This document shows, piece after piece, positions 1 through 64,000 of a DNA stretch of 64,000 nt; the first letter of the stretch is position 1, and each line of letters begins with the position of its first letter. This stretch comes from a virus. The position numbers and the translations under genes are program-made. The notes under the pieces were generated by a model. It searched no databases. It worked only from the letters and a program-made list of their open reading frames with translations, and had not been told where the DNA came from. The stretch is from IMG/VR virus record IMGVR_UViG_3300042892_004016, positions 1 to 64,000 of that record; one strand, written 5' to 3'.

Positions 1-903
1 TATAGCTATGGGGGTGGTGGGGGTGGGGGCGGGCTTAGCTACGGAACAATCTCTCTTACACCAGGAGGCAGTGTCACCATTTGGGTGGGTGAACTTGGTG
101 CCATGGGGGGATCCTTTGGTGGTGCCGGCAACAATGGGGGTAACTCTTGGATCATACAGTCTGGAGTTGAAAAGTTATGGGCATACGGTGGAGGTGGGGG
201 AGGGGGAGGAAGCGTTACCAAAGATACTGGGGTTACCGGCGGCGGTAGTTGTTTGGGTGGTGCCGGCGGTACAGGCAAGAACATCGGTAGTGCCGTTGTT
301 AACAACGGCGGGGATGGTGGTAGCTGCTTTGCCATCGCATTGCCACCCACATCCTCACTCGCTAGTAATCCTTATAGCGACTGGAGGGCAGGTGCTGGCG
401 CAGGTGGTGGCTCCGGAGGATATACTGATGCTGGTGGATCAGGAGGTGGTGGTGGTAGTATAGCTTACTATAAAACCCCTGAATTAACTTACGCAGATTT
501 AGTAGGCTACCCCGTTGATCCCACTGGTTCAACCAGTGGTGGTGGGGGTGGGGGGTGGCATTATCGTGCCGCTAGTGGTAGATACGGGGGTGGTACCACT
601 ACGTATGGCGATGGTAGAGGATACAGTTACGCTGGGTCACCTGGCAGCAACGGAAATCCACAGGCTTATGGACCACCTCCGCCACCGTCCTCTAATACTC
701 CGTACAGAGATATTGCCGCTTCCAGCGGCATATCCAATGGTAATGGTGGTGGTGTTTATGCTGCAGGTGCAGGTAGTGGTGGTGGGATACTATTATATAT
801 TGGTACTCCAGGCGCTGTTAGGATAGTTTGGGGAACCATGGAGGGAGTTGTGAATCCAGTGGTTAGATCATATCCAAATACTAATGTGAGTACCAATTAT
901 TAA
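1..903 (+). CDS. Glycine-rich virion/tail-fibre-like protein, 5'-truncated by the window edge
   Basis: The frame is open from base 1 (YSYGGGGGGGGLSYG...). It has repeated GGGGG tracts and a C-terminal GAVRIVWG..RSYP motif typical of phage Gly-rich tail proteins. Confidence 0.65.
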   Translation, partial: YSYGGGGGGGGLSYGTISLTPGGSVTIWVGELGAMGGSFGGAGNNGGNSWIIQSGVEKLWAYGGGGGGGGSVTKDTGVTGGGSCLGGAGGTGKNIGSAVVNNGGDGGSCFAIALPPTSSLASNPYSDWRAGAGAGGGSGGYTDAGGSGGGGGSIAYYKTPELTYADLVGYPVDPTGSTSGGGGGGWHYRAASGRYGGGTTTYGDGRGYSYAGSPGSNGNPQAYGPPPPPSSNTPYRDIAASSGISNGNGGGVYAAGAGSGGGILLYIGTPGAVRIVWGTMEGVVNPVVRSYPNTNVSTNY

Positions 904-1154
904 TTCATAATCTGGGCAATCAGTATCAGTTTATCCAAATGACTGATTGCCTTGTTGATCTTGTCCACTTGTTTTTCGGTACTGTAGGTTCGGCGTGTGC
1001 GTCTGGCTATGACTTCTTCTTTACTTAATTCTTTAACCATGGCCTCAATGTTATTGAGCATGGCTTTGAGGTCAGGATTGTAGCTTAGTTTAGCTAAATC
1101 TTTTCTTAGTTTGGCGCTGATTGTTTGCCAGTCGAGGGCAGTTTGTAGTTGCAT
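900..1154 (-). CDS. Hypothetical phage protein (84 aa, helical)
   Basis: Clean ORF with a TAAATA motif upstream (1178-1183, - strand). Confidence 0.6.
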   Translation of the reverse strand: MQLQTALDWQTISAKLRKDLAKLSYNPDLKAMLNNIEAMVKELSKEEVIARRTRRTYSTEKQVDKINKAISHLDKLILIAQIMN

Positions 1155-1202
1155 GATAATGGTACAGTTGTTATAGTTATTTATTATACATCAACTGTAA
1201 AT

Positions 1203-1230
1203 AAAAAATCCACCCTCAGGTGGATTTTTG
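1203..1230. terminator. Rho-independent terminator, probably bidirectional, downstream of pqqA
   Basis: AAAAAATCCACC-CTCA-GGTGGATTTTT inverted repeat flanked by A/T runs. Confidence 0.75.
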
Positions 1231-1245
1231 TTAATCTAAATCGTA

Positions 1246-1320
1246 TTAACGATTGGCGATGTACATTGTGATTTCAAAACCAAAACGTAGATCAGTTGCT
1301 TGTGGTGTAGTCCAGTTCAT
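1246..1320 (-). CDS. pqqA: Pyrroloquinoline quinone precursor peptide PqqA (24 aa, MNWTTPQATDLRFGFEITMYIANR)
   Basis: Manual translation; too short for the ORF track. It has the W-x-x-P...DLRFGFE-x-x-x-Y signature including the E-x3-Y pair cross-linked into PQQ. It has an AAGGA RBS, an upstream TAAATA (1361-1366) and a downstream terminator. Confidence 0.92.
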   Translation of the reverse strand: MNWTTPQATDLRFGFEITMYIANR

Positions 1321-1447
1321 TTTAATTTCCTTTAAGTTAAGTTTTTAAATACTTCATTAGTATTTAACGTAAGTATACAGCTATTTTGGATAGAAGTACA
1401 TAGAGAAAATCATGATTTTGCACTACGCAAACCAGCTGGTTCAGAAA

Positions 1448-2854
1448 TTAGAAACTTAGCTGACCGCGCAACATGACAACTTTTTCACCGTTGACACGAC
1501 TGCCTACTACACCCACAGGAGCACCAAATTTAGTGTCTACATAGTTTAACATGACTCTAACATTGTCATTTACAAACCATGTTAGTCCATACGTAAGTGA
1601 CGTTGCACGATTGGTTTTGCCTGCTGCTACTGCAATATCGCTGGCATCAAATTCACTGGCTCGTACACCCACTTGCCATGCACCAGGTCCGCCTTTACCA
1701 ACTGCGGCATTTGGCTTGATCCAGTCAAACGCACCATTTTTGTACACATGCGATTCACCAGTCAAGTTATATATGGCCTGCACATAATTGCCTTTGATTT
1801 CTTGATTGGACCCAACTGCTGGATCATACTTGAAATTAAATTGTTCGCCTTGTATTTTTAATCCTTTCCAAGCCACTGCTGCTTCAATGCCCTGACGAGT
1901 GCGATCAGTGTCTCCACTTAACGCTGATCCAGTAAAGAACGCTGAACTTGCACGACCTTCTGTACGACCACTTGCAGGAACAACACCTGATTTAACTGTG
2001 CCAGTACTATAAGCGGCACCTAGGTGCGCTATTACGTCTTTGTTCTGCACGAGTTCCGCAAAGTTTACTGTAACACGACCAATGATGTCGTTGCTGTCAA
2101 CAGTGGCACTTTTATTACCACGTCCACGACTGGCAGCTACCGCCCAGGTCAGTCCCGCACGTGGGACACCATGTACCATAAAGCCAGTTTCTTTGGCAGG
2201 AATAAACTCGCCTTCAGATTGACCAATTAAACTGCGTTCCATGAAGTCAATGTTGTTACTACTGGTAAGTTGTTCTAAACTAAATGGCATTTTGAATTGA
2301 CCCATGGTAAACTGCAGTTGCGGTTCAGCAGCGTAGTTTACCCAGAACTCGTCGATGGTTGATGTTGTACTAGAAGCACCTACATCATTGCCAAAGTTTG
2401 CCAGTAACAAAAATTTCCAATCCTTTTGAAATTGTCCACGTACACCAAAGCGGGCGCGGCGATTTTCAATACCATTTTGATACGGATCAGTACTTTGTCC
2501 CACTGAGTAGTCTGGACTGTATGCACGATAGTCTGTGTGTAATCGGCCGGTCAATTGAATTGTATTTGCACCATCTTTGCTTTTAAATCCTAAACCGTTT
2601 TCCAACACAGATCCGTCGTTGGCTTTGGCAATACGATAATTATTACTGTCTCTGACATCTTTATCAATACGGCTATTATTGAACTGTTTGTTCTCCAAAG
2701 TTTCTTGGTAAGTTGTGACTCTGGCATCATGCTCTTGTTTGGTGATTACGCCTTTTTGTAGCAGTAAATCCAATAAGTCAGTGTGATCATCTGCCGCAGC
2801 AGTTTGTGACAAGCCAATCATGCCAGCCAGTACTACAATTGTTGCTAATTTCAT
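1448..2854 (-). CDS. Phosphate-selective outer-membrane porin, OprO/OprP family
   Basis: Signal peptide; GRLHTDY, RRARFGVRG and GQFKMPFSLEQLTSSNNIDFMERS motifs; C-terminal Phe; overlaps the pstS stop codon. Confidence 0.85.
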   Translation of the reverse strand: MKLATIVVLAGMIGLSQTAAADDHTDLLDLLLQKGVITKQEHDARVTTYQETLENKQFNNSRIDKDVRDSNNYRIAKANDGSVLENGLGFKSKDGANTIQLTGRLHTDYRAYSPDYSVGQSTDPYQNGIENRRARFGVRGQFQKDWKFLLLANFGNDVGASSTTSTIDEFWVNYAAEPQLQFTMGQFKMPFSLEQLTSSNNIDFMERSLIGQSEGEFIPAKETGFMVHGVPRAGLTWAVAASRGRGNKSATVDSNDIIGRVTVNFAELVQNKDVIAHLGAAYSTGTVKSGVVPASGRTEGRASSAFFTGSALSGDTDRTRQGIEAAVAWKGLKIQGEQFNFKYDPAVGSNQEIKGNYVQAIYNLTGESHVYKNGAFDWIKPNAAVGKGGPGAWQVGVRASEFDASDIAVAAGKTNRATSLTYGLTWFVNDNVRVMLNYVDTKFGAPVGVVGSRVNGEKVVMLRGQLSF

Positions 2855-3864
2855 TTAATTTCTCCAATGTTAAATTTTGTCCACTCAACACGAACCTTGT
2901 CCTGCACACTTTTAGGAAGTGGCACGTAGTCAAGTTCGGTTGCCATTGCGCTGCCGTTGTTGAACGACCAGCTAAAGAATTTCAATACTGCTCTGCCTAC
3001 TAGAGGATCTTGTTGCTTCTTGTGCATTATTATAAACGATGCACCCGTGATTGGCCAAGCGTTTTGGTGTTTCTGGTCTGTTAATACGGTGGCCATACCA
3101 TTAGTGCCAGTCCATTCTGCACCATCTGCTGCTGCCTTGAATGTTTCGTCATCGGGTAACACCCATTTGCCTGCTTGATTCTTCAACTGAGCAGGAGATA
3201 GTTTGTTCTTCTTGGCATAGGCATACTCTACATAGCCAATTGATCCCTTAGCTTGCATGACCATGGCTGCTACACCTTCATTGCCCTTGCCACCAATACC
3301 TGCTGGCCACTTGACTGCTGTACCATCGCCCACTTTTGTTTTCCAATCTGGCACTGTCTTGCTTAACCAATTGGTAAACAAGAATGTAGTACCTGATCCA
3401 TCGCTGCGATGCACTACCGTGATTGCCTGTGCTGGAAGTTTTGCATCTGGGTTCAATGCTACAATTGCTGCATCGTTCCACTTAGTGATCTTACCCAAGT
3501 AGATATTGGCAATGACCTCTGCGGTAAATTTCAGTTGTCCAGGAACAATACCTTCTACATTGACCACTGGCACTACACCTCCAATGATTGCTGGAAACTG
3601 TACTAGGTCTTCTTTCTCTAGGTCTTCCATTTTTAATGGCATATCACTGGCGCCAAAGTCCACTGTTTTGGCCTTGATCTGTTTGATGCCGCCGCCTGAA
3701 CCAATTGATTGATAGTTGAGTCCGATGCCTGTTGCTGCTTTGTATGCTTCGGCCCATTTTGAATAGATAGGATAAGGAAATGTTGCTCCTGCTCCTGTTA
3801 AATCTGCTGCTACTGCTTGGCCCACTAGTAATGCTGATAACGCCAATATTTTTACTAATTTCAT
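2851..3864 (-). CDS. pstS: Phosphate ABC transporter substrate-binding protein PstS
   Basis: Signal peptide; GAGATFPYP, YQSIGSGGG, DFGASD, HRSDGSGTT, GKGNEGVA and IGYVEYAYA motifs. Confidence 0.96.
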   Translation of the reverse strand: MKLVKILALSALLVGQAVAADLTGAGATFPYPIYSKWAEAYKAATGIGLNYQSIGSGGGIKQIKAKTVDFGASDMPLKMEDLEKEDLVQFPAIIGGVVPVVNVEGIVPGQLKFTAEVIANIYLGKITKWNDAAIVALNPDAKLPAQAITVVHRSDGSGTTFLFTNWLSKTVPDWKTKVGDGTAVKWPAGIGGKGNEGVAAMVMQAKGSIGYVEYAYAKKNKLSPAQLKNQAGKWVLPDDETFKAAADGAEWTGTNGMATVLTDQKHQNAWPITGASFIIMHKKQQDPLVGRAVLKFFSWSFNNGSAMATELDYVPLPKSVQDKVRVEWTKFNIGEIK

Positions 3865-3891
3865 ATGATTTCCTTTTTAAAGTTATTGATG

Positions 3892-3920
3892 ATTATATAC
3901 TACTGCGTTGCCAAAGTCAA
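3892..3920 (-). promoter_or_regulatory. Near-consensus sigma70 promoter for pstS-porin
   Basis: TTGACT-17 nt-TATAAT on the - strand, followed by an AAGGA RBS. Confidence 0.75.
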
Positions 3921-3990
3921 CCGTAAGTCGTCAACTCTGAATTGATTCTGGTTACGAGTTCCAGTAGCACTCTATCGTTGTGCTCGATTT

Positions 3991-4989
3991 TTAAACTATT
4001 TCAATTAAATTGTGTTTAAATGTATTCCAACAGGCGTGCCATGTCCATTTGTTACTCAATTCTATCACCCGTGGCCTTGATAAACGTAAACAAACCTCTA
4101 CTGCATCGGTTAGCTGGTCGCTCATGTAACCCGTACCCAATTCTATTACATCAATTGGTCCTGCTACTGGATATGCTGCCACTGGAGTTCCCAAACTCAT
4201 GGCTTCTATCATCACAATGCCAAATGTGTCTGACTTGCTGGGAAATGCAAATACATCTGCACGACTGTACCAATCAGCCAATGCAGTTCCTGTCTGATAC
4301 CCAGTAAATTGCACTTGTGGATACCGGTTCTCTAACATGGCTCTTTGTGGTCCATCTCCTACTACAACTACATCATACTGATTGCTCAGTTCACACACTG
4401 ATTGCACATTTTTTTCTTTGCTTACACGACCAACATACAGCACAATGGGACGAGCATTTGGGTGTGGCCAGACCTGTGTGGGTGTTAGCCTGCATCTGTC
4501 CACTCCTCTGGTCCATGCAGTGACTGGTGCTGCAAACCCATGCGCCTGTAAATCTGCGACCATGGTTTGTGTAGTAGTCATCACACACCTGGAGTTTTTG
4601 TGAAACCACTTGAGATAACACCAGGTGATAAATTCAGGCGCATGATAAATCTGTTTTAAAAACTCAGGAAACTTTGTATGATAACTGGTATTATACTGCC
4701 AGCCTTTGAAATCTAACCAAATTCTAGCGGCTAATCCTATGGGACCTTCTGTGGCGATATGAATATAATCCGGCTCCATCGCCTTAATCTTCGCACCAAT
4801 CGCCCAGGGCCAGGAGAGTTTAACTTCAGGATAACCAGGAGCATCAACATGATGGAACTGCCTGGGATCAAGATAAACAATACAGTAGCCGTCACTACTA
4901 GCATGGCTCTCAATATTCTTGAACGTGGTAACCACGCCATTGATCTGTGTTGGTTCATTGTCTGTTACAATTAGGATCGTTTTACGCAT
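3991..4989 (-). CDS. GT4 (GT-B) glycosyltransferase, Agt-like glycolipid synthase
   Basis: TD..PQINGVVTT, IHIATEGPIG, SYHTKFPE, YVGRVSKEKN and FPSKSDTFGIVMIEAMSLGTPV motifs; lies downstream of a plcP-like gene as in bacterial plcP-agt loci. Confidence 0.85.
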   Translation of the reverse strand: MRKTILIVTDNEPTQINGVVTTFKNIESHASSDGYCIVYLDPRQFHHVDAPGYPEVKLSWPWAIGAKIKAMEPDYIHIATEGPIGLAARIWLDFKGWQYNTSYHTKFPEFLKQIYHAPEFITWCYLKWFHKNSRCVMTTTQTMVADLQAHGFAAPVTAWTRGVDRCRLTPTQVWPHPNARPIVLYVGRVSKEKNVQSVCELSNQYDVVVVGDGPQRAMLENRYPQVQFTGYQTGTALADWYSRADVFAFPSKSDTFGIVMIEAMSLGTPVAAYPVAGPIDVIELGTGYMSDQLTDAVEVCLRLSRPRVIELSNKWTWHACWNTFKHNLIEIV

Positions 4990-5144
4990 TTTGCATCAAC
5001 TTTAAATGAATCAAATTTCAATGACCAGGTGATTGTCTTTAGACTTTGTTCGCAACTGGTTTGATCTGGAAATTCAATTGTGACTCTGCCCGGAATGTCT
5101 TTTGGATCGTTTAGGTGTACCGCTATCAATATCATCAACCACAT
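4971..5144 (-). CDS. Small protein (57 aa) with hydrophobic N-terminus and two Cys, overlapping both neighbouring genes
   Basis: Manual translation MWLMILIAVHLNDPKDIPGRVTIEFPDQTSCEQSLKTITWSLKFDSFKVDAKCVKRS with an AGGAG RBS. Confidence 0.6.
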   Translation of the reverse strand: MWLMILIAVHLNDPKDIPGRVTIEFPDQTSCEQSLKTITWSLKFDSFKVDAKCVKRS

Positions 5145-5898
5145 TGTCTGTCTCCTGTGTCCAAGTTACTATCTGCCAGTGTCCGTCATGATGCTCTACC
5201 AGTGCAGTCATGCTTTCCACCCAATCGCCATCATTCATGTATATGATGCCATCTATTTCTTTTATTTCTGCATGATGAATATGACCACATATCACTCCAT
5301 CAAAGCCACGCTTGCGACAATAGCCAGCAAGATTATGCTCAAACTGAAAAATAAAGTCCACGGCTTTCTTGACTCTATGCTTGAGATAAAAAGACAGACT
5401 CCAATAACCAAAGCCCATCCTACGACGAAGCCAATTAAAACGGCTGTTAACACTGAGAATAACATCATATGCCTTGTCTCCTAAAAATCCCAACCAGGGA
5501 GCCAGTCTGGTAATGCCATCAAACAAGTCGCCGTGTGTGACCAAGTAATGTTTGCCATCTACTCCAATGTGTTCAGATTGATTTGCTATTTCTATTAGAC
5601 CAAATCCTGGATCATACTGCATGAAGGGTCTGAGAAATTCATCGTGATTGCCTGCCACATATACCACTCGGGTACCACGTTTGGCATGCCCCAATACTCT
5701 GCGAACCACATTGGTGTGGCTTTGTTTCCAGCGCCATTTGTTTTGCTTAATCTTCCATGCATCAATTATATCGCCCACCAGATACAGTGTTTCACAAGAG
5801 TTGTTTTTGAGGAAATTGTTTAATGCTTCTGCTTTGCAGTCGCGGGTTCCAAGATGTACGTCACTGATGAAGATAGTTCTGTATGTTTTAGTAGACAT
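5074..5898 (-). CDS. plcP: PlcP-like phospholipase C (LpxH-like calcineurin-type metallophosphoesterase)
   Basis: SDVHLG, GDIID, GNHDE, HGD and GHIH metal motifs, plus the PlcP/LpxH2-subfamily segments YWSLS.YLK..VK.AV and NDGDWVES.TALVEH; paired with a GT4 gene. Confidence 0.8.
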   Translation of the reverse strand: MSTKTYRTIFISDVHLGTRDCKAEALNNFLKNNSCETLYLVGDIIDAWKIKQNKWRWKQSHTNVVRRVLGHAKRGTRVVYVAGNHDEFLRPFMQYDPGFGLIEIANQSEHIGVDGKHYLVTHGDLFDGITRLAPWLGFLGDKAYDVILSVNSRFNWLRRRMGFGYWSLSFYLKHRVKKAVDFIFQFEHNLAGYCRKRGFDGVICGHIHHAEIKEIDGIIYMNDGDWVESMTALVEHHDGHWQIVTWTQETDNVVDDIDSGTPKRSKRHSGQSHN

Positions 5899-5920
5899 AC
5901 TAGTATTTAGAGGCCGTAGT

Positions 5921-5938
5921 ATGACAAGCGTGTTACAA
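5921..5938 (-). promoter_or_regulatory. Putative Pho box (PhoB-binding site) upstream of plcP
   Basis: TTGTAAC-ACGC-TTGTCAT: two 7-mers at 11-nt period matching the CTGTCAT-N4-CTGTCAT-type consensus, about 11 nt upstream of a TAAATA element. Confidence 0.65.
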
Positions 5939-5955
5939 ACCAGTGGTTTAGTTAA

Positions 5956-6600
5956 TTATTTTGCCATTAGATCGTCAACAAACTCCAATAACAGGTCGTG
6001 ATGTGCGCCCTTGTGGTAATGTTTGCCCATCCAGCTGTAGCCATCATACCAAAACTGTTCGCTTTCTGGATGGCAGCCTATCAGTCCAATTCTGTCTTGT
6101 ACTATGGCCATGGCATCACCATTGGCATATGTAGCTACTGTTTTGAATTTGGTGTGGTCACCCACCAGTGCGCAGCCGTCGTAAAAGAACATTCTATCAG
6201 GTTGATTGTTCCAAGTTACTGCAATTGCTTTAGCATGCGGGCGTCTGGTATCGGTGTTGGGCTGAGTTATATACTGCACTGCATCCACATCGTGTAGTAT
6301 ATTAAAGTAATGTTTGCCCGCCCAGTATGCGCCCATGCAAATACCCAAGTATCTGCCGCCTGATTTGACAAAACTTATCACGCTATCTGCATTGTTTTTG
6401 AGCAGTGACTGGTATGACGCAGCATCACCAAATCCACCAGGTACGGCAATCATGCTTACACCGTCGAAGAAGTTGTCTTCCACTTCACTTTTTGAAAAGA
6501 TTTTGAAATTGTAATGTTGCCCCAAGGCCTTGATGATACCATTGCCGCTTTGTACCGAACATTTTGGGTCAGCTATAAACAGGGCAATTGTGGGTTTCAT
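5956..6600 (-). CDS. Class I glutamine-amidotransferase-like protein (BPL_N-like)
   Basis: VPGG, GGRYLGICMGAY nucleophile elbow and HPE motif. Confidence 0.75.
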   Translation of the reverse strand: MKPTIALFIADPKCSVQSGNGIIKALGQHYNFKIFSKSEVEDNFFDGVSMIAVPGGFGDAASYQSLLKNNADSVISFVKSGGRYLGICMGAYWAGKHYFNILHDVDAVQYITQPNTDTRRPHAKAIAVTWNNQPDRMFFYDGCALVGDHTKFKTVATYANGDAMAIVQDRIGLIGCHPESEQFWYDGYSWMGKHYHKGAHHDLLLEFVDDLMAK

Positions 6601-6703
6601 CCGTGTTTTCGTAAGAACATTTCAATAAGCATAATAAATCCCTGTTATCTGATATTTAACTGAGGAACCAGGGGTATTTTAATAAGTTTGGCTATAGTGG
6701 TAA

Positions 6704-6725
6704 AATAGGCTCCGAAGAGCCTATT
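6704..6725 (-). terminator. Terminator hairpin at the 3' end of the tmRNA coding piece
   Basis: AATAGGCTC-TTCG-GAGCCTATT followed by TT on the - strand (cUUCGg tetraloop). Confidence 0.75.
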
Positions 6726-7040
6726 GCTATTTTTGGTTACAAGGTATAACTACCCCGGAAATCACGCTGCTAGAGCGTAGACCTCATCGTTAGATGCGTT
6801 TGCATTTACGTGTTTTGCTTGATTTACGGTCATCGCCTACCGTGTTGTCCATATCCTTACTTATTGCCCAATCGAAACCTGGTCGCCCCCATCAAAAGCA
6901 ATCTAGTTTGGATTCGAACCTTGTCCTAGTCTTGTCGATCTGCACTTCCCACTGTACTGACCAGATTGCTTTTGGTGGAGGCGAGGGGAATCGAACCCCT
7001 GTCTTGAACACCTTTCATTCAACTTCATACAACAATAACT
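6726..7040 (-). ncRNA. ssrA: Circularly permuted (two-piece) tmRNA: acceptor piece ~7040-6973, intervening segment 6972-6891, coding piece 6890-~6726
   Basis: The T-arm and acceptor 3' end (AGGGGTTCGATTCCCCT-CGCCTCC-A-CCA, ending 6973) precede the 5' end GGGGGCG (6890). The 7-bp acceptor stem has G3.U70. P2 pairings TTGGGCA/TGTTCAA and ACAAC/GTTGT, a pk1-like ACGGT/ACCGT stem and a tag ORF are present. The outer ends are approximate. Confidence 0.9.
6762..6803 (-). other. tmRNA proteolysis-tag reading frame ANASNDEVYALAA*
   Basis: GCA resume codon after TAAAT; ends in YALAA-TGA like proteobacterial SsrA tags. Confidence 0.88.
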
Positions 7041-7068
7041 TATAGTATATATTTAACTGGTATTATCG

Positions 7069-7569
7069 TCAACCGTTGTGGGTATCGTCACCATAGTGCT
7101 GTTTGCTGGTGTACACCACTTCAGTTTTTTTGGCACCAGTATACTGTGCTGTTGGGCGCATCCACACTTCATGTTCTTCTACGTACCCACTGTCTGTTAA
7201 GCCATAGTGCTTGACCATGGCAGTGTAGTCTAATAAACAATCTTGTGGATTAAATGGTTTGGCAACTATTACCCAATCATCTTGAGTTTCCAGAGTCTGC
7301 ACAAAGTTCACCGCACCATCTAGCTGAGTGGCAAAGGCCACAACTACTCCGTTGGATTTAATGGCGTTCAGTTCACGATCCTTTGGTATTATCGCACGAA
7401 ACAGTTGCTGTACCCGTGGTGCTCGCCTAAAGGGTTCGCTTTCTGGACTGTTTAGAATCACCTGTGCAGCGGCATCTGTGTTCCACATTTCTTGCCAGTC
7501 TTGTACCGCCTGAACAAAGTCAGGGGTCAATTGGTCAGTGGATTCAGTTAAGATTTCTTTGATATTCAT
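7069..7569 (-). CDS. Hypothetical late protein (166 aa), possibly capsid-packaged; weak ADP-ribosyltransferase-like motifs
   Basis: Perfect TATAAATA upstream; MNIKEILTES N-terminus; LFRAI...AFAT...EHEV motif order. Confidence 0.55.
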   Translation of the reverse strand: MNIKEILTESTDQLTPDFVQAVQDWQEMWNTDAAAQVILNSPESEPFRRAPRVQQLFRAIIPKDRELNAIKSNGVVVAFATQLDGAVNFVQTLETQDDWVIVAKPFNPQDCLLDYTAMVKHYGLTDSGYVEEHEVWMRPTAQYTGAKKTEVVYTSKQHYGDDTHNG

Positions 7570-7573
7570 TGAG

Positions 7574-7581
7574 TATTTATA
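7574..7581 (-). promoter_or_regulatory. T4-type late promoter TATAAATA
   Basis: Exact T4 gp55 consensus 4 nt upstream of the ATG at 7569. Confidence 0.75.
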
Positions 7582-7615
7582 CGCAGTAAAACAAACATGA
7601 TACTGTGTACTTACA

Positions 7616-7903
7616 TTAATCTTTAAAAATACCAGGTGGGTACTTGATTATCATGTTATCCGCCCAATGTATTACAATAAAGTTTTCCTCTTGCTTGATT
7701 ACTGTCCAGCAACCATTAAAGATTATTTTACCGTCTTCCGTTGCCCAAGACTTGTATTCAAATACTTCTGAAATATGTGAATCGGTGCATGGGTCTGATG
7801 AGATAACTATGCTACCATTGGATTCATTTTCGGCTTTCAGTTCTTTTGCCATGACAACAGATGATGCTAGTAATAGCAGTATCGCAGTTATTTTGCTAAA
7901 CAT
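7616..7903 (-). CDS. Small secreted/periplasmic protein
   Basis: Better start at ATG 7903 (MFSKITAILLLLASSVVMA signal peptide), directly after the stop of the upstream small ORF; C...GCW motif. Confidence 0.6.
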   Translation of the reverse strand: MFSKITAILLLLASSVVMAKELKAENESNGSIVISSDPCTDSHISEVFEYKSWATEDGKIIFNGCWTVIKQEENFIVIHWADNMIIKYPPGIFKD

Positions 7904-7905
7904 GA

Positions 7906-8064
7906 TTATTCCGTTTCTTTTAGAACACATCTGGCTACAATATCACTTCTGTTTTTTACGATTGCAGTTGCTGCTGCCCAACAATCTTCAAACTGGGGAT
8001 AAGATTTTAATTCTTGTTCAACGTCCTGAGACAATATTATTACAAACAACACGTATACAGACAT
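7906..8064 (-). CDS. Small two-Cys membrane-anchored protein (52 aa)
   Basis: Manual translation MSVYVLFVIILSQDVEQELKSYPQFEDCWAAATAIVKNRSDIVARCVLKETE with a GGAG RBS; paralog of 8085-8252. Confidence 0.65.
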   Translation of the reverse strand: MSVYVLFVIILSQDVEQELKSYPQFEDCWAAATAIVKNRSDIVARCVLKETE

Positions 8065-8084
8065 GATCAATTCTCCATAGAAAT

Positions 8085-8252
8085 TTATTCTACTACTCTT
8101 TTTTCACATCTGGCTTGAATCGTTTTTTCTCTGTGCCGTGTGATGGTCCTAACCACTTCTAAACATTCTTTTTGCGTATTGTATGATTTCCATTCTCGCT
8201 CTACCCCATCGCCTGATACGATAACTATGAGAACAAATACAATAGATTCCAT
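8085..8252 (-). CDS. Small two-Cys membrane-anchored protein (55 aa)
   Basis: Manual translation MESIVFVLIVIVSGDGVEREWKSYNTQKECLEVVRTITRHREKTIQARCEKRVVE with an AAGGA RBS. Confidence 0.65.
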   Translation of the reverse strand: MESIVFVLIVIVSGDGVEREWKSYNTQKECLEVVRTITRHREKTIQARCEKRVVE

Positions 8253-8266
8253 ACGCCGTCCTTTGT

Positions 8267-8374
8267 TTAGTTTGGAGCTTCCTTATATACTAGCCAAAAT
8301 GCTACCAGTAAGGAAACAATGAGCAGTACTCCCAAAAGAAACCCCACAATAAAATAAATCTGCTCTGGATTCAT
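8267..8374 (-). CDS. Single-pass membrane micro-protein (35 aa)
   Basis: Manual translation MNPEQIYFIVGFLLGVLLIVSLLVAFWLVYKEAPN; fills the gap between co-oriented genes. Confidence 0.5.
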   Translation of the reverse strand: MNPEQIYFIVGFLLGVLLIVSLLVAFWLVYKEAPN

Positions 8375-8390
8375 TATATGTTTACGCTGA

Positions 8391-11300
8391 CTATTCTGGT
8401 AACGGTTCTAATGGTACCGTTAAATCGTCCACGTAAGGCACTTCAAATTGCATCAAGTATTTTTGTTCTCTCGTAAATCCGTTGTAGTCAGTGGCTACTA
8501 TAACAAATTCAAACACGCCTGCATCCAGTGGCGTACCTGAAATCGTGCCAGTGGATCCTGAACTGGCGATGTTTAATCCAGTGGGTAGCTGAGATCCTGC
8601 TTTAACTGTAAAGCTGTATGGCGCGGTACCACCAGTGGCCATTATAGTGGCTGAGTAACTGTAACCAGTTGATCCTGGTTGTAGTCTGGTTGGGTAACTC
8701 AATGTTATGACTGGATTGTTAATGGTAATAGAGTAATTTTTAGTAGCTTTGTTGTAGTTACTGTCAATTACATCAATTGCAAAACTGGTTTCTGTTCCAA
8801 ATTGGTCTGCTACATCTGGAGTACCTGTAATTACTGCCGAATCACTAGTGATGGGCACTATACTGAGTCCACGTGGCAACTGGGTGCCCATGGCCATTAC
8901 AAATACGTAAGGGGCTACCCCGCCTGAAGCAGAGACTGTTTCAGAAGTGTATGCAGTTTTGGCAATGCCTGAGCTGAGTACCAGTCTTGTGGGTCGTACT
9001 GAAATATCCACTGCAGTAACTGAGATGTTTATTGTTTGAGTCACTGAGAATCCATAACTGTCTACTGCAGTGATTGGGAAATCGTAACCACCCAGTATAG
9101 TAGGAGTTCCCTCTATATCTATTGTGGTATCAGTGGCGTTGGTCAACTGCATTCCATTTGGAAAAGCAGTGGCTGCTGGTAAGATAAAGTTATAGGGACC
9201 AATGCCGCCGCTGGCTGTGATAGTTTGCGTTGCGTAAGACTGATTTACTTTTGCGGCAGACAATCTTACTGGCGACAATGTTAACTTGGGTGCTTGCACA
9301 TTAATCTGATAACCTTGTGTGCCACTATATCCATAGTTGTCAGTGGCGCTAATCGTGAATATGAATGGAGACAGTGCAGTTGTAGTGGGTGTGCCAGTTA
9401 ATACACCAGTGGCATTTAATACCACTCCTGCAGGCAATTCACCGGTTGCTATTGAGTATTGATATGGCGCCGTTCCACCACTGGCAGTCAATTGCATACT
9501 GTATGGTATTGCAAAAGTAACAGTGGGTAATGTTATAGTGGGCTTGATTATATTACTGGGCCCAAGTATTATAGTGGGAGCGATTACGGTTATTGCCACT
9601 TTATTGGTAGTACGATGTCCAGTGCTGCTTGTAGCAGTCAATAAAATATAGCTGGTGCCCACACTGGTTGCAGCGTAAGTGTATCCTTCACCGTCCAACT
9701 GGGTACTACTAATGCCAAGTCCTTCTGCGGTAACAGCAGCCGCATCGGTTGATGTCCAAGTGAACAGTGTTTGTTCACCAACAGCAATAGTCTGCTTCAA
9801 CAGATTGCCAGTAATAGTGGGTATTATGGGAGTGGGTGCAACCACTAGAACTTCACAATTGGTGTTTGTGCTATGCCCAGTTTTACTGTAGGCAGTGATC
9901 ACCACTGACTGCTTGCCAGCAGTGATAGTGGGAGTTATGCTGACTGATCCATTCAATTGAGTACTGGCATGCGCCCCAGATACTCTTACTGAACTGGCAT
10001 CATATGTCATCCAAGCTAGAGTAGTAGATTCTCCTGAAATAATTGTAGGTGGATTAAAACCAGCCGTAATTACTGGAGTAACGGGGGCGGCTTCTATTAT
10101 ATTAATATCAATCGTTTTAGTTACTGATTCATTGGTTGAGCTAGTGGCAGTAACATAGACTGATTGAGTTCCCAACAGTGCGGGAACTACTATAGTTCCT
10201 GATCCAGTTAATTCGTCGCTAGTAATCAACCCACTTACTGCAACTGTTAGTGCATCGGTAGTCTGCCAAGTAAAGGTAACTGATTGTCCAGCCGAAACAG
10301 AATATTTGTCTGCCGAGCATATAACTGTTGGCAACTTTGCCACTGTAAAATCCAACTGCATTGCGGCAGTGTCGGTAGATGCACTGGTTGCACTCAATAC
10401 TATCGGGTAGCTGACTCCAGGAGTATCGGGTGCAACAATTAATGCAGTACCTGATAGTGCTGTCTGGTGCCATGCGAGTGCATCGTTATCCATTGTCAAG
10501 CTGACTGCATCCTGTACATCCCACATTACAACAACTGATTGCCCTGGCACTATGTTGCTGCTGGGGTTCAATGTAGCAGTAATTTTAGGTATTATTACTG
10601 GCTGAGATATTATTTCCAACTGTAACTGCTTGGTAACTTTATCTCCAGTGTAGCTAGTTGCTGTCAAATAGACTGCATATGTACCTGGTATCGTGGGTGC
10701 AGTGACTTTGGCTGATCCCGATAATTCACTGGAGTTAATGTTCAGATCAGCGCTGGTTACTGTAACTCTGACTGCATGTTCAGTAGTCCAGGTTAGGGTA
10801 CATGATTTTTTTGCATTAAGTTTGGCGGCCGAAAACTCAGCACTGGTAAAAATTGGCACGACTGTCCCAACTTCTGGTAAAGATAATCTAAGTGGAGCAA
10901 CTACAGTAGTTGTGCCACCTGGTCCGGTTGCTGTTATTGTTTCGTTGAACGTTGGATCATTGACCGTAGTGTCAGTGAGCTTGTAAAACCCATCAGTGTA
11001 TTGTTTGGAGCCTGACCCTGCATATTGCTGCGCGCCTGTGGATCCAAGGGTAACATGAGTTGCGTTGGTTGTAGTCCAACTCAGTGTGCTGGTTTCAGTT
11101 ACCATTGTTGGATTGGGATTCCATGCACTAAACACAGCTGGTGCCGGATAAGCAATATCTAAGTCAGTTACAACTGTTCCTTCAATTGTAGGAGTGCCCC
11201 AAGTGAGTTGTGAATTTATTTCAGTGGGTGCCAATAATGTCATCGTGGCTGTTGTGCCAGGCAATGCGTATCCGCCTTCTACAAGCACCGACTCGGGTAC

Positions 11301-12134
11301 TTGGGTCAACGTGGTTGTTACAGTGATAATATTACCAGCATCATTGCTTGATCCTCTGGTACCATTGGATTTAACAGATACTGTTACATTACTCTGTAGA
11401 TAATCTAAGTTACCCACTGTGGCGAATTGTTTAAATACCTCAATATCATTTACTGTTAGCGCATAGTAACCTTCGGTGGCTAGTGTAGTCGCTGATCCTG
11501 ACCCATTAAGTTTACTGATCCCGTTGTACTTTACACCAGCTATTGTTATTGGTGTTGACTCATTGGGTGCGCTTATGTATATTCTACCGCATGCTTGTGC
11601 TAAATTACTCCACAGTGCATTAACTCCTGCTGCTGTTGGATGAGCAAGATCAATTGCCAGTTGTCCACCAGTGTTAAAGAAGTATCTGGCAGCATCACCT
11701 GATTCAAATGTAACTACATGGGTGAATACCAGATTATAATACCACAGCTTGCTGTTAGTAACAGTTTCAGCAACCGGATCCTGCTGTGTTGCTGCATTAA
11801 ATCTATTTGCGCTTAACAACGCTATGTTGTTTGCAATTACCGTCTTGTATGATAAAGTAGAGTCTAATCCAGTTAATCCACTGGGTGTTCCAGTTGCCGG
11901 ATCAACTTGAATTTGAGTAATGGCTGTGGCTTGATGTTGTGCGATATAATTTATCGTAGCAATTATATCAGCAAACGTGTTGGGCGATATGTCAGCTCCT
12001 GCAGTTACTGTAGATAATGTGGGTAATCTATATGATTGCAGTAAAAAATTCAATGAGTTTACTGGAGGGTTGGGTAACGCTCCAATGAACCCGTTGATAT
12101 CTGCTGCTGTTATAATATTAGTTGTATCGGCCAT
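8391..12134 (-). CDS. Virion fibre/structural protein with tandem Ig-like domains
   Basis: The N-terminal domain (F.SGDAARYFFN.GGQ) is shared with 16469-18499. It continues with repeated ~85-aa TL.WTT..A units and C-terminal He_PIG-like repeats (ASGGTAPY...LPAG..L...G.L.GTPT). Confidence 0.75.
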   Translation of the reverse strand: MADTTNIITAADINGFIGALPNPPVNSLNFLLQSYRLPTLSTVTAGADISPNTFADIIATINYIAQHQATAITQIQVDPATGTPSGLTGLDSTLSYKTVIANNIALLSANRFNAATQQDPVAETVTNSKLWYYNLVFTHVVTFESGDAARYFFNTGGQLAIDLAHPTAAGVNALWSNLAQACGRIYISAPNESTPITIAGVKYNGISKLNGSGSATTLATEGYYALTVNDIEVFKQFATVGNLDYLQSNVTVSVKSNGTRGSSNDAGNIITVTTTLTQVPESVLVEGGYALPGTTATMTLLAPTEINSQLTWGTPTIEGTVVTDLDIAYPAPAVFSAWNPNPTMVTETSTLSWTTTNATHVTLGSTGAQQYAGSGSKQYTDGFYKLTDTTVNDPTFNETITATGPGGTTTVVAPLRLSLPEVGTVVPIFTSAEFSAAKLNAKKSCTLTWTTEHAVRVTVTSADLNINSSELSGSAKVTAPTIPGTYAVYLTATSYTGDKVTKQLQLEIISQPVIIPKITATLNPSSNIVPGQSVVVMWDVQDAVSLTMDNDALAWHQTALSGTALIVAPDTPGVSYPIVLSATSASTDTAAMQLDFTVAKLPTVICSADKYSVSAGQSVTFTWQTTDALTVAVSGLITSDELTGSGTIVVPALLGTQSVYVTATSSTNESVTKTIDINIIEAAPVTPVITAGFNPPTIISGESTTLAWMTYDASSVRVSGAHASTQLNGSVSITPTITAGKQSVVITAYSKTGHSTNTNCEVLVVAPTPIIPTITGNLLKQTIAVGEQTLFTWTSTDAAAVTAEGLGISSTQLDGEGYTYAATSVGTSYILLTATSSTGHRTTNKVAITVIAPTIILGPSNIIKPTITLPTVTFAIPYSMQLTASGGTAPYQYSIATGELPAGVVLNATGVLTGTPTTTALSPFIFTISATDNYGYSGTQGYQINVQAPKLTLSPVRLSAAKVNQSYATQTITASGGIGPYNFILPAATAFPNGMQLTNATDTTIDIEGTPTILGGYDFPITAVDSYGFSVTQTINISVTAVDISVRPTRLVLSSGIAKTAYTSETVSASGGVAPYVFVMAMGTQLPRGLSIVPITSDSAVITGTPDVADQFGTETSFAIDVIDSNYNKATKNYSITINNPVITLSYPTRLQPGSTGYSYSATIMATGGTAPYSFTVKAGSQLPTGLNIASSGSTGTISGTPLDAGVFEFVIVATDYNGFTREQKYLMQFEVPYVDDLTVPLEPLPE

Positions 12135-12158
12135 GTTCTATTCTTTAATTAAACAGCA

Positions 12159-15100
12159 TTAGTTTGGTCTATCGTAAAAATCACCATATCCGGTACCAGG
12201 GTTATAGGTTTTTGACGCAGTTTTTGAATTCGTCAGATCAGTGCCGCCGGCTGCAGCAAAGAAATCAGACAAGAATGCTGATCCAGAATAATTACCGGCA
12301 TAGGTAGTGACACATTTGTTTGTCCAAAATACTAATCCGCCGTAGTCTGGGGCGCGGCCTAAACCGTATCTGGTGCCCAATGCTGTAGTATATGCAGTGG
12401 CTATGCCTTTGTATAGGTTATTTGCAATCCATGTGGCAGTAGTTAATTTAGCTGATGTGTACAATGACTCTTGTGGGAAGCCAGCAGTCAATAGGTAAGG
12501 GCTGTATTTTGTATTGGCTGCGTAAGCTACTGATCCACTATAATTTGTGTACCCTGATTTACTCAATGTCAGCGTAGCGGTGCCTGCACTATTAGTTCCC
12601 TTTAAGCATATAGTCAACGAGTTGCTGCCAATTGTTCCAGTAAGTGGGCTGCCAGTGGTAGTATCTACTGTGCCTGTACTCAGTGTTACTGTGTAATTTT
12701 GTGTTCCAGCGGTGGCGTCACCTGTGATAACGATCTGTCGCTGCTGCTTGGATGAGAGTGCCGCTGGAGAAGTTATTGATCCTTTAAGTGCTGCTGCAGC
12801 AACCACCACAAGATCAGTGTGTCTTGGTAATTTACCATCTGATCCTGCCTGTAATTTGTGGCCAGTTGAGCTTGTTGCATCCATATAAGCAGAATATGTG
12901 CCTGGTGTAGTAGGTACTGTAATTGTGGCTGACCCAGATACTGCACTTGAAGTTACTAGTCCACTGATTGACGCGCTCACCGCATTATCTATTTTCCAAG
13001 TTAATGTATTTTGCTGACCGGGAGTAACTGAATACTGACTCCAATAAGTACCAGCCTCATTTACCGTAGGATATATTGGGGTAACTGTGTTAACTGTGAC
13101 TGCAAATGTACCAGTAGTTGTAGTACTAGTTGAGCTGGTTGCTGTATAGTTTACTGTTTTTGTTCCAGTGGTAGTTGGCGTAATCGCGCTAGATCCATTT
13201 AACTGACTACTGGTTACTGCGCCAGATAATGCAAGGGTAGTTGCATTGGTTGATGACCAAGTTAGTGTAGTAGTTTGTCCCAGTGTGATTGATAGGGGAC
13301 TAAACGATCCGTTGACCACCGGAGTTATCAGAGCCGCTGCAGCAACCGATACAGTAAAGCTACCTGTTATTACAGTGCCAGTGTTACTAGTTGCTGTGTA
13401 ATTTACTGTTTTTGTTCCAATAGTAGTTGGTGTAATAGAACTTGTTCCATTTAGCTGGCTACTAGTAACGTTGCCAGTAAGAGTTAATCTGGTGGCGTTA
13501 GTAGACGACCAAGTAAGTGTCGTAGTCTGTCCCAATGTAATGGATGCTGGACTGAATGATCCACTAACAGTAGGAGTAATTGGTGGCGCAGTAATTGCAA
13601 TAAGGTCAAATTGACCAGTCAGCGCCGTATTAGTTGAGCTGATTGCAGTATAATTCACAGTAGATGTGCCTGCTGCAGCTGGAGTGACCGTAGTCGTGCC
13701 ATTTAGAGCAGTGCTGGAAACTGCTCCACTTAATAATAAATTGGTTGCATTCGTGGATGACCACGTGAATGTGCTGGATTGTCCCGCAGTAACACTAGCT
13801 GGACTAAATGATCCAGTAACAATGGGAGTAACAGGAACAACGGCTGCATTTACCTGAAGTGTAAACGTTCCTGATGTTGCGGGGTTGCCGGGACTGGTTG
13901 CAGTGTAACTAATCGTTTGCGTACCTGTCATTGAGGGTGTTATAGTTCTTGCGCCATTGAGTAAATTACTGTTAACCAATCCAGAGATTGTCAATGCAGT
14001 AGCATTAGTTGAACTCCAAGCAAACGTAGTAGCTTCTCCCAGCGTAATAGATGTGGGGCTAAATGATCCTGTTACTGTTGGCGGCTCAGCGGCAGCTACT
14101 GATAAATTAAACGTGGGGTTAATAAAATCGCCCGTACTACTGAACACACGGAAACCGATAGATTGAGTACCTGTTGCACTGGGAGTGACATTAACAGAAC
14201 CACTCGTTGAAACGTTGGTTATCGCGTCGGCCAGCTGGTATTGCACCAAAATAGCATTAGTTGACGACCAGGTAAAGGTGCTTGATTGTCCCAGTATAAC
14301 GCTGGTGGGGTTAAAAGATCCTGTCAGGGTTGGAATAATTGGGGTTACTGCCACTACCTCGTACACCCACGTTCCACTAACTGTATCATTGGTCGTGCTT
14401 GTTGCTCTATAGTTTACTGTTCTTTTTCCCAAGGCTGCCGGGGCGGTCACTGTTGCTGTTCCGTTTAACTCACTGCTGGTTGCATCGCCTGTCACAGACA
14501 TGAGGTTGGTGTTGGTTGTGTTCCAAGTTAGTGTAGTTAGCTGACCAGGATTTACTGAGTAAGGACTAAATGATCCATTTACAGTTGGCACAATAGGCGC
14601 TGCTTTTACGGTGAAACTGGCCGCCGCGGATGCGGTGGTTCCTGTTACACTTGTTGCGGTCACTGTAACAGAATATGATTTGATTGATGCTGGTGCAACA
14701 ACTGAATAGGTTCCGGTTAGTGCGCCGAAACTAAGATTTAAACTTAAGTCAGTGCTGACTATAGAAATTGTGATTGCATTAGTAGCAGTCCAAGAAAGAA
14801 CATTAACTTGACCAGGCGTGGCGGTAAGTGCGCTGAATGACGCACTGACAGTAGGAAATACAGCCAAAACTGTAAAGCTGGCAGTGGCTGTTCTGTTGTC
14901 TCCGCTAGAACTAGTGGCTATCATACTGATATTATATGTTCCTGGCACACTGGGGCTGGTAACATTTTTAGTGTAACTTGTTCCTGATACAACGGTGTAA
15001 GAGTCGTCGATTGACAATTCGGCACCTACTAGTCTAACTGAAACTGCATTACCGGGCACAAACGTCAGCACTGTTGTTTGATTTGGTGTGGGTTGAGGAA

Positions 15101-16472
15101 CACTAAATGACCCAGTTATGCTGGGGATAACAACTGCCAGTTGAATTGCAAGTGGAATAGTACCAGTGATCACGGTGTTAGTGGAACTAGTTGCAGTATA
15201 CGCCACCAGATGTGTTCTAATATCATTGGGTGTAGTAATTGTCAATGCGCCTGATGCCTGATTAGTATAAGTTTGATTTACCGATAATTCCGCATTGACT
15301 AAGGTGACTTTTACTAGATCAGTTCCAGACCAATTTAACACGCTGGTTTGTCCAGGATTCACGGTAGATGGAGTAAACGATCCAAAAAATGTTGGATTAA
15401 TATCAGCTGGCTTAGTTACAGTAAGAGTAAATGATTTAGTTACAGTATCCCCAGTGCTACTTGTTGCGGTTACGGTGACGTTGTAGGCTCCAGCAGAGGA
15501 TTGCGCAAGAGTAGCCTGTGTGCCGCCTGTCAGTTTGCTATTAATGCCCAACCCGCTTACCAGTATACTGGTTGCGTTAGTACTAGCCCAAGTGAATGCT
15601 GTTGTTTCTAATGTTGTTACACTGGATTTAGTGAACGATCCTGTTATGGTGGGAATTATTGGGGTAGCTGCTACCACATTTAATTTAAACGTGCCTGTAT
15701 ACGAGGAGGTGCCTGCTAAATTTTTAGCTGTCCAATTTACGGACTGTACTCCCAATGCAGGTGGGGCAGTTATTGCACTAGAGCCTGATAGTGCAGTACT
15801 ATTAATTCCCAAACCACTCAACACTAGAGAAGATGCATTAATTGAATTCCAAGTTAAGGTAGTGACTGTGCCTGGATTAACTGTATATGGGTTGAAGGAA
15901 CCGGTAACATTTGGTATACTGTCAATCGTGATGCTTATACTTTTTGTTGCAATATTTCCTGTGCTGCTAGTTGCAGTAACTACCAGAGTATATATATTAC
16001 CTGATATAGAGGGGGCAGTGACAGTAGCGGAACCAACCAATTGGGTTGAGTTTATGCCCAAGGCTGCACTAACTATAGTGGCGCTGGATGCGTCAGTGAT
16101 AGTCCAACTAAACTTAACAGATGCACCTGGTGCCACAGTTCCGCCTGGCACAGACGAGATAACGATAGATGGGATAATCGCTGTGGTGGACGACACTGTT
16201 ACAGAAATTATTTCAGTAGTAACCTCATTTGTTGAGCTGGTAGCATCCAGCGTGACCAAATACGTTCCCGGTGTTGATGGTGCCAATGCAACAGCTTGTC
16301 CATTAATCAACGAGCTAGTAAATAATCCAGTGATTTTCATTACTGCCACGTCAGTGGAAGTCCAATTTAATGTAATTGGTGTCCCAACTACTACTGCGGT
16401 TGAGGGAGAAACAGTGGCAGTGATAGTGGGAACTATCGCGCCTGTGGGTGGATTAATAATTAATGAGGTCAT
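12159..16472 (-). CDS. Long Thr/Ser-rich Ig-like repeat fibre protein with a C-terminal DUF4214-like module
   Basis: More than a dozen ~84-aa repeats of P.V.GSFSP.S...GQ.TTLTWSSTNAT; C-terminal GLGRAPDYGGLVFW. Confidence 0.75.
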   Translation of the reverse strand: MTSLIINPPTGAIVPTITATVSPSTAVVVGTPITLNWTSTDVAVMKITGLFTSSLINGQAVALAPSTPGTYLVTLDATSSTNEVTTEIISVTVSSTTAIIPSIVISSVPGGTVAPGASVKFSWTITDASSATIVSAALGINSTQLVGSATVTAPSISGNIYTLVVTATSSTGNIATKSISITIDSIPNVTGSFNPYTVNPGTVTTLTWNSINASSLVLSGLGINSTALSGSSAITAPPALGVQSVNWTAKNLAGTSSYTGTFKLNVVAATPIIPTITGSFTKSSVTTLETTAFTWASTNATSILVSGLGINSKLTGGTQATLAQSSAGAYNVTVTATSSTGDTVTKSFTLTVTKPADINPTFFGSFTPSTVNPGQTSVLNWSGTDLVKVTLVNAELSVNQTYTNQASGALTITTPNDIRTHLVAYTATSSTNTVITGTIPLAIQLAVVIPSITGSFSVPQPTPNQTTVLTFVPGNAVSVRLVGAELSIDDSYTVVSGTSYTKNVTSPSVPGTYNISMIATSSSGDNRTATASFTVLAVFPTVSASFSALTATPGQVNVLSWTATNAITISIVSTDLSLNLSFGALTGTYSVVAPASIKSYSVTVTATSVTGTTASAAASFTVKAAPIVPTVNGSFSPYSVNPGQLTTLTWNTTNTNLMSVTGDATSSELNGTATVTAPAALGKRTVNYRATSTTNDTVSGTWVYEVVAVTPIIPTLTGSFNPTSVILGQSSTFTWSSTNAILVQYQLADAITNVSTSGSVNVTPSATGTQSIGFRVFSSTGDFINPTFNLSVAAAEPPTVTGSFSPTSITLGEATTFAWSSTNATALTISGLVNSNLLNGARTITPSMTGTQTISYTATSPGNPATSGTFTLQVNAAVVPVTPIVTGSFSPASVTAGQSSTFTWSSTNATNLLLSGAVSSTALNGTTTVTPAAAGTSTVNYTAISSTNTALTGQFDLIAITAPPITPTVSGSFSPASITLGQTTTLTWSSTNATRLTLTGNVTSSQLNGTSSITPTTIGTKTVNYTATSNTGTVITGSFTVSVAAAALITPVVNGSFSPLSITLGQTTTLTWSSTNATTLALSGAVTSSQLNGSSAITPTTTGTKTVNYTATSSTSTTTTGTFAVTVNTVTPIYPTVNEAGTYWSQYSVTPGQQNTLTWKIDNAVSASISGLVTSSAVSGSATITVPTTPGTYSAYMDATSSTGHKLQAGSDGKLPRHTDLVVVAAAALKGSITSPAALSSKQQRQIVITGDATAGTQNYTVTLSTGTVDTTTGSPLTGTIGSNSLTICLKGTNSAGTATLTLSKSGYTNYSGSVAYAANTKYSPYLLTAGFPQESLYTSAKLTTATWIANNLYKGIATAYTTALGTRYGLGRAPDYGGLVFWTNKCVTTYAGNYSGSAFLSDFFAAAGGTDLTNSKTASKTYNPGTGYGDFYDRPN

Positions 16473-18499
16473 AAAGTTATAGTTGTTGTTCCACCTGGGC
16501 CCACTGCGGTGATAGTTTCAACGAATGTTTTGGAACTATTGTACTGAGTGTTTGGACCAATCAGCGGTCTATCGTAGAAATTACCAAAGCCGCCTCCGTT
16601 ATCAAATGGTTTAGTTTGCAGTTTGCTTCTTTCGAAGTCGCCACCGTCACCAATCAAAAAGAAATTATCGATGAATGGTTGACTGGACTCTGGAGTTAAT
16701 ATTTGGGCGCTGGTGCCATTACGAGTAGAAGACAAGCACCAATCCACCCAGTTTGCCAAACCAGCCGCATCAGGCTTTCTGTATAATGCATATCTAGTAT
16801 CACTATTAGTGAGCGTGAAATCCCCGTCGCCTGTATAAAAATTGACTGCTATTTTTTTAGCTAACTCTAGATTCGTTTCAAACTGAGAGAATTCCTGAAC
16901 CCAACCAAATTTGTACGAATACGGGTCAATGCCCCACCAGCCTGAATTAGGTGGTCTAGTGACAAAATTACCAAACGCATCTCCGGGTCTAAAAGCTTTG
17001 CTGGCCTGAAAGCTGCGTTCTGAATCAAGATTACCGCTAATTGCAGTAGCACCCAAGGTGGTTATAAAAAATGTATTGATAAAATGTTGGGAATTCACTG
17101 GGTCTGTGATGTTGTTGGCTGTACAGAACGCAAGCCAGGACTCAATTCCTTCTGGCTCCGGATATCGGTATAATCCATATCTAGTACCGCCTCCAACTCC
17201 AGTGGTGGTAAATGAATCGTTACTCTCAAAAAATTTAGTACCTATCCGCTCAGCTATCCACAGTGGGTCTCCAGGATTGGTACCCACTATATCAAACTCT
17301 TGTGAGAATCCATCACTATAGGTATATCGCTTTGGGCCCAAGTCTTGGTATGGCAGTGATCCATTTACTGGATATTGTGTAGCACCTTTAGTGCCCAATC
17401 TTACGTAAGTGGCGTTCGTTGCAGTCCATGATAAAGTTGCAGATCCAGGAACAGTGATGGGATTAATATCCCAAGTTGCTGTTACCACTGGTGCAGAAAC
17501 AACTAAATCTATCCCAGTCATTACAGTACCCACTACTGTGGGTGTTCCCCAAGTATTGGTCAAGTAAGTTGTAGCAGGTGGAGTGACGGTTACATTGACC
17601 GCAGTGCCTGCAGAGGGGAACGTGCCGTCAGTTGCAAAGCCCTCAGGAATTCTGTCCCACTTGGTAGTAATGGTAATTATATTTCCATTATCACCAAATA
17701 ATCCACGTGTACCATTAGATTTTACACGTACACTAATCTGCCCAACAGTTGCAACTGTTGGATCCGGTAATGTAGTGCTTTTCTTAAATACTTCCAGCTC
17801 AGTTGTGGAGAGCGCACGATAACCCGCTGAAGATTGTATAGAGGAGGAACCACCGGTTCCTCCCACTTGGGTAATGCCGTCAAACGTTGAGCCGGCAATG
17901 CTGACACTGCCGCTGCTGGGGGCGCTCAAAACTATTTTACCCGTGGCCACTGCCAATGCATTCCACAAATTATCCGACGCATTGCCAGCTGGGTGTACAA
18001 AGTTCAATGCAATTTGTCCGCCTGCATTGAAGAAATATCTGGCTGCATCGCCGGTAACAAAGGTGATCACGTGAGTAAATCCTGCATGGTTATACCATGA
18101 ACTGGACTTTACTGTTGGTGTAGTTGTGCTGGCGCCCTGTGCAATTGCATTACCACTGTTAGCATAAATTGTAGCGAGATTATTTTCAAAAATTGAAGTT
18201 ACTGGTGAAGTGGTTACTGTAGCTGATATGGGATTGCCTGAGGCGGTAACCGTTACCGGGGTGATAGTTGTCCCTTGATGTTTGGCTAGGTTACTAATTT
18301 TATTTATTAATGCGTTCCACTGTGCTGCTGAAACTCTGTTACCAACTGCCACTGGAGCCACAGCAATTTGACCATACCCATATTGCTTGATCCCAGTGTT
18401 GTTAACTGTGTTGAGGGTATTGGCCACCACACTGCTGGCTGCACCAACATATGTATTATAGTCCGATGCTTCTATTAAGCCGTATTGCGTGTAGGACAT
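16469..18499 (-). CDS. Virion structural/fibre protein, N-terminal part (paralog of 8391-12134)
   Basis: MSY..GLIEASDYN start and GDAARYFFNAGGQI domain; two RY.LYR.P...G...W modules. Confidence 0.75.
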   Translation of the reverse strand: MSYTQYGLIEASDYNTYVGAASSVVANTLNTVNNTGIKQYGYGQIAVAPVAVGNRVSAAQWNALINKISNLAKHQGTTITPVTVTASGNPISATVTTSPVTSIFENNLATIYANSGNAIAQGASTTTPTVKSSSWYNHAGFTHVITFVTGDAARYFFNAGGQIALNFVHPAGNASDNLWNALAVATGKIVLSAPSSGSVSIAGSTFDGITQVGGTGGSSSIQSSAGYRALSTTELEVFKKSTTLPDPTVATVGQISVRVKSNGTRGLFGDNGNIITITTKWDRIPEGFATDGTFPSAGTAVNVTVTPPATTYLTNTWGTPTVVGTVMTGIDLVVSAPVVTATWDINPITVPGSATLSWTATNATYVRLGTKGATQYPVNGSLPYQDLGPKRYTYSDGFSQEFDIVGTNPGDPLWIAERIGTKFFESNDSFTTTGVGGGTRYGLYRYPEPEGIESWLAFCTANNITDPVNSQHFINTFFITTLGATAISGNLDSERSFQASKAFRPGDAFGNFVTRPPNSGWWGIDPYSYKFGWVQEFSQFETNLELAKKIAVNFYTGDGDFTLTNSDTRYALYRKPDAAGLANWVDWCLSSTRNGTSAQILTPESSQPFIDNFFLIGDGGDFERSKLQTKPFDNGGGFGNFYDRPLIGPNTQYNSSKTFVETITAVGPGGTTTITL

Positions 18500-18512
18500 G
18501 AATCCATACCTC

Positions 18513-19727
18513 TTATCTTATTATAACAATTGCTTCAACTGTACCTGGACCACTAGTTGTTTTTGTAGTTAAGCTCCGACCAATAGTATTAAATGCAGTT
18601 ATCTCTAGTTTAGTAGCGGCGCGGGCAAATCCTTTGCCAGCACTGACTAAACGATCACCTTTTTTAACTTGACCATGTACTTTAACTTGCACTCTACCAC
18701 TGATAGCCACTGGAGGATGAGTTGCATCTTCGCCAGCACCTGAATTCATCAAGTAGGCAGCAGTGTTGCTTACTACTCCAAACACAGTGTCACTTAACTC
18801 ATCTACCACAGCAGTAATTTCTTTATCTCCACCTAATTCAACAACTGTACCTGGCTCATATGCACTGTCAGCTTCAAATCGTTCGGCCAAGTCAGCATAA
18901 GTTGCATTTAGTCTTGCTCCAGTACCTAGTGTCCAGAGACCGTTGATGATGCCACCACCAGCTAATTCATTAGTGGTAACTTTGGCTGGTGCAATATTTC
19001 CGGTAAATTGAGTTACACTGTTTGAGCCAGTCAAATAATCATATACACTGCTGTTGGTGTATGTTCCCACTGGGTTAAACGGAGATCCGTCTGCGTACAT
19101 ATAGTTGTCGCATTTAATACCATTTATGCTGGTTGAATTGAATGTAATATTGCCTGTTTCTACGCGAAGTGAATCGCCTGCAGGGTTACCATACACTGCC
19201 CAGTCACCAGTAATAGACCCGGTAGTAGTATCATTGCCTGTTGTTATTAGTTGTGTGGTTAGTGTAGTAACGTTACCAGTAGTAATAGTTGCATTAAGTG
19301 CAGTTAATTGTGCATTGGCTGTTATCAGGCGGGCAAAAATAACATCGCTGTCCAATTGATTGGCCACGCTGATATTATTTGCGTTAATGTTTCCAGTAAC
19401 CACTAGATCAGCAAAAGTGGTTGCGCCTGATACACTTGATGTTGCTGCTAGTGTAATCCATTGAGCCTGGTTGACTACTCCATCTTGTGGACAAATATTT
19501 AATGTCTCGGTAGCAGTGTTAAACCACAACTGACCTCTTAGTGAGTTTGACGGTGGGCTGCTGCTAGCAAAGCTCTCTAGCTGTCTGACAAAATTAGTGT
19601 CAATCACGTTACCGTAACCTGCAAAGCTTCTACCTGGCAGTCCTAAACTGGTACTGGTAGTGTCGATGGTTCCATCTTGTACTGTTGTCAGTGTAGTACC
19701 ATCACTTCTTTTAATTGTATATGCCAT
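18513..19727 (-). CDS. Tail fibre/baseplate protein with C-terminal intramolecular-chaperone-like domain
   Basis: MAYTI...DGT...GR...GYG...NF..LESFA...P....GQLWF N-terminus; C-terminal YADLAERFEAD..YEPGTVV...GRV.VKV.G.VKKGDRLVS. Confidence 0.7.
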   Translation of the reverse strand: MAYTIKRSDGTTLTTVQDGTIDTTSTSLGLPGRSFAGYGNVIDTNFVRQLESFASSSPPSNSLRGQLWFNTATETLNICPQDGVVNQAQWITLAATSSVSGATTFADLVVTGNINANNISVANQLDSDVIFARLITANAQLTALNATITTGNVTTLTTQLITTGNDTTTGSITGDWAVYGNPAGDSLRVETGNITFNSTSINGIKCDNYMYADGSPFNPVGTYTNSSVYDYLTGSNSVTQFTGNIAPAKVTTNELAGGGIINGLWTLGTGARLNATYADLAERFEADSAYEPGTVVELGGDKEITAVVDELSDTVFGVVSNTAAYLMNSGAGEDATHPPVAISGRVQVKVHGQVKKGDRLVSAGKGFARAATKLEITAFNTIGRSLTTKTTSGPGTVEAIVIIR

Positions 19728-19746
19728 TTACTTACTCCGTTTGTTT

Positions 19747-20367
19747 TTAAATAGTTACCACGTTAGTTAAACTTTGAATTCTAACTGTATAGTCTACTTG
19801 AATTTGTCTGTTTAAGCTCTTTTGTACTGGATGAAAAATCACATGAGTCAACAATCTAGTTTGCTCATTTCCTGCTAAGTCTGTGCCGTATCCTGCCAAT
19901 AGTCCCATCTCATCAAATGTATAAGCTGAGTCAATCTGAGTTCCATTGTCAAATGCGGTCTGTCCTGATGGTTCGCCAAAGTCTAGCAAACATTGCACCA
20001 GTATGTCAGTGTACACTTTGCCCGCAGTATGAGAAACAACCATTTTGTTTCTGGCAGGATCAGTGTTTAGTATGTTGGTGTCATCAACAATCTTGCTGTA
20101 AGTCTGACCATACAGTGAAGCATTCTGCCCAACTGTGTTAGTGGGCAAGTAAGTGATAATTCCGGTGTCATCTACGCTGCTGCCGCCATTGCCAAAAGCC
20201 ATGCGGAATATGCTGCCGTAGCCACGGTTGCTTAATGTGTCAGCAATGGCTTCACTTATGTTCTCGTAGTGTATGGCGTTTTTCTTATCCACAAGCACTT
20301 CACCTGTGTTGGGATCGGTAATCTTGACGAATCCCTCTATTTTTAGGGTGTGGGTTATTGTTGACAT
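19747..20367 (-). CDS. Conserved baseplate/tail structural protein
   Basis: KKNAIHYEN, FGNGG, FDEMGL and LLTHVIFHPVQKSLNR motifs; sits in the tail operon. Confidence 0.65.
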   Translation of the reverse strand: MSTITHTLKIEGFVKITDPNTGEVLVDKKNAIHYENISEAIADTLSNRGYGSIFRMAFGNGGSSVDDTGIITYLPTNTVGQNASLYGQTYSKIVDDTNILNTDPARNKMVVSHTAGKVYTDILVQCLLDFGEPSGQTAFDNGTQIDSAYTFDEMGLLAGYGTDLAGNEQTRLLTHVIFHPVQKSLNRQIQVDYTVRIQSLTNVVTI

Positions 20368-20513
20368 TAATTATCGCCTCGTTGTTGAACTAATACTTCT
20401 TCTGTATTAGGATCAAAAATCTTAATTGAAGAACTGAAATAAAACCCACCCTTTTCGTCAGGTTTGCTGGGTTTTTCTGCAGATTGCTCTAAGTTTTCTA
20501 TACTTTCGTTCAT
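20367..20513 (-). CDS. Small protein (48 aa) resembling the N-terminus of the downstream gene
   Basis: Manual translation MNESIENLEQSAEKPSKPDEKGGFYFSSSIKIFDPNTEEVLVQQRGDN; TAAATA upstream (20521-20526); TAATG coupling to the next gene. Confidence 0.7.
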   Translation of the reverse strand: MNESIENLEQSAEKPSKPDEKGGFYFSSSIKIFDPNTEEVLVQQRGDN

Positions 20514-20530
20514 AATCTATTATTTATCAT

Positions 20531-22471
20531 TTATTTTGTGCCGGTTTGCAAGAATATTGCAGGGATGCTGTCGCTGATCTGCAGTGGATCGCCCGAAACG
20601 GGGTTGTATGTTTCACTGTTCCAAGTTCTGTCGTAGTAGAAATTGAACAGAGTATTGGTTGGGCTTATCGCATACACAGTGTCATATGTGGCATGCAGCG
20701 GCAAGACCCCAGTTCCGCCGATTCCTCTGGTCAGGCCGCTGATAGAATTATCCTGATAATTTACCTGCTTGTAGCGTATTTTTTCACCATTTATATTTAC
20801 TATGTCACCCAGTCTTAGAGTCACTACGATACTATCGCCCTCAGCCACATTGCTGTTCAGTATCAGCTGGGGTTTTGCATTTTCTGTAGTTAATACAAAA
20901 TCAGTACCGGCCAGCTCGGTGATTGAAGTGATATTGTATACCGTAACTTGCTTGATTGATTGTATGTCGTATTTGAGCAGTACATACAACGTGGTTCCAC
21001 TTGACAACACTGTTAGAGTATCTTCTACAATATCAACTACGTTTCCTATATTGTTTACATACATTGTGTCGTCTAACAACTGCAGTGGTTGCTCTAACCA
21101 AGTTTTAGTATTAGTATTGGCTCTGTAGATAACTTGCTCGCCGTTATTGTCAACCTCATTCACATATACCAGTTGATTTGGGGTGGCGGCTGACACCTGA
21201 CTGGTGACCGTTACTACATCTCCAACATTAATAGGGGCGATTATGTTCAAATAGTTATTGGCATTCAACCTTAGCTGGTCGCTGCTAACTACTTTGCCAC
21301 CCACTGCACTGTTGGACACAGTAACATGAAGTCTAGTGACATCAGTTAATGTCAGATCGGGTTGATTAATTTGATGAGTGTTGCTGGTTTCCCAAATGAA
21401 TCCACCTGAGGTGTAGGGAGTCACTAATGCGCTACGAACTATTTTGGTAATTCCGGCGTTGAGATATAACGATACCACGTAGTAAGTTGTTCCATCTTCA
21501 ACAATTGATATTTCATTTCGTATGAAGTATGAATTATTATTTAATTGTATGGATCCAAGTATACCATCTAGCGAAACTTCATCTCCGTCAGTGAACCCCA
21601 ATGATTCTAGAGTGTAGATCCAAACACTTACTTTCTCGGTGTTTATGAAATAGATGGGAACTACTCGCATGTCAGTGCGTTGTTCGGTTAACAGATATTG
21701 CTGAGCAGTATCGTTAAATGTTGTTATACTAACTAGATCATCTTCGGTTAGACTCGTTGCAACAGATAGCGTACTGGTCAACGTATCTATTGTGTAATCT
21801 CCTGCTAGGCCATTCAACCTGTATCCATTAGCCTCTACAATAGCGTTAGTTGCATTCGTGGCATCTATATAATTAGTTAATGTAAAATCTGCGGTTATTC
21901 CATCGTACACAAACACCTGTGATTCTGGTATGCTGTAATTGATATTTTCAGTCGAACTACCAAAAACTACAAAACTCAAATAATCCACAGTGGTATCGTA
22001 TACTCTAGTAAACAACAGTTTGGTAGTACCTGTGCCAGTAGATGCCAGATAATAGTCTGTGTTAAACACCAGCTTGATCCCATTATGATATACCGCTGGA
22101 TCAGCAGCCGTATCAGAATTGAATGCGTATCCCAGATGTATCTCACTATTACCAGTTACTGGATCTACTCGCAGTGCCATGTCATGAGAATTTGATCTGA
22201 CCAGTTGATTGCCGTTGCCAAATTCATAAACATCAAGATGAATTTCTTCGTCCGTGGTTAATTCTGTACCAACTAATTCAATAGTCTTGTCTACCCAATT
22301 CACAGTATACATTGTTGGGTTAGCTGCGCTAGTGTCCACTATGTCACCCAACTCAGAATCTAAATTCTGTTGGTATATTCTCTTACCAAATCCAGTTAGT
22401 GTGTCCATTATGAACACCGCCAACTGTGCTGGACTTTCAGTAACACTACTGAAATCTATTACATTACCCAT
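20531..22471 (-). CDS. Virion structural protein, probably the C-terminal part of the giant baseplate protein
   Basis: Beta-rich; the NGEKIRY...ISGLTRG..GT motif resembles a motif inside the upstream 4595-aa ORF; 8-nt overlap. Confidence 0.65.
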   Translation of the reverse strand: MGNVIDFSSVTESPAQLAVFIMDTLTGFGKRIYQQNLDSELGDIVDTSAANPTMYTVNWVDKTIELVGTELTTDEEIHLDVYEFGNGNQLVRSNSHDMALRVDPVTGNSEIHLGYAFNSDTAADPAVYHNGIKLVFNTDYYLASTGTGTTKLLFTRVYDTTVDYLSFVVFGSSTENINYSIPESQVFVYDGITADFTLTNYIDATNATNAIVEANGYRLNGLAGDYTIDTLTSTLSVATSLTEDDLVSITTFNDTAQQYLLTEQRTDMRVVPIYFINTEKVSVWIYTLESLGFTDGDEVSLDGILGSIQLNNNSYFIRNEISIVEDGTTYYVVSLYLNAGITKIVRSALVTPYTSGGFIWETSNTHQINQPDLTLTDVTRLHVTVSNSAVGGKVVSSDQLRLNANNYLNIIAPINVGDVVTVTSQVSAATPNQLVYVNEVDNNGEQVIYRANTNTKTWLEQPLQLLDDTMYVNNIGNVVDIVEDTLTVLSSGTTLYVLLKYDIQSIKQVTVYNITSITELAGTDFVLTTENAKPQLILNSNVAEGDSIVVTLRLGDIVNINGEKIRYKQVNYQDNSISGLTRGIGGTGVLPLHATYDTVYAISPTNTLFNFYYDRTWNSETYNPVSGDPLQISDSIPAIFLQTGTK

Positions 22472-25400
22472 TATTTGCAGCCTTCCATTTTAATCTCTTT
22501 ACTGTGTATCCAGTGTGCTGGTATGTTTCAGCATCCCAAGTAGCACCGGGTCTAGTAGTTATTCTAATTGAGAGGGTGTCAGTAATAACTCCCGGTACCA
22601 ATTCTTCTGGTCCGTAGCCTGACATGAATGCATCGCCCTTGATCTCATAGAAAGTTGTTTCGTCGGCCACTGTTAATGCGCTTACCCAAACAATACCATC
22701 ATAACTGCTTAATATTGTAGTATTGGCACCTGCTGCAATGAATCTCTCACCAGTATGTGAGATAGTGTGTAGTGTTTCCGTCGTACCGGAAATCATGGCA
22801 TCAAATGTAACGCCATCATAACTTACTAATATGACACCATTTTCACCCACTATGACGAATGCATTTTCTGCATATACTCCGGATAATAATTTTCCAGTTA
22901 TAGGGGCAGCGTTCAGTACACAAGTTTCATAATTGTATCCATTGGTTGTACTCAACAGAGTACCTGCATCCCCTGCTACAATTATCATATTGGTTGATGC
23001 TACTACCGCATTTAGTCCGTGAGCAGTAACTGCGGGTGTTAACTCTGACCAGTTTTTGCCGTCGTTGCTGGTAACGATGGTACCAACTTGTGTGGTAGTG
23101 GTTGATACTGCGCCACTGGCTGACACATTGGTGATTCCTGTACCCACTGCAATATAACCCTCAAAGAAATCACATGACAGGAATTTAACAGCATTCAATC
23201 TAGTAGAAGCTGCACCGATAAAATCATATGCTCTGTTCCAACCATATCCATCACGACTGGATATGATTTCATCACCAACTGCAACATAAAGACCATCATG
23301 TGACATGATGCTGTATAGTTTATCTAACGGTGCCGACAGTGATGTACTATCCCACTTAGTTCCCACGTCATCAAATGGCAATGAATCCCATGGAGTAAAT
23401 TCTCCTACAGTGGTCCAAACAAAACTGTCATAGCTTATGTATATAGGTGTATTGACATTGGTAGTGGATAGCATATAGATTTGACCATCGTATGTCATAT
23501 CAGTTAGTCCCAATACTTGTGCGCCAATTCTAGTTACTTGCCAAGTGCTGCCCTGGTCATAACTGTGCATGACCATTGAGAATGCTGGTCCATCAGCCGC
23601 AGCCACATACTTGTTGCCGTCATATATAACTGATACAATCTTTACTCCCTTGGGATAGAAAGATTGATCTTTTAATATGGTGTCAAGAGTCAATGCGCCA
23701 GTAAAATTATTGCCATAGTACGTGTTGTTGGGGTAATCTATTCCCGAAACTAGCAATGGCAGATTCTTACCCAACATGTCATCAGTTGGCTCATAGTAGC
23801 CCATGATTCTGTCTAGTGCATTTAGAGTAGGATCATCACTCTGTACCTGTACCCACTTGTCAAAGTTAAAGGTAGAATCGTTATTACTTTCAACACAGTT
23901 ATATAACCGTTTATTGAACGTGACCAGTGAACTGGCACTACGTGTATATCCACTGGTAATGATAACTGGCTCAGGCAAGTAAATGTTATCTGATGCAGTA
24001 TATGGGAACGGATTAGTAGTCACTCGCCATTCGCCACCAATAAAGGTTGGACTTGCAGTTGTATTCTTTACTGCTATGTAATAAGTTGCGCCATTCTTTA
24101 CAATAGTATCTTTAGTATAAGCAGTGTCGGCTGTCCAAAGATTGGGAACTGTTACGGGGTTAACCATTGCTGCATCATAGTATACTACCAATTGAGTATC
24201 AGTAATTGGCTTAACATAATATTGCTTGAATGTATCAGCCGCTATTCCATATAACTCATATATTAGAATACCATTTGTTATGGTAGTGTGAATTACTTTA
24301 ATTGTTGCATCATTTGTGCCATCAACTCCACCAAGTAGTGATCCCTTGACTGTGATGATATCTCCAGCTGCAAATGCAGTTCCCAAATTAGCAGTGTCCA
24401 GTTCAATAAAGTATTGATTCTTTATTGTACTGGTATTGAATTTAGGTGCAGAAAACTTAATAACTGCGGGATCAGCCAGTCCAGTGTATCCATCTGGTAA
24501 CAGACTTAGTGTAATAGCAGCAGGTGTTTCATAGAAATATACATTCATGCCTTTAAGTTGACCTGGCATTAATGGACTAGCTGCATAATCTGTGGTAACA
24601 GTCACTTGCTTGCCCAACGCACTAGATACTGCAACTACTGGTAGTACTTCACCTTGTAAGCTGGCACTCATTGTAGTAACTGCGCTGTCGTATAGCTTTG
24701 TTGCTGAGCTTGATTCATTACCACTGGCAGTAAAGTCACTATAGTAATATTCTCCTGCAGTCCACACAGTAACCTTGCTGTTATAACTGGTTCTGTCAAA
24801 CTTCAGTGTGGTTTTTAACTGTCTGGTTGGGGTATTAGTTGCCACTGCTACTGCTCTGGCAGTTACCGCTAGTAAATTACCAGCGCTTGCTCCTGCATCA
24901 GTGAACACGATGCGATGATTATCAGTTAATGCATTTTTCTTAGAAGTATACAGTGCAATAGTGGAAGTTAACCCAAATAGCTCATCAGTGAATACGACAC
25001 CAACATAGTAATGTTGTTGGTCTTCAATACCCATTACTGTATCGCCTATACCAGACTTATACTTAACTACATCGCCTGTTTTTAATGTGGCCGATGTGAG
25101 AGATATCGTATTCAACGAGAAATTAATAGCATCACTGTCAAATGAGACCGTGAATACTGGTTCTATAATTATTTCAGGAGTAACTGCGTAGCCATTGCCA
25201 GCATCCAGTATTTTTACACCCACTAATTTATCGCCAGACATAATAGCACTGACTCTGGCTGGCGTATTGGGAGCAGGATACATGTTAGTGTCAATATACA
25301 CTGTTATTTCCGGAGGATCAACGTAATCTCTACCTGAGTCTAGTACAACAACTCCTGGCATGTCTGTATAAACCAATGCATGTGGATTGTGCGCGGTGAT

Positions 25401-28400
25401 CTCGGTGTTATTTACTCCGCGAGTAATAGTAGATAGTATACCAGCATCTCTGTCAACGCTAGCATAGCTAATCTGCTCATCGTCAATAGTTATTATACCA
25501 GTTAGAGGAATACCGTGAGCGTTATCAATATGAATTGTGTTTGCAGCAGTAGAAACGTATTTGACCACTGCGCCAACATTCACTCTGCTTAGCCCAGTAA
25601 GTGATAGTCCGTAATTTGCTAACCAATCGGTATATGCGGTGTCTTGCCATACAGTGTCAGTAGGTCCAAACTGACCCACTCCCACTGGGTTCTTAAAGTT
25701 TAAGTTGGGTGTGACAAATCTACCTAAATCTGCGTCATATTTTGCAGGCAAGTCAAAGTCACTTATGGCATGCGTGAATGTGTCACTGGCAGTGTATCTG
25801 ATAGCAAACTCTTTAATCACCACGTGGTATGGTTTAACTTCATTGAGGTAACCCTCTAAGAAGTTAATATTATCCTGCTGATATGTTTGGCTTTGTACCA
25901 AGTCACGCAGAGTATGCGATACATCTACTAACGATGTTTTATTCAGCCATGGCAAGTTATTTTGGGTGGCAGTGGCTTCACTGGTAATGTATTCAAACAG
26001 CAGTATTAAACTCTTGTTGCGATGAATCTGTAAATCGTTAACATAGATTTCTTCATTGAGTGCTCGTAAGATATATCTGGTTTCAATGGAAGGGTAGGTA
26101 TCAAACTCTATAGTATCGTAGAAGTTATTACCAAATCCTATATTGTTAGCATCATATTCCCATAGCGAACTCTTAATCTGAATAGTACCCTGTTCTAATC
26201 CCACTCTAGTCCATGCAGTGCCACTGTAAACATAAACTTCGCGTTTGCCATCGCTGTTGGCAGTTACCCCGGCAACAAGACCTTCAGTGGCCACTAGTGT
26301 GGCTAATCCAAAATATCTTGATACTTCTACATCTATCTTGGTGTTGTTATTGTAGCCATCTGCCCACCAGTAGATATATTCCCAGTAATCACTGGTGTTA
26401 AATGTAGGGCCACTGGTAGTCAAGAATGCAGGGGCGCGAGCTGGAGCACCCTGTTTATTGGAGCTGCCCAAAAACGCGGGAGTCTTGTACTCTGCAATAG
26501 GGTACTGCAGTAATACTGCATTGGCGTACAGGCAATAGTTTTCCAAGGCTTTAAATCGGTTGATAAAGAAGCTTTGCGTTGGTCTAACTGAGATACCAGT
26601 TTGCACCATCTTGGGCAAGCTGATATTTGGTACCACTTTTCCTTGTATGTCCACACCTGATAAGCTGTCTAGTAGTTTTTCATATAGTGCTTCAGGATCA
26701 CTGTAGTCAGTGTAGGCTGATGGAACTCCAGCTAAGAAATCTTCTGCATAGCCATTGCGTATTAGTTTAAATTCATTATATGATGAATCTTGGTTTACAC
26801 CCTCACCAAATCCAATATGCAGACTGGTGTTGGTTGACTTGATATACTGTCTGCTATTATAAAGTGCATAGATGTTTGGCTTTACAGCAGCAAAATAAGG
26901 TATACCAGAGTTCTGCGGGTTAGTGATATAAGCAGTTATCACAGTATCAGTGAGTGTCTTACCCTGCTGGTTGTATAACACATTGGTATTTCTAACCCAA
27001 TAGTAGTACTTGCTAATCAACGCACCAGTGCTATCTAATTCAAAGGTGGTGGTATATGCTTCTAAGTTATATGCAGTTCCTGATCCAACATAATCCATGG
27101 GAACAACATCACTTTCTATCCAGGTGTATACTGTGACTGTACTACCAGGGAACAGTGTGCCCCAATATTTACTGTCGTATACTGTATCGGCTTGATGGTA
27201 ATCAACAAATCTAGTGGTCGTGGTGTCGAACCATATTTTACCCACAAAGTTGCTTGCCCATACTATGCGATTGGCGGTAGTGTCAGTATTGTATCCTGCA
27301 GGATCATATGAGCCCATGTAGTCGATATTTTCTCTGACCACACCCAACAATTTACCTTGCAGTGGATCTATATAATCCAATGCGGCTGTTCTGCTGTTAC
27401 TAATGTTGTCATATAACTGAACTGATTGTATCTGAGATACATCCACAGTGGCAGATTCTTTGCGTGTAATTTGCCAATTTGGTTTATTGGTATTATTTAT
27501 AAATATTACCACGCGTCCCGTGCCCACTGAGTTTACATACGCTGGACATCCTACTACTAGTGAATATTCAGTGAACGCTAGTGTTTTACCGTAATACGAT
27601 GTTTGCGCGCCTGCAGTTGCCAATTCAGTAGCTGATTGTCCGAATACGTATTTGCCAACGGTTTGCATGCTCTCGTTATAAGCAGGAAGATAATCGTATA
27701 TGAATACACTTCCTGCATTTACTGCAGTGTCTACAAATCTGGTAAAGTTACCATCGAATATCGTATCGTTTGTGTAATCTTCGTCATCAGTAAAATCAAA
27801 TGTGGTGGCTGTTTTTCTGGCTATAACTGGGGCGCCCACTGCAAATGAGTTATGTTCGTTGAACTTCACTGAGTACCCATATTGAGTTGGTCCAGTCAAT
27901 TGTTCAGCGTTGATCAATACCTGAGTGTTAACGTACTCCGAAATACCCAATGCCTGTGCCGTTGCTAGCTCAAGTACAGTAATATTTAATTTGTTATTTA
28001 CCGGACCCAATTGCGTGTTTACCAATTGTATTACCAGTTTAGCGTCAGTAGTACTATATGCTTTTACATTGGGAATGCTGGCTTGATTAATGGCTGTTAC
28101 TATATTGGTTATTCCGGTTCCTGGCAGTCTTACTGTATAACCGTTAATCAATATCGTGGCATCAGTTGACAGTGATACTGCACTGGCACCAGTTATCATT
28201 CCATACTTCTTCCCTTGATTGGTAAAGCGGTACACACTGCCTTCTATGTTGTCAGTTGATAAATCGTACGGTGCTCCTACTATTAATTCAGTACTTGGGG
28301 TGTTAGTATCTAGCGAATGACCAAATGCAACCCCTGATCTGATTTGATCCACCGATACAAAGCTGTTTAATGTCTGCGTATGGACGAAATCAACACAGCT

Positions 28401-31400
28401 TATATCAACTATATCACCTGGTGTTACTGCAGTAGTAAGTGTGACAATTTTAGTAAGTGCATTAATGGAGTAGTCGCTGGCTGATGACAACAGAATGCCA
28501 TTCAACTTAACTTGAATCTGGTTATAAGAATTTGGTGCTGTACTCAGAGCCAATGCAAGTACTGTGGTGGTTTGAGCACTGGCGGGCTGTCTTATTTCAT
28601 ATGTTTGTGTTATTCTAGTAAAAACATAGACTGATCCGGTGTTGACCAGCTGAGCTGAGTAATTTTGAGCCGGAGCACCAACGAACACCTTAGTGCCATC
28701 ATAATTGGTTGACACACTGTTACCAAACTGATCCACACCAGTTAATCCTGAGACACTAAGGGTATCAACAGATACGTAATCGTGTACTGCTTTGTATATA
28801 TCAGTATCTGCTGTAATCACAGTATCAAATGACTGCGCAACGTAATATGTAGTTCCAGCGTAGGGATCATATTCTGCTCTGACAAATTCGTATGTATCTG
28901 TTCCAGTTACATTGTCAAATGTTATTAAATCTCCCTTAATAAATTCTGAAGGGTAGGCGTCTAATATAACAAAACTGTTGTCACCCACTATAGTGTCTGC
29001 AGATGTGGAGAATCCAATATCCACATAGGTAAATGCAGTACTAAGTTTGTATACTTCTACTTGAGCGTCATCAGTTGATGCAGAATATAGCCAATTCTTG
29101 TCACCTGATAACGACAGTGATACGCCTTGAGATTTATCTGTAATTACAATAGTTTGTTGCAGTCTAATTGAATTAGCTTCAGCATTGACTAACTTAAACA
29201 CATAAAGTTTACTATTGATGTCTACCTTAGATACAACCAAAGTATCATCAATTAATACCATTGATCCCACTAGACTTGGGTCAATCACAGTAGTTTCTTG
29301 TAATGAGAATTCTACTCTGTTTGCACTAAACGTGTATCGGTATATTTTTCCTGCAATGGAATCCAACACAAAATAACCCAGGATGTGATGATACGCTACG
29401 CCATTACCAAATGAAATTGCGCTGGTTGGGGTTGCAATCTCTGATGCGGCATAGTTTATACTCTTTTGATACACTGCCCAACCACCATCAGTATCCTGAT
29501 CTACCCAAACTTTAGATTTAGTTAATCCGTTATTGAGCAATGGCATGTCTGCTATGTCTCTGGGACTAGCAACTCTCTGTGGGTTAAAGTATGCAGCTAT
29601 ACCAGTTCCTGATATGCTCATCACGCTAGAATCCATTACCAAATCAACCACCACTGACGTTAAATTGGATATAGCATTCACTCTGTAGTAACCATTAACT
29701 CGGTCGTCGTAATTAATAACCATGAATAGGTCGTTTACTGCCAGGCCTGGCGCTTCTTCAAATACCAATGTGGCAGTATCGTTCAAATTGTTCAAGCAGT
29801 TGACTACTCTGATAGGAGCCGCAGTGGATGATAGAGATACTGGAGCATATACTTTCCATGTGCTATTTTCATCTGCCACCCAAACATAATTGCCCTGATA
29901 CAACTCACTAATAGCAACTGTGCTGTTCTTCAGTGTGTCAAATGAATAAGCATACATCTTAACATCATCAAAATGCACTGATCCTGCTGTGGGTAATACA
30001 CTGCTGGCTGCTGGATCCAACACTGACAGTATATTTTCATCAGCTATTGATCTGCCGTAGTTGGTTACTGCATTTAATGACAACTGTTGCATTACCGCAC
30101 TGTCAGTAGTGTCCTTGAATATACCAACTGTACTGGGATTACCAGTCAAGTATTTTTCATTCAGTACAACTTCTATGAAGTTCTCGTTGTTGACTCCACC
30201 GAACTCGCTGGTCTTGATTGCCCAATTTTCATATACTTCATATTTGATTTGGCCAGTAGTTAATGTTATGTTCTGTACCGCATTGGCAACTCTGCTGGTT
30301 CCTTTTTCAGCAATGAAGTTTTTATACACATTGACCTGCGATATATCGTCCAAGTTGCTTGCTGCCAGATAATCTCTGGGTCTGTAACCAATCAACGAGA
30401 ACGCCAATTGGTCTGCATCATTGGATAAGTTAGCAGCATTGGTATCATAGTACAATGATGATTCGTATGCACGATTGCTTGCATTGGGCAGCAGACCTTT
30501 TTGGATCTGATCGTATGATGTTTTAGTCCACACGTTTGTATCAAACTTGGCTGCGGGCAGTATTAAACTGTTGGCAGTGTAGTAGCTGTTCTTATACTTT
30601 ACCATGCTATTCTTACTATAGCGAGTGTTGGCTGCCCAGTCTTTGACATTATCCTGATTTAGAATAAAGCCCTGCGCATCCAGTGTTCCGTTCCAATCAA
30701 CGGTCTTGCTACCTTTAAGCAGCATTCTGTATTGACGTAGGCTGGTAACGGGATTGAAGATAGTGTCATTAAATAAGGTAAAGTTGTCAAACACTACTGC
30801 ATGTTCTAAGTTACTCAAATTGGCATTGAAGTAGGCCAGTGTATCACCTGAGTTAAGAGGGAACACCACAAACTCAGTGTCATTTCTTTCCACTGCCAAA
30901 TCTTTAGTTTGAATTGGTATTAAATCCTGGTTAAGCACATAGTTTTGGTGGTGCAGAGTTAATGGCTGAACTATGCTGCTGTCTTTGTTTACTGTTATTT
31001 TAGTAGCGGCTGGATTCAAGTTCACCAAGCTGCCCACTTGCCATCCAGTTTGCGCCCATGATAAGAATTCAATAGTCATTTGTTTCCAATTGACTTCCAT
31101 GCCATTTTCAATTACATCAAACTGCATGCCCTGATCTGTCAGATATGCGCCATAACTCAACAGGAACTCACATACTCCGTTAACGGAATAATATTCGTTA
31201 CCGTAGGGAACAACAGTCTCGGTGGTATAGTAGGAGCTGGCCACTGATATTGATATATTATCAATAGCCAGTGTTTGGTATAAGCCATTATACTTGGGAG
31301 TGTATGTGGTAAAGTACGCCTTGTTCTGTGAGTTACCGTATACGCGGTATCCCTTGATAGTCTTTTGCACAATGACGCCACTGAATACAATTCGGTCAAA

Positions 31401-34400
31401 TGGCTGGTTCTCATGCAATAATACTGAATAACTATTATCAGGTACCATCAGTGAGCTGTTCTTGCTGGACCCAGAGCTTTTCTCCAGATAAAAGTTCATC
31501 AATTGTTTATCACTGAATCCTGCCAAGCGATATATCAATCTCACATCCAAATTGGACATGAGTTCGTTTAATTTTTCTTGCCCAGTGCCACCAGTGCTTT
31601 GTACATAATCAACTATCCAGTTAACATAACTGTGTTGTGCTGTGCCTGTGCCGTATTTTACAGTGGCATTGCTTGATATACGTGATCGGTCGTTATACAA
31701 GTATTGACCAAACTCTGAGTTATATTGATACAAGTCCAAGTCATACGACAAAGAGAAGAATTTTGCAGGTTTTGTTAATGCAAACAACTTGATTAAGTCA
31801 AAGGGATAGCTGCTGCTTTTAGTGTAGCTGTATTCTGATGGACTCACATCGTTTGTGGTCCAGTCTCGGTTAAAGGTGGTAGCATCGTAGTATCTGGTTA
31901 ATGCAGCCAATGGATCACGTAAATTACCGGACTCGTCAACTGGCAGAATCTTTCGTAGGTCTGGTCTAGTTCTGGTTGGGATGACATATGGACTGCCGTC
32001 GTTGTAATTGATGCCTGCAGTAATATCGTCCCATAACAAATCGTTGCCGCTAGTATAGGGCGCTACTCCATATCTACCTTCCCACCAAGTGGGTTTTGCG
32101 GTTAGTCCCAGCATTTCCCATGGGGTAGTATGTGGGCTGGTGGTATCATAGAACCACTGATACATGCCTCTCCAATTGCCGGCATTGAACAGCTTGTTGT
32201 CCAAATTGTTTCTGGATTGGTTATAGTTATATGTAAACTTGTTGTTTGACATATAGTACTGAGTTTTGTAGTCAATGCGATTCTGGCCAACCCAGTTTAA
32301 GAAATTGGTGTTTTGTATGACCCGCACTTCGTCATATGAATGCGCCGTGGTTCTAAACTGTCCTGGCACAACATCATCGTATGTAACTGGAGTTTGTGCG
32401 CTGCATTTGAGATTGTTGTATATGCGTTTTTCAAATTCCAACAGAACTTTATCTCTGAAGTCTACCAGTTTTCCTTCGTTATACTCACCGTACAGCTTAG
32501 TCAAAGAACCATCGTGTCCTTTGATAAAATATGTGGGAGTAATATATGATTCATCGTATACTATTTCAGGAATGAATGATGGGTACAGACCCAACTTAGT
32601 TGGAGTATTGGGAACGTATCCACCATAGGTCTGATTGAACTCATTGATGACAATTACATCACCTGGCATCATATCCAGAGTCATGGTGACTTTTGGCTCA
32701 ATATCACTTATAATGTAATCTTGATCTTTAACCAGTTGAGTTGTGATTGATTCTGCGTTAACAATTCTGGTCAGATATATTATAACGCCGTCATAATTGG
32801 CGTTGGCAAAGTCATAGGTTTTTATCAGTGAATAGAAACTGGTATCAATGAAAGCATTAAATGTGTAAGTATTTGATACGTAAGGAGCTCTAGCCGGTAG
32901 CATGTCACTCCAAAAGAATGGAGTACTCTGATATTTGTAACCAGCTATTTGCTGCAGTGCATCGTCTAGCATGTAGGCTGCACTCTGATATCTATTATAG
33001 TCACCGGTATCTATTATGTTCATCAACAATGTTTTGAACTTGACATACTCATTGCTGCTATAAGATAGTGCATCAATTAAACTATAATCCTTATTGCGTA
33101 ACAGTGCAGCTGGAATAGTCAGTGGTGCGCTACTTTGTATTATCTTATCACCATATGATACCAGATTGCCCAAATCTCTATAGTCATTTGCACCGTATAT
33201 CGTACCGGTGATACGGTTAGAGTTTATGCAGATACTCTGGTAATGTCCCTTGATGTCACCTAAATTTAACGAGGTGATTACTGAATTGAATGGGTTACTT
33301 TCTAAGTTGGCAGGAATCGTGTAATAAGCATCTGCGCTTAATTTATCATCGCTGTATACCAATACCTGAATAGATGCGCCAACCTCTGGGGTCTCATACA
33401 ATGTTATCGTAGTATCTAATCCAGTGCTGGTAACTAGATAGTTATAACTGGGCTGTGTCTCAGCATTTATATATACTCTAATCACAGGCCATTTAGTAGT
33501 GTCTGCATCTTTTGCTGTTACATTACACGTGAATGATTCAAACCCCGTGGTGGACTCAAAATTAAAGGCCTGGTACTGAAAACTTTCATCAACTGCAGTT
33601 TTCCAACCCAGTTCACGGGTATATTCATTACGATTGATATAATTATATGGATATCCGGTGTTTACAGATTCGGTAATGGAACTGTAATTGTCAACATATT
33701 GGAAGGTGTCATCGTTGATTGAAATTCTAAAATTGATGTCGCTGGTGTTACCTACTGAACTATACTTGATTGGGAAACCCAATACTGCATCATCGGCGCC
33801 GGCTCCCAGCGCAAACTCAAACAAAGTAGATCCGGTAAAATTACTACCTGGATAGAATTCTTGGTCTGCAAAGCTGATTCCATTTTTGTCAAACACATCA
33901 AATTTGGGTGGTTGATTTACATAATTCTTCTGTTGCCCCTGTTGCCAGTTACTACCATCAAAGTAATAGGTTAATCCTTTACGCTCAGTTCCATTGGACA
34001 CTGTCACTTGATCATTGGCAATTACATCACCGTCTAGTGCTTTACTCAATGTGATCACCGGTGAGGAAGTGAACGTGAGCGGAGTGCCGTCAAGTATTGC
34101 TTCATCTGCGCTGCCTGTTACTGATAGGGTAGTATCGTCAATGACTGCTATTACTTGCTGTCCACTAGTAAATCCGGCTCCTGTGATACGCATGCCTTCT
34201 AGAATATCAGTGGTATCATCTACTTTTAGGGTAGTGGACGAGCCGCCGGCTGCCACATAAGATTTCTTTACCCCAAGAGATTCAGCAAAATTTGCCACCC
34301 ATACTTTATTCCTAATGTTAATATCAGTGTCTGCTGTAAAAATTATTCTGGCACCCTCAAACAAAGGAATACTGGACCCATCTGGATAGTATATGGTTCG

Positions 34401-36251
34401 GCCGGCAACTCTATCTGATGAGTAAAATCCGGATATGTTGATGCTGGTATTATCTACGAAATCAACTGAGCCAATACCAACAGTACCCTGATTAATCAGT
34501 TTGAGGTCGGGATAAAATTCAACGATTGGTCTATTGGCACGGTTATCTTTGTTATTGAGAGCGGCTAATGCGATTTCTCCAGAAACATATGAGGCTGTGG
34601 CCTTTAATACATCAATATGAAACCAACGATTGCCTCGGCTCCATGCATTTCTGTTAATAGCATTCCTACTAATAGTGATATAATCTTTATTAATTGGCAT
34701 GTCAATTTGCCCACTAAACTTATCAACATCAAATTTATTGTTGTCGTAGATAGTGTAGATTGAATCAGCAAAGGGCTCGTATACACTGAGTTCTTCTGAT
34801 AAAATCAAATTGATACTTGTACCAACACCTTCAACGTAGTAGCTGCCAGTATTATAATGTTTGGGAAACACATTTTCACTAAACGTTACTTTAAGTCCAT
34901 TAGTGAATGTTACACCATTGGGGCTGGTATATATAAGTTGTCCTAAAATATCCTGTTGCACATTGATAAAATCATCTGCCTTTTTATCTAAAATACGAAT
35001 GGTTCCATACATCAGTGGATTCAAACTATCCTGATAGTACAAAGTATTCAATGCTGCAGTTTTTGGTGGCAGCATACGAACCAGTCCGTATTGGTTCTTG
35101 ACAAAGTTCTTGTTGATAAATGAGGTACCATTGGTGGCAGTTATTAACTGGTCTGTTGGAATGGGCGCATATTCAGTTAAAGTTACTATAGGAAAGCCCA
35201 ACGCATCGTCAATCAAATTTATTTGGTAGAAATAGTCACTTAGTTTTGTGATTGGTGACAAATCAAAGTCGGCATCGCCAAAATCGGCAATATCAAACAA
35301 TGAATTTATTGTGCCGGTCGCATTGGCATCAAACCCGTAGAACATTATGATTTTGCCATCTAATACGTCATTCAATGGTCCGCCAATTCCATCAATACTG
35401 CCAGTAAACGGTCCTGATAACGTCAAGTCATTTAATCTTTTGCCGTGTATTTCATTAAACGGTATGGTACAAATTAAATCTACTTTGTTATCGCCAGTAT
35501 AGGTATCAGATTCTTGAGCACCACTTAAAGGTACAGTAAAGGTCACTGTGCCGATATCAGCACCGTTGTTTACTACACCATAAACATCACGTGAGCTGAC
35601 ATTGTTTCGGTACGTGTCTATGCCCGAGAGTCCAACGTTGGTTTGTATGAAAAACTTGCTACCTTGAGCTACCTGAAAAGTATAAGTACCACCTCTGACA
35701 ACTGTGATTGTAGGATTTACTTCCGCAATAGATACATTGTTCTTACTAAAGGCGTATGAGGTAAATTGAGTAGTAACAGTGTAATCTGCAACAGTGTCTA
35801 TGTAGTCAGTAGTTACTGGAACTGGGTCTGGTCCATTGGTCAGCCAATAGTATTGACTGAAGTTGGTTATCTTGTCTAGATCAACAAAGCTATCCCATGA
35901 ATAAAACTCATTTGAAAACAAGTTAGAATGGTTGTTAGTTGGTGAACCTTCTGTGGTCAGCGCATCAACCAATCCCGGGTAGGTTATAAAGTCTTTAGCA
36001 ACACTAGTGTCCTTGTTAGTGAATACTACTCCAGGTTCTAGCTGATAGTCAGTTCTGATCTTGCTGGGTTCAGTTACATAACTGGAGTTTGGATTGATTC
36101 CATATTCAAATCTGCGACCAATATAACCCTGAATTCGTTGGGAATTGGGTTGTTGAACTAATTGATCTAGCGTTGCTTTTAAAAACTGCTGATTGGATTT
36201 AGTCTGAAATATCTCAGGAAGAAAATTCAAGGTTCTAACTTGTGTTACCAT
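22464..36251 (-). CDS. Giant baseplate wedge/virion structural protein (4595 aa, gp7-like position)
   Basis: Follows the gp6-like gene; RTLNFLPEIFQT start, YLNEVKPYHV motif, FG-GAP-like and BNR-like propeller repeats. Confidence 0.75.
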   Translation of the reverse strand: MVTQVRTLNFLPEIFQTKSNQQFLKATLDQLVQQPNSQRIQGYIGRRFEYGINPNSSYVTEPSKIRTDYQLEPGVVFTNKDTSVAKDFITYPGLVDALTTEGSPTNNHSNLFSNEFYSWDSFVDLDKITNFSQYYWLTNGPDPVPVTTDYIDTVADYTVTTQFTSYAFSKNNVSIAEVNPTITVVRGGTYTFQVAQGSKFFIQTNVGLSGIDTYRNNVSSRDVYGVVNNGADIGTVTFTVPLSGAQESDTYTGDNKVDLICTIPFNEIHGKRLNDLTLSGPFTGSIDGIGGPLNDVLDGKIIMFYGFDANATGTINSLFDIADFGDADFDLSPITKLSDYFYQINLIDDALGFPIVTLTEYAPIPTDQLITATNGTSFINKNFVKNQYGLVRMLPPKTAALNTLYYQDSLNPLMYGTIRILDKKADDFINVQQDILGQLIYTSPNGVTFTNGLKVTFSENVFPKHYNTGSYYVEGVGTSINLILSEELSVYEPFADSIYTIYDNNKFDVDKFSGQIDMPINKDYITISRNAINRNAWSRGNRWFHIDVLKATASYVSGEIALAALNNKDNRANRPIVEFYPDLKLINQGTVGIGSVDFVDNTSINISGFYSSDRVAGRTIYYPDGSSIPLFEGARIIFTADTDINIRNKVWVANFAESLGVKKSYVAAGGSSTTLKVDDTTDILEGMRITGAGFTSGQQVIAVIDDTTLSVTGSADEAILDGTPLTFTSSPVITLSKALDGDVIANDQVTVSNGTERKGLTYYFDGSNWQQGQQKNYVNQPPKFDVFDKNGISFADQEFYPGSNFTGSTLFEFALGAGADDAVLGFPIKYSSVGNTSDINFRISINDDTFQYVDNYSSITESVNTGYPYNYINRNEYTRELGWKTAVDESFQYQAFNFESTTGFESFTCNVTAKDADTTKWPVIRVYINAETQPSYNYLVTSTGLDTTITLYETPEVGASIQVLVYSDDKLSADAYYTIPANLESNPFNSVITSLNLGDIKGHYQSICINSNRITGTIYGANDYRDLGNLVSYGDKIIQSSAPLTIPAALLRNKDYSLIDALSYSSNEYVKFKTLLMNIIDTGDYNRYQSAAYMLDDALQQIAGYKYQSTPFFWSDMLPARAPYVSNTYTFNAFIDTSFYSLIKTYDFANANYDGVIIYLTRIVNAESITTQLVKDQDYIISDIEPKVTMTLDMMPGDVIVINEFNQTYGGYVPNTPTKLGLYPSFIPEIVYDESYITPTYFIKGHDGSLTKLYGEYNEGKLVDFRDKVLLEFEKRIYNNLKCSAQTPVTYDDVVPGQFRTTAHSYDEVRVIQNTNFLNWVGQNRIDYKTQYYMSNNKFTYNYNQSRNNLDNKLFNAGNWRGMYQWFYDTTSPHTTPWEMLGLTAKPTWWEGRYGVAPYTSGNDLLWDDITAGINYNDGSPYVIPTRTRPDLRKILPVDESGNLRDPLAALTRYYDATTFNRDWTTNDVSPSEYSYTKSSSYPFDLIKLFALTKPAKFFSLSYDLDLYQYNSEFGQYLYNDRSRISSNATVKYGTGTAQHSYVNWIVDYVQSTGGTGQEKLNELMSNLDVRLIYRLAGFSDKQLMNFYLEKSSGSSKNSSLMVPDNSYSVLLHENQPFDRIVFSGVIVQKTIKGYRVYGNSQNKAYFTTYTPKYNGLYQTLAIDNISISVASSYYTTETVVPYGNEYYSVNGVCEFLLSYGAYLTDQGMQFDVIENGMEVNWKQMTIEFLSWAQTGWQVGSLVNLNPAATKITVNKDSSIVQPLTLHHQNYVLNQDLIPIQTKDLAVERNDTEFVVFPLNSGDTLAYFNANLSNLEHAVVFDNFTLFNDTIFNPVTSLRQYRMLLKGSKTVDWNGTLDAQGFILNQDNVKDWAANTRYSKNSMVKYKNSYYTANSLILPAAKFDTNVWTKTSYDQIQKGLLPNASNRAYESSLYYDTNAANLSNDADQLAFSLIGYRPRDYLAASNLDDISQVNVYKNFIAEKGTSRVANAVQNITLTTGQIKYEVYENWAIKTSEFGGVNNENFIEVVLNEKYLTGNPSTVGIFKDTTDSAVMQQLSLNAVTNYGRSIADENILSVLDPAASSVLPTAGSVHFDDVKMYAYSFDTLKNSTVAISELYQGNYVWVADENSTWKVYAPVSLSSTAAPIRVVNCLNNLNDTATLVFEEAPGLAVNDLFMVINYDDRVNGYYRVNAISNLTSVVVDLVMDSSVMSISGTGIAAYFNPQRVASPRDIADMPLLNNGLTKSKVWVDQDTDGGWAVYQKSINYAASEIATPTSAISFGNGVAYHHILGYFVLDSIAGKIYRYTFSANRVEFSLQETTVIDPSLVGSMVLIDDTLVVSKVDINSKLYVFKLVNAEANSIRLQQTIVITDKSQGVSLSLSGDKNWLYSASTDDAQVEVYKLSTAFTYVDIGFSTSADTIVGDNSFVILDAYPSEFIKGDLITFDNVTGTDTYEFVRAEYDPYAGTTYYVAQSFDTVITADTDIYKAVHDYVSVDTLSVSGLTGVDQFGNSVSTNYDGTKVFVGAPAQNYSAQLVNTGSVYVFTRITQTYEIRQPASAQTTTVLALALSTAPNSYNQIQVKLNGILLSSASDYSINALTKIVTLTTAVTPGDIVDISCVDFVHTQTLNSFVSVDQIRSGVAFGHSLDTNTPSTELIVGAPYDLSTDNIEGSVYRFTNQGKKYGMITGASAVSLSTDATILINGYTVRLPGTGITNIVTAINQASIPNVKAYSTTDAKLVIQLVNTQLGPVNNKLNITVLELATAQALGISEYVNTQVLINAEQLTGPTQYGYSVKFNEHNSFAVGAPVIARKTATTFDFTDDEDYTNDTIFDGNFTRFVDTAVNAGSVFIYDYLPAYNESMQTVGKYVFGQSATELATAGAQTSYYGKTLAFTEYSLVVGCPAYVNSVGTGRVVIFINNTNKPNWQITRKESATVDVSQIQSVQLYDNISNSRTAALDYIDPLQGKLLGVVRENIDYMGSYDPAGYNTDTTANRIVWASNFVGKIWFDTTTTRFVDYHQADTVYDSKYWGTLFPGSTVTVYTWIESDVVPMDYVGSGTAYNLEAYTTTFELDSTGALISKYYYWVRNTNVLYNQQGKTLTDTVITAYITNPQNSGIPYFAAVKPNIYALYNSRQYIKSTNTSLHIGFGEGVNQDSSYNEFKLIRNGYAEDFLAGVPSAYTDYSDPEALYEKLLDSLSGVDIQGKVVPNISLPKMVQTGISVRPTQSFFINRFKALENYCLYANAVLLQYPIAEYKTPAFLGSSNKQGAPARAPAFLTTSGPTFNTSDYWEYIYWWADGYNNNTKIDVEVSRYFGLATLVATEGLVAGVTANSDGKREVYVYSGTAWTRVGLEQGTIQIKSSLWEYDANNIGFGNNFYDTIEFDTYPSIETRYILRALNEEIYVNDLQIHRNKSLILLFEYITSEATATQNNLPWLNKTSLVDVSHTLRDLVQSQTYQQDNINFLEGYLNEVKPYHVVIKEFAIRYTASDTFTHAISDFDLPAKYDADLGRFVTPNLNFKNPVGVGQFGPTDTVWQDTAYTDWLANYGLSLTGLSRVNVGAVVKYVSTAANTIHIDNAHGIPLTGIITIDDEQISYASVDRDAGILSTITRGVNNTEITAHNPHALVYTDMPGVVVLDSGRDYVDPPEITVYIDTNMYPAPNTPARVSAIMSGDKLVGVKILDAGNGYAVTPEIIIEPVFTVSFDSDAINFSLNTISLTSATLKTGDVVKYKSGIGDTVMGIEDQQHYYVGVVFTDELFGLTSTIALYTSKKNALTDNHRIVFTDAGASAGNLLAVTARAVAVATNTPTRQLKTTLKFDRTSYNSKVTVWTAGEYYYSDFTASGNESSSATKLYDSAVTTMSASLQGEVLPVVAVSSALGKQVTVTTDYAASPLMPGQLKGMNVYFYETPAAITLSLLPDGYTGLADPAVIKFSAPKFNTSTIKNQYFIELDTANLGTAFAAGDIITVKGSLLGGVDGTNDATIKVIHTTITNGILIYELYGIAADTFKQYYVKPITDTQLVVYYDAAMVNPVTVPNLWTADTAYTKDTIVKNGATYYIAVKNTTASPTFIGGEWRVTTNPFPYTASDNIYLPEPVIITSGYTRSASSLVTFNKRLYNCVESNNDSTFNFDKWVQVQSDDPTLNALDRIMGYYEPTDDMLGKNLPLLVSGIDYPNNTYYGNNFTGALTLDTILKDQSFYPKGVKIVSVIYDGNKYVAAADGPAFSMVMHSYDQGSTWQVTRIGAQVLGLTDMTYDGQIYMLSTTNVNTPIYISYDSFVWTTVGEFTPWDSLPFDDVGTKWDSTSLSAPLDKLYSIMSHDGLYVAVGDEIISSRDGYGWNRAYDFIGAASTRLNAVKFLSCDFFEGYIAVGTGITNVSASGAVSTTTTQVGTIVTSNDGKNWSELTPAVTAHGLNAVVASTNMIIVAGDAGTLLSTTNGYNYETCVLNAAPITGKLLSGVYAENAFVIVGENGVILVSYDGVTFDAMISGTTETLHTISHTGERFIAAGANTTILSSYDGIVWVSALTVADETTFYEIKGDAFMSGYGPEELVPGVITDTLSIRITTRPGATWDAETYQHTGYTVKRLKWKAANNG

Positions 36252-36265
36252 TATGTGTTCTCTTT

Positions 36266-39200
36266 TTAGCTATTTGGCTTCAATTGGTCTGCAGTCAACG
36301 ACGAAATTACCACGATGTCGGTGGCTTGTGCGGCATTAACAAAAATCTCGTAAGGAGCTGATCTTATTTCATACAAGTCACCAAATGATAACTGTGAGTT
36401 GTTTGGTACTAATATTGCGGAACTTATTAAATCTCCTATTTCACTGTGCAAGTACGCACTCAATTCACTGAAATAAAATGTATCTCCAAAGTTCCAATTG
36501 CCAATGTCAAAGTAAGTGTTTATGGCATTTATAGTGGCTATGCGAATTTCACTATCACTGGCAGTAACATTGGAGTTTCTTATTACCTTAATTGTAGCTT
36601 GCAACTCTATGCTTGCCTTGCTTCCAAATAATGGTTTAAACTTGACACTGTTTAACAACACTGTATCGCTCAACATTTTGTATTCATCAACCTTGCTATA
36701 CGATTGCTTCAACTCATATATAGTTGGTATAGCAGGCTCTGGCAATTTATTAGTAGCATCTTGTATCCAATTGGTATACTGAGTATAATAGCTACTGGTT
36801 ACCACATATATATCAATTATATTTGTAGTACCAGGATTGATTCTGGTAGTGTTGCTACTGTTGTGTCTGTAATGAAAATACAATCCCTGTCTGCCTGTTA
36901 GTGCCGAATAGTTAGTCAAGCTTGATATTAGTATGATATTAGCTGAAGTGCTATCCTGACTTGACATATAGAACTTGTCCTCGGCATAGGCATAGAATAC
37001 TTGACCAATTGGATAATCATATTTGGCTAATTCAATACTACTCACTGAGGAGAATGCATAATTTACACTGGTAGAGGCCACTATTTCATATTTGTTCAAC
37101 AAGTTAGCATCTACTATTCTACGCACAAACACATATTGTGAACTGTTAGTGCTGCCAGTAGTGTAGCCAGTAACATATTTAAAGAAGTCAGGATCGTTAA
37201 CCAATCCATTATTGTTGGGATTGATACTGCTGACTTCAATGCTGTAATCGTCTACGTATCCATCTGATTCAACTGTCTGACCAATTACTGCTAAATTCAC
37301 ATCATCTGCAAATGCAAAATTGGTGCCAGGTAACGAATTGGTTTTCAATACTTTTACAGTATCGTATAACAACTTGCCAGTTAATGGATCATATATTACT
37401 TTGTTACGATCATATGTAAATCTGGAATCTTTTACGCTGCCAAAGTAATACGATAGCGATCTACTAGACACACTGTACTTGCCGTCACCTAAACTTTTGA
37501 AGTTTACTACGTAATCAGTTTCGCTGTAGTCGCCAATAAACCATCTGGGCAAATTCATAGTGAAACTATTGTTGTATGACAATGAGAAACTTTGATTGAC
37601 TGATGCTCTGGCGATAGCAGATTGCACTATTCTGTTTGGCAACATGTTATCAAACGCTGGAAGTATTGTTTCTAATAATGCACCAGCTGGGATGTCGGTA
37701 CTCAGTGCAACTGGACCCAATCCATTAGAAAGATTACCTTCGCCACCGTTATAGCCATCATCCACTACGTTTACCACTGTTGCCCATATGTACATCTTAC
37801 TTGAAGGGGTGGGCAATCCCGCAACTAACCCGGTGTCAGTAAAATAATAACCAGCTGGTGGAATAAATTTTAGTAAAGCACCACTGGTGCAGTACTTCAA
37901 GTTGTCGCCGGTATATATACCCACTGCGATAGGTTCGGTGTTTCCGGTGGAATCTTCCAGTTTAAAATAGCCCGTTATGTTTGTGCCATTGAACGAAGTT
38001 TTATTCCAAATAGGTTTCTTGGGCACAACTACTGCATCAACAGTAATATTGTATACCACCTGATATTTGGGATATGTTGCATTATAGTGTTGCAGCGTTT
38101 GCGTACTAGATAATACGCCCAATAACTTGTTAGTTAGGAATGAGATGATGCTATTGGCGCCCTGCTCCAGTGAGAATATAGTGACACGATCCTTGTTATT
38201 TTGATAGAGTGCGCCATCTTGTGCAAAACTGTTTACACTTGAGTATTTGCCTGTGGGATCCAACAAATCAAAATTTCTAGCTACCCCAATTGAACTGCGG
38301 TTTAGCGACTTGCTTTTTATAATTGAGCTATATAACGCATTGGGGAATGTGTTATAATCTTCGCCATTGACCATACGATTCTGTGAATAGTATTTGGTTG
38401 GCGCACGAAGTTTTATATTGTCTACACTTTCTCTGGATTGTGCATTGGATACTGCTTCAGTTAATGCCAATTCAATTGTAAGAGTTTCTGTGCGCCCCAC
38501 TTTGCTCACATAGCTTATAGTAAGAGTGGTTCCTTGCATTTCGCTGGGATCAATGGTGTACTGTAGTGCATTGCCAGTTCTAACATAACTGCGAAATGTA
38601 CCAATTGGCATCTCACCGAATACGCCATCGCCAAATGCATAACTTACTTGATCGTTGAATCTGGACTTGACTGAAAAGAACTGTCTACCTTCACCACTTA
38701 CTGTGGTGTCAGTGGTTGCATACACACTGTCAACTTTAGTCCACTCGGCCAATGCGCCAGTAACGGAGTCCACTTTAAATAGCCACGTATCATTCTCACT
38801 GATACCCTCAATGTCAATATCTATCAATTGATTTGATATTTTTTGATCTAGAGTAAAGTCATAATTCTGCAGTGTACCTTGTTTAAAATACATGAAGAAT
38901 CCAGTATTGGCACTGCCATACCCCAAATTGTCGTTTCGGTATAGCACATTAAACTTACCACGTGGTGTAGGACTTATCTCATATACATAATCTTGATCCA
39001 TGCTGGTAACACTAACTGCTTCAAAGTTCATTTTGGAACCCTGAACAATAGCACTAAATGGGATCACCGGTGATGCGGTAGTAGGTATCTGTAATGAGTA
39101 TTCATCTGTGGTGATACCCAGTATTGACTTGCTGTTGCCTGGTCTGCCCACACGTTGTGAGCCAATCAATGCTGCATTTATTATGCTGTTAAACTGTTCT

Positions 39201-39658
39201 TGCCAATTGGCATTGGCTGGATCATTCCACAGAATGGATATGCCACTCAGGTTGAATCCATTGATATCGTTGATGCTTTCAGTTGTCTTTACACTGGTTA
39301 CTTTCAAATAACCCTGACCACTCAAGTTTCTTTTAGGGTTGTATCCGATCAGATTGGCCAGCTTGATTACACTGTCTCGTCTTTCGGCAGTATCAATGAA
39401 GTTTTCTCTGGTATTCAAATCATCACGGAACGCCAATGCCTGTCCCATAAAGGCGATAACATCCAGCAGTGCAATGTATTCGCTGCTTTCGGTATAGTCA
39501 TTGAAAGTTTCCGGATAGTATGTTCGCAGATAGTCTACAAAACTCTTTCTAAGAGTCTCATAGTCGTAGCTTTGGAAACTGGCTTGACTGAAAGTCTGAT
39601 AGAGCGTCTTCCAGTCATTTACCCCAAATATTGTAGATTGTCGTGAGCTTGTGGCCAT
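36266..39658 (-). CDS. Baseplate wedge subunit, T4 gp6-like
   Basis: F.SYDYETLR...FNDY.ESSE..ALLD..A, ENFIDTAERRDSV.KLA, FGDGVFG..P and ES...IK.RAP..Y.SQNRMV..EDY motifs. Confidence 0.88.
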   Translation of the reverse strand: MATSSRQSTIFGVNDWKTLYQTFSQASFQSYDYETLRKSFVDYLRTYYPETFNDYTESSEYIALLDVIAFMGQALAFRDDLNTRENFIDTAERRDSVIKLANLIGYNPKRNLSGQGYLKVTSVKTTESINDINGFNLSGISILWNDPANANWQEQFNSIINAALIGSQRVGRPGNSKSILGITTDEYSLQIPTTASPVIPFSAIVQGSKMNFEAVSVTSMDQDYVYEISPTPRGKFNVLYRNDNLGYGSANTGFFMYFKQGTLQNYDFTLDQKISNQLIDIDIEGISENDTWLFKVDSVTGALAEWTKVDSVYATTDTTVSGEGRQFFSVKSRFNDQVSYAFGDGVFGEMPIGTFRSYVRTGNALQYTIDPSEMQGTTLTISYVSKVGRTETLTIELALTEAVSNAQSRESVDNIKLRAPTKYYSQNRMVNGEDYNTFPNALYSSIIKSKSLNRSSIGVARNFDLLDPTGKYSSVNSFAQDGALYQNNKDRVTIFSLEQGANSIISFLTNKLLGVLSSTQTLQHYNATYPKYQVVYNITVDAVVVPKKPIWNKTSFNGTNITGYFKLEDSTGNTEPIAVGIYTGDNLKYCTSGALLKFIPPAGYYFTDTGLVAGLPTPSSKMYIWATVVNVVDDGYNGGEGNLSNGLGPVALSTDIPAGALLETILPAFDNMLPNRIVQSAIARASVNQSFSLSYNNSFTMNLPRWFIGDYSETDYVVNFKSLGDGKYSVSSRSLSYYFGSVKDSRFTYDRNKVIYDPLTGKLLYDTVKVLKTNSLPGTNFAFADDVNLAVIGQTVESDGYVDDYSIEVSSINPNNNGLVNDPDFFKYVTGYTTGSTNSSQYVFVRRIVDANLLNKYEIVASTSVNYAFSSVSSIELAKYDYPIGQVFYAYAEDKFYMSSQDSTSANIILISSLTNYSALTGRQGLYFHYRHNSSNTTRINPGTTNIIDIYVVTSSYYTQYTNWIQDATNKLPEPAIPTIYELKQSYSKVDEYKMLSDTVLLNSVKFKPLFGSKASIELQATIKVIRNSNVTASDSEIRIATINAINTYFDIGNWNFGDTFYFSELSAYLHSEIGDLISSAILVPNNSQLSFGDLYEIRSAPYEIFVNAAQATDIVVISSLTADQLKPNS

Positions 39659-39707
39659 ATAAAATTCTTCTGTTTAGTATATTTATCAATACAAAAAATC
39701 GGGGTTT

Positions 39708-40157
39708 TTAAGCCAGACTGGCAATATTGGTTCCCTGATCAAACATCACCGTCAACTCTTGTACCACGTTATTGGGTAATATTGCCAATTCAACGTCCAA
39801 TCGGATACTGTTCTCATTGGGAGTGACTGCCACTGTGTTCAGTATCAATCTGGGGTCTTGCGCAATTATTCTACGCACTTCATACTCTATCTGTCTCTGT
39901 GTATCAACCGTGTTGGGTTCAAATAGCATTGACCATAAGCTAGTTCCGTATTCTGGATTGCCTGGTTTAGATCCCTGAGGAATATTGAATGCATTTATCA
40001 AGTCTTGTATAACCAGCTGCTCGTCGGTGAGTTGAAATTTACTGGATCTGGGTGCAGGCTGAACGCTGAGTCCAGCAGAAGTTGTCACACCCAATGGGAT
40101 ATTGGTTGCACGTACTTGATTGAAGTTTTTGGATGAGAATCCCACATAGTATGTCAT
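39708..40157 (-). CDS. Baseplate wedge subunit, gp25-like
   Basis: LV.QDL.N.F....G.K...PEYGT.LW..LFEP...DPR motif. Confidence 0.85.
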   Translation of the reverse strand: MTYYVGFSSKNFNQVRATNIPLGVTTSAGLSVQPAPRSSKFQLTDEQLVIQDLINAFNIPQGSKPGNPEYGTSLWSMLFEPNTVDTQRQIEYEVRRIIAQDPRLILNTVAVTPNENSIRLDVELAILPNNVVQELTVMFDQGTNIASLA

Positions 40158-40172
40158 ATTATTTTATTCCTG

Positions 40173-43100
40173 TTAAGCCAGCATCTGTTTAGTTATATCG
40201 CCCATTTCCGTTTGTATTTCTTGGATTCTGGCCAAACATTGTTTATACTGGGCTTCTGCTTCCACTGCGTCTGCACTATCAGGGCCGTATGCTTTCTGTG
40301 CTTTGTACACGGCCTTGCTTAGGTCCCACTTGACATCTTGCTTGATGTTCAGTTCTTTTTTTAATGTAGAGTATTGTTTCTGTAGTTCAGGAGATGGCGG
40401 TTTGATATTCGCTGTTCCGCCAGCAGTAATCGGCAATGGTATGCCAGGTCCCAACAGCAGTGCAGCCTGAGCATTCATCTCTCCCCTGTCTACTGTGTTG
40501 ATGGCCAATGTGGGCAACTTGATTGTGGCCGCGCTGCCTGAAGACAACGATGCAACTGAGTTGTTTAGGTTAGCCAATTGAGAGGCGTCCATGCCTGCTG
40601 CTGCCAGTGCATCAAGTCCCAAATTGGGATTTTGTTTTAACGCACTTAAATTTAAATTCACACCAGACGTATTGTTTAGATTAGCCATTGCAGTTTGTGC
40701 TGCGGTAGTAACAGGATTGGCGGTGCCAAGAGCAGACCCTTGTTTGGCCTTGTCTATTAGGTTTCCAACGGTGCTGACTGCACCAGTTACCCCACCCACT
40801 ACTGATTTTACTGTGCCGGATATGGCTGATCCAACTGCGCCTGCCGCATCCTTTAGGGTAAACGGTGCGATTTTGTTTTTTGCACTGGCTGCTAAATCGC
40901 CCCCTAGTTGACCTGCTGATCCTTGAACACCGGGTAGCGTGGTAGCGGCAGCTTTTGCTTTTGCTGCTTCGGCTTCCGCTTTGATGGTGGTGAGATTCTG
41001 TTCTACTCCTGCTTTGAGCGCAACCATAGTAGATTTAACTGCGGCAAACGCCGATGCTGCCGCACCTTTAACTTGGTCTGCCACTGCGGTTGCACCACTC
41101 TTAAGTGACCCTAATAGTTTGCCTGCAGCTCCTGTTACTTTGTCTGCCATGCCAGCAGCAAAATTGCCTGCTGATATTGTATTGGCTATTGGACTCTTGA
41201 GCATGCTGGGTGATAGTGCTCCCAGGCCTCCCTGCACTCCTGGCAGTGAAGTAATATTGCTGCTGACAGAGTTGACAAATGCAGCGGTAGCTGCTATGCC
41301 ATGTGTGGCTGTGCTGGTTACCAGACCAGCAATCTGTGCTGGGCTTTCTTTTCCTGTGATGATGCCCGCACTCTGTAGTTGTCCCAGTCCCTGCTGCATC
41401 AGCGTTACTTGAGCACCAACCTGAACCTTAGGGCTACCCAAGAATTGCTCTACGTTGTTTATATTGTCTTTGCCAGTAAACAGATTGGAGGGAATCGCTT
41501 TGGCAAGTGTGGCACCACCGTTGGTCAATGAGTTTACCAAGTCTGCCGCACCTGGTTTCAAGATACCTGCTTGCTCAAGCTGAGCTGGAGTATGACCCAA
41601 TGCTCCCAACACTGCCATTTTTGTTCCAGCCAAGTCAGTTACTATGCCAGTGCCCTTAATAGCAGCAGCAATTTTAGGATCAGTAGCTGCAGTGACCGCA
41701 GACTGCGATACCAACGCATTGGTTGTGTTTTTGTCAATAAAGGCACTCACTGCGTCACCTGTGGGCACTGTGGCTGCCAAAGTTGGAGTAGTGGGATTGT
41801 CAGGCGCCGGGTCTACCGAGTTATTAATATTGCTAATCGCAGTGCTGGGTTCAGCTGGCAGTGTACTTGACGCATTACTGTTGACCTTAACATCAACACC
41901 CAAATTTGAATTAATCCAGGGACTGTGAGCTGGTGCTCTTGAGGTAATGCTGGTCAACAATGCGGGTGCAGTTATCCATCCTTTAACCTTGTCAAACAGT
42001 GTATCTGGATGAGCAGTGATTCCAATGGGCTTTACTTCTTTGGGCTTGAGTGCAGTTGAGCCAGTGTTCAAGTTAATAGTAGGACCGCCATTGATAAACG
42101 TGGTTTTACTGCTGGCCAATGATGCATCTCCTTTGCTGTCGATGCTCATTGCCTTTTCAACTTTAACAGTATGGTCACCCAGGGTGTGCTGCGAGAATTC
42201 TGTGCCCACTCTTATGTTGGTGTCAGCGTCACTGTTGATATTAATTTGTTCGCCATAGATGTTCAATGCTTTTTTGGCATTTAGGTTTATGTTATTGTCA
42301 GCATGGAAGTTCAGATCACCCTGTGTTCTGATGTTAACACTGTTGGTGGCATACAAATCAATGGTACCTTCTTTGCCCAACTCCACATAACTCTGACCAT
42401 TGGCGTGAACTATGAACAGTGTTTGTCCATCATCACTGAGTGTTATCTGATGACCAGTGGATGTTCTCAGTCTGACCATCTGATTCCGTCCCTGGATGTC
42501 GCCGTCATCCATGACAAAACTGTGACCACCTCTGCGGCCTATTATCTTTAATTCCTGACTGGTTGCATTGGTTATTCTGCTGGCTACCTCAGGTTCAGTG
42601 CCAGTCAAGCCACCCTTGTAAATTGGACGGCCCGGAGTTGATATACCAAACACTCGGCTGGGACTTTCACGCATGGCTGAGCTGGTTACGGTGCCGCGTA
42701 TGGGATCTCTGATCAGTCCTTGTTGAAATAGTTGTCCAGCAACAAAGCTGTGAATTGGTCTGGGTTCGTTGAAGAACGCAACTGATTCTGACAGTTTGGT
42801 GTTGCTGTCATTGAATTCTGTTACTGGCAGTGTGGTGGCGCCGCCATATCCTTCAGCTTCTGTTGCATTGGGCACTATTACAGGGGATGCGCCCACTGCT
42901 GGCACCATGTGCGTCATTCCTGGTCTGGGAATAGAACCTATATAGAATCCTCTGTTTCTTTTCGCATTGATGAATACGCACACTACTTCGCTGTTGATAT
43001 CCGGTGGCTGTGACCAAAAGCCATAACTGTGTGAGTTTTCTGTGTATGTGCCAAAGCTGGTTTTGTTTACTGAGTCACCCTGGGTAATACCATAGAAGGG

Positions 43101-43307
43101 CGACATTACACTGACGGGTATCCAATTTGTACTGTCATCTGGATTCTGTCCACCAAAGTCTGAGATATACACCCTGATTCTGCCAGTTCTGGCTGAGTCA
43201 ATTGTGTCTTTTACTATGCCCACCACTGGATATGGTATGTCAATTTCGCCGCCTTTGTTGGGCTTGTACGCGGCGCTGGTGCCTCTGATCTTAGGTACGT
43301 TATCCAT
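40173..43307 (-). CDS. Baseplate hub/central spike, gp5/VgrG-like, with long Ala/Gly-rich extension
   Basis: OB-fold start (GIVKD..D..RTGRIRVYI...W..V...SPFYG, SYGFW..PPD); GHSFVMDDGD..G....RLRTSTGHQI beta-helix region. Confidence 0.82.
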   Translation of the reverse strand: MDNVPKIRGTSAAYKPNKGGEIDIPYPVVGIVKDTIDSARTGRIRVYISDFGGQNPDDSTNWIPVSVMSPFYGITQGDSVNKTSFGTYTENSHSYGFWSQPPDINSEVVCVFINAKRNRGFYIGSIPRPGMTHMVPAVGASPVIVPNATEAEGYGGATTLPVTEFNDSNTKLSESVAFFNEPRPIHSFVAGQLFQQGLIRDPIRGTVTSSAMRESPSRVFGISTPGRPIYKGGLTGTEPEVASRITNATSQELKIIGRRGGHSFVMDDGDIQGRNQMVRLRTSTGHQITLSDDGQTLFIVHANGQSYVELGKEGTIDLYATNSVNIRTQGDLNFHADNNINLNAKKALNIYGEQININSDADTNIRVGTEFSQHTLGDHTVKVEKAMSIDSKGDASLASSKTTFINGGPTINLNTGSTALKPKEVKPIGITAHPDTLFDKVKGWITAPALLTSITSRAPAHSPWINSNLGVDVKVNSNASSTLPAEPSTAISNINNSVDPAPDNPTTPTLAATVPTGDAVSAFIDKNTTNALVSQSAVTAATDPKIAAAIKGTGIVTDLAGTKMAVLGALGHTPAQLEQAGILKPGAADLVNSLTNGGATLAKAIPSNLFTGKDNINNVEQFLGSPKVQVGAQVTLMQQGLGQLQSAGIITGKESPAQIAGLVTSTATHGIAATAAFVNSVSSNITSLPGVQGGLGALSPSMLKSPIANTISAGNFAAGMADKVTGAAGKLLGSLKSGATAVADQVKGAAASAFAAVKSTMVALKAGVEQNLTTIKAEAEAAKAKAAATTLPGVQGSAGQLGGDLAASAKNKIAPFTLKDAAGAVGSAISGTVKSVVGGVTGAVSTVGNLIDKAKQGSALGTANPVTTAAQTAMANLNNTSGVNLNLSALKQNPNLGLDALAAAGMDASQLANLNNSVASLSSGSAATIKLPTLAINTVDRGEMNAQAALLLGPGIPLPITAGGTANIKPPSPELQKQYSTLKKELNIKQDVKWDLSKAVYKAQKAYGPDSADAVEAEAQYKQCLARIQEIQTEMGDITKQMLA

Positions 43308-43317
43308 GTTTTTTCAA

Positions 43318-45996
43318 TTAAATTGTAAAGGAACTTCTGGGAGAGTAGCCCTGAGCATCAGCCACTGTTGTACTGTTGTCATCGTCAGCAGTTTGTTTGC
43401 CAGCAGTGTTGGTTCCCAGTACACCTTGACCACCCTGTACACCAAATAAACCTGATGTAGTTGCTGTTTTTGCGGATGCAGGCACTGATGCGTTTGCTGC
43501 ATTTGGTGGGGTTTCCACTGGAGTCCCAACAATAGTTCCGGGTGCGGCTGAGCCTGTTGGTTTAGTCAATCCAGGTACGAGTTTAGCTAGAACTGCGCGA
43601 TTGGTTTCCTCCACATAGGCAGTGCCTGCTGACTTACTCAACTCAGATTTAAATGGAGGACTCCACAGTACCAAATTTAAATCTTGTGTAAAGCGCCCAC
43701 GTGAGAAGGTAGAACTAACATCGTTTACCAAATATGAGATACCCTCAATTTTTAATTCAGGTGGATAACGGTAAACTTCTACCTGATTATTAATAGGCAT
43801 CAATCCAGTACTAGTATCATAATCACTGACCTCATTGAAACTTATCTCTATAAATATCTGACCAGCATGTGCATTTATAGAATAATCTTCACCATAGAAT
43901 TTTTTATACACCTGATACTCCATGCCCATTGTGGTCATCAAATAATCTGGATCTCCCAGTATAGATATCTTAGCTAGTGCCTTATCTCCCGGGCTGTACA
44001 AACTGGTTTTTACTGTGGCCGCTGCCTGACCAGCCAAGTTGTTGAGACCTGAGTCTGACTGATCGCTTCTGGCACCCACATTAACCTCAACTGGAGGAGA
44101 TGTGTTGTCAGCGGGTTGTCGTAAAGAATTCATGTAGTACAACGAATTATATGTTTGTTCGTAATTTATAATCTCGTTATTCTCACCAGTGTATATGTAC
44201 TTGTATCTTTTGTGAGCACCGTGGTACTGTGTAGTTTTAGATACATATGCTGATCTTACATACGGCACCAGATATTCTCTTACTTGATATGTTATGCTAT
44301 ACGCCATACCACACGTTATCTCATCGTACCCCAATGACTCTACTATTGGCACAATAATGTACCACTTGAGTGGTTTCGGGTTGGCGTTAACCTCTACCTG
44401 ATTGCCCGCGTCTGACTCCGTTTGAAAACTATTGAGTGCATCACGGACATAAGAACTCTGACTTATGATATTATCAATGATCTGAGTCACAGAGGCACCT
44501 GCGGTAACCTGATAGGTCTGTGTGGTTTTATCAAAATTTAGCCCCAGTGAATTTTTGTCATTGGCCTCAGATATGTTGGCATTATTGTTAATGGGGGACT
44601 TGTATTTGGGAATGTCGTTTGAATTTACCAACTTGGCGTCAGCAATATCTTTACTATTAGGTCCCACAAAATCAATGTGGTATATGTTGGGCATCTGTAT
44701 CAGCTTGTTGCCTGGAGAAGCATTAAACTTGGCCTGCTCCTGTGCGTTCATGACTCCTGTCAAGCTGTAGTTGGTCTTACCAGATAATATTTCGGCTACC
44801 GTACCACCTTTAATATCTAAATGACTTTTTATCGTGTTCTTCAATACGCCGGCTGCCACGTTCATGGACACCGTTTGTGCTTTTATTGAATACGTGGTTG
44901 CTCTGCCATCTAACTTAAAATTCAAGTGAGTTAGGTATATGGGAAAATACCTGGGGAACAGGGAGCCGTCATTTTTTGAATCTGCGGCCGGAGTGATTCC
45001 TTTTGATACGTTACCCGCAGAATCATACCCGTAAAACTTTATACCCAGCATGTAGTGTTGCTGCATATGATGCGCTGCTTTTTTTATTCCTGGCAGGTTA
45101 GATTTGTTAATGGTATCAAGTGCTGCAGCTTTTAATTGTGAAACAAAACTAAATCCATATGGCTCGTATATTTTGAATTCGAAGTCAACAGAATCCACGA
45201 TGGGACCATCACTGACCTTGGTGCTGCAGAATGTTTTGAAGGTCAAGTCATCTATGTAAAAATCCAATGGGAAAGGACCTGTTCCAGTTTTAGCAGAGCC
45301 GCCTGATTGGCATACCAGGATGAACTTGGAAGTATCAACTTTTCCACTAGTGGTAAAATCAGCGTAGCTTTCAGGTGTAATCATGTACAATGATATGTTA
45401 TAGGTGTAACTGGATAGCTGGCTTAATGGGTTGTAATCACGGGCTCCAGGCTGATCCACAGCGGGGCCAGCTGCTGCAGCACCATTAGCTGTACCAGCAG
45501 TTACAGGTTTGGCTGCATCATCTCCTGTTGCAACTGGTGGTGCCTCTTTGGCGATGGGGGTGGGGGCGTCTGGTCCGGCCGAGTTGTTCGCCGCTGCCGC
45601 TGATTTCTTCTCTACCGCCGCGGCTTTCGTTTCTTCATTAGATTTTGCTGTAGTTACTGCATTGTTTAAGGTTTCTTTAAATAATATGGTGTTAGCATTT
45701 ATTGCGGTTGCATCGGCTGTCTGACGTATTATTTCTGCCCGAAGTAAGAGCTTTTCTGATCCATTCGGCATCGCATTTACCGCAGCTATATGGGCATCAT
45801 AACTTTGCTCGATGGTGTTAAAATATTGCGTTTTATTTTCGGCACTAGCTGCATCTCTTTTTTCTTTTAAGGCACTGTACCGTGCAAAAGCATCGGTTGA
45901 TTTAGGATCTATTGAATCAAATTCACTTTGAAAGCCAGCCTGCTTATTTTTTACATTAACATAAAATTGCCTAGCTAAATCCACAATAGCTGTCAT
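43318..45996 (-). CDS. Baseplate hub protein (gp27-like)
   Basis: NPL....SYTYNISLY, F.IYEPYGFSF, K.YKYIYTGEN, I.ILGDPDYL and S.FS.G.FTQ.L motifs; baseplate context. Confidence 0.65.
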   Translation of the reverse strand: MTAIVDLARQFYVNVKNKQAGFQSEFDSIDPKSTDAFARYSALKEKRDAASAENKTQYFNTIEQSYDAHIAAVNAMPNGSEKLLLRAEIIRQTADATAINANTILFKETLNNAVTTAKSNEETKAAAVEKKSAAAANNSAGPDAPTPIAKEAPPVATGDDAAKPVTAGTANGAAAAGPAVDQPGARDYNPLSQLSSYTYNISLYMITPESYADFTTSGKVDTSKFILVCQSGGSAKTGTGPFPLDFYIDDLTFKTFCSTKVSDGPIVDSVDFEFKIYEPYGFSFVSQLKAAALDTINKSNLPGIKKAAHHMQQHYMLGIKFYGYDSAGNVSKGITPAADSKNDGSLFPRYFPIYLTHLNFKLDGRATTYSIKAQTVSMNVAAGVLKNTIKSHLDIKGGTVAEILSGKTNYSLTGVMNAQEQAKFNASPGNKLIQMPNIYHIDFVGPNSKDIADAKLVNSNDIPKYKSPINNNANISEANDKNSLGLNFDKTTQTYQVTAGASVTQIIDNIISQSSYVRDALNSFQTESDAGNQVEVNANPKPLKWYIIVPIVESLGYDEITCGMAYSITYQVREYLVPYVRSAYVSKTTQYHGAHKRYKYIYTGENNEIINYEQTYNSLYYMNSLRQPADNTSPPVEVNVGARSDQSDSGLNNLAGQAAATVKTSLYSPGDKALAKISILGDPDYLMTTMGMEYQVYKKFYGEDYSINAHAGQIFIEISFNEVSDYDTSTGLMPINNQVEVYRYPPELKIEGISYLVNDVSSTFSRGRFTQDLNLVLWSPPFKSELSKSAGTAYVEETNRAVLAKLVPGLTKPTGSAAPGTIVGTPVETPPNAANASVPASAKTATTSGLFGVQGGQGVLGTNTAGKQTADDDNSTTVADAQGYSPRSSFTI

Positions 45997-45997
45997 A

Positions 45998-46294
45998 TTA
46001 TAATCCCAACGCTTCTCTTAGGGAGTTTAACTGTGGTAAGTATATGCTGGTGCCAGCAACAAAATCAAACAAGGGATCTTTGATTCTGTTGGGGTTTCTG
46101 GCGGCAAATACCCACCACAAACTTGAATCATCATATATATCGTTTGCCAGCAGATCAGGACGATACTCGTATGTTGGCGTTATAGTCCAATAGGTATCCA
46201 ACTGATTCTTGGGTATGTGCCGATCAGCCATAATGTCTAAAAATTGATTATTTACTATAATGGTGTTATAGTAGGGACTAGTTGATTTATACAT
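45998..46294 (-). CDS. Baseplate wedge protein, gp53-like (LysM-like)
   Basis: YEYRPDLLA.D.Y....LWWVFA.RNP motif. Confidence 0.85.
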   Translation of the reverse strand: MYKSTSPYYNTIIVNNQFLDIMADRHIPKNQLDTYWTITPTYEYRPDLLANDIYDDSSLWWVFAARNPNRIKDPLFDFVAGTSIYLPQLNSLREALGL

Positions 46295-47517
46295 TACCAG
46301 AATCCTCCAAAGCCGCCGTCTTTTCTTGTTGAGCCATTCATCAGTTCTCCTGTTGCATATTTTTGTAAACTAAATTTATTACTGACATCATTCCTAGACA
46401 CCACTGGTGAACACAGCAACTGAATTGTAATTTTTGTGGGTACATACGATGCTAATCCCAAGTTGCCCTCACTCTTAAACACTGGTGGCGGCGTGGCCGC
46501 TGCTGGCTGAACGTTAGATCCAAATAATCTAGATAGCTTGGATGATAAGAATCCTTTCTTGGGGGCAGCGGCGCCAATAATGCTGCCTCTATCAAACGCT
46601 GCTAATCCTGAAGCGGTTAAACCGGCTGGATCTCCTGCGCGAATGTAGTCAACATCATTGGGTAAACTATAAGTAAAGTTGGTTATAACCAATGGGTGTT
46701 TATCGAATTGATATTGGCCGTATCCCGACAAATAACACAGTGGGGGAGGTGTACCTCTTATGGGTGATGAATCTTTCCCATAAAACATCTTGGTCACAGA
46801 CTTGAAAAAATGTATCACTGCCAGCATATAGTTAGCTTCGTTGGTGTCTTGCGCTGTGAATTCTGCGCTTATTGAGATGTCACCCACACTGCTATTTCTG
46901 TATTGAAATATTTTATAGTTAGTATGTGTCAGTTCAACTGGATCATAGCTGGCAGCATATGATACACTGATTGTGGGAGTATAGGGGAAAACCACTCCAC
47001 TGGTGGCCACCAGTGGACGTAAGATGCTTGCTTCGCCTTCCTTAAGTCCTTTGTACAAATAATCTGCATTTGGTGCTAAACTTAGTTTAACTCGCCAATC
47101 ATTGGACTTACCACCAGATATGTCAGCACCCGTAGTCTTCTTGGTGGCAGTCACCGTAGGAGTAGTAGTGGCCGTGATAGTGGGAGCTGCATTGGCAGTG
47201 ATTCCTGCCAAAATACCAGCACTGCCCGCAATGGGTTTTTGCTCTTGCGCTACTACAGGAGCAGCACCAATTGCTCCCACTGAAATTGCACTGTACTTTA
47301 GTGAATCCAGATCAATTGGTTGTGGGGCAGATATTGGCATAGTTGGTTCAACAAAGTTCACCTGCCCGTTTGCACCACCAGAAATAGCATTGTACTTTAA
47401 CGTGTCATTGGAGATCGGGGCAGCCACTGACACCAAAGATGAGGGATCAATAGCTGGTTCGGTTACCCCAAACGCTATATCTTTTACAAACGGTGGTGTT
47501 GATATTGTATCTGCCAT
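46294..47517 (-). CDS. Baseplate/tail-tube initiator protein (gp48/gp54-like)
   Basis: DWRVKLSL, GVVFPYTPTI, HFFKSVTKMFYG, G.PPP.C.L.GYG and F.YSLPNDVDYI motifs. Confidence 0.65.
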   Translation of the reverse strand: MADTISTPPFVKDIAFGVTEPAIDPSSLVSVAAPISNDTLKYNAISGGANGQVNFVEPTMPISAPQPIDLDSLKYSAISVGAIGAAPVVAQEQKPIAGSAGILAGITANAAPTITATTTPTVTATKKTTGADISGGKSNDWRVKLSLAPNADYLYKGLKEGEASILRPLVATSGVVFPYTPTISVSYAASYDPVELTHTNYKIFQYRNSSVGDISISAEFTAQDTNEANYMLAVIHFFKSVTKMFYGKDSSPIRGTPPPLCYLSGYGQYQFDKHPLVITNFTYSLPNDVDYIRAGDPAGLTASGLAAFDRGSIIGAAAPKKGFLSSKLSRLFGSNVQPAAATPPPVFKSEGNLGLASYVPTKITIQLLCSPVVSRNDVSNKFSLQKYATGELMNGSTRKDGGFGGFW

Positions 47518-47588
47518 GATTATTCCCTGTCCTTCTAGTATTTAGCCATAAATATTAGTGGTATTTTTACCTTTCTCCAAGAAATATA

Positions 47589-47618
47589 TTGCATTTCTAT
47601 TACGAAATATGTTATACT
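47589..47618 (+). promoter_or_regulatory. Sigma70-type promoter for the late sigma factor gene
   Basis: TTGCAT-18 nt-TATACT with an extended -10 TG. Confidence 0.55.
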
Positions 47619-47654
47619 TGTCCCAGTGACACAGTTCTAACCTAACCCTTACAT

Positions 47655-48548
47655 ATGAGCATACCAACTAAAAAACCCGTAAACTACTTAAATAACAAAG
47701 ATATTTTGAAGGAAATACACGCCAGCAAGAATTCATATTGCGTGTTTTTGGATCAATCTATCGACCACAGATACGACTTTATCGTAGATATGCCACAGAG
47801 CAGCGTAGAAGACAGCTTGGATTTTGCACTCTCTCCGGAGACTATTCAACAAGCAAAAGAAACCAGAGCCACCAGACTTACCCTATTATCTGGGGCGGCA
47901 GTCAAGCATGAGGACATTCCTGTTACAGATTTGGTGTTCAGGGTAATGACTTGGAGTCATATCCCAGTTGCCCCAAAACAGCCAAGAAAAGTAGACAAGA
48001 AGAAAACTGCCAAAGATATCTTTGAGTTTGAAGATCAGACTGACGAAATCTTTGCAGAGCTGGAAGACCCAATTACTGCAGCAGAAGTTGATGACATGGT
48101 ACACGTGAAGGTTAACTTTCCACCGTTCCAGCATTTCAGATTAGACGATACCAATACGTTCCGATGCATTGGTAAAAGTCACTGGTTGGGAGATTTGGAA
48201 ACAGGATCGTTCAATAAAGATCAAGGCAATATCACAAACAAGTTAGCCAGAATGTACATCATGCTGTGTGAAAAGTATGCCATGAAGTTCAATTGGCGTG
48301 GATACACATACAACGATGAGATGCGCAACAGTGCTATCTTACAGCTAACTTATGTTGGTCTCAGGTTCAACGAAGCCAAGAGTGCAAACCCATTTGCTTA
48401 CTACACAGCAGCTATTACCAATAGTTTCTGTCGTGTGTTGAACACCGAAAAGCGTAGCCAAAATATACGTGATGACATTTTGGAACTCAATGGGTTGAAT
48501 CCAAGTTGGAGTAGACAGAATACCAGTACTTCTTCCTACGAGGAATAA
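47655..48548 (+). CDS. Late-transcription sigma factor, T4 gp55-like
   Basis: NYLNNKD.L.EI start; NWRGYTYNDEM and F...KS.NPFAYYT....NSF motifs; precedes gp47/gp46 as in T4-like phages. Confidence 0.88.
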   Translation: MSIPTKKPVNYLNNKDILKEIHASKNSYCVFLDQSIDHRYDFIVDMPQSSVEDSLDFALSPETIQQAKETRATRLTLLSGAAVKHEDIPVTDLVFRVMTWSHIPVAPKQPRKVDKKKTAKDIFEFEDQTDEIFAELEDPITAAEVDDMVHVKVNFPPFQHFRLDDTNTFRCIGKSHWLGDLETGSFNKDQGNITNKLARMYIMLCEKYAMKFNWRGYTYNDEMRNSAILQLTYVGLRFNEAKSANPFAYYTAAITNSFCRVLNTEKRSQNIRDDILELNGLNPSWSRQNTSTSSYEE

Positions 48549-48559
48549 TACCAATCTGC

Positions 48560-48588
48560 TTGTTATCAGGCCCAACGTCTGTTATAAT
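48560..48588 (+). promoter_or_regulatory. Sigma70-type promoter for gp47, probably giving a leaderless mRNA
   Basis: TTGTTA-17 nt-TATAAT with extended TG; the ATG lies 6 nt after the -10 box and there is no SD. Confidence 0.6.
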
Positions 48589-48594
48589 TAACAC

Positions 48595-49608
48595 ATGAAC
48601 CTATTTAAAAAAGCAGCAATTTTCACAGATATACATTATGGACTTAAGAGCAACAGTTTACAGCATAATACCGATTGCGAGAATTTTGTAGATTGGTTTA
48701 TAGCTCATGCAAAACGTGAGGGATGTGAAACTTGTTTGTTTTTGGGTGACTTCAATCATCATCGTGCCAGTATCAATATTCAAACTCTGCAGTTTGGGTT
48801 GCGTGCCTTAGAAAAACTAAGTGCAAACTTTGATACTGTGTACTTTATTCCAGGCAATCATGATTTATATTATCGTGATCGCAGAGACATTCACTCAGTT
48901 GAGTGGGCCAAGCATTTGCCAAATGTAGTTATTGTCAATGACTGGTTCACTCAGGGTGATGTTACTATTGCTCCCTGGTTAGTTCAAGACGATCATAAAA
49001 AATTACCCAAGCTAAGTGGCAAGTATCTGTTTGGTCACTTTGAGTTGCCCAACTTCTACATGAACGCCAAAGTTCTGATGCCTGACCACGGTGAGATCAG
49101 AGATGAGCACATGAGTGGTTTTGAAATGGCCTTCAGTGGACATTTTCATCATCGCCAAGCCAGAAAAAACATCTGGTACATTGGCAATGCCTTCCCACAC
49201 AACTATGCTGATGCAGGCGACGATGCTCGTGGCATGATGATATTGGATTGGGGACAAGAGCCTGAGTTTCACAGCTGGCCCAATCAACCACTGTTTCGTG
49301 TACACAAACTCAGCGATGTGCTGGAAAATCCTGAGGGATTGTTGTTGCCCAACAGTCATGTTAGAGTACACTTGGATATTGATATCAGCTACGAAGAAGC
49401 AAACTTTATACGAGAAACTCTGATTCCAAAACATAATTTACGTGAAATGGCATTGATTCCCATGAAACTGGATCAACTTGAAGCAGGAAACGACATTGCT
49501 GGATTGAGATTTGAGGGAGTTGATCAGATCGTTACTGAAAGCATTAACGCTATTGAAAGTGATAGCTTTGACAAAAAAATACTGCTGGATATCTATAATA
49601 ACCTATGA
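48595..49608 (+). CDS. Recombination endonuclease subunit, gp47/Mre11/SbcD-like
   Basis: TDIHYG, LGD, GNHD, GHFE and SGHFH metallophosphoesterase motifs. Confidence 0.92.
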   Translation: MNLFKKAAIFTDIHYGLKSNSLQHNTDCENFVDWFIAHAKREGCETCLFLGDFNHHRASINIQTLQFGLRALEKLSANFDTVYFIPGNHDLYYRDRRDIHSVEWAKHLPNVVIVNDWFTQGDVTIAPWLVQDDHKKLPKLSGKYLFGHFELPNFYMNAKVLMPDHGEIRDEHMSGFEMAFSGHFHHRQARKNIWYIGNAFPHNYADAGDDARGMMILDWGQEPEFHSWPNQPLFRVHKLSDVLENPEGLLLPNSHVRVHLDIDISYEEANFIRETLIPKHNLREMALIPMKLDQLEAGNDIAGLRFEGVDQIVTESINAIESDSFDKKILLDIYNNL

Positions 49609-51371
49609 GCCTAACACTCAAGAACATAACACTTAAAAACTTTTTAAGCATTGGAGCTGTGTGCCAAGCAGTTAACTTTGATCAACAAGAACTGACCTTG
49701 ATTCTGGGTGAGAACCTTGACTTGGGTGGTGACGGTGCTCGCAATGGCACAGGCAAAACCAGTTTGATTCAGGCATTGAGCTATGCACTGTTTGGCATAC
49801 CAATCAACAATATTAAAAAAGACAATTTAGTAAACAGAACCAATGGTAAGAACATGGTGGTGACACTGGAGTTCAATATCAGTGGCGTTGAATACAAGAT
49901 TGTGCGCGGTCGCAAGCCCAATATTCTACAGTTCTTTATCAATGACCTAGAGCATTTGTCGCAGGACTCTGCTCAGGGTGACAGTAGAGAAACTCAAGTG
50001 GAGATTGAGCGAGTTATCAACATGAGTTCCGATATGTTCAAGCACATTGTTGCACTGAACACATACAGCGAACCGTTTCTGGCCATGCGGGCCAATGATC
50101 AACGTAACATCATTGAACAACTGTTGGGCATCACACTGTTGAGTGAGAAGGCCGAAACTATCAAGAACCTGATCAAAGAATCCAAAGACAACATACAACA
50201 AGAAGAATACAAGGTCAGAGCAATTGAAGAAGCCAACAAAAGAATCATTGAACAAATTGAGGGACTGGCCAGAAGACAGAGACTGTGGGTAACACGACAT
50301 CAAGAAGATGTGGTTGGCCTGCAGTCTGCCATTGATGAACTGTTAAAGATAGATATCACCAGTGAGATTCAAGCACATGCTGCACTGGATGTGTACAATC
50401 AGCGGGCTAAAGATATCAAGGACGTAAATGCGCTCAAGGTCAGAGCAGAACTGGACTTGACCAAAGAGTCTAAGACTCTGGACAAGTTAAAATCTGAAGT
50501 TACTTCATTGCAGAAACATGAATGCTATGCCTGTGGTCAAGATTTGCATGACGAAAAGCATGAACAGGTGTTGGCTGCTAAACAAAGGGCACTAGAAGAG
50601 GCTGCTCAGCAAGTGGTGACTACCAGTGGACAATTGGTAGAATTAACTCAGGCACTGGATGAATTGGGCGTGTTGGGCCTGGCTCCAGTGGTATTTTACG
50701 ATGACAAAGAAGATGCTATTCAACATCGCAGCAGTATTCAGAATCTTCAAGATCGTCTGGCCGCCAAAGTGGCAGAAACTGATCCATACAGCGAACAGAT
50801 TTCAGATATGGAAAACCAAGCACTACAGGCCATTGACTTTGACAAGATCAATCAGATAACCAAAACAATGGAACATCAGAAGTTCTTGTTAGATTTGTTA
50901 ACCAGCAAAGATTCGTTTGTTCGTAAAAAGATCATTGATCAAAATCTGTCTTTCTTGAATTCCAGACTCACACACTATCTGGATCGTATTGGCCTGCCTC
51001 ACCAAGTGGTTTTCTTAAATGACTTGTCAGTTGAGATTACTGAACTGGGTCGTAGTTTAGACTTTGGTAACTTGAGCCGCGGCGAGGCCAACAGACTGAT
51101 CTTGGGATTGAGTTTTGCATTCCGTGATGTGTGGGAGAATCTGTACAGTCCCATTAACACACTGTTCATTGATGAATTGATTGACAGTGGACTAGACTCC
51201 ATGGGAGTTGAAAACAGCCTAGCAGTATTGAAGTCCATGTCCAGAACCAGAAACAAATCCATATGGTTGGTCAGTCACCGTGAAGAACTTGCAGGCCGAG
51301 TTCACAGCGTATTGCGAGTAACCAAAGAAAATGGATTCACAACATACAGTACCAGTACCGAAATGGAGTAA
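49605..51371 (+). CDS. Recombination ATPase subunit, gp46/Rad50/SbcC-like
   Basis: KNFLSIG, Walker A NGTGKT, CYAC zinc hook, LSRGE signature, FIDE Walker B and SH switch. Confidence 0.93.
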   Translation: MSLTLKNITLKNFLSIGAVCQAVNFDQQELTLILGENLDLGGDGARNGTGKTSLIQALSYALFGIPINNIKKDNLVNRTNGKNMVVTLEFNISGVEYKIVRGRKPNILQFFINDLEHLSQDSAQGDSRETQVEIERVINMSSDMFKHIVALNTYSEPFLAMRANDQRNIIEQLLGITLLSEKAETIKNLIKESKDNIQQEEYKVRAIEEANKRIIEQIEGLARRQRLWVTRHQEDVVGLQSAIDELLKIDITSEIQAHAALDVYNQRAKDIKDVNALKVRAELDLTKESKTLDKLKSEVTSLQKHECYACGQDLHDEKHEQVLAAKQRALEEAAQQVVTTSGQLVELTQALDELGVLGLAPVVFYDDKEDAIQHRSSIQNLQDRLAAKVAETDPYSEQISDMENQALQAIDFDKINQITKTMEHQKFLLDLLTSKDSFVRKKIIDQNLSFLNSRLTHYLDRIGLPHQVVFLNDLSVEITELGRSLDFGNLSRGEANRLILGLSFAFRDVWENLYSPINTLFIDELIDSGLDSMGVENSLAVLKSMSRTRNKSIWLVSHREELAGRVHSVLRVTKENGFTTYSTSTEME

Positions 51372-51428
51372 AATATGCTGCTATTCCAAATAAAATTTCA
51401 ATAGCGCATAAGTAAGATAAGTATAAAC

Positions 51429-51986
51429 ATGAGTTCACCGAGCAAAAATAAAGGATCAGGATTTGAGCGAGAAATCGCCAAGTTCTTGTCTGAATCATAC
51501 AGCGAAAGTTTCATCAGAGCACCGGGATCTGGAGCGTATGTGGGAGGTAAGAATCAAAGCCGCACTGAAGTTTTGCATGCTGGTCAGATTCGCAGTTTCA
51601 AAGGGGACATCGTTCCCGGAGAAAGCTTTCCCAAATTCAATGCTGAATGCAAGTTCTACGGTGATTTCACATTCCACTTATTACTCAACGGAGAACATAA
51701 GGTTTTAGATAGTTGGATAGAGCAACTGCTAGCAGTGGCTGATCCAGGTGATCTAAATATACTTTTTATGAAATTTAACAGGAAAGGTCGTTATGTACTT
51801 GTACAGTGCGAGCTTACTTGGATCACTGATAATTTCTTCTTTTACGGAAGTAAAAAACACGGTGATTGGTACCTTATGGAATTTGATAGTTTTTTCAAGC
51901 ACAACACAGATTTAGTTAAATTATACTCCGGCTCACCAGACACCACGTCAATTCACAGCAGTACACCCAACACAGAAGTAGTTTAA
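51429..51986 (+). CDS. Holliday-junction resolvase-like PD-(D/E)XK nuclease
   Basis: SKNKGSGFEREIA, R.PGSGA, GDI and ECK motifs. Confidence 0.8.
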   Translation: MSSPSKNKGSGFEREIAKFLSESYSESFIRAPGSGAYVGGKNQSRTEVLHAGQIRSFKGDIVPGESFPKFNAECKFYGDFTFHLLLNGEHKVLDSWIEQLLAVADPGDLNILFMKFNRKGRYVLVQCELTWITDNFFFYGSKKHGDWYLMEFDSFFKHNTDLVKLYSGSPDTTSIHSSTPNTEVV

Positions 51987-52009
51987 ACACAACAGCAGTA
52001 AAAAAATTA

Positions 52010-52480
52010 GTTTGATCGAGGTTCCTCGATCCTCCTTGAGTCAGCCGGGGTAAGGCCCGTAGCCGATGGATCTGGAGTATGCCCAAGAGTGATCTTGGGG
52101 AATACCGAGAGGGCAATCAATATAGGGAACCCTCAATGAGTTTATAGTACACTTTGTCTTGAAACTATAAAACATGCGTCGCGGAAGAATTGTGTTAGGC
52201 ACAATAGCTTCACTACAGTCCCATCAAACTTTACAGAGCGACCGGTGGCGAATAATAGCAGAAAAGAGCTGATTATTCGGGGAACAGACAACAAAGGATG
52301 ATGGTCATGGCATGTTTATGATTTTTCCATTGGTAGTGCTTAATAGCACTACCATGGCTTCTAATCGGCATGTGAGTCTTAATACTAATAAGATACCAGT
52401 AAATTAATCCCGAACATATGAGTGAGTGAAACGAACGAATAGAGAAGGGATTAGATGAGCGTTAGCTCATCTCTAGAGTA
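52010..52480. ncRNA. Hairpin-rich non-coding region (structured RNA or replication origin candidate)
   Basis: About 500 nt without a credible ORF in an otherwise gene-dense genome; at least five perfect or near-perfect stems. Confidence 0.4.
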
Positions 52481-52519
52481 GTAAATGATATAACCCATTA
52501 GCATATGGTGTGCTATGGC

Positions 52520-52696
52520 TTAGAAGAATGGCATCTGTGATTTCTTGGTAGTCTCTAAGTTTTCTTCAATAATCTCATTAAGTGATACCAGTTCGTCAGG
52601 ACTCATGTTCAACACATCAGTATAAGATACTGACCCGCGCATGTACCAGGCTATTCTTTGTGCGTTCTTTTTGATAGCCTTTACGTCTTTCTCCAT
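52520..52696 (-). CDS. gp51-like baseplate hub assembly chaperone (58 aa from ATG; frame open up to the slippery site at 52756)
   Basis: Manual translation MEKDVKAIKKNAQRIAWYMRGSVSYTDVLNMSPDELVSLNEIIEENLETTKKSQMPFF; directly downstream of the gp26-like gene. Confidence 0.7.
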   Translation of the reverse strand: MEKDVKAIKKNAQRIAWYMRGSVSYTDVLNMSPDELVSLNEIIEENLETTKKSQMPFF

Positions 52697-52743
52697 ATTT
52701 TCAACCAGCTTCGTTATACCCGGGGAGTCTAGGTATAGAAGCT

Positions 52744-53574
52744 TTAGCCGAAAAAATCGCTTACATTCAACGTGAATGGTTGATCATATTCATGTTGACA
52801 ACTGTTACATGCGATATGCAACGGCTTGGTCTGCGTAGTCTCTCTTAGTGCCACACTGCGATCTTTGATCATATCAAACGTGTTCTTGTCAGTGTTGTAC
52901 AAGAAATCCAGTATGTATGGCTTTTCAGTAACCACTAGTTCTGGTGTGGCAATGTATTCAATGGTATTGGCCAGTACTTCTACCGTGGAATCAGATATGA
53001 TCTTCAGTGCTTCACTTGTTCTTTTTTCTTTATCTGCTCCTTCTTCCATGGCGCTGATACTGTAGAACAGCTTTTGCATCTCAAACTGCTTGATGGTACT
53101 GGCAGTGAGTTCTTTGAATGACAGTGATTTGAACTTGATTTTGAGATCGTTGATATGCAGTGGAATCTCATAATCACCGGGTACAAAGTTGTTGAGTACA
53201 ATACTCAAACTAACGCCATATTGTGCTGTTTCGCTGCAGCTGGGGCAAGTGACTTCCATTTCCATTTCATTGCCGTTTGTTGCAATTTTGATAGCCACCA
53301 GTATGGCATCCAGATCAGTGCTGCTGATTGCCCAGGCATCGTGTATGCAGGGTACGCAACTGCGTATGATGTCTACAACTGCGCTGCCGTTGTACAGTGC
53401 GTCTGGGGTTTTGCTGGTAATCTCATCAATTGCCGTCATGGGATAGACTGGAATTTCTCCGGTTTCGGGCATAGAAATAGTGGCTGCAGTGTAGCCCAAG
53501 CCCCTGCTGGGCAATTTCAAATAGATGCCGGGTCTGCGAAAATACTGTTTTAGTGGGTTATGATCTATGCTCAT
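52744..53574 (-). CDS. Baseplate hub assembly protein, gp26-like
   Basis: NPL..YFRRP.IY.KLPS.G, PMTA.DEI..KTPDAL.NG, DLD.IL.AI.IAT.G, two CxxC pairs and a C-terminal DFF. Confidence 0.8.
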   Translation of the reverse strand: MSIDHNPLKQYFRRPGIYLKLPSRGLGYTAATISMPETGEIPVYPMTAIDEITSKTPDALYNGSAVVDIIRSCVPCIHDAWAISSTDLDAILVAIKIATNGNEMEMEVTCPSCSETAQYGVSLSIVLNNFVPGDYEIPLHINDLKIKFKSLSFKELTASTIKQFEMQKLFYSISAMEEGADKEKRTSEALKIISDSTVEVLANTIEYIATPELVVTEKPYILDFLYNTDKNTFDMIKDRSVALRETTQTKPLHIACNSCQHEYDQPFTLNVSDFFG

Positions 53575-53654
53575 TGATTTCTCCTAATATGGGCTGGTTG
53601 ACAGACTAAATATACTGAGAAGTATTTAGTGGGTAAAAGCAACCGGATAATATA

Positions 53655-55898
53655 ATGGCAGATCAAAGAGAAATACTAGAAGAATTGAACCGTGCAGCCC
53701 GTAGTTTGAGCGATGCCAGTGCGCAGCTGGATCAAAGCAATAGGGCGGCCTCAGTGACTGTCAATCAGGCCGTTAACAGCCTGCAGCTAATGGGATCAGG
53801 TGCAATAGAGTTTTCCCGATCACTGACCAATGGACAAGAGGGCATGTCAAAATATGGTTCTGCTATTGCTGACGCGGCCAGCGGTCTGGGCGGACTGGCG
53901 CAGTTGGCTGGTGGTCCATTTACGTTTGTGCTGGGCGGGCTGATAAAAATAGTGGGCGCAGTGGTGGGTTCAGTGCTGAAAAGCAATGACACCATAATAT
54001 CAGGCTATGACAAGCTGGCTGATGTGGGCGGAGCTGCCGCATTCAGTACTGATAGCTTGATGGCAGCGGCCGGCGCTGCAGATTTTCCCGTCGCAAACGG
54101 TTCCTTTACTAAATTAGTTGACACCATGAGTAAAATGGGCGGAGACCTAATGGGTCTGGGCTCCACCGCTGGTGAAGGCATGAAAAACTTCCTAAAGATA
54201 TCCACTGTGGGGGCTGATGTAAGGCATCAGTTTAACAGATTGGGTATCAGCCAGGAAAAACTCACTCAGGTTCAGGCTCAATATGTGTCTACTCAGTTGA
54301 AGATTGGTGGATTACAGAACAAAGAAACAGACCAATTACGTAAAGAATCATTAGAATACGCCACAGAGCTGATTGAACTGTCTGCAGTAACTGGTCAAAG
54401 TGTAGATCAGATTGCAAAAAATCGGGATGAGGATGCGAAAAATTTAGCTTGGCAATTAAAGTCACGTGAGATACTGGCGCAGGCAAATGGCGAGGCCATT
54501 ATGAAGCGGCTGAATGCTGGGCTTGAGTTATCCAGCAAATATGGCGCAGAGCAACGTTCGGGTATACGCGATGCTATGTCAAGGGATGCCCTGATTACAC
54601 CCGAAGCAATAAGTTTGGGTAATCAATTTGCTCTTGCTGGTGACGATTTGTTGCAGGCAATTGCTGATCTCAAAGCTGATAGAATTACTGCGACTGATTT
54701 TGACCTGCGCATGAAGGTCGCCATAAACAAAGTTGCAGACCAATATGGCCGAACTTTTATGCTGGCTGGAAACGATACTGCAAAACAAACGGCTATAACT
54801 TCAGACAGCCTAACAGGCGCCGCCAAACAGATAGCCAAGGGCAGTCTTGATCAAGCTGCACTTGACGTAGCTGCGGGTAAAGTACGCGCTGACTCTGCAA
54901 AACAAGCCCAAGATGCATTAAAGGATACCAGCCTGGCACTGGCAGAAGCTTTTGACAAGTTTATATCATTGATATCAGGCGCAGTTAACAGAGGATTTGA
55001 GGCCTTGATGTATGCGTTTAAGGCCTTGACCAAGGGTATTTTTAAATTTTTAACCAGTCATGCCTCATTATTTGGAGCCGAGGACATGGATCAGTCGCTT
55101 CCCTACATGTTTGACAGCATTGAAGATTTGGTCAAGATGCAACAAGCTTCAGTTGCTGCCCTGGCTGAAGTGGAAGGAAAAAAACTGTGGGTGCTGAAGC
55201 AAAAAGGACCGAAGCCGAATATAGCTGAGGGCTTGATAGCAACAGCCAGGATGAATCTGATTGAGGGAGAAGAAAAAAAAGTCAAGGCTCAGAAGGCTGG
55301 GGTTACGTTGGCGTTGCAGCAATTGTTGGGCACAAAGGATGTAGACAAAGCACTCAAAGAAAAAGAAGCGGCAGCGGCAGTTGAGCGCAAAAAACAAGAG
55401 ATAAAGGACGCAGCAGCAAAGGTCAGCGCACCCGTAGCAGCTATTAGCGCTAATGTTGAGGCACCAGCTGCTGCTGCAGCACCAAAAACTATTTCAATCG
55501 GCGCTGGCACGGTTGCTCCTCCAACTGAAAAATTTGATAAGGGCGGCGTAGCCAAGCACCCAATGATGTCATTGGGTGCCAGTCCCAATAGTGGACCCAT
55601 AGATATCTCATTACCTGGCGGTAGAGATATTCCCACTACCCTGGAGATGCCGGCAAACCTAACCAGCCAGCGAGATAGTCTATTAACTCAAACTGAAAGC
55701 ATAGACAGAATCTTATCTGGATATACGTCCAATCTTACTGCTGCAGTGGGTAATACTCCTACCACCGCACCAGCATCGACCAGGTCGTTCAATAATGATA
55801 TGATAGTAGCACTATCATACAAACTGGATGAGTTGTTGAATAAAATGAAAGACAATACCAGTTTGCAGAGCGAATTACTAGCACTTTCAAAAAGATAA
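53655..55898 (+). CDS. Tape-measure-like protein 1
   Basis: Ala/Gly-rich and helical; paralogous to the next gene; adjacent to the chaperone pair. Confidence 0.65.
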   Translation: MADQREILEELNRAARSLSDASAQLDQSNRAASVTVNQAVNSLQLMGSGAIEFSRSLTNGQEGMSKYGSAIADAASGLGGLAQLAGGPFTFVLGGLIKIVGAVVGSVLKSNDTIISGYDKLADVGGAAAFSTDSLMAAAGAADFPVANGSFTKLVDTMSKMGGDLMGLGSTAGEGMKNFLKISTVGADVRHQFNRLGISQEKLTQVQAQYVSTQLKIGGLQNKETDQLRKESLEYATELIELSAVTGQSVDQIAKNRDEDAKNLAWQLKSREILAQANGEAIMKRLNAGLELSSKYGAEQRSGIRDAMSRDALITPEAISLGNQFALAGDDLLQAIADLKADRITATDFDLRMKVAINKVADQYGRTFMLAGNDTAKQTAITSDSLTGAAKQIAKGSLDQAALDVAAGKVRADSAKQAQDALKDTSLALAEAFDKFISLISGAVNRGFEALMYAFKALTKGIFKFLTSHASLFGAEDMDQSLPYMFDSIEDLVKMQQASVAALAEVEGKKLWVLKQKGPKPNIAEGLIATARMNLIEGEEKKVKAQKAGVTLALQQLLGTKDVDKALKEKEAAAAVERKKQEIKDAAAKVSAPVAAISANVEAPAAAAAPKTISIGAGTVAPPTEKFDKGGVAKHPMMSLGASPNSGPIDISLPGGRDIPTTLEMPANLTSQRDSLLTQTESIDRILSGYTSNLTAAVGNTPTTAPASTRSFNNDMIVALSYKLDELLNKMKDNTSLQSELLALSKR

Positions 55899-55904
55899 CA
55901 ACCA

Positions 55905-58403
55905 ATGGCCGAAGAACAGAATCCAGCAGAGTACAATGACCTCGTAAGAGACTTTACCAATGCGACCAAGCAATCGGAAGCGTCGGCCAAGCGTGGCAAG
56001 GATACAGTAGACACATTGAAGTTTGCAATTAGAGACTTGGGTAGAGTGGGCAAGACGGCCTTTACTGGTATACTTGATGTCAATGGCAGTTTTAGTTCAA
56101 TGAATAATTCAGTAACCAGCGCGGGCAATATGCTGCGAAGGCTAACTGGTAGCAATTATAAAACCACAACTGCGCTGTCATTGGTAATCACTGGCATTGA
56201 AAAAACAATAAAATCATTGTTTGGATTCAATGATTCGATGATTAAGTTTTATGACGGATTGGGTGAGTACGGTATAACTGTAGGTCACAGTTCGGATCAA
56301 CTGCTGAAATTGGCACACAGTGCTGGGTACTATTTGGAAAAGTCCGAGGCGTTCTCTAAGCTGTTGACTGAAACTGGCGACTCCCTGCTAGCATTGGCAC
56401 CAACTGCCTCCGAGGGAGCGGACAAGTTGGCGCTGATATTTAATAATACTCAGGGTAAAACACAAGAAGAATTTCTCAAGTTGGGCATAGGTCCCGAACA
56501 ACTGAATAAGATGCAGCTTGATTATATCAAATTGCAGTCAGGATATGGCGCCAAGCTTTCAGGAAATGCGGATCAAATCAGAGAAAGATCAGTGCAGTAT
56601 GCACTAAGCATTAACAAGCTGTCCATGTTGACCGGAGCCAGACGAGAAGCGGTGGCACAGACTCTTGCTGCGGCAAATGCAGATACCAAATTTGCACTAA
56701 AAAAACGCATGCTTGAGCAAGAGGGCAACCTACAGGCCATAGATGCGTTCGATCAAACAGGCACTCTGCTCAATATTACTCTGGGTGAAAAACACGCGGC
56801 TGCATTCAGAGACCTAGCTGCCAACCATACTGCTACTACACTAGAAGGCAAAGCATTGCTGTCAAAAACTGGTGGTAGGATAGTGGGTTGGGTTAGGCAG
56901 TTGGAAGCAGGTCAACTGACTGGAATTGATGTTGCCAAACTTATTGCCAAAACGGAATCAGAATATGTCAGGACTAACCAAGAAGCGGTGAGTGCTAGTG
57001 AAGACTTTCGTAACAACATGTTTTTGAATGGTAAAAGCATGACGGCTGATGCAATACTATCGCAAATAAAAACAGAAAAAGATGTAGAAGAAATGATTAA
57101 AAAACGTCAAGCAGGAATAGACGACGCCAAGCGTCTGCAGAACAGTCAATTGAATACGGAGAGAACGGTTAATATAGCTTTGGATAGGTTAAAACTTGCT
57201 GTGTCCGGCCCTGCCAATTCTGTGTTTATTTGGTTGATTAAAAAAATGACACAGTTGGCGACTGGAGTATTAAAACTAGCGCTACAGCTACCAATTGGAG
57301 AAACACTAAAAGAAAATTTGGAAGAATTTCGTAAAATTTTAGGCGGCGATGTCGAAATACAGCAACAGCTTGATGATATTAACAAAGAAGTCAGCAGAAC
57401 CTCAGAGGAAACTGAAGTCTATGCAAGGATCAGCGGCAATCTTGTGGCTGCAGAAAAAGAAAAAGCACTGGCAGAACAACAGAATATACTACTAACAAAA
57501 AGAATACAAGCTGGAGAAACAATTGATCCCAACATATTACGAGAAAATGAACTTAACCTAACCAAAAAACGAGCTGAAGTAGCAGAAATCAAAAAACGCG
57601 AAGCTGATTTGCTTAAAGGTAGAACTGTGGTTCAACTTGAAGCAGAAAAAAAAGAAGCTGAGGCTCGTAGAGAAAGATACAGAGAAACACTACGTCCTCA
57701 TGAGGTAACTGCATATGAGGAAAGACGAGTTCAAGAGGCCAAACAACAGGCCAATAATTACTCTGGTCTTAATATTAAGGGCGCTGAATCTATAGCAGGT
57801 GGGCCAGTGGATCCCAAACTTATAGAATTGGCCAGACGAATACAGGCCGCAATTCCGGGGGTAAAATTTACGGCGTTCAACGACTTAACTCATAAACGTG
57901 GCAAACACGTTACTGGAACTGCTTTGGATTTTACCATGGATCCTCCACCCAAGAATGCAGAAGAAGCCAAACTGATAAAGAAAAAGTTGTATGATTTGGG
58001 ATTTAGTACCGCATTGGACGAGTATTTTACAGAACGGTCACCCGGTGCTACAGGACCCCACTTTCATGCGGCCTTTGCTGAAGGAGGTGTAGCAACCGGT
58101 TCCAAATCAGGATACGAGGTAACACTGCATGGAACTGAAGCTATCATTCCACTGTTGCCCAATAACACAGTACCAATAAAATTAAAAAATAAAGACAAAT
58201 TATCAGATTTTAGCAGCATAACCAATTCAATCAAATCTAAATTAGCTGATGTTATGGCTAACCAGATAAACAGTGCTGCAGGCAATGATGCACTCACTGA
58301 ATTGTTGGTTAACATGATTAGAGGCAAATTCGTTGCCATGATATCACAAGTAGAAATGAGCAATTCGGTACAGAGTGAGCTAAAAATGTACCTACGTAAC
58401 TAA
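55905..58403 (+). CDS. Tape-measure-like protein 2 with C-terminal Zn-peptidase (M15/LAS-like) domain
   Basis: Long helical body; H(VTGTAL)D ... HFH zinc-ligand pattern; FAEGG...GYEVTLHGTEAIIPL motif. Confidence 0.7.
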   Translation: MAEEQNPAEYNDLVRDFTNATKQSEASAKRGKDTVDTLKFAIRDLGRVGKTAFTGILDVNGSFSSMNNSVTSAGNMLRRLTGSNYKTTTALSLVITGIEKTIKSLFGFNDSMIKFYDGLGEYGITVGHSSDQLLKLAHSAGYYLEKSEAFSKLLTETGDSLLALAPTASEGADKLALIFNNTQGKTQEEFLKLGIGPEQLNKMQLDYIKLQSGYGAKLSGNADQIRERSVQYALSINKLSMLTGARREAVAQTLAAANADTKFALKKRMLEQEGNLQAIDAFDQTGTLLNITLGEKHAAAFRDLAANHTATTLEGKALLSKTGGRIVGWVRQLEAGQLTGIDVAKLIAKTESEYVRTNQEAVSASEDFRNNMFLNGKSMTADAILSQIKTEKDVEEMIKKRQAGIDDAKRLQNSQLNTERTVNIALDRLKLAVSGPANSVFIWLIKKMTQLATGVLKLALQLPIGETLKENLEEFRKILGGDVEIQQQLDDINKEVSRTSEETEVYARISGNLVAAEKEKALAEQQNILLTKRIQAGETIDPNILRENELNLTKKRAEVAEIKKREADLLKGRTVVQLEAEKKEAEARRERYRETLRPHEVTAYEERRVQEAKQQANNYSGLNIKGAESIAGGPVDPKLIELARRIQAAIPGVKFTAFNDLTHKRGKHVTGTALDFTMDPPPKNAEEAKLIKKKLYDLGFSTALDEYFTERSPGATGPHFHAAFAEGGVATGSKSGYEVTLHGTEAIIPLLPNNTVPIKLKNKDKLSDFSSITNSIKSKLADVMANQINSAAGNDALTELLVNMIRGKFVAMISQVEMSNSVQSELKMYLRN

Positions 58404-58418
58404 AAGCTAAATAATACT

Positions 58419-60191
58419 ATGTCATATAAAAAGCGTTTTTCTGGATCAAATACCACCGGTCAACTGAGTCCCATATCGGGAATAAACAGTAATACCAGTA
58501 ACTGGAACAGTACTGGCAAGAGCACTGGTTACAATAATCAAGAATTTGGTTACAAAAACTACATGAACAGGCTGCCCGAAGTGTACACTGGGCACCCAAA
58601 TCGCATTGAGCGTTACAATCAGTACGAAATGATGGACGTGGATGCTGAAGTAAACGCCTGTCTAGACATCATTGCTGAGTTCAGTACACAGAAAAATGAA
58701 CACAACGGCACACCATTTAACATTGATTTCAGAGAAGATCCAACTGAACATGAAGTCGATATAGTCAAAAAACAACTACAGCAATGGTGTAAACTGAACG
58801 AATTTGATACCAGAGCATTCAAAGTTTTCAGAAACTCCATCAAGTACGGTGATCAAGTATTCATTCGTGACCCAGAAAACTTCAAGTTATACTGGGTGGA
58901 CATGACCAAGGTAACCAAGGTCATTGTCAACGAAAGCGAAGGCAAGAAGCCGGAGCAGTATGTAGTCAAGGATATAAATCCAAATCTAGAAAATCTATCA
59001 GTGGCACAGAAAGTGTCAACTGATTTTGCCGCCAATCCCAGTACTGGTTTTGGTGGTACTGGTGGTGGCGGAGCAGCACAGGGATATACGGTGCCATCTA
59101 TGCCCGGCGGAACCACAGGCAGCAGATTTAGTTTGGGACAGAATGAAGCAGCAATTGATGCCAAACATATTGTGCATCTTAGCTTGACTGAGGGCTTGGA
59201 TCGTTACTGGCCATTTGGTCAGAGTATCTTAGAGAACATCTTTAAAGTATACAAGCAAAAAGAATTATTAGAAGATGCGATTTTGATCTATCGTATCAGT
59301 CGTGCCCCAGAGCGCAGAATGTTCAAGATTGATGTGGGTAACATGCCCAGTCACATGGCCATGGCGTTTGTGGACAGAGTTAAGAACGAGATTCATCAGC
59401 GCAGAATACCCAGCGCTGCAGGTGGTCAAAGTGGCATGGATGCCACTTACAACCCATTGAGCATGAACGAAGACTACTTCTTTCCCATGACAGCAGACGG
59501 TCGTGGTAGCACAGTTGAGATGCTGCAAGGCGGTCAAAATCTGGGTGAAATTGACGACTTAAAGTATTTTAACAACAGATTAGCACGTGGGTTACGTGTG
59601 CCCAGCAGCTACTTGCCAACTGGTCCAGACGATGGACAGTCACCATTGAACGATGGTAGAGTTGGTACTGCAATGATTCAGGAATTCAGATTCAACGAAT
59701 ATTGCAAAAGACTACAGAACTACATCAGTCAGAAGTTTGATGAAGAATTCAAACTGTTTCTAAGATGGCGTGGATTCAACATTGATTCAGGTTTGTTTGA
59801 CATCAAGTTCAACGAACCACAGAACTTTGCTGCGTATCGTCAAAGCGAACTGGACAAGGACCGAGTGGCAACATTTGGTGCCATGGAAGGCTTTCCCTAT
59901 ATATCCAAACGTTTTGCTCTCAAGCGTTTCTTGGGATTGAGCGAAGAAGAAATAAAAGAAAACGAACAAATGTGGCGTGAAGAACGTGAGAAGCCTGAGG
60001 ATACTGAACCCAAGGGCAGCGATCTTAGAAATATTGGTATCAGCGCAGGTGACATGGAATCTGATATGGAAGAAATAGCTGGCATGGAAGCACCACCAGA
60101 AGAAACGGAACCAGGTGCAGTGGCTCCACAAGTACCGGGTCCTGAAGCACTGGGTGGTTTACCTGCAGCTCCAACTCCTACTGGAATGTAA
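58419..60191 (+). CDS. Portal vertex protein, T4 gp20-like
   Basis: LLEDAILIYRISRAPERR.F.IDVGNMP, EDYFFP, GGQNLGEIDD..YF and L.VPSSYL motifs. Confidence 0.95.
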   Translation: MSYKKRFSGSNTTGQLSPISGINSNTSNWNSTGKSTGYNNQEFGYKNYMNRLPEVYTGHPNRIERYNQYEMMDVDAEVNACLDIIAEFSTQKNEHNGTPFNIDFREDPTEHEVDIVKKQLQQWCKLNEFDTRAFKVFRNSIKYGDQVFIRDPENFKLYWVDMTKVTKVIVNESEGKKPEQYVVKDINPNLENLSVAQKVSTDFAANPSTGFGGTGGGGAAQGYTVPSMPGGTTGSRFSLGQNEAAIDAKHIVHLSLTEGLDRYWPFGQSILENIFKVYKQKELLEDAILIYRISRAPERRMFKIDVGNMPSHMAMAFVDRVKNEIHQRRIPSAAGGQSGMDATYNPLSMNEDYFFPMTADGRGSTVEMLQGGQNLGEIDDLKYFNNRLARGLRVPSSYLPTGPDDGQSPLNDGRVGTAMIQEFRFNEYCKRLQNYISQKFDEEFKLFLRWRGFNIDSGLFDIKFNEPQNFAAYRQSELDKDRVATFGAMEGFPYISKRFALKRFLGLSEEEIKENEQMWREEREKPEDTEPKGSDLRNIGISAGDMESDMEEIAGMEAPPEETEPGAVAPQVPGPEALGGLPAAPTPTGM

Positions 60192-60222
60192 CTTGTGATA
60201 AATACATTATAGGAACCACCGG

Positions 60223-60444
60223 ATGAAACTTTTTGAAATGTTCGAGCCAGCAGTTAAGGGTTATCAAGATGAAGAAGATGACAATAGCAAGCCACGGTGG
60301 AAAGAAAGTCGCAAGACTAAACTTACCCTAAGACAAATAAACAAGTTGCGCAAGATGAATGATGTGCGCAGCTACGAAAAAGCACAGAGTTTAAAGAAAA
60401 TACGCAATCAATACAAACCAGTTGAACAAGCACCCGTAATGTAA
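60223..60444 (+). CDS. Small prohead-associated protein
   Basis: Between portal and core genes; MKLFE start; RKTKLTLRQINKLR motif; TAAATA at 60199-60204. Confidence 0.6.
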   Translation: MKLFEMFEPAVKGYQDEEDDNSKPRWKESRKTKLTLRQINKLRKMNDVRSYEKAQSLKKIRNQYKPVEQAPVM

Positions 60445-60474
60445 AAGTTCAGCTATTTCCCGCCAAAACGCAAA

Positions 60475-60499
60475 AAAACAGCACATATTGTGCTGTTTT
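60475..60499. terminator. Hairpin terminator
   Basis: AAAACAGCACA-TAT-TGTGCTGTTTT. Confidence 0.6.
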
Positions 60500-60553
60500 C
60501 TCAGCTATGCACTAAATAATTTCACGAAGCCATTTCTATAGGAGAACTTTACA

Positions 60554-61351
60554 ATGGATAACAAAAAATTTGAACAACTGATCGACTTGATCATCAATGA
60601 AAATGAAGACCAAGCTCGTGCTCTATTTCACGATATCGTCGTTGAAAAGTCAAGAGAAATTTATGAATCAATGATGTATGCTGATGAAGGCATGAATCCA
60701 GAAGGCGGTCAAATTGGTGACCTACTGGACGAAATTGACGTAGAACAAACCCAAGGCGTTACCGAAGAAGATGACGAATTTGATGACATCGAAATGGCCG
60801 GCGACGAAGACATGGGCGACGACATGGGCGACGAAGACATGGGCGACGAAGAAGAAGAATTAGAAGACCGCGTTGTTGATTTAGAAGACAAGCTGGACCA
60901 GTTAATGGCTGAGTTTGAAGAACTAATGGGCAGCGACGAAGAAGACATGGGCAGCGACGAAGACATGGGCGACGACATGGGCGATGAAGACATGGGCGAC
61001 GAAGAAATGATGGAAGCATCTGACGACGAAGACCAATTGGCTGAGTCAGTTCAACTGCAAAAAGTAGCCACTGCTAAAATGGGCGATGACGGTGCAAACT
61101 CCAAGAGTGTAGCATTGAGCAAGCCAAAGCTAGTACAGACTGGTGCTAAATCAGTTAACTTTAGTCAAGGTGACGAAAAGGGCCGCACAGCTCCAACAAC
61201 ACAAACAGTTAAAGGCGACTTTAAAAATGCAGTAGGCATCAAAGGTGCAAAAACAGAAACAGCACCAAAGCCGCACACAGCACAAGCAACTGGTGTCAAC
61301 ACCAAGAGTCCAATGGCTGAGTCAAAAAAGTCAACAAAAGTAAGTAAGTAA
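60554..61351 (+). CDS. Highly acidic prohead core/scaffold-associated protein
   Basis: Position between portal and protease; A..LFH.IVVEKSREIYE motif; Asp/Glu-rich DMGDE repeats; AGGAG RBS. Confidence 0.7.
   Translation: MDNKKFEQLIDLIINENEDQARALFHDIVVEKSREIYESMMYADEGMNPEGGQIGDLLDEIDVEQTQGVTEEDDEFDDIEMAGDEDMGDDMGDEDMGDEEEELEDRVVDLEDKLDQLMAEFEELMGSDEEDMGSDEDMGDDMGDEDMGDEEMMEASDDEDQLAESVQLQKVATAKMGDDGANSKSVALSKPKLVQTGAKSVNFSQGDEKGRTAPTTQTVKGDFKNAVGIKGAKTETAPKPHTAQATGVNTKSPMAESKKSTKVSK
60800..61010 (+). repeat. Coding tandem repeats (GACATGGGCGACGA/DMGD(D/E)) in two clusters
   Basis: Multiple 12-15 nt units visible at about 60800-60850 and 60925-61010. Confidence 0.7.
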
Positions 61352-61367
61352 GAAAGTCCGAGACCAA

Positions 61368-62018
61368 ATGGCTTTGTATCTCAAAGAACACTTAACATTC
61401 GACCGCGCTAACATGGTGGTCGAAAGCGTTAAGGAATCTGACGGCGAACTAAAGACCCTTTACATGAAGGGTATTTTCATTCAGGGCGGGGTTAAAAACG
61501 CAAATGAGCGCGTTTACCCTGTTTCTGAAATTGAAAGCGCAGTTGGAACGTTAAACGAACAAATCAAAGATGGTTACAGCGTGTTGGGTGAAGTTGATCA
61601 TCCAGACGATCTTAAAATCAATTTAGACCGCGTATCACACATGATTACAAATATGTGGATGGACGGTCCTAATGGTTTTGGAAAACTAAAAATTTTACCA
61701 ACTCCCATGGGTCATTTAGTACAGACCATGCTGGAGAGTGGTGTCAAACTAGGCGTAAGCAGCAGAGGTAGCGGAAACGTTAACGATGGTGATGGCCGTG
61801 TCAGTGACTTTGAAATAGTCACTGTGGATATTGTCGCACAACCTAGCGCACCTAACGCATATCCCAAAGCAATCTATGAAGGCATGATGAACTTGAAGCA
61901 TGGACATAGACTGTTGGACATTGCAAAAGATGCAAGTAGCGATAAAAAAGTACAGAGGTTCTTAAAAGACGAAGTAATTCGCCTTATTAATGATCTCAAG
62001 ATTAAAGGGAAAAAATAA
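61368..62018 (+). CDS. Prohead core protein protease, T4 gp21-like
   Basis: GIFIQ..VKNAN.RVYP, GEVDHP, VSH, LGVSSRGSG and D.VAQPSAPNAY motifs. Confidence 0.93.
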   Translation: MALYLKEHLTFDRANMVVESVKESDGELKTLYMKGIFIQGGVKNANERVYPVSEIESAVGTLNEQIKDGYSVLGEVDHPDDLKINLDRVSHMITNMWMDGPNGFGKLKILPTPMGHLVQTMLESGVKLGVSSRGSGNVNDGDGRVSDFEIVTVDIVAQPSAPNAYPKAIYEGMMNLKHGHRLLDIAKDASSDKKVQRFLKDEVIRLINDLKIKGKK

Positions 62019-63121
62019 TGACTTTAGAAATCATTAAACCATTACTTGAGAGTGGAATCATCAACGAAGAAACCAGCGTCGCCATAAACGAAGCTTGGGA
62101 ATCCAAGTTAAATGAAGCTCGTGAGCAAGTACGTGCAGAACTCAGAGAAGAATTTGCACAGCGTTATGAACATGACAAAGATGTAATGGTGGAAGCCCTA
62201 GACAAGATGGTCACTGCAAGTCTATCAACTGAAATTGAAGAATTTCAATCAGAAAGACAAGCGATGAATGAAGACCGTGTTAAAGCCCAACTAAAATTGC
62301 GCGAAAGTGCCAGCAAGTTCAATGAATTCATGGTAACAAAATTATCAGAAGAAATCAGAGAACTACGTGGTGATCGCAAAATGCAAAATGAAGGTCAACA
62401 AAAGCTTGAGCAATTTATTGTTCATGCTCTTGCCCGTGAAATTAAAGAATTTGCGGAAGACAAGCAAGCAGTAGTTGAAGCTAAGGTCAAATTAGTAGCA
62501 GAAGGTCGTAAGCAATTGGTAGCACTGAAACAGAAGTTTGTTACAGAAAGCGCCAAGCGTATGAATGATGTTGTTACTAGTCATCTTAAAGGGGAAATGA
62601 GTCAATTGAAAGAAGATATCAAAACTGCTCGTGAGAACAGCTTTGGTAGAAAAATCTTCGAAGCGTATGCAACCGAATTTAGCGTTACTCACTTAAATGA
62701 GAAAGCTGAAACTCGTACATTGCTGTCACAGTTAGAAGAAAAAGATCGTCAATTGGCAGAATCCATCAACTCAATCAATGAAACAAAACAATTGGTTGAG
62801 AGCAAAGAACGTGAAGTTCGTGTTATTAAAGAATCCAATCTACGTGAAAAGACCATGAGCGAACTGCTCGGAACTCTTAATCAAGAGAAAGGCACTTTAA
62901 TGCGCAACTTACTAGAAAGCGTCCAGACCCCGCGTCTTCAGACTGCTTTCGACAAGTATCTCCCAGCAGTTCTTAACAACGCCCCAGATAAAGCTGTTAG
63001 CACTAAGGTTTTAAATGAAAGCGTAAAAGAAGTAACCGGGAACAAAGCTGCAATCAAACAAAAAGTTGATGCTGACCAACGTGATAACGTTATCGATATC
63101 AAACGTTTGGCAGGGCTTTAA
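62018..63121 (+). CDS. Prohead scaffold protein, T4 gp22-like
   Basis: Coiled-coil and Glu-rich; FGRKIFEA motif; between protease and major capsid. Confidence 0.85.
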   Translation: MTLEIIKPLLESGIINEETSVAINEAWESKLNEAREQVRAELREEFAQRYEHDKDVMVEALDKMVTASLSTEIEEFQSERQAMNEDRVKAQLKLRESASKFNEFMVTKLSEEIRELRGDRKMQNEGQQKLEQFIVHALAREIKEFAEDKQAVVEAKVKLVAEGRKQLVALKQKFVTESAKRMNDVVTSHLKGEMSQLKEDIKTARENSFGRKIFEAYATEFSVTHLNEKAETRTLLSQLEEKDRQLAESINSINETKQLVESKEREVRVIKESNLREKTMSELLGTLNQEKGTLMRNLLESVQTPRLQTAFDKYLPAVLNNAPDKAVSTKVLNESVKEVTGNKAAIKQKVDADQRDNVIDIKRLAGL

Positions 63122-63152
63122 TTAATAGACATACGAATTAGGAGAAATATTT

Positions 63153-64000
63153 ATGTCACAAGTACTCTTAGAAGGCCGTTGGGACGAAACCAAAGAAGCT
63201 CTGTTAGAAGGCTTAAAAGGTAATCGTCGTTCAACAATGGGTGTTATTTTAGAAAATACCCGTAAAAATTTATTACGTGAATCAAGTGCTGGCACAACTA
63301 CTGCTGGTAACATCGCAACACTTAACCGTGTTATTCTGCCTGTTATCCGTCGTGTAATGCCAACAGTTATCGCTAACGAACTAGTCGGCGTTCAGCCAAT
63401 GACTGGTCCAGTTGGACAGATCCACACACTACGTGTACGTTACGCACAAAGCATGACTGACAGTTCAGCAGCAGCTACTTCTATCACCGCTGGTGAAGAA
63501 GCACTGAGCCCATTCAAGATTGCACAAGCATATTCACGTACACCACAAGGCGCATCATCCGCAACCGGTTATACTGGTAACGATACTGCTGCTCTTGAAG
63601 GCAATGGCGGTAAACAGATCAGCGTACAAATCCTACGTCAAGCTGTTGAAGCTAAGTCACGCAAGCTACAAGCTCGCTGGACATTTGAAGCTGCACAAGA
63701 CGCTCAATCACAACACGGTATTGACGTTGAAGCAGAAATCATGGCCGCACTAGCACAAGAAATTACTGCTGAAATCGACCAAGAGATCCTCTTGAGCCTA
63801 CGTACATTAGCTACAACTGAAGAAACCTTCAACCAAGCTACTGTTAGTGGTACAGCTACATACGTTGGTGACGAGCACGCTGCTTTAGCTGTTCTGATCA
63901 ATCGTGTTGCTAACAAAATCGCTCAACGCACTCGTCGTGGCGCAGGTAACTGGGCAGTTGTTAGCTCAGCAGCATTGACTGTTCTTCAGTCAGCAACAAC
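63153..64000 (+). CDS. Major capsid protein, T4 gp23-like (3'-truncated)
   Basis: Manual translation MSQVLLEGRWDETKEALLEG...VIRRVMPTVIANELVGVQPMTGPVGQIHTLRVRY...AKSRKLQARWTFEAAQD; AGGAG RBS. Confidence 0.95.
   Translation, partial: MSQVLLEGRWDETKEALLEGLKGNRRSTMGVILENTRKNLLRESSAGTTTAGNIATLNRVILPVIRRVMPTVIANELVGVQPMTGPVGQIHTLRVRYAQSMTDSSAAATSITAGEEALSPFKIAQAYSRTPQGASSATGYTGNDTAALEGNGGKQISVQILRQAVEAKSRKLQARWTFEAAQDAQSQHGIDVEAEIMAALAQEITAEIDQEILLSLRTLATTEETFNQATVSGTATYVGDEHAALAVLINRVANKIAQRTRRGAGNWAVVSSAALTVLQSAT

Follow-up and report, generated by a model that had tools for sequence, protein, structure and literature searches.

Results and discussion

Analysis of the first 64 kb (64,000 nucleotides, hereafter the window) of the 115,894-bp virus record IMGVR_UViG_3300042892_004016 identified a row of bacterial-type genes that probably forms an authentic module of phage auxiliary metabolism directed at phosphorus stress, its carrier being a freshwater phage of about 350–400 kb with T4-like baseplate genes. 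The row consists of plcP-like, agt-like, pstS, porin and pqqA genes with a Pho-box-like repeat; these features had been named in an earlier note written from the sequence, and all of them were confirmed at the positions given below, on the minus strand. The products are predicted to strip phosphate from host lipids, to replace these by sugar lipids and to add phosphate import, with the lipid genes lying behind a Pho-type site. The comparisons described here demonstrate what the genes are and to which families they belong, that they are conserved and spread among phages, and that the motif is specific. No description of a phage-borne module for lipid remodeling and phosphate import was found in searchable papers or GenBank phage records. 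The features of the locus are:

1203–1226, minus strand: intrinsic-terminator-like hairpin and T-tract closing the gene row (read from the sequence; not listed by the consensus scan)
1246–1320, minus strand: pqqA, PQQ precursor peptide, 24 aa, orphan gene (TIGR02107, 37.8 bits, cut-off 20)
1448–2854, minus strand: OprO/OprP-family outer-membrane porin with signal peptide (Porin_O_P, PF07396, 6e-42)
2851–3864, minus strand: PstS, periplasmic high-affinity phosphate-binding protein with signal peptide (NF008171)
3892–3920, minus strand: sigma-70-type promoter TTGACT-N17-TATAAT before pstS-porin (11/12 matches, best site in the region by consensus scan)
3947–3990, minus strand: conserved two-hairpin element just after the agt stop codon
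3991–4989, minus strand: Agt-like GT4, 332 aa, predicted diacylglycerol glycosyl- or glucuronosyl-transferase (PF00534, 8e-22; PF13439)
5074–5898, minus strand: PlcP-like metallophosphoesterase, LpxH paralog, 274 aa, predicted phospholipase C of lipid remodeling (PF00149, 8e-11)
5904–5938, minus strand: predicted promoter of Pho-box type 5' of plcP, with a pair of 7-bp direct repeats (period 11 bp)
5956–6600, minus strand: gene of a BPL_N / class-I glutamine-amidotransferase-like protein (GICMG and HPE motifs)
6701–7086, minus strand: permuted two-piece tmRNA of betaproteobacterial type, phage-encoded (RF01850, 136 bits, gathering score 84)

Phage origin of the gene row

The contig carries baseplate and virion genes, the former T4-like, and the tetranucleotide composition of the island is typical of it (36% of 5-kb windows lie further from the rest). 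A 192-kb relative, G006, has structural genes that are collinear with those of the contig along about 45 kb, and it holds plcP-agt-pstS-porin in the same order internally, at 98.3–102.7 kb. The esterase is encoded by 208 IMG/VR stretches (75–96% identity among the 80 kept), and the module genes recur in several arrangements among relatives, which include a phage lineage of about 330 kb and another of about 160 kb. The virion genes, the composition, the G006 block and the recurrence in more than 200 viral contigs uphold the phage origin proposed in the earlier note; the last three also led us to reject a host-contig chimera.

A related question is whether the first 7 kb, coming from another phage or a host island of the same lake, were misjoined at the conserved tmRNA to the region of structural genes. 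The island is terminal on the contig, in four runs the tmRNA is where the Logan contigs break, with loose ends leading to other sequences, and the right-hand neighbors at 7069–12134 were found in no related locus. None of the Logan contigs listed bridges the tmRNA stretch (6753–7045) that separates the island from the structural genes, so that the join rests on the IMG/VR assembly, equal depth and composition. We nevertheless regard a misjoin as very improbable: two independent samples give similar depths to the left and right of the border (26.8 vs 33.3 and 8.4 vs 6.6), composition is the same across the join, and the collinear relative holds the same block internally. Even if misjoined, the island would come from a phage, since its nearest relatives are without exception viral contigs. 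Two other lake samples yielded contigs that match with 0–2 mismatches. Some contigs of RNA libraries correspond to plcP (99.2% identity) and to agt with the start of pstS (98.1%); the module genes are possibly expressed, and these contigs could also be DNA carry-over.

The plcP-like and agt-like genes

By sequence, the esterase is the paralog found in bacterial plcP-agt operons. It shares with LpxH (UDP-2,3-diacylglucosamine diphosphatase; PDB 5B49, 6PH9 and 5K8K) the fold, made up of a metallophosphoesterase core plus a helical cap for lipid binding, as well as the metal motifs, which are all intact and invariant among the homologs compared. Its structure model shows this fold, helical cap included, and a PDB search with the model gave LpxH for each of the top 25 matches, at 16–22% identity only. 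Against the LpxH models the esterase scores 44 and 37 bits, whereas the equivalog cut-offs are much higher (134 and 190), and in the tree it forms one clade with 71 viral sequences (support 94), separate from true LpxH (support 100). Beta- and gammaproteobacterial genomes encode a true LpxH (270–333 bits) plus a PlcP-like paralog; Caulobacter segnis has the PlcP-like paralog and no true LpxH. The low scores, the separate clade and this coexistence rule out a true LpxH; the earlier note had named a grouping with LpxH as what would count against its PlcP assignment, and the esterase lies outside that group.

Identity to bacterial proteins of plcP-agt operons is 50–60% among the matches listed, and of the 80 bacterial loci nearest to the window, 63 have a homologous GT4 directly downstream of the esterase homolog, which is the published plcP-agt order (PMC4796936, PMC13691135). 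Two phages of cultured hosts in GenBank also encode homologs, both annotated as LpxH: Pelagibacter phage Mosig EXVC030M (Mosig_00120, 48.5% identity) and Synechococcus phage S-SRM01 (QPX48289, 38%). The Mosig gene adjoins pstS and points away from it, and neither homolog has an adjacent agt, porin or pqqA, unlike the gene in the window. A literature search found no paper treating either of them as PlcP.

The GT4 contains the signature motifs and the catalytic His/Asp dyad described for the characterized GTcp/Agt clade (PMC8231724), namely GRVSKEKN, FPSKSDTFG, H104, D254-x7-E262 and T160-R161, and shares with bacterial Agt/GTcp the Asp that replaces the usual GT4 Glu. In genome-wide searches of five bacterial genomes the best match was always the plcP-adjacent glycosyltransferase (231–272 bits), the next best scoring at most 105 bits; identity to the nearest bacterial orthologs, which are uncharacterized, is 37–44%. 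In the GT4 tree the phage sequences are set apart by a branch with full support. The esterase and the GT4 each form a phage-only clade. Motifs, best matches and tree support orthology of the GT4 to the plcP-adjacent Agt, and its assignment to Agt among the GT4 enzymes, suggested in the earlier note, stands. The link to PlcP and Agt function is a prediction from operon position, paralogy, published motifs and identity to uncharacterized bacterial orthologs.

Known plcP-agt examples are S. meliloti SMc00171, Phaeobacter MED193_17359, SAR11 HTCC7211 plcP with GTcp, P. aeruginosa PlcP with Agt, and B. cenocepacia BCAL2364-BCAL2365 (PMC4796936, PMC8231724, PMC8528852, PMC13691135). As in such operons, the window has an LpxH-like metallophosphoesterase gene with an Agt/GTcp-clade GT4 directly after it and a Pho-type repeat in front. 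The P. aeruginosa pair presumably corresponds to PA3219/PA3218. The window differs from the bacterial operons in that its genes are phage-carried, with both proteins in phage-only clades, dagK is absent and the pair is joined to pstS, porin and pqqA genes; moreover, its repeats have the form TGTAAY and the plcP mRNA is probably leaderless.

The Pho-box-type site

The site reads TTGTAAC (5938–5932), ACGC, TTGTCAT (5927–5921), 11 nt, TAAATA (5909–5904) and 5 nt, followed by the plcP ATG at 5898. The repeat alone matches the E. coli consensus at only 10 of 14 positions. The composite motif occurs exactly once in the 115,894-bp contig, both strands counted (0 of 100 shuffles). Related phage loci totaling 1.27 Mb have 41 copies, each with the 11-nt spacer and each directly upstream of a plcP-like gene (24) or pstS (17). 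Undibacterium pstS promoters have a like layout (TGTCAT, 5 nt, TGTCAT, 10 nt, TAnAGT), and Pho-type repeats were found at 15 of 80 bacterial plcP homologs vs 0.3% of random windows. The proposal of a Pho box heading the module thus holds in part: the site is conserved, at plcP and pstS only, but in the window it covers plcP-agt alone and not pstS-porin or pqqA.

The phage repeats read TGTAAY instead of the canonical TGTCAY, and 16 of 70 long ORFs have a TAAATA in the 60 nt before their start. T4-type late promoters have the sequence TATAAATA. The downstream TnTAAATA of the site resembles them, so the site could serve a phage factor, and the baseplate genes of the phage are T4-like. Repeat and TAAATA might accordingly form a phage-specific promoter for a phage activator or late sigma factor and not for host PhoB, with timing set by the infection programme. 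This is quite unlikely, since a general phage promoter would be expected at many genes, whereas the 116-kb contig has a single composite site and the 1.27 Mb of related loci have it at plcP or pstS only, and the geometry (7+4+7 bp, about 10–11 nt to a −10-like element) is of the PhoB-dependent type, as at Undibacterium pstS.

Proposed role during infection

Under the preferred reading, with control by host PhoB, active PhoB of a phosphate-starved host would bind the two direct repeats, which would stand in for the −35 element, and switch on plcP-agt, whose mRNA is probably leaderless or nearly so. The PlcP-like enzyme would remove phosphorylated head groups from host glycerophospholipids, leaving diacylglycerol, and the Agt-like GT4 would glycosylate the latter to phosphorus-free glycolipids; it is because of this conversion that the membrane is proposed to hold until lysis. 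The head-group phosphate would enter the nucleotide pool. In parallel, exported PstS and the OprO/P-type porin would let the host capture more phosphate across both outer membrane and periplasm, with pstS-porin of this phage probably transcribed from its own strong sigma-70-type promoter. PhoB binding, the enzyme substrates and the gain for the phage are what we infer here.

The analysis also turned up what appears, from base-pair covariation, to be a module-specific structured RNA. The two-hairpin element has compensatory changes at 7 of 10 base pairs. It has 54 copies in 80 phage loci, a single copy in the contig of the window and likewise a single one in bacterial loci totaling 1.09 Mb; an Rfam search gave no family match. 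In relatives 30 of the 54 copies lie immediately before the plcP ATG. As this element, and not a Pho-type site, precedes plcP in about half of the related loci, expression would not always be tied to phosphate. This would fit a role of plcP-agt mainly in altering the host envelope (for example, superinfection block, lysis delay or membrane stabilization), with phosphorus release as a side effect, and in published work phage adsorption and susceptibility are tied to aminolipids and to lipid renovation that depends on PlcP (PMC9804370, PMC9938194). Such a role as the main one is unlikely, given that the promoter motif, where present, is common to plcP and pstS only, the genes cluster with those of PstS and a phosphate porin, Pho-type repeats are enriched at the bacterial orthologs, and characterized bacterial orthologs are Pho-regulated (PMC4796936).

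PstS, porin and pqqA

PstS scores 414 bits against NF008171 (cut-off 339) and 404 bits against TIGR00975 (cut-off 205), and the start of the porin gene overlaps the pstS stop by 4 nt. The porin matches OprO (4RJW) and OprP (2O4V) with E ~5e-14. With these phosphate-/polyphosphate-selective porins of P. aeruginosa, to which it is likened by sequence, it shares the Pfam family, similarity over about 360 residues and the pst linkage; it differs in being phage-encoded and in an N-terminal extension of about 75 residues. It adjoins pstS in about 27 related viral loci, and no homolog was found in 50,697 GenBank phage records.

Zeng and Chisholm reportedly found in 2012 that cyanophage pstS and phoA are under host PhoBR control. 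Phage pstS is also present in pelagimyophages (PMC12379486). In both groups the phage copy raises phosphate uptake, and in cyanophages a Pho box gives control by the host starvation regulator, whereas pstS in the window has a constitutive-type promoter. The window PstS is 36–40% identical to cyanophage PstS. Compared with cyanophage pstS, the module adds the predicted functions of membrane-lipid mining, an outer-membrane porin and pqqA, and it lies in lake phages, probably of heterotrophic proteobacteria.

The PqqA peptide has the E16-x3-Y20 motif. Searches of five related phage records, of which three are 92% complete or more, gave no PqqC, PqqE or PQQ_2-repeat dehydrogenase, and pqqA is without a Pho motif and varies in position and orientation among relatives. 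Phage pqqA has been reported from Lake Baikal T4-like phages of Methylophilaceae and read as methanol dehydrogenase support (PMC7678222), which makes mobilization of mineral phosphate through pqqA, as envisaged in the earlier note, speculation; the orphan state of the gene and the missing Pho box leave that idea unsupported as well. The Baikal phages likewise are freshwater phages with an orphan PQQ precursor peptide gene, but they encode methanol dehydrogenase, unlike the five records, and in the window pqqA sits in a phosphate-related gene row. It is best seen as a separate auxiliary gene supplying the stoichiometric precursor peptide to the host's own PQQ pathway.

Flanking features

The BPL_N-like gene is a frequent companion of the module, its distance from plcP being under 10 kb in about half of the related loci; the nearest Atlas clusters of its product are 94–100% viral. 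The betaproteobacterial type of the tmRNA bordering the module hints at the host.

Gene content of the phosphorus module and integrity of the contig

Gene calls, profile scores and reading of the sequence confirmed every feature that an earlier note had named in the window, namely a minus-strand row of genes for a PlcP-like metallophosphoesterase (the esterase), an Agt-like glycosyltransferase, PstS, a porin and PqqA, with a Pho-box-like repeat at its head. The core of its reading, a phage-borne and Pho-type-regulated pair for phospholipid mining and glycolipid replacement together with genes for phosphate import, also stands, and we consider a phage lipid-remodelling pair with phosphate import under a Pho-type switch to be the probable overall mechanism. 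The features are as follows.

Features of the module and its surroundings (positions in the window; profile scores with the corresponding cut-offs)
6701-7086, minus: permuted tmRNA of the betaproteobacterial type (RF01850, 136 bits)
6600-5956, minus: BPL_N/GATase-like gene, upstream of the head repeat
5938-5904, minus: head repeat, TTGTAAC (5938-5932), ACGC, TTGTCAT (5927-5921), 11 nt, TAAATA (5909-5904), followed by 5 nt and ATG
5898-5074, minus: PlcP-like metallophosphoesterase, 274 aa (PF00149, 43 bits vs 21.5)
4989-3991, minus: Agt-like GT4 glycosyltransferase, starting 85 nt downstream of the esterase
3990-3947, minus: two-hairpin element of about 44 nt, just past the agt stop codon
3920-3892, minus: sigma-70-type promoter of pstS, TTGACT-N17-TATAAT (11 of 12 matches)
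3864-2851, minus: PstS (NF008171, 413.8 bits vs 339; TIGR00975, 404.4 vs 205)
2854-1448, minus: Porin_O_P protein (PF07396, 6e-42, 144.6 bits vs 20.9)
1320-1246, minus: pqqA, 24 codons (TIGR02107, 37.8 bits vs 20)
3' of pqqA, minus: hairpin and T-tract closing the gene row (sequence read)

The start of the porin gene overlaps the stop of pstS. From the open contig end a plus-strand glycine-rich ORF (1-903; GGGGGGGG, then GxxG repeats), which has no Pfam match, enters heading towards the module.

The record is 115,894 bp long (CheckV completeness 28%). Its structural genes, from 8.4 kb on, include those for virion proteins of very large size, a gp6-like baseplate wedge (phrog_10646, 2.6e-252) and a baseplate hub. 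Since the island lies at a contig end and beside a tmRNA, a classic spot for misjoins, a misjoin was tested directly. In tetranucleotide composition the island is typical of the contig: 36% of the 5-kb windows lie further from the contig mean than it does. The 192-kb relative G006 is collinear with the contig over the structural block (14-64 kb vs 62-14 kb in G006, protein identity 25-84%) and, at 98.3-102.7 kb, has the esterase, GT4, pstS and porin genes in the window's order, flanked on either side by over 90 kb of phage DNA. The baseplate protein and the esterase are also found together in another related record (G012, 328 kb, rated 92% complete). In two independent samples the contigs match with 0-2 mismatches, and the depth across the island border is similar (26.8 vs 33.3 and 8.4 vs 6.6). 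Every displayed public contig breaks inside the tmRNA, and none of those displayed bridges 6753-7045. A chimera with a host contig, which the earlier note had named as a danger to its reading, is thus contradicted by the composition, the internal block of G006 and the equal depth, all of which argue for phage DNA. A misjoin in this particular contig is very improbable, and even then the island would be phage DNA.

The esterase is PlcP-like and distinct from LpxH

The calcineurin-type metal-binding motifs (DxH, GD, GNHD/E, H and GHxH) are intact in the esterase, and their residues D13/H15, G42-D43, G83-N84-H85, H122, G205-H206 and H208 do not vary among the phage and bacterial homologues. The PlcP assignment depended on its placement relative to true LpxH, the lipid A enzyme paralogous to PlcP, and the esterase falls outside LpxH: it scores 44.3 bits vs 134 and 36.7 vs 190 with the LpxH equivalog models NF003743 and TIGR01854, and a tree with four true LpxH sequences as its root places it in a separate clade. 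True LpxH (270-333 bits) is encoded in Pseudomonas, Methylotenera, Chromobacterium and Noviherbaspirillum genomes, where the same search detected a paralogue resembling the esterase in three of the four (27-56 bits) and the loci found contain it in all four; Caulobacter segnis has the paralogue only. An LpxH identity is ruled out by the sub-cut-off scores, the separate clade and this coexistence.

By sequence, the match of the esterase to solved LpxH is marginal (27 bits). Its AlphaFold model (mean pLDDT 77) has a metallophosphoesterase core with a helical insertion at 123-197, and since each of its 25 best PDB hits is an LpxH structure, with a full-length alignment at 16-22% identity, the esterase is, as judged from this model, a lipid-handling relative of LpxH and not LpxH itself.

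The 80 nearest bacterial loci listed (50-60% identity) come from alpha-, beta- and gammaproteobacteria, and in 63 of them the gene right after the esterase homologue encodes a homologue of the window's GT4. The plcP-agt arrangement has been published for marine bacteria, Pseudomonas and Burkholderia (PMC4796936, PMC8528852, PMC13691135), and an example of a published criterion for PlcP is a BLAST E-value below 1e-40 to MED193_17359 (PMC4796936). A paper on Caulobacter lipids mentions neither PlcP nor Agt. The esterase is called PlcP-like here, with a phospholipase C function predicted from comparison with orthologues that are themselves uncharacterised.

In the tree, 71 viral sequences and that of the window form one clade (support 94), the sister of which is a sequence from a Methylotenera MAG, followed by Pelagibacter phage Mosig and Hyphomonas. 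This MAG sequence, the only bacterial one in the sister position, sits on a long branch and has no agt alongside. It is located near one end of a 669-kb contig and may represent a remnant prophage or phage-to-host transfer of the gene.

Databases label the esterase homologues LpxH, in GenBank phage records as well as in the names that JGI gives to metagenome homologues. Such labels, which imply lipid A synthesis, are a recurring mis-annotation that the PlcP reading corrects. An entry named lpxH, possibly a homologue, also appears in an AMG table of a Lake Baikal metatranscriptome.

An Agt-like glycosyltransferase with the motifs of the Agt/GTcp clade

Searched against five whole bacterial genomes, the window's GT4 finds its top hit each time in the glycosyltransferase adjoining plcP (231-272 bits; full-length identity 40-43%), and no other GT4 exceeds 105 bits. 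A fully supported branch separates the phage GT4s, which are 52-66% identical to that of the window, from 61 bacterial sequences.

The characterised SAR11 enzyme GTcp defines a clade that includes Agrobacterium Agt and has the motifs GRVAxEKN and FPSxTDTFG (PMC8231724). GTcp uses a His104/Asp256 dyad, with Asp replacing the usual Glu of GT4 enzymes, and contacts diacylglycerol through Thr162 and Arg163, Trp320 being also diacylglycerol-binding (PMC8231724). When positions were matched by motif rather than by direct alignment, the window's GT4 was found to contain GRVSKEKN (187-194), FPSKSDTFG (249-257), H104, D254-x7-E262, G82 and G85. T160-R161 stands at the offset expected for Thr162/Arg163, and tryptophans occur at 315, 317 and 321, any of which may be the counterpart of Trp320. 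The claim that this protein is Agt rather than another GT4 is supported by the constant best match and the clade motifs; it is the orthologue of the plcP-linked glycosyltransferase and a predicted diacylglycerol glycosyl- or glucuronosyltransferase.

PstS and the candidate phosphate porin

PstS scores above both equivalog cut-offs, and a signal-like sequence can be read at its N-terminus. The porin matches OprO (4RJW, E 5e-14) and OprP (2O4V, E 3e-13) in the PDB over residues 86-442, and it has the Porin_O_P family and sequence similarity in common with these proteins, which makes it a candidate phosphate porin. In the phosphate-selective porins of this kind, selectivity comes from an arginine ladder and a lysine cluster.

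A probable Pho-type switch upstream of plcP and pstS

The head repeat has 10 of 14 matches to two copies of CTGTCAT, the E. coli consensus, which taken alone is unimpressive, so that the case for a Pho site rests on conservation. A scan of the window at 12 or more of 14 matches to the doubled consensus returned only an unrelated site at 23191, and the same consensus revealed no Pho box upstream of pstS, pqqA or the GATase-like gene in the window. Alignment of the upstream regions of related loci yielded a composite motif, YTGTAAY, N4, YTGTAAY, 11 nt, TAAATA, 4-5 nt and the plcP ATG, which was then scanned on both strands. It occurs once in the 116-kb contig, at plcP (0 of 100 shuffles), and twice in G006, at plcP and pstS. 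In 1.27 Mb of related loci it was found 41 times, always directly upstream of plcP (24) or pstS (17) and always with a spacer of 11 nt, although some of these loci are near-duplicates and the independent cases are fewer.

The geometry of the head repeat, two 7-bp direct repeats with an 11-bp period located 11 nt before a -10-like TAAATA, agrees with that of PhoB-dependent promoters, in which such repeats replace the -35 element some 10 bp ahead of the -10 element, and it recurs in Undibacterium pstS promoters (TGTCAT, 5 nt, TGTCAT, 10 nt, TAnAGT). Pho-type repeats also precede bacterial plcP homologues in 15 of 80 cases, compared with 0.3% of random windows. By its geometry and its restriction to these genes, the head repeat would be a Pho-box-type promoter with a putative PhoB site. 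The phage repeats read TGTAAY, not TGTCAY, and it is possible that a phage factor, instead of PhoB, reads the repeat together with TAAATA; this alternative is favoured by the likeness of TnTAAATA to a T4-type late promoter, whereas the agreement with the Undibacterium geometry speaks for the putative PhoB site. If the Pho-type reading holds, the 41 natural promoter variants provide a clean set on phage borrowing of PhoB. Since only 4-5 nt separate TAAATA from the ATG, we infer that the plcP mRNA is leaderless or nearly so.

The idea of a single Pho box heading the whole row fails in the window, where pstS is served by its own sigma-70-type promoter. Here the Pho-type site of pstS has been lost and TTGACT-N17-TATAAT stands instead, whereas 17 related loci keep the Pho-type repeat at this gene; this looks like a change from starvation-induced to constitutive or early expression.

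A conserved two-hairpin RNA element

The element of about 44 nt that follows agt in the window is confined to this module. It was found in 54 copies in 80 phage loci, usually one in each (for example, L010:4012-4073 and L005:2179-2241), once in the window's contig and once in 1.09 Mb of bacterial loci; it is absent from G006. The consensus is AAAUCG, stem 1, CAAnGAUAGa, stem 1', CUGG, AAcuCGUAA, CCAG, which forms two hairpins with compensatory changes in seven of the ten base pairs, and no Rfam family matches it. Where plcP follows another gene or a sigma-70-type promoter, the element ends 8 nt before the plcP ATG; this is the position of 30 of the 54 copies in related phages, and no Shine-Dalgarno sequence is visible there. 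It may be a new cis-regulatory RNA; among its possible roles are those of a protein operator, a small sensor and a split ribosome-binding site. Standing, in many of these phages, in place of the Pho-type promoter, it may provide a second, post-transcriptional control of the module genes.

Distribution of the module among phages

The synteny survey has shown that the module recurs in several gene orders in more than 200 viral contigs. Scanning of IMG/VR identified 208 stretches encoding the esterase, the best 80 of them at 75-96% identity. Around the esterase in these 80 loci, six genes of the module region recur in shuffled arrangements: GT4 is directly downstream in about 45, pstS and the porin gene immediately precede the esterase in many others, all six genes are present in L030, and G006 has the order of the window. 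The carriers include the window's lineage of about 330-400 kb and records of about 160-167 kb rated 92-96% complete, which have only a weak gp6 match in common with that lineage; the module therefore moves between phage lineages. About 17 public runs, which come from some 13 studies of lakes, fresh water and estuaries, contain at least half of the 10-kb stretch that bears the island.

At L030:12946-15223, 3' of the module, rubrerythrin and a formamidase/acetamidase (FmdA_AmdA, 6e-89) are encoded, and there are no further phosphate genes among the neighbours at this locus. These two genes suggest a wider, variable island of auxiliary metabolic genes.

Relation to known phage phosphate genes

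Phage pstS and phoA, which raise phosphate uptake, are textbook auxiliary metabolism and concern external phosphate only; in cyanophages, pstS is under the control of the host PhoBR. The esterase has homologues in only four distinct GenBank phage genomes, and the annotated ones are labelled LpxH. In Pelagibacter phage Mosig, which has a cultured SAR11 host, pstS and a PlcP-like gene adjoin in divergent orientation (MT647606.1, 93031-94866), the latter annotated as UDP-2,3-diacylglucosamine hydrolase. GenBank phages contain no homologue of the porin and no close homologue of Agt. Pelagimyophage pstS has been published (PMC12379486), and searching the literature outside subscription journals yielded nothing on phage-encoded PlcP, viral lipid remodelling or a viral phosphate porin. 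As far as the literature and GenBank searched show, no phage would previously have been credited with a lipid-remodelling pathway or with a porin of the OprO/P type; as a phosphate-stress auxiliary module under a host-type switch, the module would extend the known theme of phage pstS.

The module would add an internal source of phosphorus beyond the uptake of external phosphate. The phospholipid phosphorus of the membrane is roughly comparable to that of the host chromosome, a meaningful amount for a phage packing 350-400 kb of DNA per capsid. A more extended scenario is put forward tentatively: in a large and widespread group of freshwater phages, the host starvation regulator would switch on the conversion of membrane phospholipid into phosphorus for phage DNA, with glycolipid as a patch and the phage porin widening import, and the RNA element as a possible second control. 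If this is true, some of the shifts from phospholipid to glycolipid in lakes that are read as bacterial phosphorus stress would be made by viruses. With more than 200 viral contigs, and with lake, freshwater and estuary samples in about 13 studies, the module is common rather than a one-off.

The orphan pqqA gene

The PqqA cross-link motif Glu-x3-Tyr is present (E16-I-T-M-Y20), and pqqA is served by a ribosome-binding site and a terminator of its own. It lacks a Pho-type site, and relatives differ in how far it lies from plcP and in its orientation. PqqC and PqqE gave nothing over the cut-offs in the window's contig, G006 and three other related records (G007; G008, 92% complete; G009, 96% complete), the PqqC search having also matched nothing in 14 control genomes, so that it is without a positive control. 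Nor did a PQQ_2-repeat dehydrogenase turn up in five records of the group, of which three reach a completeness of at least 92%. The part of the earlier note that linked pqqA to the mobilisation of mineral phosphate was accordingly not borne out: the gene is an orphan without a Pho site, its position is variable and its link to phosphorus is weak. Orphan phage pqqA has been reported in methylotroph phages of Lake Baikal and read as support of methanol dehydrogenase (PMC7678222). The safest reading is that pqqA supplies the precursor peptide to the PQQ pathway of the host, for whichever quinoprotein the host uses. A high depth of pqqA in the RNA run X19 is due to a conserved core of 43 nt whose flanks are foreign, and was assigned to other organisms.

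The tmRNA, the host and the GATase-like neighbour

The phage tmRNA is circularly permuted and two-piece, with the tag ANASNDEVYALAA and its own promoter (TTGACG-N17-TATACT). Two-piece tmRNA occurs in Comamonadaceae and Rhodocyclales. The permuted beta-type tmRNA is absent from the Methylotenera, Undibacterium, Noviherbaspirillum, Chromobacterium and Thiobacillus genomes tested, and the host is therefore probably another betaproteobacterial lineage.

The neighbouring BPL_N/class-I glutamine-amidotransferase-like protein retains the GICMG nucleophile elbow intact and contains an HPE motif. In the protein atlas it is closest to unnamed BPL_N clusters whose members are 94-100% viral, and in about half of the related loci its gene is no more than 10 kb from plcP.

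Follow-up and report, generated by a model that had tools for sequence, protein, structure and literature searches.

Why would a phage carry the gene for the precursor peptide of PQQ and none of the genes for the enzymes that act on it? PQQ is made from the glutamate and the tyrosine of the peptide PqqA by PqqD and PqqE, a protease, PqqB and PqqC, and one peptide goes into each PQQ. An unannotated pqqA of this kind had been proposed, in a first-pass annotation made from the letters alone, in a 64,000-nucleotide stretch of viral DNA (the window in what follows). The window covers the initial 64 kb of an IMG/VR virus record of 115,894 bp (CheckV completeness 28%), in which families of baseplate wedge, hub and virion proteins were recognized, with T4-like baseplate and hub genes, and whose closest cultured relatives are giant myoviruses at just 33–35% identity. 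Within the region of the tail and baseplate genes there is a single open frame of 4595 codons (22464–36251, minus strand). The beginning of the window (1–903, plus strand) is occupied by the terminal part of a protein very rich in glycine, which runs off the contig start, is convergent with the pqqA strand and is probably a fibre tip.

A genuine pqqA without its partner genes

The ORF at 1246–1320 (minus strand) has 24 codons, from an ATG to a TAA, and passes the two curated models of the family, i.e., Pfam PF08042 (40.6 bits, cut-off 21.1, E = 2.3e-10, full model spanned) and NCBIfam TIGR02107 (37.8 bits, cut-off 20), at about twice their cut-offs. When the six-frame translation of the whole record was searched with the PqqA family, a check that the first-pass annotation had advised, this was the single locus found (35.5 bits, E = 1.9e-9). 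The match is far beyond chance, and the phage does carry a true pqqA. The complete signature described at the outset is E16-I-T-M-Y20, and its Glu-x-x-x-Tyr pair, the two residues cross-linked on the way to PQQ, is kept in 17 of the 17 related phage copies. The leader motif W-x-x-P, presumably the element recognized by PqqD, is also present (W3 and P6) and is invariant across the phage copies. The exact peptide of the window has no match among the 15 billion predicted proteins of a catalogue, and the exact peptides of the phage clade, whose core ends in IANR, were not found among the catalogued cellular proteins.

The absence of pqqB-E beside the gene, noted at first for the window, extends to the whole 115.9-kb record, both by family models (no match to PqqE or PqqC) and by tblastn with two reference protein sets of PqqB-E (best E = 0.67). 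Among the relatives, PqqE was absent from the 14 records searched, which include a complete one, and PqqC from 15 records (14 relatives, one complete, and the window's own), in a search whose control in a bacterial genome was positive at 343.8 bits. The gene of the window does not stand at the head of a pqqBCDE set, i.e., it is an orphan copy, a condition already known for this family (PMC4109929). As for the enzymes that use the cofactor, methanol/ethanol-type PQQ dehydrogenases were absent from 15 records (14 relatives and the window's own), and membrane glucose dehydrogenase from the window's record and four relatives.

The gene is maintained along the phage group. We found 54 viral contigs with a porin 63–72% identical to the porin of the window. 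The family cut-off for pqqA was exceeded in 16 of 49 related (porin-bearing) records, and in 10 of the 11 that have at least 75 kb, including the sole complete genome (G040, 165 kb with terminal repeats). The pqqA phage group has a G+C content of 43%. The 17 copies found in related phage records correspond to 11 distinct DNA versions, over which the 13-residue core RFGFEITMYIANR is invariant while nine of its 13 codons vary synonymously. The mean dN was 0.056 and the mean dS 0.71 (dN/dS ca. 0.08), a substitution pattern indicating that the pqqA of this clade is under strong purifying selection.

A compact cassette

As had been claimed, pqqA has its own ribosome binding site, the Shine-Dalgarno sequence AGGA at 1328–1331 (like all the features of the cassette, on the minus strand), 7 nt before the ATG. 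All the related cassettes have AAGGAGA or AGGAGA at this position. Just upstream of it there is a leader hairpin (1345–1367) with a 9-bp A+T stem and a 5-nt loop, folding at -5.8 kcal/mol (z -2.0). A hairpin is found at the equivalent position of the related cassettes, and both arms co-vary between copies (AAATACT/AGTATTT in the window versus ACATACT/AGTATGT or ACATATG/CATATGT in the relatives). Four nt before the hairpin, the alignment suggests a putative -10 hexamer, TATACT (1372–1377); five related cassettes, whose upstream genes differ, have TATAAT, TACAAT or TAAAAT in the same column. No -35 element was found for this hexamer and a simple promoter scan made no call there. The upstream TAAATA pointed out in the first-pass annotation is indeed present (1361–1366), but as a promoter signal it does not hold, being part of the 5' arm of the leader hairpin and not conserved in the related cassettes. 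The T4 late motif TATAAATA occurs in the window about as often as expected by chance (four found versus 4.2 expected), so that TAAATA provides no evidence for a late promoter here and was rejected as such.

Behind pqqA we found the predicted intrinsic terminator (1196–1229), with a stem-loop at 1204–1229 (11-bp stem, 4-nt loop) and a U tract after it. Its folding energy is -13.5 kcal/mol (z -3.9), a stability that none of 200 shuffles reached. In most of 13 distinct related contexts a G+C-rich hairpin and a T run come directly behind pqqA. In a set of 85 distinct viral cassettes, the 55 nt behind the stop codon folded at -13.8 kcal/mol versus -6.7 for shuffles, and the 52 nt before the Shine-Dalgarno sequence at -7.1 versus -4.8. 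Six cassettes with different upstream genes could be aligned, and in all of them the order was the same, a -10-like hexamer, a hairpin, a strong Shine-Dalgarno sequence, the ORF and an intrinsic terminator.

Occurrence in other phages

A tblastn search of 50,697 GenBank phage records with the peptide gave 12 matches. Nine of them are cultured phages of Methylophilales/Methylophilaceae belonging to several unrelated lineages (P19250A, Venkman, MEP301, MEP401/402 and four Melnitz records), and one is an uncultured spring podovirus. Within these records, every cultured phage holding pqqA infects Methylophilales. In the six records that we inspected (five cultured methylophages and the spring podovirus) the ORF was intact and preceded by a Shine-Dalgarno sequence, and it was located either in an unannotated gap or beneath a gene call on the opposite strand. 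Two annotated "hypothetical proteins", Melnitz gp152 (L084:2467-2562) and L088:1946-2074, run opposite to the pqqA strand and are probably miscalls that mask the real gene. The papers describing these cultured methylophages make no mention of pqqA. The suspicion that gene callers miss the phage gene was thus well founded; the copies of cultured methylophages are mostly unannotated and the peptide of the window is absent from the protein catalogue.

The two remaining GenBank matches are filed as "Acinetobacter phage MD-2021a" (CAKLQF020000010.1, our L089, and CAKLQH020000055.1). The first looks like a bacterial chromosome, with fur, ppk and a full pqqABCDE operon. The second shares with it the name and the peptide match, and is probably an Acinetobacter chromosome contig as well. 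In P19250A the peptide agrees at every residue with the cellular PqqA of Ca. Methylopumilus and Methylotenera. Among uncultured viruses, the strict coding pattern RFGFE(I/V)TMY retrieved at least 120 IMG/VR contigs with pqqA; in 80 of the 80 loci inspected the PqqA ORF was whole and there was no pqqB-E nearby (median G+C 36%).

It could be argued that pqqA is passenger DNA, a scrap recently captured from a host and useless to the phage, as might be expected of a very small gene located among host-like genes near the end of a contig. However, the dN/dS over diverged copies contradicts this, and so do the presence of pqqA in nearly all the long related records, the conserved signals of the cassette and the independent acquisition of the gene by unrelated methylophages. 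We regard this explanation as extremely improbable. As far as can be judged from the DNA itself, the ORF is probably a functional phage copy of pqqA that would be translated in vivo.

Mobility of the cassette and the phosphate genes

The region from the terminator to the end of the upstream gene (ca. 1196–1447, minus strand) seems to behave as a self-contained movable unit of ca. 250 bp, found in varied contexts in the relatives. RNA-library contigs from two other studies, possibly derived from DNA carry-over, match the window at 900–1447 or 1260–1447 with three differences each and diverge from it exactly at 1447. One of them, a contig of 3690 nt from a lake RNA library that matches 900–1447, then joins position 2833, skipping entirely the porin gene located upstream. 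The jump from 1447 to 2833 reflects either strains lacking the porin at this spot or chimeric assemblies. Since the contigs break exactly at 1447, the cassette would have other upstream neighbors in those lake samples, and since they are near-identical below this point and different above it, the unit that moves would be the one delimited above. The neighbors found across relatives are the porin, a plcP-like gene, S-adenosylhomocysteine hydrolase, a radical SAM/SPASM enzyme, DUF932 and a cell-wall hydrolase. In one relative (G001) the S-adenosylhomocysteine hydrolase gene comes directly behind pqqA (L063:2158-3063). The summed contig depth of three metatranscriptome runs has its peak over 1242–1412; many of the contigs there fit only 1245–1287 or 1245–1293 and come from the pqqA of other organisms. 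We rejected the peak as a sign of expression of the window gene, and contig depth cannot rank genes.

In the window the upstream neighbor is an OprO/OprP-type phosphate-selective porin (1448–2854, minus strand; PF07396, E = 6e-42), preceded by the phosphate-binding protein PstS (2851–3864, minus strand; 413.8 bits with NF008171 and 404.4 bits with TIGR00975, both above cut-offs). Further upstream, on the same strand as pqqA, there are a GT4 glycosyltransferase and then a metallophosphoesterase (plcP-like). The porin belongs to a clade of more than 1000 metagenomic proteins, of which the best 120 are on phage-sized contigs. A pattern scan of bacterial genomes with the phage-porin alignment retrieved only matches of 33% and 23% identity, and with the nearest bacterial match found at 33% the porin seems to have resided in phages for long.

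This arrangement is the basis for an alternative in which pqqA would be the last gene of a phosphate-stress operon (plcP-like, GT4, pstS, porin, pqqA) and PQQ would serve a glucose dehydrogenase, with release of phosphate from minerals by the gluconic acid produced; gluconate-driven phosphate solubilisation had already been raised in the first-pass annotation. The five genes are on one strand, and the only thing found between the porin stop (1448) and pqqA is a weak A+T hairpin, with no real terminator until the strong one behind pqqA, so that in the window phage read-through from the pstS-porin genes into pqqA is probable. In addition, the porin is within ca. 11 kb of pqqA in 12 of the 16 related records holding both, and a survey of 2026 classified viral pqqA as a phosphate solubilisation gene (PMC13188868). 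However, the two genes directly adjoin in only four of these 16 records and are 23–123 kb apart in another four, and the cassette has its own -10-like element, leader hairpin and terminator regardless of its neighbors. Besides, the near-identical contigs part from the window precisely where the porin ends, phosphate genes are absent from the stretches inspected around the pqqA of the small methylophages, and the dehydrogenase required was not found in the phages searched for it (the window's own record and four relatives). The acid produced by a free-living plankton cell would, in any case, be lost by diffusion. Given that pqqA does not stay linked to pstS and the porin across the relatives, the phosphate solubilisation reading is weak and, in our view, improbable.

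The host

Between 6701 and 7086 (minus strand) the window encodes a circularly permuted two-piece tmRNA of betaproteobacterial type (RF01850, 135.9 bits, full length), with the tag ANASNDEVYALAA. Used as a DNA query, only conserved pieces of 30–38 nt were matched. Five of the bacterial genomes sampled have many copies of pqqA and are, as we take them, Methylophilaceae-like; a tmRNA of this permuted type was absent from them, and present (121 bits) in one sampled genome, G689, that has a full pqqABCDE operon. The type of tmRNA argues therefore for a betaproteobacterial link and not for the sampled genomes with multiple pqqA copies. The phage PstS found its best matches among 401 genomes of the phylum at 67–68% identity, in genomes without pqqA. 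The best match of the phage PqqA in 401 genomes of the class was 88% identical, at a locus of 68% G+C, although it is too short and conserved a match to mean much. The unpublished genomes G732, G744, G585 and G486 support none of the conclusions given here.

We have considered a host that is a non-methylotrophic betaproteobacterium using PQQ, in which the same supply of peptide would serve alcohol, aldose or other quinoprotein dehydrogenases. In its favor can be taken the tmRNA and its coexistence with the complete operon in G689, the lack of methanol dehydrogenase in the 15 phage records, and the proximity of the IANR-ending peptide to the PqqA of high-G+C loci that are not Methylophilaceae-like by this parameter. 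On the other hand, the cultured phages with pqqA all infect Methylophilales, the relatives of the window phage have SAM-cycle genes in common with the Lake Baikal viruses of methylotrophs, and the tmRNA of a phage need not match that of its host, as illustrated by Melnitz (PMC9004378). We consider such a host unlikely.

What the phage would gain

The reading that we prefer is that the phage pqqA feeds PQQ synthesis by the host, most likely for the methanol dehydrogenase of a methylotroph. The compact cassette, with its putative -10, leader hairpin, Shine-Dalgarno sequence, 24 codons and terminator, would express the phage PqqA from a stable and highly expressed mini-transcript. The peptide would be handed to PqqD and PqqE of the host for the Glu-Tyr cross-link, then to the host protease and to PqqB and PqqC, yielding one PQQ. 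Since every PQQ uses up one peptide and transcription of the host breaks down in the course of infection, a copy in the phage would keep PQQ synthesis going after host transcripts fade, so that the periplasmic PQQ-dependent dehydrogenases could continue working and provide energy and carbon for the phage. The enzyme served would most likely be the XoxF/Mxa methanol dehydrogenase, because among cultured phages pqqA is exclusive to methylophages; the SAM-cycle genes shared with the Baikal viruses also support the link to methylotrophs. As a counter-point, and unlike in the Baikal viruses, no phage gene for this enzyme was found in the 15 records searched. We give this reading, in which host processing and the beneficiary are what we infer, a probability of about 0.65.

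The idea of the first-pass annotation that only the consumable peptide is supplied is, in our opinion, the most sensible one. Peptide dosage appears to be a natural lever, since the chromosomes of Methylophilaceae keep 3–12 copies of pqqA for a single pqqBCDEFG set (Beck et al., 2014; PMC4109929).

There are two variants in which the peptide would do something else. In the first, it would not lead to PQQ at all, and would either be converted into some other compound by a radical SAM enzyme of the phage or act as a decoy that ties up PqqD/PqqE of the host. One relative (G003) does encode, 269 nt behind pqqA, a radical SAM/SPASM-type enzyme of 340 aa (L068:1838-2860), radical SAM genes are found in several relatives, and the exact peptides of the clade are missing from the cellular catalogue. 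Nevertheless, this pairing was found in one of 13 distinct contexts, the G003 enzyme gives weak matches to peptide/cofactor maturases and is not PqqE by the models, and the window's record has no radical SAM candidate. A decoy, for its part, would not need the glutamate, the tyrosine and the whole core exactly as in cellular PqqA. Both forms of this proposal are highly improbable. In the second variant, the PqqA of the clade, with its IANR core, would be adapted to the phage, either read together with the phosphate genes or used in some relatives as substrate of the radical SAM/SPASM enzyme, and its product or timing would differ from PQQ synthesis by the host. The absence of its exact peptides from the cellular catalogue leaves room for such a specialized, non-host-like role, although we hold it to be very doubtful. 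If true, it could mean, for example, that the supply of PQQ is linked to phosphate stress, or that something other than PQQ is made from PqqA.

Under the preferred reading, i.e., supply to the host pathway, the logic of the locus is simple. Of all the components of PQQ synthesis only PqqA is consumed, and therefore a gene of 75 nt would be the cheapest way for a virus to sustain this cofactor pathway of the host. It is also common, as it occurs in every cultured methylophage lineage found here, in the uncultured contigs retrieved and in most of the long relatives of the window phage. Phage pqqA is almost never annotated, and surveys of viral helper genes therefore undercount it; the extent to which viruses affect the turnover of methanol in lakes and coastal seas may have been underestimated. 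For the window itself, the practical value is a correct annotation, together with a caution against scoring pqqA as phosphate solubilisation.

Comparison with known systems

The novelty suggested at first for a pqqA in a phage does not stand, as viral PqqA was published in 2020 and listed in 2026, in a reservoir study, among viral P-cycling/phosphate-solubilising genes (PMC7678222; PMC13188868). T4-like viruses of Lake Baikal assigned to Methylophilaceae carry PqqA alongside methanol dehydrogenase and SAM-cycle genes, and a boost of host PQQ was proposed for them (Coutinho et al., 2020; PMC7678222). The window phage resembles the Baikal population VP_266 (PMC7678222) in being a freshwater T4-like phage with the gene of the precursor peptide only, and SAM-cycle genes are found in both virus groups. 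However, the Baikal viruses have methanol dehydrogenase and 35% G+C, whereas in the group of the window phage the enzyme was not found in 15 records and the G+C is 43%. The location of pqqA behind pstS and a phosphate porin in the window record is another difference.

The cultured methylophages (P19250A, Venkman, MEP301, MEP401/402 and Melnitz) are alike in having an orphan pqqA of 23–24 codons with a Shine-Dalgarno sequence and no pqqB-E. Their core is EMRFGFEVTMYVMNK-like, and identical to that of the host in P19250A, while the window clade has the core D(L/M)RFGFEITMYIANR, without an exact cellular match in the catalogue. Among cellular systems, the canonical pqqABCDE(F) operons, such as those of Acinetobacter and G689, share with the window gene the family, the length, the W-x-x-P leader and the E-x3-Y core, but the operon position is missing in the window. 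The dispersed pqqA copies of Methylophilaceae also stand alone and follow the same gene-dosage logic for the substrate, although they are cellular and not viral (PMC4109929). The pqqA of the window is thus an example of an already known kind of phage helper gene, and its novelty is modest.
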